Assembly (NCBI GenBank): GCA_016840485.1
Contig: JAEOSG010000007.1
Location: forward strand, 885-32,884
Direction: 5' to 3'
DNA length: 32,000 nt
Source of the DNA: Candidatus Baldrarchaeota archaeon
GTDB lineage: Archaea; Asgardarchaeota; Baldrarchaeia; Baldrarchaeales; DXJG01
A program made the translations under genes and the position numbers. Below, piece after piece: positions 1 through 32,000 of this stretch. Each line of letters starts with the position of its first letter. Positions within the stretch are counted from its first letter, which is position 1. The notes beneath the pieces were generated by a model that made no database searches, was not told the DNA's origin, and saw nothing but the letters and a program-made list of their open reading frames with translations.

Positions 1-175
1 GTTCTTTCGGCGATTCTTTCTTAAATACTAAAGCTTCTGTTCTCTCAAATTGTAAATTTTCATTCATGGAGACAGATGTAATTCCATGTTTTAAATGAAG
101 ATTATCGCTTAACAAATCACTTATACTAATTATGCTTCCGTCACCTAAAACAACTAAAGTGTCAGGTGTAACACA
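1..175 (-). mobile_element. N-terminal part of an intein (Hint domain block A) inserted in aCPSF1 after ...HNAGHILG; the rest lies outside the window.
   Basis: The Cys codon at 175..173 (minus strand) starts CVTPDTLVVLGDGSIISISDLLSDNLHLKHGITSVSMNENLQFERTEALVFKKESPKE. This matches the intein block-A pattern C-x3-DT-x-V-x3-G-x3-I-x2-L. It replaces the expected extein continuation S-A-x-x-H-x-GDG seen in aCPSF1 family members. Confidence 0.75.
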
Positions 176-1177
176 GCCAAGTATGTGTCCAGCGTTATGA
201 AGAGTTAATCTTATGTCTGGCGCTATATCAGTTACTTCTCCATATTCTAGGGGTATTGTATGCATTATAGCTTTCTTAACATCTTTTTGACTATATGGTA
301 AAAGTTTTCCTTCTCTTTCAGCTACATCAAGATAATCTAATTGAAGAAGAGTCATAAGATTTCTTGTCGCCTGCGTGCAGTAAACAGGGCCTTCATACCC
401 GTATTTAAAAAGGAAAGGTACAAACCCGCTGTGATCTAAGTGGGCATGTGTAATTATTACTGCATCTAATTCCTCTATGTCAAATTCAGGCGCATCTAAA
501 TGCGGAAAAGCATGCTCTGGCGAACCAACGTTTACTCCACAATCAATCAATACACTGCTTTCAGAAGTTCTGACCAAAATTGCTGTTCTGCCTACCTCTC
601 TAAATCCTCCTAACGTTGACAACCGTATCCACTCATCTTTTACTAAAATCGGTCTGTGAATTCTTTGTCCTATATTTCTCAAAATTCTCTTACGTTGATC
701 ACTTTCCGATTGAATAATGGTCCTTATCAAGCTTATAGTTTTGGATTTAATTGGAGGACTTCTTATTACTGACGGTCTCCAGAAAGTTTTCTTTATAATC
801 TCCCTTAGAGTTACTCCGCTTCTGCCTATAACAAGCCCAGGCTTTTTTGCCTCTATGATAACCTCGCCAACGTTATGATCAAACATTATATTTGTTACTT
901 CTGCCTCTTGGGGAACAATTTCCAAAATTATTTTCTTTGCTTCCTCTGGATCAAGTCTAATACTTGGATCTGACCTAATAACGATTCTCTTCCTTAATCG
1001 TTTTGCAACTTCTTTAATTATATCTCCATTTTCTAGTAACACTTTCGGATTTTTCGAGTAGACAGCTACTTCAGGCCCTTCAAGTTCTAGTGATGTTATC
1101 TGGGCATTTTCTGGTAAACTTTCCAATATTTGTTGTTTTAATTCACTGAATATGTCTATGATTTCTTCTTTAGCCAA
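1..1177 (-). CDS. aCPSF1-type ribonuclease (N-terminal KH domains + metallo-beta-lactamase/beta-CASP), 5' portion only. It runs off the window at position 1 and is interrupted by an intein.
   Basis: My own minus-strand translation; the ORF is missing from the track because it is open at the window edge. It reads LAKEEIIDIFSELKQQILESLPENAQITSLELEGPEVAVYSKNP...KKPGLVIGRSGVTLREI (KH GxxG)...ELDAVIITHAHLDHSGFVPFL (HxHxDH)...DIRLTLHNAGHILG, then switches to CVTPDTLVVLGDG. The TTG start at 1177 is preceded by AGAGGG. An in-frame TTG at 1216 is an alternative start. Confidence 0.85.
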   Translation of the reverse strand, partial: MAKEEIIDIFSELKQQILESLPENAQITSLELEGPEVAVYSKNPKVLLENGDIIKEVAKRLRKRIVIRSDPSIRLDPEEAKKIILEIVPQEAEVTNIMFDHNVGEVIIEAKKPGLVIGRSGVTLREIIKKTFWRPSVIRSPPIKSKTISLIRTIIQSESDQRKRILRNIGQRIHRPILVKDEWIRLSTLGGFREVGRTAILVRTSESSVLIDCGVNVGSPEHAFPHLDAPEFDIEELDAVIITHAHLDHSGFVPFLFKYGYEGPVYCTQATRNLMTLLQLDYLDVAEREGKLLPYSQKDVKKAIMHTIPLEYGEVTDIAPDIRLTLHNAGHILGCVTPDTLVVLGDGSIISISDLLSDNLHLKHGITSVSMNENLQFERTEALVFKKESPKE

Positions 1178-1471
1178 GTTAATCCCTCTTTTTGAACAAT
1201 TTTCATGTTTCTTCAAAAACTCACCTAACCATGCCAGGCATCGAAGCAAGCATGCTTTATTGATTTAAATTTTCTTTGTGGTACCAGTAATTAAAAGGTA
1301 CAACATTACTAATTTCTGGAATGTGGGTTATACGTTATCTAAAAATCGCCTCTATATTACATCATTAGGTGTGAAACTTAAACTATTTAAAAGTTTCGAA
1401 ATAGTTATCATCTAAATTACTTCCAAATATAGATAACAGTTCAGAAAATCAATAACTCGGTCGGAAAGAGC

Positions 1472-1918
1472 ATGGTAGTCAAGGTTACCCTAGTGGGAAT
1501 CAAACAAGCAAAAAAAGGATTTAAATTTATACATCTTGGCCCATCAGAGCAATGTAACAATTGCCCTCTTTATAAAACATGTATGGAGAATCTAGAAAAA
1601 GGAAGAATATATGAAGTAATCAAGGTACGAAACATAAAACACCTATGTAAACTCCACGAAGAAGGAGTAGTAGTCGTTGAAGTTCAGGAAGCGGAAATAG
1701 AAGCAACTATAAACAAAAAGGCAGCCTTTGAAGGAGCAATAGTAACCTTTCACCCCCAACAATGTTCGGAGAATAGTTGCAAGTTTTTGAAACGTTGTTT
1801 GCCTCTCGGTCTGAAAGACGGCGATAGATGTAAAATTGTGAAGGTTATAGATAGAAATATAGAATGCCCGCTGGGAAAGAATTTGGCTCTTGTACAATTG
1901 AAAAGAGTGGAAAAATAA
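1472..1918 (+). CDS. UPF0179-family archaeal Cys-rich protein
   Basis: 148 aa. The pattern LVG...KKG.KF.HLGP...C..C.L...C..LE.GR.YEV..VR...H.C..HE.GV.VVEV and a second Cys cluster (C..SC....C.P.GL.DGD.C.I) match my recollection of UPF0179 proteins. Confidence 0.65.
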   Translation: MVVKVTLVGIKQAKKGFKFIHLGPSEQCNNCPLYKTCMENLEKGRIYEVIKVRNIKHLCKLHEEGVVVVEVQEAEIEATINKKAAFEGAIVTFHPQQCSENSCKFLKRCLPLGLKDGDRCKIVKVIDRNIECPLGKNLALVQLKRVEK

Positions 1919-1941
1919 AAATGGGACAAATATTAAATAAA

Positions 1942-2673
1942 TTATGTAGCGCTAGACTTTTCTTTTCTTACTATTTCTTCAACAAATACTACTGAGTTTA
2001 TCTGTGGAAAATGTTTATGTATATCTGAAGCTATACCGAGTTTCGCATACTGAATATTTTCGAGAAGAAAAACTTCATTTGGCATATGTATTCTTACTTC
2101 TGAATTCTCAATTTTAACCTCAAACTTTTCTTCATCAATGCCTCTCAATCTTCTTCCAATAATAGCTTTAATCTTCTCTAAATCGTCAGTTAACTTCTTT
2201 CTTACATAAACTTCATAAATAATAGTTTTACCAGCAAGGGGATGATTAAAATCAACACGAACCCTACCGCTAGTAACTGTGTGAATAGTGCCAACTTTGC
2301 CATTTATTGTAACTCTCATCCCGGGTCTAGGCGTTATTCCGCTTTTTCTAAATTCTCTTATTGGTACAACTTTTATTTTCTTCGGGTCTCTTTCTCCAAA
2401 TCCCTTTTCGGGCGGGACTCTGATTTCTGCTTTTTTACCCACTTCTAAACCAATTAAACCCTCTTCAAATCCCTTAATAAACCAACCTTCACCAACAATT
2501 ACAAGTTTGGGTTTATATATACCATCTTCCCTATAGATTTTCTCCTTTTTCGCTACATCTTCAAGCGTTAAGTCAGCAATTTCTCCAGTTTCTTCAACAC
2601 GCGCAACGTAATCTACTATTACGAAATCCCCTTCTCTTATAACGTCTTTCACTTCAGTCTCACTTTCAGCCAT
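1942..2673 (-). CDS. Long-type archaeal FKBP peptidyl-prolyl cis-trans isomerase (FKBP + IF/insert + C-terminal domain)
   Basis: 243 aa. GDFVIVDYVARVEETGEI...VIVGEGWFIKGFEEGLIGLEVGKKAEIRVPPEKGFGERD...INGKVGTIHTVTSGRVRVDFNHPLAGKTIIYEVYV is the typical split FKBP fold with a flap insert. Confidence 0.85.
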   Translation of the reverse strand: MAESETEVKDVIREGDFVIVDYVARVEETGEIADLTLEDVAKKEKIYREDGIYKPKLVIVGEGWFIKGFEEGLIGLEVGKKAEIRVPPEKGFGERDPKKIKVVPIREFRKSGITPRPGMRVTINGKVGTIHTVTSGRVRVDFNHPLAGKTIIYEVYVRKKLTDDLEKIKAIIGRRLRGIDEEKFEVKIENSEVRIHMPNEVFLLENIQYAKLGIASDIHKHFPQINSVVFVEEIVRKEKSSAT

Positions 2674-2744
2674 GTTTTAACCCCCTTTGATACGCATTAA
2701 TCGGAATAATTTCCCATCTTTAAAACTATCGTTTTATACAAGTA

Positions 2745-3281
2745 TTATCTTCCTTTCCTTAGATACCATCCTCTGTCAAGAATGTTTTTAATTATTGTTT
2801 TTGTCTGTCCCGTAAGTTTATCCGAGAACTTCATTATCATGCCTAGGCCTAGCGGCTCATAAAATTTGTTAAAAACAATAACTTTACTTCCGATCTGGAC
2901 TAGCGAACCAACTTTAATGATAGATTCTTCTAAGATATCACGACCATAAAGAAAAAGTTGTTCGCCCCTTTCGGATACAACGACCCCCCTTTCTCTACTA
3001 TACTTGGAAATTAGCCATAACCCCTCTAAACTAATCTTAAATTCACCATTTATCTCTCCAAAAAATAATCCCAAATAATAAGGCATTCTTACTTTTTTGG
3101 TTTTATCTAAAATATTGTAAACCTCCGCTGGTACCAGAAATACTTCCTTGATTTTTCCTTCTCCAATAACCACAACCCTTCCCGATGTAACTTTTTTGTA
3201 AATATTTTTCCCGGCCCACTCATTAAGGGCCTTCTGTATTTTTACAATTTCCTTCTTAGTAGCTTTCCTAAATATTATCAT
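2745..3281 (-). CDS. Nip7-like ribosome-biogenesis protein with C-terminal PUA domain
   Basis: 178 aa. PYYLGLFFGEINGEFKISLEG...GEQLFLYGRDILEESI...PLGLG...DRGWYLR resembles the Nip7/PUA architecture. It overlaps the upstream NOP2/Sun methyltransferase gene by 14 nt. Confidence 0.65.
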   Translation of the reverse strand: MIIFRKATKKEIVKIQKALNEWAGKNIYKKVTSGRVVVIGEGKIKEVFLVPAEVYNILDKTKKVRMPYYLGLFFGEINGEFKISLEGLWLISKYSRERGVVVSERGEQLFLYGRDILEESIIKVGSLVQIGSKVIVFNKFYEPLGLGMIMKFSDKLTGQTKTIIKNILDRGWYLRKGR

Positions 3282-4248
3282 TTAACTCCTTCCTCAATCT
3301 TAATTTGCATATGAAAAAACCTTCTGTTCCATGAATATGAGGGTAAAACCTCCTAGCCTCACGTATCTCGTCCCTAACTTTATATCCAAAAAATTCGGTA
3401 AAACCAGGTAATCCATCTTTTAAATCCATCTTTTCCACGGATAAAGGGAACCTTTCTAACACACGGTGAATTACAAGTTCGTTTTCCTCGGGAGCAATAC
3501 TACAGGTAGAGTAAACCAGAATCCCTTCTTTTTTCAAACATTTTAATAAGGCAGTTAACATAGAAAATTGTAAAGTTGAGCAATATTTTATGTCTTCAAT
3601 TAATCTACTCTTTTTACGAGATTTATCAATAGGAATTAGCCCTTCTCCAGTGCAGGGTGCATCTAAAAGGATTTTATCAGCCTTTATGCCAAACTTTGGT
3701 AAATCTCTTGCATCCATTCTGTAAGCAATAACATTTTCGACTCCAAGCCTAGATAAATTGGACCTTAAAGACTTCATACGTTCCCTACTAATGTCAATAG
3801 CCAAAATAACACCCTTATTCTTCATTAACTGAGCTATCTGACTAGTCTTTCCCCCAGGAGCAGCAGCTGCATCAATGACGATTTCTCCGGGTTTAGGATC
3901 TAAAGCATGAACTGGTAAAAGCGATCCCATACCTCTATGAACATAATAGTAACCCAACAGATATTCTGTAGTAGAACCGAGTGAAAAAGGAGACTTAATA
4001 ACCTGGAAAGCGTAATCAATCCATGGAACTTTCTTTAATACGAAACCCTTCTTGACGAGTCTATTCCTCAGCGATTCAACACTTATTTTTAAGGTGTTAC
4101 ATCTAATTACCGGATTTAGTCCTTTCTCGTTAGCTTCTAAAAGTTCAATGGTTTCTTCCTTACCGAAAAGCTCAAGATATCTTTCTATCATGTAGACATG
4201 ATAACCGTATTTTTCAGCTAATTTCTTGGCTAACTCTCCAATGTCCAA
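3268..4248 (-). CDS. NOL1/NOP2/Sun-family RNA cytosine-C5 methyltransferase
   Basis: 326 aa. SAM motif I is VIDAAAAPGGKT. The catalytic Cys motifs are LLDAPCTGEG (motif IV) and LVYSTCSIAPEENE (motif VI). Confidence 0.85.
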   Translation of the reverse strand: MDIGELAKKLAEKYGYHVYMIERYLELFGKEETIELLEANEKGLNPVIRCNTLKISVESLRNRLVKKGFVLKKVPWIDYAFQVIKSPFSLGSTTEYLLGYYYVHRGMGSLLPVHALDPKPGEIVIDAAAAPGGKTSQIAQLMKNKGVILAIDISRERMKSLRSNLSRLGVENVIAYRMDARDLPKFGIKADKILLDAPCTGEGLIPIDKSRKKSRLIEDIKYCSTLQFSMLTALLKCLKKEGILVYSTCSIAPEENELVIHRVLERFPLSVEKMDLKDGLPGFTEFFGYKVRDEIREARRFYPHIHGTEGFFICKLRLRKELNDNI

Positions 4249-4470
4249 AGCGAATTCACCAGTTTTTGGTAAATACTTATCATAGAGAAATTAGCTGCTT
4301 TAAGAAATATCATAAACTTATATCTTTAATGCATTCTATGGAAAGTTTTGACTTAAATTTTTATAAAGCAGCACGAATGAAAATTTAAGTTTCCAGTATT
4401 TCTAGAATATCCTTTTGAGAAATATCGTTGTCTACCTGTCTTTTGGTTCGGCGTAACCAATCAACATCGG

Positions 4471-5145
4471 TTAATCACTGAAGATGTTTAAAAGTCTATA
4501 CGCGATTTTCGCATCTTTCTCAATATTGACTATTGCTACATAGCCATTTATTGAAGCACCAGGATTTATAATGGGCACCCCATTTAGCTTGTCAACTCCT
4601 CTTCCTTCGTGAATATGCCCATGAATCCCCATTAAAGGTCTATATTTTAAAATAAATTCTCTAACAGATTTACTACCAACATGAAGACCAGCAAAAGTGA
4701 GATCAAGAGCAGTATTGTTTGGAGGATCATGAGAAACCAAAACTATGCGACTAAAATCCTTAACTCCGCTTACAGCATTTCTCAGCAAATTCCATATTTC
4801 ATTTTCATCCAGCTCAAAAGGAGTGTTAAAAGGAGTAGTAGAAGAACCACCCACACCAATAAAACCAACATCATCCATATAGATTAACTTACCATGAATA
4901 CAAACGGCACCTTCAACTTTAACATGAACAAGTTCACGAGGATCGCAATTACCTGGAACGTACAACATCTTCAAACCACTTTTAGAGAACATTCTTAAAA
5001 CTTCGATACCCTCGTCAACAGTTCCAAAATCGGTCAAGTCACCGCAAAAGACTATGAATTCGCATCGAAGCTTCCGAGCATAAGATGTGATTTTTGGAAC
5101 CAGACTGATATTTCCGTGGAGGTCAGAAACAGCGCAAAACCTCAT
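4471..5145 (-). CDS. Calcineurin-like metallophosphoesterase
   Basis: 224 aa. The motifs SDLHGN, CGDLTDFG, GNCD, SHDPP and GHIHEG occur in canonical order. Confidence 0.75.
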   Translation of the reverse strand: MRFCAVSDLHGNISLVPKITSYARKLRCEFIVFCGDLTDFGTVDEGIEVLRMFSKSGLKMLYVPGNCDPRELVHVKVEGAVCIHGKLIYMDDVGFIGVGGSSTTPFNTPFELDENEIWNLLRNAVSGVKDFSRIVLVSHDPPNNTALDLTFAGLHVGSKSVREFILKYRPLMGIHGHIHEGRGVDKLNGVPIINPGASINGYVAIVNIEKDAKIAYRLLNIFSD

Positions 5146-5425
5146 GTCAACATCACCAATATACTCGTGTGATAAATTCTAACCAAAGATCGCATTTACA
5201 AATAATAATGTTACTATAAACGGATACTCTTTAAACCGTACGGTACTGCGCTAAATAAAATAAAAACAGGGGTCTATTAATTTTTACGCTTATTAGATGC
5301 CAATAATAGCTAGCTGAGCTAATATTAAAGGTCAAATAATGATTTTTAAGGTTTTAAATAAAGGTTCGAAATTAGTAAAATTTTAAACTAAGAAATTCGT
5401 TGTATGAATTGCTGCCGCAAAACCT

Positions 5426-6646
5426 GTGGAGGCTTATAGTTTGGCTTATCTTATTGGTGAGGCCCTTGTCGGAAAAGATGAAGAAATAGCACATATAGAG
5501 TTAATAATCGGGGAGAGAGATGGACCGGTAGGTAAAGCATTTGTAGAAGCATTTGCAAACCCCAAATACGGACATACTCCATTGTTAGCGGTTATCAGAC
5601 CGAATCTACCAGCAAAGCCTTGGACACTAATAGTTCCAAAAGTAACTATAAAAAACATGGAACAAGCAGACAAAATATTTGGACCGGCTCAATCTGCAGT
5701 TGCAAAAGCAATCGCTGATGCTGTGGAAGAAGGTATTATACCAATGGATAAATTAGACGAATGGGTGATAATTGTAAGCGTATTCATACACCCAAAAGCA
5801 AAGGATGACAGAAAAATCTATAACTACAATTATAGCGCTACAAAGCTTGCTCTTAAGAGGGCCCTAACAAACTACCCATCTTGGGAGAAAATCGCATATG
5901 ACAAGGATAGGGCGGTGCATCCAATTATAGGTTATAGAATGAATCATCGGCTTTGGAGACCACCATATCTACAAATAGCTCTGGACATACCAGACATAGA
6001 GAAAACAATTCAAATTATCAAACAAGTACCGAAAAGCGACAGAATTATCCTAGAAGTCGGAACACCACTAATTAAGAAATACGGAACCAAAGTAATAAGG
6101 GATATACGAGAAGTGGCTAAAAACAAGTTTATAATAGCAGATTTAAAAACATTGGATGTTAGCCAAGTAGAAGTTGATATAGCTTTTGAAGAAACAGCAG
6201 ACGCCGTTGTAGCAAGTGGATTAGCAGCACCAGAGTCCCTAGACAAGTTTGTTTACGAAGCAAAAAGACTAGGGATATATGCCTTCATAGATATGATGTA
6301 TGTGGAAAATCCTATAGAAAAACTAAAAACATTAAAACAACCGCCAGATGTAGTAATATTACACAGAGCAATAGATGTAGAAACAAAAGAAGACTTAAGA
6401 TGGGCTTGGATTAAAAAAATAAAAGAGGAATACCAAGGGAAAATACTTATAGCAGTAGCAGGAGGTATAACGCCACAAACAGCTCCAGAAGCCCTAAAAA
6501 ACGGAGCAGATATCTTAATAGTGGGAAGATACATAACTCAAAGCAAAGATGTTGAAAGATCCACAAGAGAGTTCTTACTCAAAATAGCAGAACACACGCC
6601 AAAGGAACCAGGAGACATAGATCTCTTCAGGGTTCATATAGAGTAA
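5426..6646 (+). CDS. fae-hps: Bifunctional formaldehyde-activating enzyme / 3-hexulose-6-phosphate synthase (Fae-Hps fusion)
   Basis: 406 aa with a GTG start. The N-terminal half, LIGEALVG...[17 protein letters not shown]...[23 protein letters not shown], is Fae-like. The C-terminal half, LQIALD...[13 protein letters not shown]...ADLKTLD...AVAGGI...IVGRYIT, is HPS / OMP-decarboxylase-fold. Confidence 0.85.
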
Positions 6647-6733
6647 TAAAATTATCTCCATGAAAACATAGCAAATCTTAATAAATTGATGTGTTTTCCA
6701 CTTATTGGTACATTGCAAAAAGAATAAAAAACG

Positions 6734-6742
6734 TTTATATAA
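6734..6742 (+). promoter_or_regulatory. Candidate TATA box (TTTATATAA) for the isolated uS19 gene
   Basis: An A-rich BRE-like stretch (AAAAAACG) sits directly upstream. The box lies about 55-60 nt before the ATG at 6796. Motif spotting only. Confidence 0.3.
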
Positions 6743-6795
6743 TGATCTAAAATTCACATAACAAGAAGTAACAAAAGATATGAGAGTGGCAAAAA

Positions 6796-7203
6796 ATGCC
6801 GAAGAAATTTACATACAGAGGATATACCCTAGAAGAACTACAAAAAATGTCAATGGACCAGTTTATCAACCTACTGCCAGCAAGACAACGCCGGTCTCTA
6901 TTACGCGGCTTAACACCACAACAAAGAATCCTACTAGAAAAAATAAGAAAGGTTAAACGTCTACAACAAAAAACCAAAAAGAAAATAGTAATACGGACGC
7001 ATGTCAGAGACATGATTATATTACCAGAGATGGTAGGATTAACAATAGCCGTTTACAATGGAAAGGAATTTATTCCGGTAGAAATAAAACCGGAAATGAT
7101 TGGCCATTTCCTAGGAGAATTTTCACCAACATGTGCACGCGTTGAACACGGAGCACCAGGAATAGGAGCCACACGATCCTCTATGTATGTTCCACTGAAG
7201 TAA
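6796..7203 (+). CDS. rps19: Ribosomal protein uS19 (S19p/S15e)
   Basis: 135 aa. [13 protein letters not shown]...[13 protein letters not shown]...[37 protein letters not shown] is a hallmark uS19 sequence. Confidence 0.95.
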
Positions 7204-7247
7204 ACCAATAATTAACTAAAACTACAAAACTATAATTTTGCCTACTA

Positions 7248-7613
7248 TTATTCTTCTACCAGGAAACCGTGTTCTTTCAATCGTTGATACATTTTTCTAA
7301 AACCATCGCAGTTTTTCCAATCTGCTTTATATACGCATTCCCGACAGACCTTTTGGATGCTGTTCATTCTATACAGCCCGAAAATGCTATTTATTGCGCC
7401 ATAAACATTTAGAAAAAGGAAAACTCTCAAAATGATGTGAACTTTTAGAGTAAAAATTCCAATAAATATGAAACCAAGTCCCGCTGCTAAACCTATTTTT
7501 GCTAATATTCTCAAGAATGTAACTTGCCTTGTTTTACATAATATATTAACGATATTTATAGAGATCAGAGTTATACCAATTAACATGTATGTCTTAGATG
7601 ATAAATTGATCAA
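7248..7613 (-). CDS. Hypothetical small membrane protein with a cytoplasmic Cys-containing tail
   Basis: 121 aa with a TTG start; an internal ATG at codon 10 is an alternative. It has three or four hydrophobic segments and then ...CRECVYKADWKNCDGFRKMY. I do not recognise the family. Confidence 0.4.
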   Translation of the reverse strand: MINLSSKTYMLIGITLISINIVNILCKTRQVTFLRILAKIGLAAGLGFIFIGIFTLKVHIILRVFLFLNVYGAINSIFGLYRMNSIQKVCRECVYKADWKNCDGFRKMYQRLKEHGFLVEE

Positions 7614-7863
7614 GAAAAATGAAGAAAATAGTAATACCGTAGTCAGGAATGTTGGAATGCCGAGTAAGCACCCCTTACATAATTTAATATTTCCAAAGAC
7701 GAAATAGTGACCCTTAAAGTACTTGCAATCGGGATGATGCGAGAGAAGGAAAGGTTCTAAGTCCTTACAGAAAGTGTATAAATGTCTGAAAATTCTCCTA
7801 AACTTTAACTTCAGAAAATGTCGCCCCCTAAACAGACAATAAATAAAAGTAAAAATGGGTGTG

Positions 7864-8211
7864 TTAAATGCCGCCGCCCATAAATGGTATGCCCCATCCT
7901 ATGAACAAAGCCACACCGAGAGCAATTACTAGAGGTATTAATCCTGCAAGTAACCAAGCGAGAATTGCTTGCCCCCATCCAACTTCATGTCTTGTCTTTA
8001 TAAAGTACCATTGTAAAATACACCCAAGACATGGTATTACGCTGACAATTGCCATAAGAAGCACTGTAACAAACACCCTGCCAAAATCTGTCACTGGAGC
8101 ACCTACCACCTTTAATCCTATCAATAGAAAAACGGAGCCTATCAACAATGTTAATATGAAAACTAGTATAATTAACCCTATTAGTCCACCTAGTGCCAAC
8201 ATTTGAAACAT
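7864..8211 (-). CDS. Hypothetical small integral membrane protein
   Basis: 115 aa, almost entirely hydrophobic helices (LALGGLIGLIILVFILTLLIGSVFLLIGL...). I prefer it over the mirror ORF 7868..8206(+), which is low-complexity and Pro/Asn-rich. Confidence 0.4.
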   Translation of the reverse strand: MFQMLALGGLIGLIILVFILTLLIGSVFLLIGLKVVGAPVTDFGRVFVTVLLMAIVSVIPCLGCILQWYFIKTRHEVGWGQAILAWLLAGLIPLVIALGVALFIGWGIPFMGGGI

Positions 8212-8358
8212 TTCCTATACCTCCAACTTAATATTCTCTATTTATTCAGAGAAACTTGTATAAAAACTTGTGTAGTTATTGTAATATCAGTATACAAATT
8301 CTAAAGTGGAAAAAGTAGAATAGATAGTCGTACTTTAACCCTTTTCAGGGGCGTGATT

Positions 8359-9471
8359 TTATTTAATTTTTTCTATTATTGCCGAAAGTCTTTGCAATAT
8401 TCTTTGTTTTGTTCCTTTTCTCTCGAGTTCTTTTTTTAGTTTTTCTATAAGTTCTATTTTTAACGGATCTACACCCCTCAGAAAGGCGAGATATAGCGTC
8501 GCCATGTCTCCTATAAACATTGTCGAAAACATGTTTTCCAATGTGCTTTTCCCTCTGGCCCATACTTCTAAGATCCTCGTAACGCCTCTTTCTGAGAGCA
8601 GATTCTTTAATATTTCTATTCTTGTTTTTATTTCATCTCTTTCACCGCGATATCTAAGGAATATAACAGAAAACATGTTAGGCGCCATGTGTTTCCATCC
8701 CATTATTTCGTTATGGTTCATTTCAGGTATTACGCCATAGAACGCATGAACCTTGCTGTTCTCATTTAATTGACACTTCATTCTATAGGCTATTGGGTTT
8801 TGAATTCCTGAACCATAAATTATAGGTATGGTATTCAATATCTGAACTGCAATCTCCTTTGCGGGGTTTTCCTCTAACGGAACTTCAGGCTTAATCTGTT
8901 CACGGACTTGCTGTAAAACTTCAGCGGTTGATCTGATCTCCGTACTTAAATTTTCTATAATTTCCATTTTCTCAAGAAAGGATACTATTGGTATTGTTAA
9001 ATAAATTATTGCTTCCCTCGGTTGGTAATCACTTGGAATACGTATGAATGGTAATCTAGCCTTTTGACAATATTCTTCCAATTTTCCATCGCTTGTAACA
9101 GCCAATATCTGCGCTTTTCTTTCAAGAGCTTGTAAAAATACGCTTAATGTCTCCTCCGTATTTCCAGAATAGCTAGCTAAAATTACAAGAGCATTTTTGT
9201 CAACATAATTTGGCAATGTATAATCCTTTACCGAAATAATTGGTATTTTTATCTTATCTTGAAGCCACGTAGCCACGATGTCCCCACTAATTCCAGAACC
9301 ACCCATGCCGGCTATAACTATGGTTTGAGGTGGAGTGACCACTTCTGGTAGGTTTATTGGTTCTAACTTGTAAGCTTGTAAACATGCTTCAGGATAACTC
9401 AAAACGTTTGAAATCGCATGAGACTTATCTAACTTATATAAAATATCTACGTTGTCTAAATCTATTTTCAT
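8359..9471 (-). CDS. SIS-domain sugar isomerase, probably a bifunctional phosphoglucose/phosphomannose isomerase
   Basis: 370 aa. It has the SIS motifs IAGMGGSGISGDI and LASYSGNTEETL, and a C-terminal half typical of archaeal PGI/PMI. Confidence 0.65.
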   Translation of the reverse strand: MKIDLDNVDILYKLDKSHAISNVLSYPEACLQAYKLEPINLPEVVTPPQTIVIAGMGGSGISGDIVATWLQDKIKIPIISVKDYTLPNYVDKNALVILASYSGNTEETLSVFLQALERKAQILAVTSDGKLEEYCQKARLPFIRIPSDYQPREAIIYLTIPIVSFLEKMEIIENLSTEIRSTAEVLQQVREQIKPEVPLEENPAKEIAVQILNTIPIIYGSGIQNPIAYRMKCQLNENSKVHAFYGVIPEMNHNEIMGWKHMAPNMFSVIFLRYRGERDEIKTRIEILKNLLSERGVTRILEVWARGKSTLENMFSTMFIGDMATLYLAFLRGVDPLKIELIEKLKKELERKGTKQRILQRLSAIIEKIK

Positions 9472-9543
9472 GTTGCAACACCTTTTTGAATGAATTAATT
9501 ACAAATTATTTCCCATACGCACGATAGGAACTCAATTTGACGA

Positions 9544-9840
9544 TTACCATTTTTTTCTCGGTATTTTTTTAATCCTGTCCTGAGGTCTTCCAACTAGAAC
9601 TTTACCATCTACTTTAACCGTTATTCCATCTGGAAGGAAAATGTAAAAGATACATATAGCCTTTGGTATTCTTTTAATTTTTCCATTTTTCGATAGAAAA
9701 AGTAAAGTTTTTTGTGTCTCATCTACTATTTTTCCTTCAACATTTATAAATGTGGGATCTTTACTTTCAACAACTCTTGCGAAAAGTCCGATCAATTCAT
9801 GCTGAATAATATTTTCTGGAGTAATTTTCATAGAAAACAC
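9544..9840 (-). CDS. rnp1: RNase P protein component 1 (Rpp29/Pop4 homologue)
   Basis: 98 aa. HELIGL.ARVV.S.DP..I...G.IVDET.KTL.........K.IPK..C.F...LPDG..V.VDG..L.GRP.DR matches Rpp29. It occupies the usual position after uL29. The true start may be the ATG at 9831. Confidence 0.8.
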   Translation of the reverse strand: MFSMKITPENIIQHELIGLFARVVESKDPTFINVEGKIVDETQKTLLFLSKNGKIKRIPKAICIFYIFLPDGITVKVDGKVLVGRPQDRIKKIPRKKW

Positions 9841-9842
9841 GG

Positions 9843-10043
9843 TTACTTTTCTTCTTCTTTCATTATAGTTATTAATCTAGCTATTGTTCTTTTTATTTCC
9901 CTTATACGTCCTGGGTTCTCTATTGCGCCACCCATGGCTTTCATTGCCATAAGACGCATCAACTCGGTCTTTAATTCTTCTAATCGTTTCCTACGTTGGT
10001 CAGGAGGCATTTTTCTTATTTCACTTGCCCTTAAAATTGCCAT
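9843..10043 (-). CDS. rpl29: Ribosomal protein uL29
   Basis: 66 aa. MAILRASEIRKM..DQRRKRLEELKTELMRL....AMGG.IENPGRIREIKRTIARL. Confidence 0.9.
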   Translation of the reverse strand: MAILRASEIRKMPPDQRRKRLEELKTELMRLMAMKAMGGAIENPGRIREIKRTIARLITIMKEEEK

Positions 10044-10681
10044 TACGATTCCTCCTCAACACCTTCCTCTTCCTTAATTTCGATTTCTTTCTCTTTTATT
10101 TTTATGTGGTCGGGTAGTTCCGCATCTGGACGCATAATTTTCACGTGTATTCCCATAACTCCAGGTTTCAATAGCACGTGTGTTACTGCTTCATCAACAA
10201 ACTTTTCCGCTGGTTCACCGGTCTTTGCTATGTACCCAGCTGTAAATTTTCTATATTTTGCCCTTTGGCTTACCAGTTTTCCTCTTATAATAATTTCTGC
10301 ACCTCTAGCACCCGCTTCCATTATTCTTCGCAATGCAAAGTAGGCCGCTCTTCTGAAGTGTACCCCTCTCTGAAGTGCTGCCGCTATTCTTGCTGCTACA
10401 ACTTTTGCACTCAGATCTGGATCCTCTACTTCCTCTACTTCAATCTGCGGATTTTCTATTCCAAACCTTTCCTCTAAGATCTGTGTAAGTTCTCTTATGT
10501 TATGTCCTCCTCTTCCAATTATAAGTCCTGGTCGTGCTGCGTAAATTACGACCCTGGTTCTTATTGGAGTTTTAAATAATTCTACACCAGCGTATCCTGC
10601 TCTTTTCAACTCTTTCTCGAGGAATTCGTCAATTGCTGCTCTTTTTAACCCTTCTTGGATAAATACGTTTTTTAGAGGCAA
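10043..10681 (-). CDS. rps3: Ribosomal protein uS3
   Basis: 212 aa. It has a KH domain (PGLIIGRGGHNIRELT) and RGAEIIIRGKL...RAK...F..GY. The tail is acidic. Confidence 0.95.
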   Translation of the reverse strand: MPLKNVFIQEGLKRAAIDEFLEKELKRAGYAGVELFKTPIRTRVVIYAARPGLIIGRGGHNIRELTQILEERFGIENPQIEVEEVEDPDLSAKVVAARIAAALQRGVHFRRAAYFALRRIMEAGARGAEIIIRGKLVSQRAKYRKFTAGYIAKTGEPAEKFVDEAVTHVLLKPGVMGIHVKIMRPDAELPDHIKIKEKEIEIKEEEGVEEES

Positions 10682-10687
10682 TTCATG

Positions 10688-11176
10688 TCACCCCAGAAGT
10701 TCTTCAACAATAATTTCAACGTGGGTGAGCTGTTGAAACTTTGGAGTTGAACGACCAAAAGCTCTCGGAATATATCTCTTAATTTTTGGCCCCATTTGGG
10801 CTGCTGCGTGAATTATTTTACATCTTTCCGTATCTAACCCTTTATAATCGGCATTGTTTTCCACGTTTCTTAGGACTTCAAGGATTTCTTTCGCTGCTTT
10901 AACTGGGTATCTCCCTGACGGCCACTTTTGTAATTGTCTTCTGTGTCCAATCTCCTTTTTATATCTTTTAAATGGAACTGGCCTTTTTAGCGCTATTACA
11001 TCCTCTAGGTATTCCATTGCATCTTTAAGCATCATTCCTTTTATTGTATGACATATTTCCCTAGCTGCCTTCAATGATATACGCAAATCCCTTCCTGAAG
11101 CTTTTGCTGTCCTGTCTGGGTCTAGGTCTTTGATCGAATACTCCCATGTTGGCACAGTGAACACCACCTCTACCAT
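10688..11176 (-). CDS. rpl22: Ribosomal protein uL22
   Basis: 162 aa. AKASGRDLRISLKAAREICHTIKGM...A..YLEDVI....PVPF.RY...GHR is typical archaeal L22. Confidence 0.9.
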   Translation of the reverse strand: MVEVVFTVPTWEYSIKDLDPDRTAKASGRDLRISLKAAREICHTIKGMMLKDAMEYLEDVIALKRPVPFKRYKKEIGHRRQLQKWPSGRYPVKAAKEILEVLRNVENNADYKGLDTERCKIIHAAAQMGPKIKRYIPRAFGRSTPKFQQLTHVEIIVEELLG

Positions 11177-11725
11177 TAGAGTTTCCCTTTTAAATACTTC
11201 TATAGCTCCGATTCCCGGAGGCTCATCTGATTAAACCAGTACAGGGTAATACTACTTTTACTTACAGAGTCTTTAAATTTTTAACTAAAGTTTGTCACTT
11301 TTACCTTACAAATATAATAGTTACGGTACCATAACTCTGTCACACGGCTGTCACATGAATCTAAGGTATTTATTTTAAAATTTTAAGAAGTTTGATAATT
11401 AGGAATCTGTTTAATGATTTCTGATTAAAGGATATATCATCTATCCGAATAAACCAAAAATAAACCCTTTTTTATTTATTTCTCAAAGTAACTCGTTAAT
11501 ATGGAAACTTATGCTTTAATTTCGAGTATTTTTTAATAAGACCTTCTTAAACTATATCGTACTAACCCTGTCTAGTCAGGTATTTTTAGGTAAACTTTTT
11601 TAAGTCATTTATTTTTGTGATGGTTACGCAAATATACCTATTCAAGGGTGAGTGAACCCTTATCCCTTAGACACGAAAAAGTTAAAAACAATTTTATTAA
11701 CCATGTTTCAAACCACCCTTCAACG

Positions 11726-11735
11726 TTAATAATAA
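11726..11735 (+). promoter_or_regulatory. Candidate TATA-like element (TTAATAATAA) upstream of the uS17...SecY operon
   Basis: It lies about 45-50 nt before the ATG at 11779. A GGAGGT Shine-Dalgarno sits at 11765-11770. Motif spotting in a very AT-rich spacer, so weak. Confidence 0.25.
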
Positions 11736-11778
11736 TTCAAATGCGAATCGTTTGTAAATAAATTGGAGGTTCTTTAAG

Positions 11779-12105
11779 ATGACTAGAAACATAGGGCTAG
11801 ACGTTACTCCGCCTAAGTCAGAGTGTGATGACCCAAATTGCCCATTTCACGGTACTTTACCCGTTAGAGGAAGAATATTTGAAGGCATAGTTGTCAGTGA
11901 TAAAATGAATAGAACGGTCGTCGTAAGAAGAGATTATCTATGGTATGTTAAAAAATATATGAGATATGAAAAAAGAAAATCCCTTATTCACGCCCACAAT
12001 CCTCCGTGTATTGACGCTAAAATTGGAGATAGAGTAAAAATAGCGGAGTGCCGTCCCCTTAGCAAAACGGTAAGTTTCGTTGTTATAGAAAAATTAAGCA
12101 AATAG
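11779..12105 (+). CDS. rps17: Ribosomal protein uS17
   Basis: 108 aa. [40 protein letters not shown]...[21 protein letters not shown]. Confidence 0.95.
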
Positions 12106-12125
12106 GAATAGTGGAGGGATAATAG

Positions 12126-12551
12126 TTGCCCGCACGTCGTATTCGTAAAATCTCTGTAGGATATAAACCAAGAATTACACGCGGGCTTCCAGTTGGAGCA
12201 AGATTAAAATGTGCTGATAATACTGGAGCAAAAGAACTAGCTATCATAGCTGTTATCGGATACAAAGGACGACTGAACCGTTTACCGTCAGCTGGAGTTG
12301 GAGACATGGTTGTGGTTTCGGTTAAAAAGGGTACGCCAAAAATGAGAAGACAGGTTGTTAGAGCTATCATTGTTAGACAAAGAAAACCATATAGAAGATA
12401 TAACGGTGTTTGGGTGTCTTTCGAAGATAATGCAGCTGTAATAGTCTCACCGGAAGGTGAACCAAAGGGATCGGAGATACGTGGTCCGGTAGCTAAAGAA
12501 GCAGCTGAAAAATGGCCAAGCGTTGCACGAGTAGCTAGTATAGTTGTCTAG
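12126..12551 (+). CDS. rpl14: Ribosomal protein uL14
   Basis: 141 aa with a TTG start. [17 protein letters not shown]...[19 protein letters not shown]. Confidence 0.95.
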
Positions 12552-12563
12552 GAGGATAGAAAT

Positions 12564-13046
12564 ATGCCTTTCCCAAAATCTAAACAACCAAGAAAGCAAA
12601 GGAAGTTCCTATATAATGCTCCTTTACATCTTAGAAATAAGTTAATGACAGCTCCTCTTTCACCTGACCTTAGAATAAAGTATGGTGTTAAAAGATTGCC
12701 AGTTAGAAAAGGAGACACTGTTGTAGTTACCAGAGGAGATTACAAAGATCTTGAAGGAAAAGTTGTAAAAGTAGATCTTAAAAAGTATAGAATTTATGTT
12801 GAAGGTGTAACGAGAGAAAAAACCGATAGATCAACTGTGTATTATCCTATTCATCCCTCAAATGTCATGATTACAAAACTTGACTTAAGTGACAAATGGC
12901 GAAAGAAAATTATCGAAAGAAAGGCAGTCGCTGCCGAAGAATTAATCGAAGAAGAAGCAAAGGAGGAAGCTGAAGAGACGTTAGAGGAGTCCTTAGAGGA
13001 GGCTGAAGAAGAGAAGCCCCAAGAGGAGGGTGAAGAAGTTGGGTAA
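12564..13046 (+). CDS. rpl24: Ribosomal protein uL24 with an acidic C-terminal extension
   Basis: 160 aa. The KOW region is [37 protein letters not shown]. The last ~40 residues are Glu-rich ([36 protein letters not shown]). Confidence 0.9.
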
Positions 13047-13791
13047 AAAGGGACCAAAGAGACACTTAAAACGTCTTCCAGCACCAAAATTCTGGCCTAT
13101 ACATAGGAAAGAGTTTAAATGGACCATTAGGCCAAGTCCGGGCCCACATCCAATAAACAGATGTCTACCGCTATTATTAATAGTTAGAGATATCCTCGGG
13201 TATGCTAAAACTGCAAGGGAAGCTCGCAGAATACTTGCTGAAGGAAAAATAAAAGTAGACGGAAGAATTAGACGAGATTATAAGTTTCCAGTTGGGCTAA
13301 TGGATGTTATAGAAATTCCTGATGTAAATGAGGCTTATCGCATACTTCCCTTCCCAAGAAAAGGTTTAGGTTTACATCCGATAAGTGGTGAAGAGATCGA
13401 ATTTAAACTCTGTAGAATTGAGAATAAGCGGACTGTAAATGGTGGGCATATTCAACTAAACCTCCATGACGGAAGAAATATCCTAATAAGAGTCAACGAT
13501 CCTACAAAGCCGGAGGAAGATACCTATAAAACAATGGATGTGCTACAAATAAGCCTGCCTGGACAAGAAATCAGGGAACATATTAAATTTGAAGAAGAAG
13601 TACTAGCGCTAGTAACTTGGGGCAAAAACATGGGACAAGTAGGGAAGATAAAGGAAATTACCCGCGGAATAGGAAGACGAGTGAGCGTTGTCACTCTCGA
13701 AAGTCCTGATGGTGAACTATTTCAAACATCCCTCGAATATGTATTTCCTATCGGTCGAGACAAACCCTTAATTTCGCTACCTCAACCGTGA
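13030..13791 (+). CDS. rps4e: Ribosomal protein eS4
   Basis: 253 aa with a GTG start; it overlaps uL24 by 17 nt. [19 protein letters not shown]...PSPGPH....CLPL...RD.LGYA.T.REA..I. Confidence 0.95.
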
Positions 13792-13838
13792 AGACAAATA
13801 ACATTAAAATACTTTCATCGAATTAAAGAGGGTCGAAA

Positions 13839-14396
13839 ATGGAAGTAACTCTCCAGAAAAAAGAAGAAATATTAAAAAAGTGGGAAAAAAATCCGATGCT
13901 AAAACCTAGACTAGCAAAGGTAGTCGTAAACTTTGGAGTAGGTGCTAGTGGTGAAAGATTAGAAAAGGGTGTAAAGGTATTAGAGACAATAAGTGGTCAA
14001 ACCCCTGTGAAAATAAGAGCCAAAAAAACAATAAGGGACTTTGGTATTCGTAAAAAGGAGCCTATAGCATGTAAAGTCACACTCAGAGGAGAAAAAGCAA
14101 AAGAATTCCTTAGAAAAGCTTTAGAAGCGGTAGACTTCAAAATTAAGGCTTCAAGCTTTAATGATTATGGTAATGTAAGCTTTGGCATAAAAGAACACAT
14201 AAACTTACCTGGCGTAAGGTATGATCCCGACCTTGGTATATTTGGTATGGATGTATGCATCTCTATAGAAAGGCCCGGTTATAGAGTCAAGCGGAGGAAA
14301 ATTCGTAGAGCACGTATTCCTGAGAGACACCGAGTTCATCGTGATGAAGCAATGGTATATTTAATGGAAGAATTTGGCGTAAAAATCGAAACATGA
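13839..14396 (+). CDS. rpl5: Ribosomal protein uL5
   Basis: 185 aa. NPM..PR..KVVVN.GVG.SGERL......LE.ISGQ.PV...AKKTI..FGIRK.EPI.CKVTLRG. Confidence 0.95.
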   Translation: MEVTLQKKEEILKKWEKNPMLKPRLAKVVVNFGVGASGERLEKGVKVLETISGQTPVKIRAKKTIRDFGIRKKEPIACKVTLRGEKAKEFLRKALEAVDFKIKASSFNDYGNVSFGIKEHINLPGVRYDPDLGIFGMDVCISIERPGYRVKRRKIRRARIPERHRVHRDEAMVYLMEEFGVKIET

Positions 14397-14406
14397 GGGA
14401 TAAATC

Positions 14407-14568
14407 ATGAGTGAAGAAAACAAGAAAAAATTTGGTAAAGGAAGTCGCGTATGTAGAAGATGCGGCACACATAGAGCAATAATACGAAGATATGGATTAA
14501 TGATTTGTAGAAGATGCTTTAGAGAAATTGCAGAAAAACTCGGTTTCAAAAAGCTAGGAGAAAGGTGA
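14407..14568 (+). CDS. rps14: Ribosomal protein uS14 (zinc-ribbon type)
   Basis: At 53 aa it is below the ORF-track cutoff, so I found it by hand: [53 protein letters not shown]. It has CxxC...CxxC, a GAGGGA Shine-Dalgarno upstream, and the expected uL5-uS14-uS8 position. Confidence 0.9.
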
Positions 14569-14574
14569 TACAAT

Positions 14575-14967
14575 ATGCCCTTATTAGATCCTCTTGCTGA
14601 CGCATTATCAAATATTATGAATCACGAACTAGCAGGAAAAAAGACAGTTATAATAAAACCCGCTTCAAAACTCATAGGAGAAGTACTAAAAATAATGTTA
14701 CAAGAAGGGTACATTGGAGAATTTGAATACATAGATGACGGAAGAGCAGGAAAATTCAGAGTGCAACTCTTAGGTAGAATAAACAAATGTGGAGTTATTA
14801 AGCCTCGTTTCCCTGTAAAAAAGAAGGATTTCGAAAAGTGGGAGAAAAGATACCTCCCAGCTCATGATATAGGCATTCTCATAGTATCAACTCCCCAAGG
14901 TGTAATGACCCATAAGGAAGCCATTAAAAGAGGCATTGGAGGACGATTACTCGCTTATGTTTACTAA
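14575..14967 (+). CDS. rps8: Ribosomal protein uS8
   Basis: 130 aa. [14 protein letters not shown].......PASKL.GEVL.I...GYIGEFE.IDDGR.GKF.V.L.G.IN.CG. Confidence 0.95.
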
Positions 14968-14981
14968 AATGGTGGTCTAAA

Positions 14982-15545
14982 ATGGTGAAAATTCCCTACG
15001 TTAAATCTGAGGTTGAAGTACCAGAAAACGTTGAAGTAATTGTTGAGGGAAAAAGGGTAACTGTTAAAGGTCCTAAGGGAACCCTTTCACGAACATTTAA
15101 TGCGCCAGTAAACATAACTTTAGATGGAAATATTGTTAGGGTCGAGGTGTTCTTCCCTAGGAAAAAGGAGAAAGCCATGGTTGGAACTGTGGCTTCACAC
15201 ATTAGAAATATGATAATTGGAGTAACCAAAGGTTTTGTATACAAACTTAAAATTGTTTATGCTCACTTCCCTATAAACGTTAAAGTTGAAGGCAGAAAGG
15301 TCTTAATTGAAAACTTCCTCGGCGAAAGGGCCCCTCGTGTAGCGGAAATCGTAGGAGATGATGTAAAGGTAAGAGTTGAAGGTGATGACGTAATTGTCGA
15401 AGGAATAAACATAGAACATGTAGGACAAACAGCAGCAAACATACAATTAGCAACGAAAATAAAAGACAAGGATCCAAGGGTTTTCCAAGACGGCATATAC
15501 GTCTACGAAAAACACATTGGTGATGTTATTAAACGAGTAGCCTAG
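14982..15545 (+). CDS. rpl6: Ribosomal protein uL6
   Basis: 187 aa. [11 protein letters not shown]......I......V.V......[30 protein letters not shown]. Confidence 0.95.
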
Positions 15546-15558
15546 GAGGCATAAAATA

Positions 15559-15981
15559 ATGCTCAAAGAAAAACTATTAGAATTAAGGAAGAAAATAAAA
15601 AGCAAAAAGCCTGATTTCATTAGGTACGAAAGCTGGAGATACAAACGGGTTAAACCAAACTGGCGTAAACCAAAAGGAATCGACAGTAAAGTACGTGAAA
15701 AGAGAAAAGGCTGGATCAAAATGCCAGACATCGGCTATCGATCACCAAAAGTTGTTAGAGGGCTCCATCCATCGGGATTTGAAGAAGTCCTTGTTTATCG
15801 ACCTGAAGATTTAGAAAAACTAGATCCGACAAAACACGCTGTAAGAATTGCTCATACAGTTGGAACGAGGAAAAGACTCGCTATTCTTGAAAAAGCTGAA
15901 GAATTAGAGTTAGTCGTATTAAATCCAACTGAGGAGGTTCGCAGGGGTGAAATTGAGGAGTCAGAGGAGATTGGCATCTGA
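15559..15981 (+). CDS. rpl32e: Ribosomal protein eL32
   Basis: 140 aa. KP.F.R.ESWRY.RVK..WRKP.GIDSK.R.K.KG.......[20 protein letters not shown]. Confidence 0.9.
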
Positions 15982-16408
15982 AATACTTAAGGTAGGCATT
16001 CATAGAGTTTGGATAGATCCTGATTATGTTGATGAAGTTAGTATGGCTGTTAGACGTGAAGATATTAGACGTTTAATTAAAGATGGTATAATTCGTGCTC
16101 TACCTGAAAAGGGAATCTCAACAAGTAGAGCCAAAAAGCTTCATGAACAAAAGAAGAAAGGTAGAAGAAGAGGCCATGGAAGTAGAAAAGGAAGAAAAAC
16201 CGCTAGAATGCCTCGAAAAGAAAGTTGGATGAATAAAATAAGGGCCATTAGGAGAAAACTTAGAGAATTACGAGATAAAAGAATCATAACTCGAAGGGTT
16301 TATAGAATGTTGTATATGAAAGCAAAAGGCGGAACATTTGGAAGTGTTCGTCATCTATTACATTACATAGAGGAACATAACTTGGCGAGAAAGGCTATAT
16401 TAGAATAG
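15947..16408 (+). CDS. rpl19e: Ribosomal protein eL19
   Basis: 153 aa with a GTG start; it overlaps eL32 by 35 nt. L.SQRRLA..IL.VG..RVW.DP......V..A..REDIR.LIKDG.I......G.S..RA. Confidence 0.9.
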
Positions 16409-16419
16409 GAGGTTAAAAA

Positions 16420-17022
16420 ATGGCAAAAGGCCCAAGGTACAGAGTACCCTTCAGAAGACGTAGAGAAGGAAGAACAGACTATTACTTAAGAAGAAAATTG
16501 GTAATATCAGGCTTACCAAGATTAGTTGCTAGAAAAACTCTAAAACACACGATTACACATATTGTAATTGCTCAACCTGAAGGAGATAAAACCTTGGTTT
16601 ATGCTCATAGCAAAGAGCTTGTACAAAAATATGGTTGGCTTGGTGGAACTGGAAATTTACCCGCAGCATACTTAACAGGTCTATTAGTAGGATACAAAGC
16701 GTTAAAAGCTGGCATTAAGAAGGCCATACTCGACATAGGGCTTCATAGACCAACAAAGGGAAATAGAGTATTTGCAGTTCTTAAAGGTGCTGTGGATGCC
16801 GGTTTAGAAATCCCACACGGCGAAGAGATACTACCAGACGAATCTAGAATAAGAGGAGAACACATTGCAAAATATGCTGAACTATTAGAGCAAAATAACC
16901 CAGATCGGTATCAAAAACAATTTTCACAATACATTAAAAGAGGTTTAGACCCCAAAAAACTCCCAGAACACTTCGAAGAAGTCAAAAATAAGATAATTTC
17001 AGAATTTGGGGAGGGCTCGTAA
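16420..17022 (+). CDS. rpl18: Ribosomal protein uL18
   Basis: 200 aa. [30 protein letters not shown]....I......GD.TL..AHS.EL..YGW. Confidence 0.95.
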
Positions 17023-17657
17023 TGGCAAGCCGTACCGTGGATATCGAAGAGTGGAAACCCAGGACAAGAATAGGTCGTTTGGTAAAGGAAGGACAAATAA
17101 CATCAATTGACGAAATATTTCGTGCAGCTCTACCAATTAAGGAACCTGAAATAGTTGATTTTCTTCTTCCTAATCTTGAGGAAGAAGTCGTTGACATAAA
17201 TCTGGTTCAACGACAGACAGATGCAGGCGAATTGTCAAGATTTAGAGCAACCGTGGTGATCGGTAATAGAGATGGCTATGTGGGCATAGGAGAAGGCAAA
17301 GCGCAAGAAATCGGTCAGGCAATAAGAAAAGCCATAGTAGATGCCAAACTAAATATAATACCAGTTAGAAGAGGATGCGGAAGCTGGGAATGTAGATGTC
17401 ACCATCCACACTCTGTACCCTTTAAAGTTGAAGGAAAAAGTGGAAGTGTAAGGGTCATACTTATACCCGCACCGAGAGGAACAGGGCTAGTTGCAGGTGA
17501 TGTTGCAAAAGTTGTTTTAAGACTCGCAGGAATCCAAGATGTATGGTCAAGAACATTTGGAGAAACTAGGACGGCGCCGAACTTCGCTAAAGCTGTATAC
17601 GATGCACTTAGAAGAACTTACAAATTCGTGTCTCCCAAGGATTGGGGAAGAGTCTAA
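17022..17657 (+). CDS. rps5: Ribosomal protein uS5
   Basis: 211 aa; TAATG overlap with uL18. W.PRT..GRLV..G.I.S..EI.....[24 protein letters not shown]...RF...VV.GN.DGYVG.G.GKA. Confidence 0.95.
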
Positions 17658-17669
17658 GGAGGCATACTA

Positions 17670-18149
17670 ATGCAAGAAAAAAAGAGATTTGCGGTAGTAA
17701 GGCTTCGAGGAAGTGTTGGGGTTCGTGAAGAGGTAGAGGACACCTTAAAAATGTTAAGACTTTATAAAGTTCATCATACCGTTATTATAGACAACAGACC
17801 AAGTTATTTAGGCATGTTACAAAAAGTAAAAGATTATGTTACATGGGGAGAAGTCGATGCAGAAACTTTGGCAGCAATGCTGAAAAAAAGAGGAAGACTC
17901 ATAGGCAACAAAAAATTAAGTGATGAAATTGTTCAAAAATATACACCATACAAAACAATAGAAGAATTTGCAAAAGCAATTGTTGAATTTAAAGCAGAAC
18001 TTGGCGATATACCAATTCTCAAACCAGTATTTCGGTTACATCCACCAAAAGGCGGATTAAAAGGGTCAAAGAAAAGACCATACCCCGATGGAGGGGAACT
18101 TGGTTATAGAGGCGAAGCAATAAATGATCTACTTAAAAAAATGATCTAG
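17670..18149 (+). CDS. rpl30: Ribosomal protein uL30
   Basis: 159 aa. [11 protein letters not shown]...[10 protein letters not shown].....[19 protein letters not shown]. It occupies the expected position between uS5 and uL15. Confidence 0.9.
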
Positions 18150-18163
18150 AAGGAGGCAATAAG

Positions 18164-18613
18164 ATGGTAGTAAGAAGAAGGAAAAAAAGTAGAAAATTCC
18201 GAGGTTCAAGAACTCATGGATACGGTAGAGTAGGGCAGCATCGCAAAGGCGGATCACGAGGAGGAAAAGGACGTGCAGCTGGAAGAAAACATGGACATAT
18301 GTGGTCCTACATAATTAAATATGAACCTAATCGCTTCGGTAAACATGGCTTTCACCGACCACAAGAACTAATTAGGGAGCCCAGAACCATAAACATTGGA
18401 GAAATAGATGAAAAAATTGATCTTCTTCTTGAGAATAAAATCGCTGAGTACGAAGGAGATCAGATAGTTATTGATGTAACGAAATTAGGTTTAGATAAAG
18501 TTCTTGGAAAGGGAAAAATAACAAAACCTCTTATCGTTAAAGCTAAATCATTTACTACATCAGCTATAAAGAAAATAGAGGAGGCCGGAGGAAAAGCAAT
18601 AGTTATCCATTAG
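18164..18613 (+). CDS. rpl15: Ribosomal protein uL15
   Basis: 149 aa. [34 protein letters not shown]. Confidence 0.9.
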
Positions 18614-18680
18614 ATTTATAATTAACGGCAATTTTTTAACATCCTAATTACAATATAATATCGTGTGAGAGGGTTCCACA

Positions 18681-20144
18681 ATGAGTAAGTTCTTAAATTT
18701 CTTTGCGCCTTTCGTGCGATTTACACCAGAGGTAAAGTCGCCAGATAGAGATATCACATTTAGGGAGAAGCTATTTTGGACAGCTATTGTATTAATTATA
18801 TACTTAGTCATGAGTAATATGTCGCTTTATGGAATTCCTAAAGGTCAAGGATATGATTATCTTTACTGGATGCGTGTTATATTGGCATCTAAACGTGGAA
18901 CCCTAACTGAACTCGGCATAGGTCCAATAGTCACAGCCGGATTAATAATGCAACTTCTAGCAGGATCAAAAATAATTGAAGTAGATTTCTCAGACCCTGA
19001 AGATAGAGCACTGTTTACCGGCGCCCAAAAGGTACTAGCCATAATTATAACGGTCTTCCAAGCATTTGCATACCTCTACGCTAAAGCATTTGGATCATTA
19101 TCATTTGAAAACTCGGTAGCAGTATTTCTACAACTTGTAGCAGCAGGAATACTAATAATTCTCCTAGATGAGACACTTCAAAAAGGATGGGGACTAGGAA
19201 GCGGAGTAAGTTTATTCATAGCAACAAACACAGCCGAATTAATCCTCTGGGGAGCATTCTCTCCCCTCTCAACAGGAGATCAAGGAGATGGCCTCTATCG
19301 AGGCGCCGTTCTGGCCTTTTTCCAATTGATGATAGATGCTGCTGGAACAGGAAAATGGCGTGAAAACCTTATTCACGCATTTAACCGTCCAAACAATCTA
19401 CCAGATATGAGCGGAGTTTTAGCTACAATCGTAGTATTTCTTGTCGTTATTTATCTTGAAGCATGTAGGGTAGAAATACCAGTTTCGTATGCCAGGTTCA
19501 GAGGATTCAAGGGTAAATACCCAATAAAACTCTTATATGTCTCAAATATTCCGGTAATTCTAGTGCAAGCGCTCTACGCAAACCTGATATTCTTCGGTCA
19601 ACTCTTCTGGTCAAGATGGAAAGACACAAACAATGTTTTGTTATCCTTATTTGTAAAAGCCCTTGGCCAATTCGAACCTGCCGAAGAAGGTGGTTACCTC
19701 CAGCCAACGGGAGGTCTAGTTTATTATCTTACTCCTCCAAGGAGCCTAGAGACAATCGCTACAGAACCCCTCAGAGCGATCATATATCTCATTGTTTTTG
19801 TTGCTCTCTGTGCCATGTTCAGTAGCGTTTGGATAGAAGTTTCGGGCATTGGGCCTAGGGACATAGCTTATCAACTACTTCAAGCTGGAATGCAAGTTCC
19901 CGGCTTCAGACGATCACCAAAAATCATAGAAAAAATTTTAGAAAGATATATACCAACAGTTACGGTACTAGGTGGGATCATTGTAGGATTAATAGCAGCG
20001 CTTGCAGATTTCCTTGGCGCCCTGGGAACAGGAGTAGGGGTTTTACTGACTGTTGGAATCATATATCAATACTATCAAATAATTGCTCAAGAACAGCTAG
20101 CAGAGATTCACCCAGCTCTAAGAGGACTATTAGGAATAGAATGA
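18681..20144 (+). CDS. secY: Protein translocase subunit SecY (Sec61 alpha)
   Basis: 487 aa and about 10 TM segments. ...ILASKRGTLTELGIGPIVTAGLIMQLLAGSKII... and LLDE.LQKGWGLGSGVSLFI. It sits in the canonical position after uL15. Confidence 0.95.
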   Translation: MSKFLNFFAPFVRFTPEVKSPDRDITFREKLFWTAIVLIIYLVMSNMSLYGIPKGQGYDYLYWMRVILASKRGTLTELGIGPIVTAGLIMQLLAGSKIIEVDFSDPEDRALFTGAQKVLAIIITVFQAFAYLYAKAFGSLSFENSVAVFLQLVAAGILIILLDETLQKGWGLGSGVSLFIATNTAELILWGAFSPLSTGDQGDGLYRGAVLAFFQLMIDAAGTGKWRENLIHAFNRPNNLPDMSGVLATIVVFLVVIYLEACRVEIPVSYARFRGFKGKYPIKLLYVSNIPVILVQALYANLIFFGQLFWSRWKDTNNVLLSLFVKALGQFEPAEEGGYLQPTGGLVYYLTPPRSLETIATEPLRAIIYLIVFVALCAMFSSVWIEVSGIGPRDIAYQLLQAGMQVPGFRRSPKIIEKILERYIPTVTVLGGIIVGLIAALADFLGALGTGVGVLLTVGIIYQYYQIIAQEQLAEIHPALRGLLGIE

Positions 20145-20154
20145 GGGAGAAATA

Positions 20155-20652
20155 ATGATTAGTGTATGGGAAAAGCTAGTGTCCTTTGTAAGTCAGTTAT
20201 TAGAGCCTTACAAGTACCCTCCAAACTCCGCTATTTTCATATTTATACTTTCCGCTGCGTTGTCGGTTTTAATTTCGACACTAAACAGAATGATCCTTGA
20301 CATAGAGAAATTAAGAAGATATGAAGAAAAGATACGAAAGTGGCAACAAATGTACTTTAAAGCGAAAAGAACAGGAGACAAAAAACTACTTTTAAAAGCT
20401 GAAAGACAAAGCAAATACATACAAAGACTTCAATCAGAGGTTGCATCGGAAAGATTCAAACCCATGCTAATATATCTTGTCCCATTTATGCTACTGTTTT
20501 GGATACTTAATAGCATATACAAAAAATCAATTGTTGTCTTTCTACCGATTGCATTACCGTGGCTTGGAGACCAACTCACTTTCTTTTGGTGGTACCTCCT
20601 CTGCAACTTTGCCATCGGAGGACCGATCCAAAAATTATTTAAAATAACCTAA
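20155..20652 (+). CDS. DUF106 / EMC3-TMCO1-like membrane protein (archaeal Oxa1-superfamily insertase candidate)
   Basis: 165 aa. The layout is TM1, then a basic coiled-coil (EKLRRYEEKIRKWQQMYFKAKRTGDKKLLLKAERQSKYIQRLQSE), then two more TMs. The position next to secY is typical of this family. Confidence 0.7.
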   Translation: MISVWEKLVSFVSQLLEPYKYPPNSAIFIFILSAALSVLISTLNRMILDIEKLRRYEEKIRKWQQMYFKAKRTGDKKLLLKAERQSKYIQRLQSEVASERFKPMLIYLVPFMLLFWILNSIYKKSIVVFLPIALPWLGDQLTFFWWYLLCNFAIGGPIQKLFKIT

Positions 20653-20716
20653 AGCTATTATCAAAAACTTAATAACTCATTACCATTGCTACTATGTATC
20701 CACGGGGGGTACAAAA

Positions 20717-20989
20717 ATGCCAGAACCACGCTACAGATCAAGGTCTATAAGAAGAAGATATCTACGCACACCTGGAGGAAGAGTAACTATCCACTACTGG
20801 AGGAAAAAACCTGACGTAGCGAAATGCGCACTATGCGGTCAACCCCTTAGAGGAGTACCCAGATTAAGACCAGCAGAGTTCAGAAAACTCACAAAAAGTC
20901 AGAGAAGACCTGAAAGACCCTTCGGTGGATATCTGTGCCACAAATGTTTAGCGTTAGAAATTAAAAAGGCCGTTAGAGGTATAGCATAG
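20717..20989 (+). CDS. rpl34e: Ribosomal protein eL34
   Basis: 90 aa. YRSRS.RR.Y.RTPGGR......RKKP..AKCA.CG.PL.GVP.LRP.E...L.K..RRPERP.GG.LC..C. Confidence 0.9.
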   Translation: MPEPRYRSRSIRRRYLRTPGGRVTIHYWRKKPDVAKCALCGQPLRGVPRLRPAEFRKLTKSQRRPERPFGGYLCHKCLALEIKKAVRGIA

Positions 20990-20991
20990 CG

Positions 20992-21543
20992 ATGAACCTT
21001 ATAATAGCCATTAGCGGACCTGCAGGAAGCGGAAAAACAACTTATGCTAAAAAATTAGCAGAAGAGTTAGGACTACGCTATATCTCGGCGGGGCAACTAT
21101 TTAGAAGGATGGCAAATGAAAAAGGCATGTCTTTAGTAGAATTCAGCCGAATAGCAGAAAAAAACTACGAAATAGATAAAGAAATAGATAAAAGAACCCT
21201 GGAAGAAGCAAAAAGAGGTAATGTGATACTAGACGGAAGACTAACAGCGTGGGTAACAAAAGACATCGCAGATCTAAAGATACTTCTTACAGCTCCTCTA
21301 GAAGTGAGAGTAAAACGGATAGCAAATAGAGATAAAAAAGATTATAACGAAGTCTTTAAAGAAACTGTTGAACGAGAGCGAAGCGAACTGAAAAGATATA
21401 AAGAAATCTACGGTGCAAATCCCTATGAGCTTTCACTATATGACGTCGTATTGAATACAAGTAAATTTACCATAGATGCAGCGGTAAGAATTTTAAAGAA
21501 AATAGTTGAGGAATATGTTGCCTCCCGCACCTCAACAGGATGA
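20992..21543 (+). CDS. cmk: Archaeal-type cytidylate (CMP) kinase
   Basis: 183 aa. P-loop ISGPAGSGKTT. ...YISAGQLFRRMA.EKGMSL.EFS..AE...EIDKEID.R..E.A..GNVILDGRL..W...D.ADLKI.L.APLEVR..RIA.R. Confidence 0.8.
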   Translation: MNLIIAISGPAGSGKTTYAKKLAEELGLRYISAGQLFRRMANEKGMSLVEFSRIAEKNYEIDKEIDKRTLEEAKRGNVILDGRLTAWVTKDIADLKILLTAPLEVRVKRIANRDKKDYNEVFKETVERERSELKRYKEIYGANPYELSLYDVVLNTSKFTIDAAVRILKKIVEEYVASRTSTG

Positions 21544-21594
21544 ATCTAGCTGGGGCGACCTACTAGATGACTGAGAGTGTAGGAGGTGAAATAG

Positions 21595-21885
21595 TTGAGC
21601 GCAATAGAAGTAGGAAGAATATGCATTAAAACAAGTGGAAGAGAAGCAGGAAGAAAATGCGTGATTGTTGAAATAATAGATAAAAATTTTGTTTTAGTAA
21701 CTGGACCAAAAGATGTAACTGGTGTTAGAAGAAGAAGATGCAACATCAAACATCTTGAACCAACACCAGACAAAATAGAAATAAGTAAAGGCGCAAGTGA
21801 CGAGGAAGTTAAAAAAGCCCTTGAGGAAGCAGGTAAACTTGAAGAAATGAGAGAAAAAATTAAAATAGCACCAAAAATCATTTAA
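21595..21885 (+). CDS. rpl14e: Ribosomal protein eL14
   Basis: 96 aa with a TTG start. [53 protein letters not shown]. Confidence 0.9.
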
Positions 21886-21906
21886 ATTTCTATTTTCTTT
21901 AATATC

Positions 21907-22959
21907 TTGAGAATAGACATGTTTCTGCAACATAAGGTGAATTGTTTGAGTAAAAGAAAACTGCCATCGGACGTTGAAAGAGAAATTTTGATAAAAAATG
22001 AAGTAGAGACAAGCCCAGATTATGGATGTCCACCTACTGAGAGACCTATTGAGGAGCATATAAGAAAGGGAATTATAAATTTAGATAAACCAGCCGGCCC
22101 AACTAGTCATGAAGTTATCTCATGGGTCAAAAAAATTTTAAATTTAAGAAAAGCTGGGCACGGAGGGACATTAGACCCAAAGGTAACAGGTATACTTCCG
22201 GTAGCATTGGAGGATGCCACAAAGATTATTCAATCGCTTCTCCCAGCAGGAAAGGAATATGTAACAGTCATTCAGCTTCATGGAGACGTATCAAAGGAAA
22301 AAATTAAAAAAGTTATTAAAGAGTTTGAAGGTCCCATATATCAGCGCCCTCCAGTACGTTCATCGGTAAAAAGACGATTAAGAATAAGAAACGTCTATTA
22401 CATAGATATTCTCGAAATAGAAGGTCGTAATATTCTTTTAAGAATCGGATGCCAAGCTGGAACCTACATTAGAAAAATAGCTCATGATATCGGGGAGGCC
22501 TTGGGTGTTGGGGCTCACATGAGAGAACTTAGAAGAACGCGAACAGGACCTTTCAAAGAAGATGCAACATTAGTAACCCTGCACGACGTGATTGACGCCT
22601 ACCACTTCTGGAAAGAAGACGGTGATGAAACTTTCCTAAGAAAAGTCATACAACCCATGGAAAAGGGCTTAGAACATCTACCACACATATGGATTAGAGA
22701 TTCAGCTGTAGATGCGATATGCCATGGAGCAAATTTGGCGGCTCCTGGTATTGTTAAACTTCACGACGGCATAAAACCTGGGGATCTAGTTGCAATTTTT
22801 ACCTTAAAAAATGAAGCTGTAGCCCTCGGGAAAGCCCTAGTCTCATCAAAAGAAATGTTAGAGAAAAACCATGGAATTGTTGTCGACACTGAGAGAGTAT
22901 TAATGGAGAGAGGTACATATCCCTCTTGGCACGAATTTAAGAAAGAACAAAAATCCTAA
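21907..22959 (+). CDS. cbf5: Cbf5 / H/ACA RNP pseudouridine synthase (TruB family with PUA domain); the coding sequence is uninterrupted
   Basis: INLDKPAGPTSHEV..WVKKILNL.KAGHGGTLDPKVTGILPVALE.ATK......AGKEYV....LHGDV...I..V..EFEG.IYQRPP.RS.VKR.LR.R.VY...ILEIEGR..L......AGTYIRK. The start is uncertain: TTG 21907, ATG 21919 or GTG 21937. Confidence 0.9.
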   Translation: MRIDMFLQHKVNCLSKRKLPSDVEREILIKNEVETSPDYGCPPTERPIEEHIRKGIINLDKPAGPTSHEVISWVKKILNLRKAGHGGTLDPKVTGILPVALEDATKIIQSLLPAGKEYVTVIQLHGDVSKEKIKKVIKEFEGPIYQRPPVRSSVKRRLRIRNVYYIDILEIEGRNILLRIGCQAGTYIRKIAHDIGEALGVGAHMRELRRTRTGPFKEDATLVTLHDVIDAYHFWKEDGDETFLRKVIQPMEKGLEHLPHIWIRDSAVDAICHGANLAAPGIVKLHDGIKPGDLVAIFTLKNEAVALGKALVSSKEMLEKNHGIVVDTERVLMERGTYPSWHEFKKEQKS

Positions 22960-23004
22960 TAATCAAAATTTACTAAAATATCAAAATAAACGGAAGAATA
23001 CAAT

Positions 23005-23613
23005 ATGCCCGACCACTATTTCTCAAAAACTCCCGTAACCCCACTAAAAATTTACAAGATAAGGACTGTTCTAAGAGGAATGTACTTCGAATTTTTAACA
23101 GCTCCAGGAGTGTTTTCATACAAAAAAGTTGACAAAGGTACACGTATTCTGATAGAATCCATGGTGCTTCCCGAAGAAGGATATCTATTGGATTTAGGCT
23201 GTGGCTATGGTATAATAGGCATAGTCGCAGCGAAAATCAACCCAAAGTTAAAAGTATTTATGACAGATATTAATGAGAGAGCAGTCTGGTTAGCAAGGAA
23301 AAACGCTGAACTAAACCAAGTAAAAAACATAAAAGTATTACAAGGAGACTTGTATAAGCCAGTAATCAACCAAAAATTTGACGCCATAATAACCAATCCC
23401 CCTATTCACGCCGGACTAAAAACAGTTTTTGAAATAATAGAAAAATCACCCAACCACCTTAATCAAAACGGAACCCTACAGATAGTAGCTAAAACTAAGC
23501 TAGGAGCAAAAAGAATAGCTGAAAAAATGTTACAAACATATAAGAACGTCAAAGAAATATCCAAAAAATCAGGATACCGCGTCTTATTATCCAGAAGAAT
23601 TTATAAGGAATAA
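23005..23613 (+). CDS. Class I SAM-dependent methyltransferase, RsmC/MJ0882-like (small-domain N-methyltransferase)
   Basis: 202 aa. Motif I is LLDLGCGYGIIGI. The catalytic motif is TNPPIH. An N-terminal F.T.PGVFS segment is typical of the RsmC/RsmD-like family. Confidence 0.7.
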   Translation: MPDHYFSKTPVTPLKIYKIRTVLRGMYFEFLTAPGVFSYKKVDKGTRILIESMVLPEEGYLLDLGCGYGIIGIVAAKINPKLKVFMTDINERAVWLARKNAELNQVKNIKVLQGDLYKPVINQKFDAIITNPPIHAGLKTVFEIIEKSPNHLNQNGTLQIVAKTKLGAKRIAEKMLQTYKNVKEISKKSGYRVLLSRRIYKE

Positions 23614-23752
23614 GTATTTAACCAAAATTCCGTTATCTATTTTAAATTAATGGTATAATTAGATTGTGCATTGCCTTTAAATACGCAAATAATGTTATAA
23701 TACCCAGAAACTTTAAACAGAGATAATTGTAGGTGCCGGGGTAGCCAAGTGG

Positions 23753-23771
23753 ACTACAGGCTTTATGCCGG
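23753..23771 (+). other. Non-canonical tRNA intron in the D-loop of tRNA-Ser; boundaries ambiguous
   Basis: Removing ACTACAGGCTTTATGCCGG yields the widespread Ser D-arm AGTGGTTA; because of flanking GG repeats the register may shift by 1-2 nt. An alternative 18-nt intron at 23758-23775 is supported by a partial BHB:
- Helix G23752.U73, A53-U72, C54-G71, U55.G70.
- Bulge A56 C57 A58.
- Inner helix G59-C69, G60-C68, C61-G67. Confidence 0.45.
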
Positions 23772-23790
23772 TTAGGGCGCGGGCCTGGAG

Positions 23791-23810
23791 TTTCAAGTAA
23801 GCCACGAGAT
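23791..23810 (+). other. Canonical-position (37/38) tRNA intron of tRNA-Ser(GGA), 20 nt
   Basis: The mature loop is CUGGAG|A. The expected bulges, A89 G90|U91 and A09 U10|A11, flank a 4-position central helix: C23785-G23808, U86-A07, G87xG06 (mismatch), G88-C05. The BHB is therefore imperfect. Confidence 0.6.
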
Positions 23811-24044
23811 AGCCCGTGGCCCTTACGGGCCGCGTGGGTTCGAATCCCACCCCCGGCGCCATAATAATTTAAAAGATTAATGCCTTTTGTCCACCTCTCA
23901 AATTAGTCGAGATGTTTATATCGTTTTTGGGACTTTAGAAATAGGTTACTTTGAACATTTGCTTAACTTAAGATTCAAAAAGGAATGCGGTTGTTTTCGG
24001 CTAGTTTATAATGAAACAGAGAGTTTGGTTAAAGAGGGGATGGA

Positions 24045-24553
24045 ATGCGAAAGGTGTTTTCAGCAGTATTCCTAATGTGCATGGTTGCACTTTTGTTCCC
24101 GCTACCAGCTTCAACGCATATAACTACGCATATACCCGTGTCAGGCGTCTTTGACTATACCTTTACTATCATATATGATAGAGTTATCGGTGACAAAATA
24201 CTCATATTCGCAACGGAAGATGAACTCTGGCAAGGAAGCTTTTCTGGAACCGCAGAAGCTGTTTTCATAGTGATTATATTTCCCCAGATCTTTGGAAGGT
24301 ATAGCTTCGAACCACCTTTACCGGTACGGTGGATGGCAAATGTGGTACTATGGTTATTCACTTAATTGGTGAGAGAACATATTGGGACGAGGACACCTTT
24401 TGGTGGTATGGTCACTGGAGGATCATAAGCGGTACAGGCGAATTGAGGAACATTCACGGGCAAGGAACTTGGTGGGGACCAGGATACGAAGGACCAGATG
24501 TACCAGGCGACAGACCCGATATCTACTATGAGGGAGAGATATACTTCAACTAG
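24045..24553 (+). pseudogene. Secreted hypothetical beta-rich protein gene disrupted by a single -1 frame change (pseudogene or sequencing error)
   Basis: ORF 24045..24365 (signal peptide MRKVFSAVFLMCMVALLFPLPAS..., then ...WQGSFSGTAEAVF...GRYSFE) and ORF 24329..24553 overlap in different frames. The second frame is already open from 24305 and reads LRTTFTGTVDGKCGTMVIHLIGE...ISGTGELRNIHGQGTWWG. That continues the first ORF as one ~170-aa protein if 1 nt is restored near 24305-24315. Confidence 0.6.
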
Positions 24554-24588
24554 TAGGGAACAACCTGGATCAACCATGCAAGATCATA

Positions 24589-24632
24589 AGTCTGGTTTTA
24601 CTTGACAACCAGACTAAGACTCTTTTATTTTT
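24589..24632 (+). terminator. Hairpin plus oligo-T tract downstream of the secreted-protein gene
   Basis: A perfect 9-bp stem, AGTCTGGTT (24589-97) / AACCAGACT (24607-15), encloses a 9-nt loop. TTTT (24623-26) and TTTTT (24628-32) follow. Archaeal terminators are mainly T-tracts. Confidence 0.45.
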
Positions 24633-24895
24633 GTAGGTCTGTTACGGGGATTTAGGAAGCGTAGTACATCAAAAAGCGGCTTAAAGTTTCATTATTTTTG
24701 TTGAAATTTTACTGTTTATTTCTTTGTTTTTTACTAAAAATAGATTGATTGTAATATGTGGACGAAGAAATTTAGATTTATGTTTGGTTATATCATTTGC
24801 AAAAAGTGAAATTCTAAACTGAATTTTTTACTATCTTTTAACATTGCATATTAACATTGGAAGGGTGTTCTCTAAGCTGTAAGTTAATGGGAAAA

Positions 24896-24903
24896 TTTAA
24901 ATA
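24896..24903 (+). promoter_or_regulatory. Candidate TATA box (TTTAAATA) for the uS13...uS9 operon
   Basis: It is preceded by GAAAA and lies ~45-50 nt before the GTG start at 24948. A GGAGGTG Shine-Dalgarno sits at 24935-41. Motif spotting only. Confidence 0.3.
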
Positions 24904-24947
24904 GTACTGAACTTTTCAAAATGGTTAGCCTTTTGGAGGTGTAATTA

Positions 24948-25403
24948 GTGGTATCAAGGGAATATCGTCATGCAGTAAGGGTTGCAGGCGTAGACCTAAA
25001 AGGCACCATGAGCTTACTCTACGGACTTACAGGAATAAAGGGAATTGGATTTAGGTTAGCTAAAGCTATCATCCAAGTTACTGGTTTAGATCCTAATATG
25101 AAAGTTGGTTTCCTTACCGATAAAGATGTTAAAAAAATTGAGGAAGTACTTTCCAATCCAATTGAATATGGTATTCCTTCGTGGATGTTAAATCGCCGTA
25201 AAGATTATGCAACTGGTCAAGATATTCACTTAACTGGTTCAGATTTAGTATTAACCATTAAAAGCGATATTGATCGTATGAAAAAAATTAAAAGTTGGAA
25301 AGGTATTAGGCATGCGCTTGGGCTCAAAGTTCGCGGTCAACGCACCAGAACCACTGGTAGAGGCGGAAGAACGATTGGAGTAACTAAGAAGAAAAAGAAG
25401 TAG
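24948..25403 (+). CDS. rps13: Ribosomal protein uS13
   Basis: 151 aa with a GTG start. RVAGVDL.G......L.GIKGIG.R.A.AI....GLDP....G.L.D.....IE..L... and a C-terminal basic tail. Confidence 0.95.
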   Translation: MVSREYRHAVRVAGVDLKGTMSLLYGLTGIKGIGFRLAKAIIQVTGLDPNMKVGFLTDKDVKKIEEVLSNPIEYGIPSWMLNRRKDYATGQDIHLTGSDLVLTIKSDIDRMKKIKSWKGIRHALGLKVRGQRTRTTGRGGRTIGVTKKKKK

Positions 25404-25417
25404 TGGGAGGCTAAAAT

Positions 25418-25975
25418 ATGGGGGATCCGAAAAAACAAAGAAAGAAGTATATTCCTCCAAGACATCCATGGCAAAAAGAACGTTTAGAGAGGGAAATAGT
25501 AGTAGTTGGTAAATACGGTTTAAGAAATAAAAGAGAATTATGGATACATCAAACACAATTAAGAAAATATAGGCATAGGGCACGTGAAATACTTGCATTA
25601 CCACCAGATATTAGAGAAAAACACGAGAAAGAATTGATTAATAAACTTTATAAAATGGGGATTCTTCATGAAGATGCAACCCTTGACGATGTTCTAAGTT
25701 TAACCGTCGAAGATATATTAGAAAGAAGACTACAAACAATTGTTTATAGGAAAGGACTGGCAAAGAGTATTTATCATGCTCGACAACTCATCACTCACGG
25801 ACATATTGCCATAAATGGTCGAAGAGTAACCGTTCCATCCTATATGGTTAGTAGAGATGAGGAAGATCTGATTACGTATTTCCCTACATCACCGTATAAT
25901 GATCCTAAACACCCAGAAAGACCTCAAGCCACACCGGAAACACCATCTGTAGAGGAGGCTGCTCAAAGTGAGTAA
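25418..25975 (+). CDS. rps4: Ribosomal protein uS4
   Basis: 185 aa. [20 protein letters not shown]....[12 protein letters not shown]........KYR..AR..LA... and the S4 domain [39 protein letters not shown]. Confidence 0.95.
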
Positions 25976-26369
25976 AGAAAAAAAGAAAATCAAATGGGGA
26001 GTAGCTCACATATACAGCAGCTACAATAATACAATTGTACATATCACTGATCTAACTGGTGCAGAAACCATCGCTATAGCTAGTGGCGGAATGATAGTCA
26101 AAGCAGATAGAGAAGAGTCTTCACCATATGCAGCCATGCAAGCTGCATTTAGAGTTGCTGAAGCGGCAAAAGAAAAAGGAATAACAGCAATACATATCAA
26201 GGTTAGAGCGCCAGGGGGACACGGACCAAGAAACCCTGGACCAGGAGCACAAGCAGCCATAAGAGCTTTAGCAAGATCAGGATTGAGAATTGGCCGAATA
26301 GAAGATGTAACACCAATACCACATGACGGAACAAGGCGTCCTGGTGGAAGAAGGGGTAGAAGAGTTTAA
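25968..26369 (+). CDS. rps11: Ribosomal protein uS11
   Basis: 133 aa with a GTG start. [67 protein letters not shown]...[33 protein letters not shown]. Confidence 0.95.
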
Positions 26370-26401
26370 GGACGTAGTTTTATTCTCTTGGAGGAGACAG
26401 C

Positions 26402-27223
26402 ATGAATATTAGAATTTTGGAAAAGGATGAAAACTCAATAAAATTTATTCTTGAAGATGTAGATGTAGCATTTGCAAATAGTTTAAGGCGTATAATATTA
26501 GCCGAAGTACCAACCATGGCCATAGATGATGTTATAATAATAGAAAATAGTTCACCTCTATTTGACGAAATAATTGCCCATAGACTTGGTTTAATTCCAC
26601 TTAAAACAGATCTAGATACATATGTTCTACCTGAAAAATGCCAATGTGGAGGCGAAGGTTGCGCAAACTGCCAAGTAGCTTTAACCTTAGAAGTTGAAGC
26701 AACCGATGGTCCTATGACCGTGTATTCCGGTCATTTAAAATCTCAAGATCCTAAAATTGTTCCAGTAAGTGAAAAAATTCCTATAGTTAAGTTAGCTAAA
26801 GGACAAAAACTTGTATTGGAAGCATATGCCAGATTAGGACGCGGTAAAGAGCATGCAAAATGGCAACCTGTATCCGTTGCAGCGTACAAATATTTACCAA
26901 TCATAAATCTTGATTACGAAAAATGCGATCAATGTGGGGCTTGCGTTGAAGCTTGTCCAAGAGAAATTCTCGAATTAAAAAATGGTGAACTTGTAATAGG
27001 AGACGTATTTAACTGCAACTTATGTAAATCATGCGAGGAAGCTTGTGACCTAGAAGCTATTAAAATATCATTCGATGATAAAACTTTCATATTTACTGTC
27101 GAAGGTACAGGCGTATTACCACCGGAAAGAATTTTAGAAGAAGCAGTAAAAATTCTTGTCGAAAAAGCTGAACAGCTGATTGAAGAAATGGAAAAAGTTA
27201 AAGAGATGCGAGGTGCTTCCTAA
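26402..27223 (+). CDS. rpoD: DNA-directed RNA polymerase subunit D (Rpo3), with an Rpb3-like Cys loop and a ferredoxin-like domain carrying two 4-Cys motifs
   Basis: 273 aa. [38 protein letters not shown]. The Cys features are [23 protein letters not shown] and [11 protein letters not shown]. Confidence 0.9.
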
Positions 27224-27588
27224 TGGTTCACCGCACTGGCCCAACAGATATAAACGTGAGAAAGCTAATAAGAAAATTAAGAAAACAATCTAGAATAGAG
27301 CAAGTTAACATATGGCGCGATATTTCTGAACGTCTGCTAGGTCCCAGAAGACAAAGAGCAGAAGTTAATGTTTCAAAAATAAATCGCTACACTAAGGATG
27401 GAGACACTGTATTGGTTCCTGGGAAGGTTCTAGGAGCTGGAAGTATAAACCACAAAGTTTATGTTGCTGCTTTATCTTTTTCCGAAAATGCTAGAAGAAA
27501 AATAGAAGCTGCTGGAGGAAAATGTTTAACAATAGAAGAACTTATGCAAATGAATCCCAGAGGATCAAATATAATAATCATGGAATGA
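27223..27588 (+). CDS. rpl18e: Ribosomal protein eL18 (L18e)
   Basis: 121 aa; TAATG overlap with rpoD. TGPTD.N.RKLIR.L.K.S......IW..I...[29 protein letters not shown]. Confidence 0.9.
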
Positions 27589-27598
27589 GGTAATAAAG

Positions 27599-28066
27599 AT
27601 GGCATCCGAGGAAATCACTGTAATTGATGCAAGTAATGCAATTCTCGGAAGACTTGCAAGTGTAGTAGCTAAAAAACTGCTTAATGGGGAAAAAATAGCT
27701 ATTGTAAATGCAGAAAAAGCAATTATTTCAGGTAAATTTGATAGCATAATCGAAAGATATAAGGAATGGTTGAAAATAAGAACCCACACAAACCCGAAAA
27801 GAGGGCCTTTCCACTATAGAAGACCCGACAAACTTGTAAAAAGAATAATTCGAGGAATGTTGCCCTGGAAAAAACCCCGTGGGAAACAAGCCTACAAGCG
27901 ACTTAAAGTTTACATAGGAGTTCCAGATGAATTTAAAGATAAAGAACCCATAAAGATCCCCGAAGCCGATGGTAGCAGACTCAGAGGAAAATATATCACA
28001 ATATTTGAATTATCCCAACAGATAGGTTGGAACCCGCCCAAAAATATAGTTGTGGAGGAGCAATGA
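27599..28066 (+). CDS. rpl13: Ribosomal protein uL13
   Basis: 155 aa. [33 protein letters not shown]...........W.......NP.RGP.H.RRPD....R.IRGMLP. Confidence 0.95.
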
Positions 28067-28067
28067 A

Positions 28068-28472
28068 ATGGCAAAAATCCTTCTTACGAGCGGAAAAAGA
28101 AAAACAGCAATAGCTAGAGCTGTTATAAGAGACGGAAAAGGAAGAATAAGAATTAACAAAATCCCTATTGAAATATATCAACCAGAATTAGCAAGATGGA
28201 AAATCATGGAACCACTCCTCCTAGCAGATGACGATATCATAAGTAAAATAGATATTGATGTAAAAGTTGAAGGCGGAGGATATATGGGACAAGCAGAAGC
28301 CGCACGAATAGCAATTGCTAGGGCACTAGTAGAATGGACTGAAGACCCAGCTTTAAAAAAGAAATTCATAGAATATGATAGGTCAATGCTTGTAGGAGAT
28401 CCCAGAAGAACAGAACCTAAAAAATTCGGAGGCAGAAGTGCGAGAGCCAGAAGACAAAAATCGTACAGATAA
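28068..28472 (+). CDS. rps9: Ribosomal protein uS9
   Basis: I prefer the ATG at 28068 ([18 protein letters not shown]...), which has GGAGGAG at 28054-60, over the track's TTG at 28050. It ends ...[14 protein letters not shown], the hallmark uS9 C-terminus. Confidence 0.95.
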
Positions 28473-28644
28473 CCATCTTTATTGAAACATTTCCTGTCCA
28501 TTTGTTGCCTTTCTTGATACAAACTCAAAATTAAAGTTTTGTAATGGTTTGTTGAATAATTACTCTTGGAATCCGTATAAGCAGGGAGGTGTCAGATAAA
28601 GCTGATAATCACTCTACCTAAATATCTGAAAGAGGTGTATTTAT

Positions 28645-28888
28645 GTGATAATTCCGGTCCGATACTGACATTGCACTCAAGTTTTTGAGTGCAATGTCGG
28701 CGGAAAGCTTTACTTGTGGAAAATTAATTGGTGATAAATGGGAAGAATTTGCAAGACGTGTAAGGCAAGGTGAGGATCCAAAACAAGTGCTGGACGATCT
28801 AGGTATTAAACGGTATTGTTGTAGAAGAATGTTTCTTAGCCATGTGGATCTGATAGATGAGATCTTAGATTTTAGTCTACCAACATAA
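28645..28888 (+). CDS. rpoN: DNA-directed RNA polymerase subunit N (Rpo10), a split gene: exon 1 28645..28663, exon 2 28707..28888
   Basis: Exon 1 is GTG ATA ATT CCG GTC CGA T, encoding MIIPVR plus the first base of the Cys codon; the GAGGTG Shine-Dalgarno is at 28632-37. Exon 2 begins GC TTT ACT TGT GGA AAA. Joined, they give [66 protein letters not shown] (66 aa). This matches canonical RpoN end to end, including Zn ligands C7, C10, C44 and C45. Left unspliced, exon 1 terminates at TGA 28666-68. Confidence 0.85.
28664..28706 (+). other. 43-nt bulge-helix-bulge (BHB) intron inside the rpoN coding sequence
   Basis: Sequence: ACTGACATTGCACTCAAGTTTTTGAGTGCAATGTCGGCGGAAA.
- Inner helix 28665-80 / 28685-700: C-G, U.G, then a perfect 14 bp, with a GUUU loop.
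- 5'-strand bulge A62 U63 A64.
- Central 4-bp helix U58 C59 C60 G61 : C01 G02 G03 A04.
- 3'-strand bulge A05 A06 G07.
- Outer helix G57-C08, G56.U09.
The length is not a multiple of 3, and the insertion contains an in-frame stop. Confidence 0.8.
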
Positions 28889-28964
28889 AATACGAAAACT
28901 TTTTATTACAAAAATCGATCCTTTTCGCACCTCACATATACAATTATTTGAATGGAGGGTTCAA

Positions 28965-29588
28965 ATGAGCGAAGAAGTCATCGAAGGTTTGCTAATCCCA
29001 TTGGAACAATATCTAGCAGCAGGCGTTCATATTGGAACCAGAATTAAAACAAAATCGATGGCTGATTTTGTATATCGGGTAAGACCTGACGGTCTCTATG
29101 TTTTGGATGTTAGAAAAACAGATGAAAGAATCAGAATTGCAGCAAAAATGTTGGCAAGATATGAACCACAGAAAATTCTTGTCACATCAGCTAGACAATA
29201 CGGGCAAAAACCCGCTAAAAAATTTGCTGAACTCACTGGAACTCATGTTATAGTAGGCAGATTCGTACCCGGAACATTAACAAATCCCGCATACCCAGGA
29301 TACATAGAGCCGGATATACTTTTGGTTACTGACCCTAGAGCAGATAGACAAGCAGTTAGTGAAGCAATGGAAGCTAGAATACCAGTAATAGCTCTCTGCG
29401 ATACAGATAACATTACTGCAAACGTAGATTTAGTTATACCAACAAATAACAAAGGACGCAAGGCACTAGCTCTTATATACTGGTTACTTGCACGTCAAGT
29501 CTTAAGAGAGAGAGGAGAATTGCCTCCAGATGGTGATTTACCCGTACCCGTTGAGGAGTTTGAAACAAAGATAATCCTCAAAGCTTAA
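28965..29588 (+). CDS. rps2: Ribosomal protein uS2
   Basis: 207 aa. [10 protein letters not shown].......[50 protein letters not shown]......RF.PGTLTNP. Confidence 0.95.
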
Positions 29589-29820
29589 TTTAAAACACTA
29601 GTATTAAGTAGCATTCACAAGTTTAGTTCGTTAAACTTCGAAAAATCATTACTGAGTAGAATTTTTCTAAGGATACATCGTGTCCTGTCTTCCGTTTTTA
29701 GTCTTTACAATTCGACTTTAAGTGCAATTTACTTTAACCAAGTTCTATTAAAATTTAAGTACTTGCACTACTAGCTTGAATACGTTACCCCGTTTTTACC
29801 CAAAACAGGGATGTGTAAAT

Positions 29821-30801
29821 ATGTCACGAAAAGTTGTAGCATCAGCCCCCGGTAAAGTCATACTTTACGGAGAACACAGTGTTGTGTATGGTGAGCCAGC
29901 CATAGCAATAGCCCTTTCAAAAAGAGCCTACGTAACAGTCTACCCTTCATCTTCATCGGCAATAGAGATCAATGCATTAGATTACGGGGTAAAAACGGAA
30001 TTTCCTCAGGAAAGAGCAAAAATAAACGTAGAACATGAAAAATTTAAAATACTGCAACCAATTTGGGAAGCATGTCTTCAAGTCTTAGAATATACAAGCA
30101 CTAAGCAAGGCTTGAAAATAATAGTGAAATCTCAAATCCCTAGGGAAGCAGGTCTCGGGTCTTCTGCAGCAGTAGCGGTATCAACGATTGCAGCCGTAGG
30201 CTCTCTGATTGAAGCTAATCTCACTCCTCAAATAATTTCAAAACTCGCATATGAAGCAGAAAAAATAGTTCATAAAACCCCAAGTGGTATAGATAATACA
30301 ATAGCTACATTTGGTGGCGCTGTTCTATTCCAAAAAGGAAACATAACGAAGATACAAATAGGAAAAAATCTACCACTAGTAATTGGAAATACCGGCGTAA
30401 AAAGGTCAACAAAACAGCTTGTATTAAAGGTAAAATCCCTTAAAGAGAAATATGAAGACATTGTAACACCAATAATTAAAAATATTGGTCTCATAATCCC
30501 TAAGGCATTGAAAGCACTGAATGAGGGGGACCTACCGACACTTGGAGAGTTGATGAACATTAATCAGGGACTACTAGACGCATTAGGGGTTTCAACGAAA
30601 GATATAGCCAAGCTAATTTACGCAGCAAGAAGTGCAGGAGCCTATGGAGCGAAGCTTACAGGTGCCGGAGGGGGAGGCTGTATTATAGCGTTAACACCAC
30701 CTGAAAAACAAAACAAAGTAGCAGAGGCAATAAAGAGAGAGGGCGGTGAGCCTATAATAACAGAAATCTCTTTAAAAGGGGTTAAAATTGAAGAAAAATG
30801 A
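29821..30801 (+). CDS. mvk: Mevalonate kinase
   Basis: I prefer the ATG at 29821 (MSRKVVASAPGKVILYGEHSVVYG) over the track's TTG at 29776. The GHMP motifs are PREAGLGSSAAVAVS and KLTGAGGGGC. Confidence 0.9.
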   Translation: MSRKVVASAPGKVILYGEHSVVYGEPAIAIALSKRAYVTVYPSSSSAIEINALDYGVKTEFPQERAKINVEHEKFKILQPIWEACLQVLEYTSTKQGLKIIVKSQIPREAGLGSSAAVAVSTIAAVGSLIEANLTPQIISKLAYEAEKIVHKTPSGIDNTIATFGGAVLFQKGNITKIQIGKNLPLVIGNTGVKRSTKQLVLKVKSLKEKYEDIVTPIIKNIGLIIPKALKALNEGDLPTLGELMNINQGLLDALGVSTKDIAKLIYAARSAGAYGAKLTGAGGGGCIIALTPPEKQNKVAEAIKREGGEPIITEISLKGVKIEEK

Positions 30802-31588
30802 ACTCATCATTTTAAAATTTGGCGGTAGTGTAATAACAGATAAAGAAAACCCTTTCACAGCAAGAATAGATGTGATAGACCAGCTGGCAAGGGAAATATC
30901 CGAATATAAAGGTAAGATGATAATTATACATGGAGGAGGATCTTTTGGGCATCCCATAGCTCACAAATACAAAATAAAAGAGGGTTATAGGGAAACTCAA
31001 CAACTTGTTGGCTTTGCAGAAACTCATCTTTCCATGCAAAAATTAAACACCATAATTCTACAAAAGCTAATAAAATATGGTGTTCCAGCAGTCCCTGTAC
31101 CCCCACTTTCAATAATATTTAGCGAAAACGGTATAATCAGAGAAATGAAATGCGATGTAATAGAAAAAATGATAAACATGGGTTTTGTTCCGGTTCTTCA
31201 TGGAGACACCACACTAGACGAAAAAATAGGATTCACAATTGTTTCAGGGGATCAGATAGCAGCTTACCTATCCATGAAGCTTAACGCAGCACGTTTAATT
31301 TTTGTTTTGGATGTAGATGGTCTATATACAAATGATCCCCGTAAATTTCCAAAAGCTAAATTAATAGAGGAAATAGATGTTCAAACTCTTAAAAAAATGG
31401 TTAACACATTTAAGGGTAAGAGAGGGGTAGATGTGACTGGGGGAATAGCTGAAAAAGTCAGATGGATAATATATGCAGCCGAAAGAGGAACACAAGTTAC
31501 CCTAATAAATGGCAATGTCGTTGGAAGGCTTAAAGGAATATTAAGGGGAGAAAAGGCGATCGGAACCTACATTTATAGCAAAATCTAA
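30788..31588 (+). CDS. ipk: Isopentenyl phosphate kinase (amino-acid-kinase fold)
   Basis: 266 aa with a TTG start; it overlaps mvk by 14 nt. ILKFGGSVITDK...IIIHGGGSFGHP...VPVLHGD...GF.IVSGDQI...L....LIF..DVDG.Y..DP. Confidence 0.85.
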   Translation: MKKNELIILKFGGSVITDKENPFTARIDVIDQLAREISEYKGKMIIIHGGGSFGHPIAHKYKIKEGYRETQQLVGFAETHLSMQKLNTIILQKLIKYGVPAVPVPPLSIIFSENGIIREMKCDVIEKMINMGFVPVLHGDTTLDEKIGFTIVSGDQIAAYLSMKLNAARLIFVLDVDGLYTNDPRKFPKAKLIEEIDVQTLKKMVNTFKGKRGVDVTGGIAEKVRWIIYAAERGTQVTLINGNVVGRLKGILRGEKAIGTYIYSKI

Positions 31589-31608
31589 AACAAAAGGTGG
31601 AAATATTC

Positions 31609-32000
31609 ATGAATAGTAACGTAATAAAGGAAAAAACACTCGTTACTAAGCGGAACGAGACAACAGAAGGAAGAAAAATCGAACATATTCTCATATGTTT
31701 GTCAAAAGATGTCGAAGCAAAAGAAAAAACTACGGGACTTAATGACATCGAATTCGTTCATGTCTCTCTTCCTGAAATAAACAAAACAGATGTAGATATT
31801 TCTATTAAGCTCCTAGGACATGAATTGTCGGCACCAATAGTCATTGCAGCCATGACAGGAGGGCATCCCGAAGCCGCTAAAATAAATGCAACACTTGCAG
31901 AAGCCGCTCAGAAATTAAACATAGCTATGGGAGTTGGAAGCCAAAGAGCCGCTCTAGAAGACCCTTCCCTAGAATATACATATTCCATAGCGCGAGAAAA
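31609..32000 (+). CDS. fni: Type 2 isopentenyl-diphosphate delta-isomerase (FMN-dependent), N-terminal part; runs off the window
   Basis: My own translation: MNSNVIKEKTLVTKRNETTEGRKIEHILICL...LNDIEFVHVSLPEINKTDVDISIKLLGHELSAPIVIAAMTGGHPEAAKINATLAEAAQKLNIAMGVGSQRAALEDP. An AAGGTGG Shine-Dalgarno lies upstream. It is not in the track because it is open at the window end. Confidence 0.85.
   Translation, partial: MNSNVIKEKTLVTKRNETTEGRKIEHILICLSKDVEAKEKTTGLNDIEFVHVSLPEINKTDVDISIKLLGHELSAPIVIAAMTGGHPEAAKINATLAEAAQKLNIAMGVGSQRAALEDPSLEYTYSIARE

Follow-up and report, generated by a model that had tools for sequence, protein, structure and literature searches.

A predicted class-1 intein in the catalytic motif of aCPSF1/FttA in an Odinarchaeota-type Asgard archaeon

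Results

The aCPSF1/FttA gene at the edge of the window

The window (the whole stretch of 32,000 nucleotides that was analysed) holds at its left edge, on the minus strand, a reading frame that runs from position 1177 to position 1 and can be translated as 392 codons without a stop (Table 1). It opens with a TTG at 1177, a start that the source contig's gene calls also use. The product matches the KH_TffA, KH_2 and metallo-beta-lactamase domains of Pfam, and its residues 11-355 correspond to positions 2-347 of the 631 in TIGR03675, the NCBIfam profile for aCPSF1. These matches, together with the KH domains and the ITHAHLDHSG motif on which a preliminary description of this DNA had relied, confirm the gene as aCPSF1. 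The host is an Odinarchaeota-type Asgard archaeon.

Table 1. Features of the aCPSF1/FttA gene within the window
Feature	Position	Strand	Remarks
aCPSF1/FttA N-extein, residues 1-334	176..1177	-	Two KH domains and first part of the metallo-beta-lactamase domain; C-terminal HNAGHILG
KH_TffA domain, aa 8-74	956..1156	-	Pfam PF17214, 88.6 bits (cutoff 22.6)
Second KH domain, aa 90-130	788..910	-	Pfam KH_2, 22.4 bits (cutoff 22)
Metallo-beta-lactamase motif 2, HAHLDH, aa 244-249	431..448	-	Kept in all solved aCPSF1 structures
HNAGH, aa 327-331	185..199	-	His331 is the motif-3 histidine, 3 residues N-terminal of the splice junction
Cys335 codon (TGT), intein residue 1	173..175	-	N-terminal splice nucleophile; junction between window bases 176 and 175
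Intein residues 1-58 of 392, block A region	1..175	-	TIGR01445, 28.3 bits with the fragment alone

The N-extein ends with DIRLTLHNAGHILG (aa 321-334), after which the frame reads CVTPDTLVVLGDGSIISISDLLSDNLHLKHGITSVSMNENLQFERTEALVFKKESPKE up to the window edge. In the four solved aCPSF1/FttA structures and in the closest relative, P0001, HILG is followed by S-A/S-...H-x-G-D/E-G, so that the family continuation given in the preliminary description as S-A-...-H-x-GDG holds with small substitutions. The 58 trailing residues, taken alone, exceed the curated cutoff of TIGR01445, the profile of the intein N-terminal splicing region (28.3 against 24.5 bits, E = 2.6e-6), and an intein block A directly after HNAGHILG had indeed been proposed. 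The position near a metal-binding histidine is also upheld: His331 aligns with His141 of Thermus TTHA0252, a zinc ligand in the structure of that protein, in keeping with the role of the motif-3 histidine in beta-CASP enzymes.

Anatomy of the complete intein

Only 58 of the 392 intein residues lie within the window (coordinates 1-175), the remainder being to the left of its edge. The rest was read on the source contig, L001, whose sequence agrees with that of the window at 100% over 11,918 nt. Exact-match scans of genome and metagenome contigs for the first 46 bases of the window had found nothing, and L001 was reached through the neighbouring 148-aa UPF0179 protein. It encodes a precursor of 1030 aa, composed of the N-extein (aa 1-334), the intein (aa 335-726; 392 aa, L001 7529-8704, extending to window coordinate -1000) and the C-extein (aa 727-1030; 304 aa, L001 6614-7528 with the stop codon counted in), which bears the beta-CASP and RMMBL domains. 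This leftward extension supplied what had been anticipated for it, namely a block B, a LAGLIDADG domain, a terminal His-Asn and the resumed extein.

All residues that define a class-1 intein are present. Cys335, directly after HNAGHILG, falls on position 1 of the TIGR01445 profile; block B is TPEH (intein residues 73-76, precursor 407-410), kept as T[PD]EH in 7/7 homologous inteins; and the C-terminus reads NGIVSHN/SAIVHLH, with the terminal His-Asn followed by Ser at position +1. Cys1, T-x-x-H, the terminal His-Asn and Ser+1 are shared by all seven homologous inteins, whose mutual identity ranges from 34 to 98%. The four intein and endonuclease models searched were all above their curated cutoffs: Intein_splicing PF14890 (92 bits against 35.8, intein residues 8-392), TIGR01445 (intein_Nterm, 62.8 against 24.5 with the full intein), TIGR01443 (intein_Cterm, 32.6 against 15.6) and LAGLIDADG_3 PF14528 (59 against 22.5, intein residues 245-321).

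The splice site, Gly334/Ser727, lies 3 residues past the motif-3 histidine and about 20 before the motif-4 aspartate. As the intein separates these two motifs, the metallo-beta-lactamase (di-zinc) site cannot form before the intein is removed. Splicing in silico gives a protein of 638 aa with KH, metallo-beta-lactamase, beta-CASP and RMMBL domains (Pfam), which matches TIGR03675 in one stretch, from position 2 to 630 of 631, with 1009 bits (cutoff 580), as opposed to 985 bits in two stretches for the unspliced precursor. Among solved structures it comes closest to 2ycb, 3af5, 9bct and 2xr1.

An intein-less allele at the syntenic locus

P0001, encoded at locus L039, has no intein and is 95% identical over the exteins (about 95% over the N-extein); its length equals that of the spliced product. 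The empty site in L039 reads ...CACATACTTGGC/TCTTCAATAGTACAT..., so that ...CTTGGC/TCT... of the empty allele stands against ...CTTGGC/TGT...AAT/TCT... of the occupied one. The insert is 1176 nt, in frame and at a syntenic locus, where SepF and UPF0179 flank both the occupied gene and the intein-less one. A precise in-frame insertion, a contiguous host protein after its removal and an intein-less homologue are what is expected of an intein. Moreover, the extended contig and the empty allele place the insertion exactly at G334/S, the point from which the preliminary description had argued that the native Ser would serve as the +1 nucleophile. One Guaymas Basin sample yielded both the empty allele and a 99%-identical relative of the window's strain.

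Independent copies and distribution

Apart from the source contig, three assemblies contain the 1030-aa gene. The protein cluster at 90% identity has 23 members, drawn from ENA, JGI/IMG, NCBI and Logan and including NCBI MCD6164389.1. The same in-frame structure recurs in contigs with sequence differences of 2-25%, and no stop breaks the 1030 codons in the other assemblies examined. A chimeric join, named in the preliminary description as an outcome that would overturn it, is contradicted by these copies and by the 23-member cluster. One relative (L007) has a frameshift within the intein, caused by a deletion of 1 nt; since this is a single base in a contig of 5.9x coverage, it may be an assembly error.

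A degenerate DNA scan for NAGHILGC returned 92 loci, six of which are real (L007, L010, L055, L078, L083 and L084), the other matches being out of frame or unrelated. With the 392-aa window product as the query, a protein search brought up intein-less aCPSF1 of about 635 aa and nothing else. The query coverage of 96-98% in BLAST might be read as homology of the intein part to native aCPSF1; this was rejected, as the extension is gapped and near-random, with a chance FERT/FAKT resemblance. The results of a junction-spanning protein query were dominated by extein matches. Used alone as a protein query, the intein retrieved solely distant inteins from other host proteins, none of which scored above 77 bits; the same search also missed the L078-type relatives described below, and therefore its silence is weak evidence for rarity.

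A homologous intein in a second archaeal lineage

An aCPSF1 intein with the identical insertion site (NAGHILG/C...SHN/S) is present in L078, L083, L100 and L101, which belong to a second, distant archaeal lineage, their exteins being about 50% identical to those of the window's gene. It has the same splice residues and can be aligned with the window intein over the full length at 34-40% identity. It is longer, with 531-532 aa, and includes an additional segment of about 140 aa with a helix-turn-helix similarity below the cutoff (HTH_3, 19.8 bits), which is absent from the Odin-clade intein.

The two inteins also differ in the endonuclease. In the distant lineage the two LAGLIDADG motifs, GDG and DAEG, follow the canonical pattern. 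In contrast, block C (motif 1) of the Odin-clade intein is GYMLGRK or GRR, and Arg takes the conserved acidic position in 5/5 copies, whereas that position is GDG in L078 and L083, and D or E in most distant relatives aligning there. Block E (motif 2) is IAEG and retains the Glu. Alignment to canonical GDG motifs thus leaves an acidic residue in only the second of the two motifs. Both acidic residues are required for double-strand cleavage by LAGLIDADG enzymes. Because motif 1 has Arg in place of Asp or Glu, the homing endonuclease is probably disabled, that is, predicted to be no longer a double-strand nuclease.

Selection on exteins and intein

The exteins are under strong constraint (dN/dS 0.005-0.039), at the same level with the intein (0.015) as in the intein-less allele (0.018). 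The intein is under weaker yet real constraint, with dN/dS of 0.09-0.16 overall; between L001 and L055, it is 0.05 for the N-terminal splicing region and 0.18 for that of the endonuclease. Values for the endonuclease domain range from 0.08 to 0.18, which indicates purifying selection. Synonymous divergences of intein and extein are similar: 0.99 against 0.85 in the most distant pair, which is near saturation, 0.31 against 0.22, and 0.20 against 0.15. The intein therefore appears to have been inherited vertically with the host gene within the Odin clade, which the similar synonymous divergence and the purifying selection both fit. Purifying selection on intein and exteins also fits an element that would be competent for splicing.

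Discussion

aCPSF1 is the orthologue of eukaryotic CPSF-73. It is a zinc-dependent, probably essential nuclease that acts as the general factor of transcription termination in archaea (PMC3553952, PMC7515710). It is highly likely that the window carries the 5' part of an aCPSF1/FttA gene with a LAGLIDADG-bearing class-1 intein that appears to be vertically inherited, is predicted to splice and probably has a disabled endonuclease. In the standard four-step reaction, Cys335 would attack the carbonyl of Gly334, aided by Thr407 and His410 of block B, and the N-extein would then be transferred to the hydroxyl of Ser727 by transesterification. Cyclisation of Asn726, with the help of the penultimate His725, would free the intein, and an O-to-N shift would leave a normal Gly-Ser peptide bond, giving a 638-aa aCPSF1 indistinguishable from an uninterrupted one. 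The mechanism is not new.

An assembly artefact, in which part of an aCPSF1 gene had been joined to another, unrelated gene with an intein, is hardly credible. Its one favourable point is that the window edge falls within the element, and it would have to account for the same structure in ENA, JGI, NCBI and Logan assemblies, in contigs of diverging sequence, with both exteins continuous with the SepF and UPF0179 neighbours as in the intein-less locus. It is also very unlikely that the insertion does not splice and that the aCPSF1 gene is decaying, with its function supplied by another copy in the genome. Splicing is predicted here from sequence, the L007 deletion would break the frame, and the NCBI precursor bears a name that refers to the metallo-hydrolase only. 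Against this, the exteins that surround the intein are as constrained as those of the intein-less allele, all splice residues are kept across lineages at a synonymous divergence of about 1, the 1030-codon frame is open elsewhere, and the L007 deletion is one base at low coverage.

A more serious alternative, although we consider it unlikely, is that the intein is still fully mobile, its active homing endonuclease cutting intein-less aCPSF1 alleles and the element spreading by homing. In favour of this, the endonuclease domain is sufficiently complete for a score of 59 bits on PF14528, purifying selection acts on it and its second motif keeps the Glu. Moreover, the Guaymas Basin sample with the 99%-identical relative also contains an intein-less allele whose target sequence is nearly identical, and a homologous intein at the same site between exteins only about 50% identical fits a past horizontal spread. 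However, the Arg in motif 1 of every Odin-clade copy is at odds with double-strand cleavage, and the synonymous divergences of intein and extein, which track each other, do not suggest any recent transfer among members of the clade. We thus favour the vertically inherited, spliced intein with a probably disabled nuclease. A dN/dS of about 0.1-0.2 is nevertheless lower than expected for a dead domain, which may have kept some activity, such as nicking, DNA binding or another role. A likely reason for the constraint would be that a misfolded insert would block maturation of a probably essential termination factor.

It is also conceivable, if rather improbable, that the intein is retained as a post-translational switch, its splicing responding to zinc, redox or temperature and gating active aCPSF1/FttA. 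Such sensing could arise because of Cys1 and of an insertion 3 residues past a zinc-ligand His in the di-zinc site. If this were so, the global level of transcription termination in this Asgard lineage would be gated by splicing, and selection on a probably nuclease-dead endonuclease domain would point to a new role for that domain.

Inteins favour conserved active sites of information-processing proteins. The best matches of the window intein among solved structures are ordinary archaeal inteins, namely PI-PfuI (1dq3), PI-PkoII (2cw7) and the CDC21/MCM inteins of P. horikoshii (6rpp, 6rpq), which share with it the Hint blocks (Cys1, T-x-x-H, His-Asn and then the +1 nucleophile) and a nested LAGLIDADG domain, and which likewise interrupt an active-site motif that is highly conserved, in a host protein essential for information processing. 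Their hosts are replication, repair or polymerase proteins, whereas the present one is an RNA-cleaving termination factor, and they differ from the window intein in that the latter has Arg at the acidic position of motif 1. Identity to inteins of other hosts does not exceed about 25% over long alignments, with a few short local matches of 30-46%. The spliced protein, for its part, resembles intein-less aCPSF1/FttA (TIGR03675; the four structures above; P0001) over its full length and in gene neighbourhood, and the intein-less genes differ in being without the insertion.

aCPSF1/FttA appears to be a new host protein for inteins; the element itself is an ordinary mobile element. With it, the list of intein hosts gains a protein in which the insertion is again in an invariant catalytic motif, in line with the known bias. 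The intein-free sister allele, the five full-length Odin-clade copies with a probably disabled endonuclease and the distant lineage with an intact, larger intein together make a natural test system, in which the homing cycle of inteins in Asgard archaea could be studied in its later stages.

In the literature searched, including the main text of the survey of Novikova et al., no mention of an intein in aCPSF1 was found, in agreement with the preliminary description, in which this protein was not known as a catalogued host. For archaeal taxonomy, aCPSF1 has been put forward as a phylogenetic marker (PMC8653824), and unrecognised inteins in it would distort alignments and length filters. Annotation is affected as well: the NCBI copy is named simply 'MBL fold metallo-hydrolase', and one such protein, with the L078-type intein, already carries in IMG the automatic name 'predicted metal-dependent RNase/intein/homing endonuclease'.

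Intein in the aCPSF1 gene

The minus-strand frame at the left edge of the window (1177..1) translates as an open frame of 392 codons, and its residues 1-334 are the N-terminal part of aCPSF1/FttA. This identification, made in the preliminary description, agrees with the Pfam matches (KH_TffA at 88.6 bits, together with KH_2 and metallo-beta-lactamase domains) and with NCBIfam TIGR03675, in which residues 11-355 of the ORF align to profile positions 2-347 of 631; both motifs that it had quoted, HAHLDH and HNAGH, are present. Past HNAGHILG, the ORF runs CVTPDTLVVLGDG and on to the window edge. The proposed likeness to intein block A is borne out by the 58 trailing residues, which on their own match the intein N-terminal profile TIGR01445 at 28.3 bits (curated cutoff 24.5), starting on the Cys as profile position 1. 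BLAST seemed at first to carry its alignment with intein-less homologues on through this stretch, but that extension was rejected as gapped and essentially random.

Exact-match scans of two large DNA collections gave no hit. The neighbouring UPF0179 protein, used as a look-up, led to six loci in six different samples. The contig L001 (ENA ERZ650341, 85 kb) is 100% identical to window 1-11918 and is thus either the contig of the window itself or one that does not differ from it. As anticipated, extending leftwards on L001 recovered the intein end (...NGIVSHN) followed by the rest of aCPSF1, and the Pfam domain order of the 1030-aa precursor is KH_TffA, Lactamase_B, Intein_splicing (88.6 bits), LAGLIDADG_3, Beta-Casp and RMMBL. 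The intein alone scores above the curated cutoffs for Intein_splicing (PF14890, 92 bits, cutoff 35.8), LAGLIDADG_3 (PF14528, 59 and 22.5), intein_Nterm (TIGR01445, 62.8 and 24.5) and intein_Cterm (TIGR01443, 32.6 and 15.6). A chimeric assembly join is contradicted by the occurrence of the same 1030-aa gene in L002, L004 and L003 (with one, one and eight amino-acid differences), and by the 23 members, from ENA, JGI, NCBI and Logan, of its 90%-identity cluster.

There is hardly any doubt that the element is a bona fide intein. By its sequence it is a standard class-1 intein in which a LAGLIDADG domain is nested: every feature of an intein that can be read from sequence was found, and only the first endonuclease motif lacks its acidic residue. 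Among solved structures its nearest matches are common archaeal inteins (P. horikoshii CDC21, PI-PkoII, PI-PfuI and VMA inteins). Compared with known class-1 inteins, the non-textbook feature is the host protein, aCPSF1.

Coordinates of the intein, its carriers and other features
Feature	Location	Strand	Details
HAHLDH motif	window ORF aa 244-249	-
HNAGH motif	window ORF aa 327-331	-
aCPSF1 gene	L001 6614-9706	-	1030 codons
Intein	L001 7529-8704 (window -1000 to 175)		precursor residues 335-726, 392 aa
Intein-less aCPSF1	L039 6001-7917
Same-type intein	L010		host Ca. Odinarchaeota AUK032
Same-type intein	L084		101-kb JGI contig
Same-site intein	L055, L007		more divergent sister group
Same-site intein gene	L078 1101-4565	-	intein 531-532 aa, identical site
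Same-site intein gene	L083 983-4444	-	intein 531-532 aa, identical site
Same-site intein gene	L100/L101 10001-13465	+	L078-type, identical site
Fused Fae/OMP-decarboxylase-fold ORF (Fae-Hps type)	window 5426-6646	+	Pfam on corresponding L001 gene
ORF region holding the start of a ribosomal-protein cluster (S19, L22, S3, L29, RNase P subunit, S17)	window 10043-31588		cluster start from L001 gene calls, reaching window 11918; many further ORFs beyond
tRNA	window 23735-23858	+	Rfam 39.3 bits, spread over 124 nt

Insertion site and empty allele

In-silico removal of residues 335-726 leaves a 638-aa protein that matches TIGR03675 in one unbroken stretch (positions 2-630 of 631, 1009 bits, cutoff 580), whereas the precursor matches in two separate stretches (985 bits). 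P0001, its nearest relative among the database proteins, is itself 638 aa long, lacks the intein and has exteins 95% identical. Its locus, L039 (JGI 3300003332, Guaymas Basin sediment), shares with the intein-bearing locus the gene order SepF, aCPSF1, UPF0179, FKBP, NIP7-like and RsmB-like. In the empty allele ...ATACTTGGC is followed by TCTTCA..., and in the occupied allele by TGTGTT...CATAAT and then TCTGCA...; the clean insert measures 1176 nt. The insertion point between Gly and Ser was placed correctly; HNAGHILGS is unchanged in all four solved aCPSF1/FttA structures.

The site was also described as lying next to a metal-ligand His, and His331 indeed aligns with His141 of Thermus TTHA0252, which we take to be a zinc ligand (MBL motif 3). 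Since it is the C-extein that contributes the motif-4 Asp, 20 residues downstream, the di-zinc site should be unable to assemble in the unspliced precursor. The sample that yielded L039 also contains L006, a contig that matches the window's strain at 99% identity; carriers of the intein and its possible recipients thus occur together in one metagenome.

Distribution and inheritance

Scanning DNA with a degenerate pattern for NAGHILG plus a Cys directly after it revealed further carriers. Between L055 and the window the intein is 75% and the exteins 97% identical (L007 was left out because of a frameshift and its cut locus). In a second archaeal lineage (L078/L083) the intein is 34-40% and the exteins about 50% identical to those of the window. 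Chromosomal contigs as long as 506 kb carry the L078 type too, with neighbours including Rad50/Mre11, a thermosome subunit, Cdc6 and a proteasome subunit; its host aCPSF1 reads AADQKF or ALDQKF around the motif-4 Asp, others reading TGDFKF. L007 is the GTDB representative 'uncultured archaeon binchicken_co6_428' and has the same intein. At about 7280 it carries a 1-nt deletion (ATGC-TACA) relative to L055 1929-1988, shifting the frame in the endonuclease domain and leaving the remaining intein and C-extein in another frame; at 5.9x coverage, either an assembly error or an allele that is really broken could explain this. The window's 1030-aa protein, although it represents its own cluster, was never among the hits of the word-indexed protein search, which missed the L078-type inteins as well, so silence of that search is weak evidence of intein rarity.

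Nei-Gojobori estimates of selection and divergence
Comparison	Region	dN/dS	dS
L001 vs L055	exteins	0.015	0.85
L001 vs L055	whole intein	0.14	0.99
L001 vs L055	N-terminal splicing region	0.05	0.99
L001 vs L055	endonuclease region	0.18	1.07
L001 vs L055	C-terminal splicing region	0.10	0.66
L001 vs L084	exteins / intein	0.007 / 0.11	0.22 / 0.31
L001 vs L010	exteins / intein	0.005 / 0.09	0.15 / 0.20
L001 vs L039 (intein-less)	exteins	0.018	1.34

Within the clade intein and exteins have similar dS, a co-divergence that points to vertical inheritance. Extein dN/dS is very low, as it also is in the comparison with the intein-less allele, which argues that the interrupted gene is functional and would require efficient splicing. 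It is very likely that the intein both splices efficiently and is passed down vertically.

State of the endonuclease

LAGLIDADG enzymes have one catalytic acidic residue per motif, and an enzyme that has lost one is expected to be unable to cleave both strands. Aligned with L078/L083 and distant inteins of other hosts, all Odin-clade copies read GYMLGRK or GRR in the first motif, with Arg where L078/L083 have GDG and most other relatives D or E; the second retains its Glu (IAEG). Both motifs are canonical in the L078-type intein. The Odin-clade homing endonuclease is thus probably disabled, judging by its motifs. However, the domain has a dN/dS of 0.08-0.18 and is constrained rather than freely decaying. 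Residual nicking or binding activity would account for this; we prefer structural necessity for splicing. Also absent from the Odin-clade intein is a segment of some 140 aa found in L078/L083, with weak HTH_3 similarity (19.8 bits, below cutoff); the difference reflects either loss in one lineage or gain in the other.

Host protein and significance

The overall interpretation in the preliminary description held, the finding being real. Its suggestion that aCPSF1 is not a catalogued intein host agrees with a literature search for aCPSF1/FttA inteins across the full text of about 8.3 million papers, which gave incidental co-occurrences only, and with the main text of the intein survey by Novikova et al., which mentions no aCPSF1, FttA or beta-CASP hosts. 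Automatic annotation at IMG already labels the L078-type product as 'predicted metal-dependent RNase/intein/homing endonuclease', so databases already know the element while the searched literature apparently does not. What is new is the host protein and the insertion site; the kind of element is very well known.

aCPSF1 is the general archaeal termination factor, probably essential (PMC7515710, PMC3553952), and its use as a marker in taxonomy has been proposed (PMC8653824). That conditional splicing gates this global factor seems to us very improbable. The main value lies in annotation, in marker-gene use and in a natural series for intein decay in Asgard archaea. The precursor P0197/P0198 (NCBI MCD6164389.1), a cluster member, is named only 'MBL fold metallo-hydrolase [Candidatus Odinarchaeota archaeon]' although it reaches 985 bits against the aCPSF1 equivalog TIGR03675; its automatic naming seems to have suffered from the intein.

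Other features of the window

Neither the L001 gene calls (to window 11918) nor the window ORF lengths drew attention to a second intein, the largest ORF having 487 aa. ARAGORN reported no tRNA over the whole window. The Rfam tRNA match has, relative to the model, a 22-nt insertion in the D-loop region, a 23-nt insertion after the anticodon loop and a long variable arm; by eye, its anticodon loop reads CU-GGA-G, which suggests a tRNA-Ser(GGA) carrying two introns, one canonical and the other non-canonical.

Follow-up and report, generated by a model that had tools for sequence, protein, structure and literature searches.

Introns bounded by bulge-helix-bulge (BHB) motifs were reportedly surveyed in archaeal tRNA and rRNA by Marck and Grosjean in 2003, who are said to have distinguished hBHBh' motifs from relaxed HBh' motifs, and an intron of this kind in the cbf5 pre-mRNA of Crenarchaeota was reportedly described by Watanabe in 2002 and Yoshinari in 2006, with a further study by Yokobori in 2009 (PMC2738675). 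In eukaryotes, HAC1/XBP1 mRNA is spliced with no spliceosome, by IRE1 cleavage and then Trl1 or RtcB ligation, through 2',3'-cyclic phosphate ends. RNA splicing within archaeal protein-coding sequence is extremely rare. A BHB intron in protein-coding RNA has been demonstrated for cbf5 in Desulfurococcales and Sulfolobales (PMC2738675), and a 2020 study named cbf5 as the sole other archaeal mRNA example known besides its own case, located in a Haloferax 5' untranslated region (PMC7714728). The HBh' motif is accepted by broad-specificity (alpha-beta)2 and epsilon2 splicing endonucleases (PMC5829648), and this enzyme class has been linked to the crenarchaeal cbf5 mRNA intron (PMC2738675). Asgard archaea are reported to have an (alpha-beta)2 EndA with an L1 (crenarchaeal) loop, the type tied to relaxed-motif cleavage (PMC5829648).

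Here we describe an interruption in rpoN, which encodes a small essential RNA polymerase subunit (Rpo10), within a 32,000-nucleotide stretch of DNA from Candidatus Baldrarchaeota archaeon (GCA_016840485.1 JAEOSG010000007.1:885-32884), referred to below as the window. The insert splits the codon of the first zinc-ligand cysteine, 19 nt into the open reading frame (ORF). We infer, with a probability of roughly 0.88, that it is a BHB intron and is excised from the RNA. BHB introns in coding RNA are a known kind; what is new is the host gene, the phylum, and the relaxed form of the motif, and no new mechanism is involved. A search of the open-access literature returned no report of a BHB intron for rpoN, Rpo10, aIF5B, or Baldrarchaeota, consistent with the novelty claimed in the earlier note. 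Judged by that literature, rpoN would be the second archaeal coding-sequence case and aIF5B, described below, the third.

The interrupted rpoN gene and the fold of its insert

In the window, rpoN occupies its place in the cluster rps13-rps4-rps11-rpoD-rpl18e-rpl13-rps9-rpoN-rps2, the classic archaeal arrangement, which is followed by genes for mevalonate kinase and isopentenyl-phosphate kinase. The cbf5 gene also lies within the window, and it has no interruption. The parts of the rpoN gene are as follows.

28632..28637, + strand: Shine-Dalgarno-like GAGGTG, 7 nt upstream of the exon 1 GTG start, by direct sequence reading
28645..28663, + strand: rpoN exon 1, GTG ATA ATT CCG GTC CGA U, encoding MIIPVR plus the first base of the Cys7 codon
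28664..28706, + strand: predicted rpoN intron, 43 nt, BHB, phase 1, within the Cys7 codon
28707..28888, + strand: rpoN exon 2, from the GC of Cys7 onward to ...DFSLPT and a TAA stop

Without splicing, the GTG...CGA stretch (28645-28662) continues into TAC TGA, placing an in-frame UGA (28666-28668) inside the insert. The unspliced track ORF (28685-28888) has a serine codon (AGC) at the Cys7 position, and it matches the Pfam RNA_pol_N family only over profile positions 7-58 (97.2 bits). Removal of 28664-28706, by cuts after the second nucleotide of each bulge, joins CGA-U to GC-UUU and gives a 66-amino-acid protein in which R-C-F-T-C-G is restored. The predicted junction is ...CGA UGC UUU ACU UGU..., or in short form GGUCCGAU joined to GCUUUACU; in spliced RNA it would be read as ...CCGGUCCGAU joined to GCUUUACUUGUGG, and the N-terminal peptide predicted for spliced Rpo10 is MIIPVRCFTCGK. 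This protein covers all of RNA_pol_N (PF01194; profile 1-58 of 58, 118.3 bits), and its alignment with solved Rpo10/Rpb10 chains in the PDB begins at residue 1. A full-length Rpo10 domain with zinc ligands C7, C10, C44, and C45 is obtained only once the intron is removed.

The insert and its borders can be folded into the following elements.

28656..28657, + strand: outer helix, 5' strand, weak; partner 28708-28709
28658..28661, + strand: central helix, 5' strand, UCCG, exonic; partner 28701-28704; invariant in 11/11 variants and predicted independently by RNAalifold
28662..28664, + strand: 5' splice-site bulge A-U/A, predicted cut 28663/28664; invariant in 11/11 variants
28665..28700, + strand: inner helix h', 28665-28680 with 28685-28700, 16 bp; GUUU loop at 28681-28684
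28701..28704, + strand: central helix, 3' strand, CGGA, intronic; CGGA in 10 variants and CGGG in 1
28705..28707, + strand: 3' splice-site bulge A-A/G, predicted cut 28706/28707; invariant in 11/11 variants
28708..28709, + strand: outer helix, 3' strand, weak; the C of the Cys7 UGC plus the first U of the Phe codon

On the 5' side the strands run in the order outer helix, central helix (exon), bulge, inner helix, and on the 3' side inner helix, central helix (intron), bulge, outer helix; a tRNA intron at position 37/38 has its helices and bulges arranged in the same way. The inner helix comprises 14 Watson-Crick pairs, one U.G, and one C-G, and in the variant with CGGG the change from U-A to U.G retains pairing in the central helix. 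For the 5' cut, the canonical BHB rule and the protein alignment agree on the same position.

The fold has a z-score of −4.96 (0 of 200 shuffles fold as well), and the centroid fold contains the 4-bp helix, a 3-nt bulge, and the inner helix. In the minimum-free-energy fold of the window sequence, and in those of two of the six other variants folded, an alternative register in which (U)UCCG or CCCGG pairs with CGGAA or CGGGA replaces the central helix. When both strands of the window were scanned for BHB motifs, rpoN was the top match, its 16-bp inner helix exceeding the 11-bp maximum found in 20 shuffled windows, and a blind scan that combined BHB motifs with ORF repair returned rpoN as the sole convincing case in the window.

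The outer helix is the weak element. Its pairs in the window are G28657-C28708 and G28656.U28709; across the variants the first is invariant, while the second (G or A at 28656) is paired in 8/11 and is U/U in 3/11, and the outer helix is absent from the RNAalifold prediction. The rpoN intron therefore lacks the outer helix of at least 2 to 3 bp that closes the 3' bulge in the strict hBHBh' form, and it has the central helix, 5' bulge, and h' of the relaxed HBh' form. Because G57:C708 is the sole invariant outer pair, the motif is classed as relaxed and HBh'-like. With an outer exon-exon helix of just 1 to 2 bp, the 3' bulge is poorly closed.

The earlier note had proposed this intron from a reading of the window alone, and direct inspection located each element it had named, from the Shine-Dalgarno sequence and the MIIPVR exon with its run-on into TAC TGA to the helices and bulges. 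Its observation that the track ORF lacks the first zinc-binding cysteine was borne out, as was its derivation of a 66-amino-acid RpoN from cuts after the second bulge nucleotide. Fold predictions and a consensus fold returned the central helix, 5' bulge, and inner helix it had drawn, the motif scan ranked its candidate highest, and its caveat that the outer helix is weak, making this a relaxed motif, was correct.

Conservation, covariation, and rival explanations

An Rps2 probe identified Asgard MAGs of the Baldrarchaeia type as the nearest genomes: L001 (100% Rps2 identity, deposited as 'Odinarchaeota AUK032'), L002 (97%), L003 (90%, 'Baldrarchaeota'), and L004 (75%, Candidatus Baldrarchaeum yapensis), followed by Hodarchaeota at 67%. 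The name given by NCBI to the corresponding RpoN proteins is 'Candidatus Baldrarchaeia archaeon', and the window is about 94% identical at the DNA level to several Baldrarchaeia-type contigs. When the spliced protein was used as a tblastn query, matches in L001 to L004 began at residue 8 (FTCGK), whereas L005 and 17 other archaeal loci matched from residue 1 or 2, through PVRCFTCG. Upstream of the match, L001 to L004 have exon 1 and the 3' junction in common with the window, their inserts occupy the identical position, and an SD-like GAGGTG or GGTG precedes exon 1 in the relatives as well. The insertion was not seen in any of the non-Baldrarchaeia archaeal rpoN genes compared.

The set of variants was enlarged with a metagenome scan for the conserved flanks and with look-ups of mis-called public proteins; 25 of the 32 metagenome pattern matches were chance hits without rpoN and were filtered out. 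In total, 11 distinct insert variants were obtained from more than 20 independent Baldrarchaeia-type contigs (JGI, ENA, NCBI, and Logan), all at the same site, with insert lengths of 31, 41, 42, and 43 nt and inner helices of 9 to 16 bp in the relatives. Datasets containing such contigs include JGI 3300017593 and 3300033156, ENA ERZ23499504, and SRR14000036. About 95.8 to 95.9% of alignment cells are paired, compared to 35 to 42% with partner columns slid, and on no measure does any of 500 shuffles match the observed value. Compensatory changes, in which both bases differ and pairing is kept, occur in 13 of the 16 inner-helix pairs. Without being given a structure, RNAalifold predicts the central helix, a bulge of 3 nt, and the inner helix. 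In one pair of variants, the 11 nt at the tip of the hairpin are exactly inverted (CCGATTGCTAG in L001 and CTAGCAATCGG in L114), a change that is neutral for the structure.

Despite the differing intron lengths, canonical cuts give the same Cys7-codon junction in 11/11 variants. Because the insert lengths fall into each of the three possible frame relations, the protein can be restored across the whole set of variants only if the insert is taken out of the RNA. Coding is kept in exon 1 across the 11 variants, with synonymous changes only (ATT/ATC and CCG/CCA/CCT). The seven distinct exon haplotypes all use the same codons within the BHB core (Val5 GTC, Arg6 CGA, and Cys7 TGC), whereas neighboring codons vary (Ile3 ATT/ATC, Pro4 CCG/CCA/CCT, Thr9 ACT/ACC/ACA, and Cys10 TGT/TGC); intron-less rpoN genes use GTA/GTG/GTT/GTC, AGA/CGA/CGC/CGT, and TGT/TGC for the same three core codons.

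At the protein level, out of the 120 RpoN clusters nearest to this one in a database of 5.8 billion protein clusters, the N-terminal cysteine is missing in only six, all from Baldrarchaeia. These six are ORFs that read through the intron, each mis-started differently, and the remaining 114 retain P[VIL]RC[FY][TS]CG. No uninterrupted Baldrarchaeia-type RpoN was found among the 5.8 billion clusters, and the nearest intact RpoN (P0008) comes from a different organism, where it is encoded in that organism's own rpoD-rps9-rps2 locus; S2 identity is 70%. The earlier note had looked to related loci and to a possible second gene copy for a verdict, and both comparisons favor its proposal: the insertion sits at an identical site in all Baldrarchaeia-type relatives, covaries strongly and varies in length there, is absent from the other archaeal rpoN genes compared, and has no intact Baldrarchaeia-type counterpart in the cluster database.

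These comparisons also bear on explanations that dispense with splicing. Translation could begin inside the insert, at TTG 28685 or ATG 28694, to give an Rpo10 with three zinc-ligand cysteines. The product of such a start would read MSAMSAESF.... Gene callers do yield these ORFs, and even when truncated the ORF reaches 97 bits with RNA_pol_N, but the start is not conserved, six public models differing both in start and in read-through peptide. Exon 1 holds the canonical MIIPVR behind its own Shine-Dalgarno sequence and has undergone synonymous changes only, the N-terminal motif is kept in the other 114 of the 120 nearest clusters, and an internal start leaves unexplained the invariant bulges and central helix and a Cys codon that is rebuilt in 11/11 variants. 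Internal initiation is thus very unlikely, and the same holds for its corollaries, namely that the MIIPVR codons survive as a relic or serve as a leader peptide and that the hairpin has a regulatory function. Ribosomal recoding, by a programmed frameshift or by hairpin bypass as in phage T4 gene 60, deserves next to no credence. The UGA at 28666-68, just past the break, and the stable hairpin after it give the locus a superficial likeness to a bypass site, but the locus lacks matching codons for take-off and landing and has no in-frame repeat of CGA at the 3' end, and a ribosome hop is unable to build the Cys7 codon, whose bases come from U28663 and from G28707-C28708. Insert lengths of 31, 41, 42, and 43 nt represent three frame relations, so no fixed frameshift works; the homologues share neither a constant frame nor a matched codon pair.

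It is highly improbable that this rpoN is a pseudogene in decay or the result of faulty assembly or sequencing, and that a functional rpoN lies elsewhere in the genome. MAG-derived sequence may hold errors, and a frameshifted DUF3224-like gene is present nearby in the window, but more than 20 contigs, which come from different samples and were built by different assemblers, carry the same interruption, and the lineages concerned reach down to 75% Rps2 identity. Purifying selection acts on both exons, the insert covaries, and rpoN stays in its syntenic place between rps9 and rps2, while the 5.8 billion clusters hold no intact Baldrarchaeia-type RpoN and the nearest intact protein is from another lineage. 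Recurrence of the insert in independent JGI, ENA, NCBI, and Logan assemblies rules out the assembly artefact that the earlier note had raised as a concern.

Other candidate introns were set aside. The remaining BHB matches in the window, from both strands and with ORF repair, had inner helices of 3 to 11 bp, which is chance level, and gave nonsense junction peptides. A BHB-like match upstream of S28e recurs in related loci, but the natural N-terminus already stands at the start of exon 2 there, and because those loci are about 94% identical their agreement carries no independent weight. When compared with L117, the break in the DUF3224-like gene (24045-24553) is a plain frameshift and has no BHB motif.

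A second insert, in aIF5B, and the proposed pathway

In related loci, the gene for aIF5B lies about 6.4 kb downstream of rpoN, a position outside the window, and is mis-called as truncated or split. The break falls within the GTPase motif GGITQHIGA and consists of a 30- to 33-nt insert that contains an in-frame stop. The minimum-free-energy fold of this insert is a textbook hBHBh' motif with two 3-nt bulges and the following helices.

aIF5B outer helix: 6 bp, GCUGGG:CCCAGC
aIF5B central helix: 4 bp, GGCA:UGCC
aIF5B inner helix: 9-11 bp

Canonical cuts give GGC AUA/ACC CAG, encoding G-I-T-Q, which restores GGITQHIGA (predicted junction, GGCAUA joined to ACCCAGCAU). In five insert variants of 30, 32, and 33 nt, including that of B. 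yapensis, the site is kept and the inner helix changes. Blind scanning for BHB motifs with ORF repair recovered rpoN in 8/8 Baldrarchaeia loci and aIF5B in the seven that reach that gene. At the level of sequence, recovery of aIF5B independently supports the proposal that mRNAs would be spliced through the BHB pathway in this lineage. Because a simple blind scan recovered both introns, archaeal mRNA introns in MAGs may be undercounted.

A BHB intron in rpoN would be processed in a few steps, of which we infer the cleavage, the ligation, and the identity of the enzymes. In the pre-mRNA, exonic UCCG (28658-61) would pair with intronic CGGA (28701-04), the intron's own 16-bp hairpin would stack on one side of this central helix, and the scissile bonds would be presented by a 3-nt bulge on each strand. 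A tRNA-splicing endonuclease would then cut after U28663 and after A28706, and an RtcB-type ligase would join the exons to give ...CGA UGC UUU ACU UGU..., from which translation would produce a normal 66-amino-acid Rpo10 with its CX2C...CC zinc site. The excised 43-nt intron would probably be circular. Unspliced mRNA would yield only the heptapeptide MIIPVRY, and polymerase assembly would therefore depend on the tRNA-splicing machinery. After cleavage, nothing obvious would keep the two rpoN exons together in this model, and splicing would have to compete with ribosomes loading just 19 nt upstream.

Neither the EndA gene nor the RtcB gene is inside the window, but a 124-nt tRNA gene is (23735-23858), with insertions of about 20 nt in both the D-loop and the anticodon loop. 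With two insertions in this tRNA gene, the cell needs a splicing endonuclease and a ligase, and the endonuclease probably handles non-canonical positions. Splice-site models for this tRNA conflict between a simple scanner and ARAGORN, the alternatives being two introns in a Ser-GGA tRNA or a single 41-nt intron in a Leu-GAG tRNA.

If splicing is confirmed, transcription and translation initiation in Baldrarchaeia would both be dependent on the tRNA-splicing machinery, and the rpoN intron would stand as a class-wide conserved case with clear covariation in Asgard archaea. The relaxed rpoN motif and the strict aIF5B motif would form a tractable pair of substrates for the action of Asgard EndA and RtcB on mRNAs. 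For users of public genomes, the N-terminus would then be wrong in every public Baldrarchaeia RpoN model examined, which would affect phylogenomic marker sets and completeness estimates. A regulatory role may also be considered, in which core information-processing mRNAs across the lineage (rpoN, aIF5B, and perhaps more) would carry a set of obligatory tRNA-type introns that is non-neutral and would couple polymerase and initiation-factor output to EndA/RtcB capacity; we regard this idea as speculative, with the odds against it. Were such coupling true, it would be an archaeal counterpart of HAC1/XBP1-style regulated splicing in the prokaryotes closest to eukaryotes.

Comparison with known systems

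HAC1/XBP1 splicing resembles the pathway proposed for rpoN in that a coding mRNA is spliced by an endonuclease and a tRNA ligase, which for rpoN are the predicted activities. It differs in its nuclease, IRE1, in a motif made of two stem-loops, and in being a regulated stress switch. In phage T4 gene 60, too, an ORF contains a short noncoding gap that opens with a stop codon and a hairpin; bypass there leaves the mRNA intact and needs matched take-off and landing codons, which rpoN lacks.

Closer to rpoN is the 5' untranslated region intron of Haloferax volcanii HVO_1309 (Schwarz et al. 2020, PMC7714728), an mRNA substrate of the archaeal splicing endonuclease outside tRNA and rRNA, as the rpoN intron is predicted to be. 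Unlike the rpoN intron, it lies in an untranslated leader, where splicing is not needed for the protein, and its host is a euryarchaeon with a homodimeric EndA.

The cbf5 intron is similar to that of rpoN in being short, located in protein-coding sequence, and bounded by a BHB motif that is often relaxed. The hosts are also alike in having a hetero-oligomeric, broad-specificity splicing endonuclease, on the Asgard side as reported for the group, and in both cases gene callers wrongly annotate the gene as split or frameshifted. Each intron is confined to one lineage, which implies a single gain. The differences are the host gene, rpoN/Rpo10 (together with aIF5B), the phylum, Asgard, in Baldrarchaeia, the location of the rpoN intron just 19 nt from the ORF start in a zinc-ligand codon, and the intact state of cbf5 in the window; splicing of cbf5 has been shown experimentally, whereas the rpoN intron is known here from sequence.

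Compared to tRNA introns, no tRNA body holds the rpoN exons, and the outer helix is almost absent, whereas that of the aIF5B intron from this lineage measures 6 bp. The core geometry of the motif is the one found in tRNA and rRNA BHB introns, in which the central helix has 4 bp, each of the opposite strands carries a 3-nt bulge, and cleavage follows the second nucleotide of a bulge; as at position 37/38 of tRNAs, the 5' exon of rpoN pairs with the 3' part of the intron in the central helix.

The rpoN intron and the public RpoN models

All six public Baldrarchaeia RpoN protein clusters (P0001-P0006) carry wrong N termini, the models beginning either at internal starts or at upstream GTG codons with read-through of the bulge-helix-bulge (BHB) intron (64-83 aa), and the first zinc-ligand Cys is missing from every one of them. 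NCBI nevertheless names these proteins "DNA-directed RNA polymerase subunit N." At the tip of the intron hairpin, the apical 11 nt, equivalent to window positions 28678-28688, are exactly inverted between two related loci, L001 and L114 (CCGATTGCTAG versus CTAGCAATCGG), and the stem stays intact.

An intact rpoN is present in another lineage, labelled Thermoprotei, at positions 2501-2728 of L124/L125, where ribosomal protein S2 is 70% identical to that of the window. Relative to its neighbors rps9 and rps2, this rpoN is inverted.

An intron in aIF5B

In the Baldrarchaeia-type lineage of the window, aIF5B (IF-2) is interrupted by a strict hBHBh' intron of 30 to 33 nt, found in five variants about 6.4 kb downstream of rpoN, beyond the window:

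L116 16468-16500, aIF5B intron
L114 16467-16499, aIF5B intron
L117 16499-16530, aIF5B intron
L004 (Candidatus Baldrarchaeum yapensis) 6108-6137, aIF5B intron
L081 2119-2151, minus strand, aIF5B intron

In its fold the outer helix spans 6 bp, the central helix 4 bp, and the inner helix 9 to 11 bp, with bulges of 3 nt. The insert breaks the GTPase motif between GGI and TQHIGA and contains an in-frame stop, and the gene emerges from gene callers truncated or split.

Further interrupted or hairpin-bearing features

Three other features of the window were examined:

23735-23858, plus strand, 124-nt tRNA gene (Rfam tRNA, 39.3 bits)
25421-25461, S13/S4 junction, hairpin of 11 bp whose flanks resemble a BHB (minus-strand hit)
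24045-24553, plus strand, DUF3224-like gene in two overlapping ORFs (24045-24365 and 24329-24553)

The tRNA gene has a long variable arm, and its D-loop and anticodon loop each hold an insertion of about 20 nt. The simplest reading is a tRNA-Ser(GGA) interrupted by two introns, of which one lies at a noncanonical position. ARAGORN did not detect it in default mode; its intron mode returned an alternative model, Leu(GAG) with a single 41-nt intron.

The S13/S4-junction hairpin is kept in close relatives. Its removal repairs no ORF and its helix length lies inside the chance range; the structure is probably of an ordinary kind, intergenic or 5'-coding. The break in the DUF3224-like gene is a frameshift near 24293-24305 when compared with the intact 164-aa homolog at L117 5221-5715, and not a BHB intron; the gene may be a pseudogene or reflect a sequencing error.

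Ribosomal-protein gene order

6796-7203, plus strand, S19, isolated
11176 down to 9544, minus strand, L22, S3, and RNase P p29
From 11779, plus strand, S17 and the genes after it

A 600-nt AT-rich divergent gap separates the minus-strand L22/S3/RNase P p29 genes from the plus-strand S17 group. Across 6796-12105, the S10/spc ribosomal-protein order is rearranged compared to the usual arrangement.
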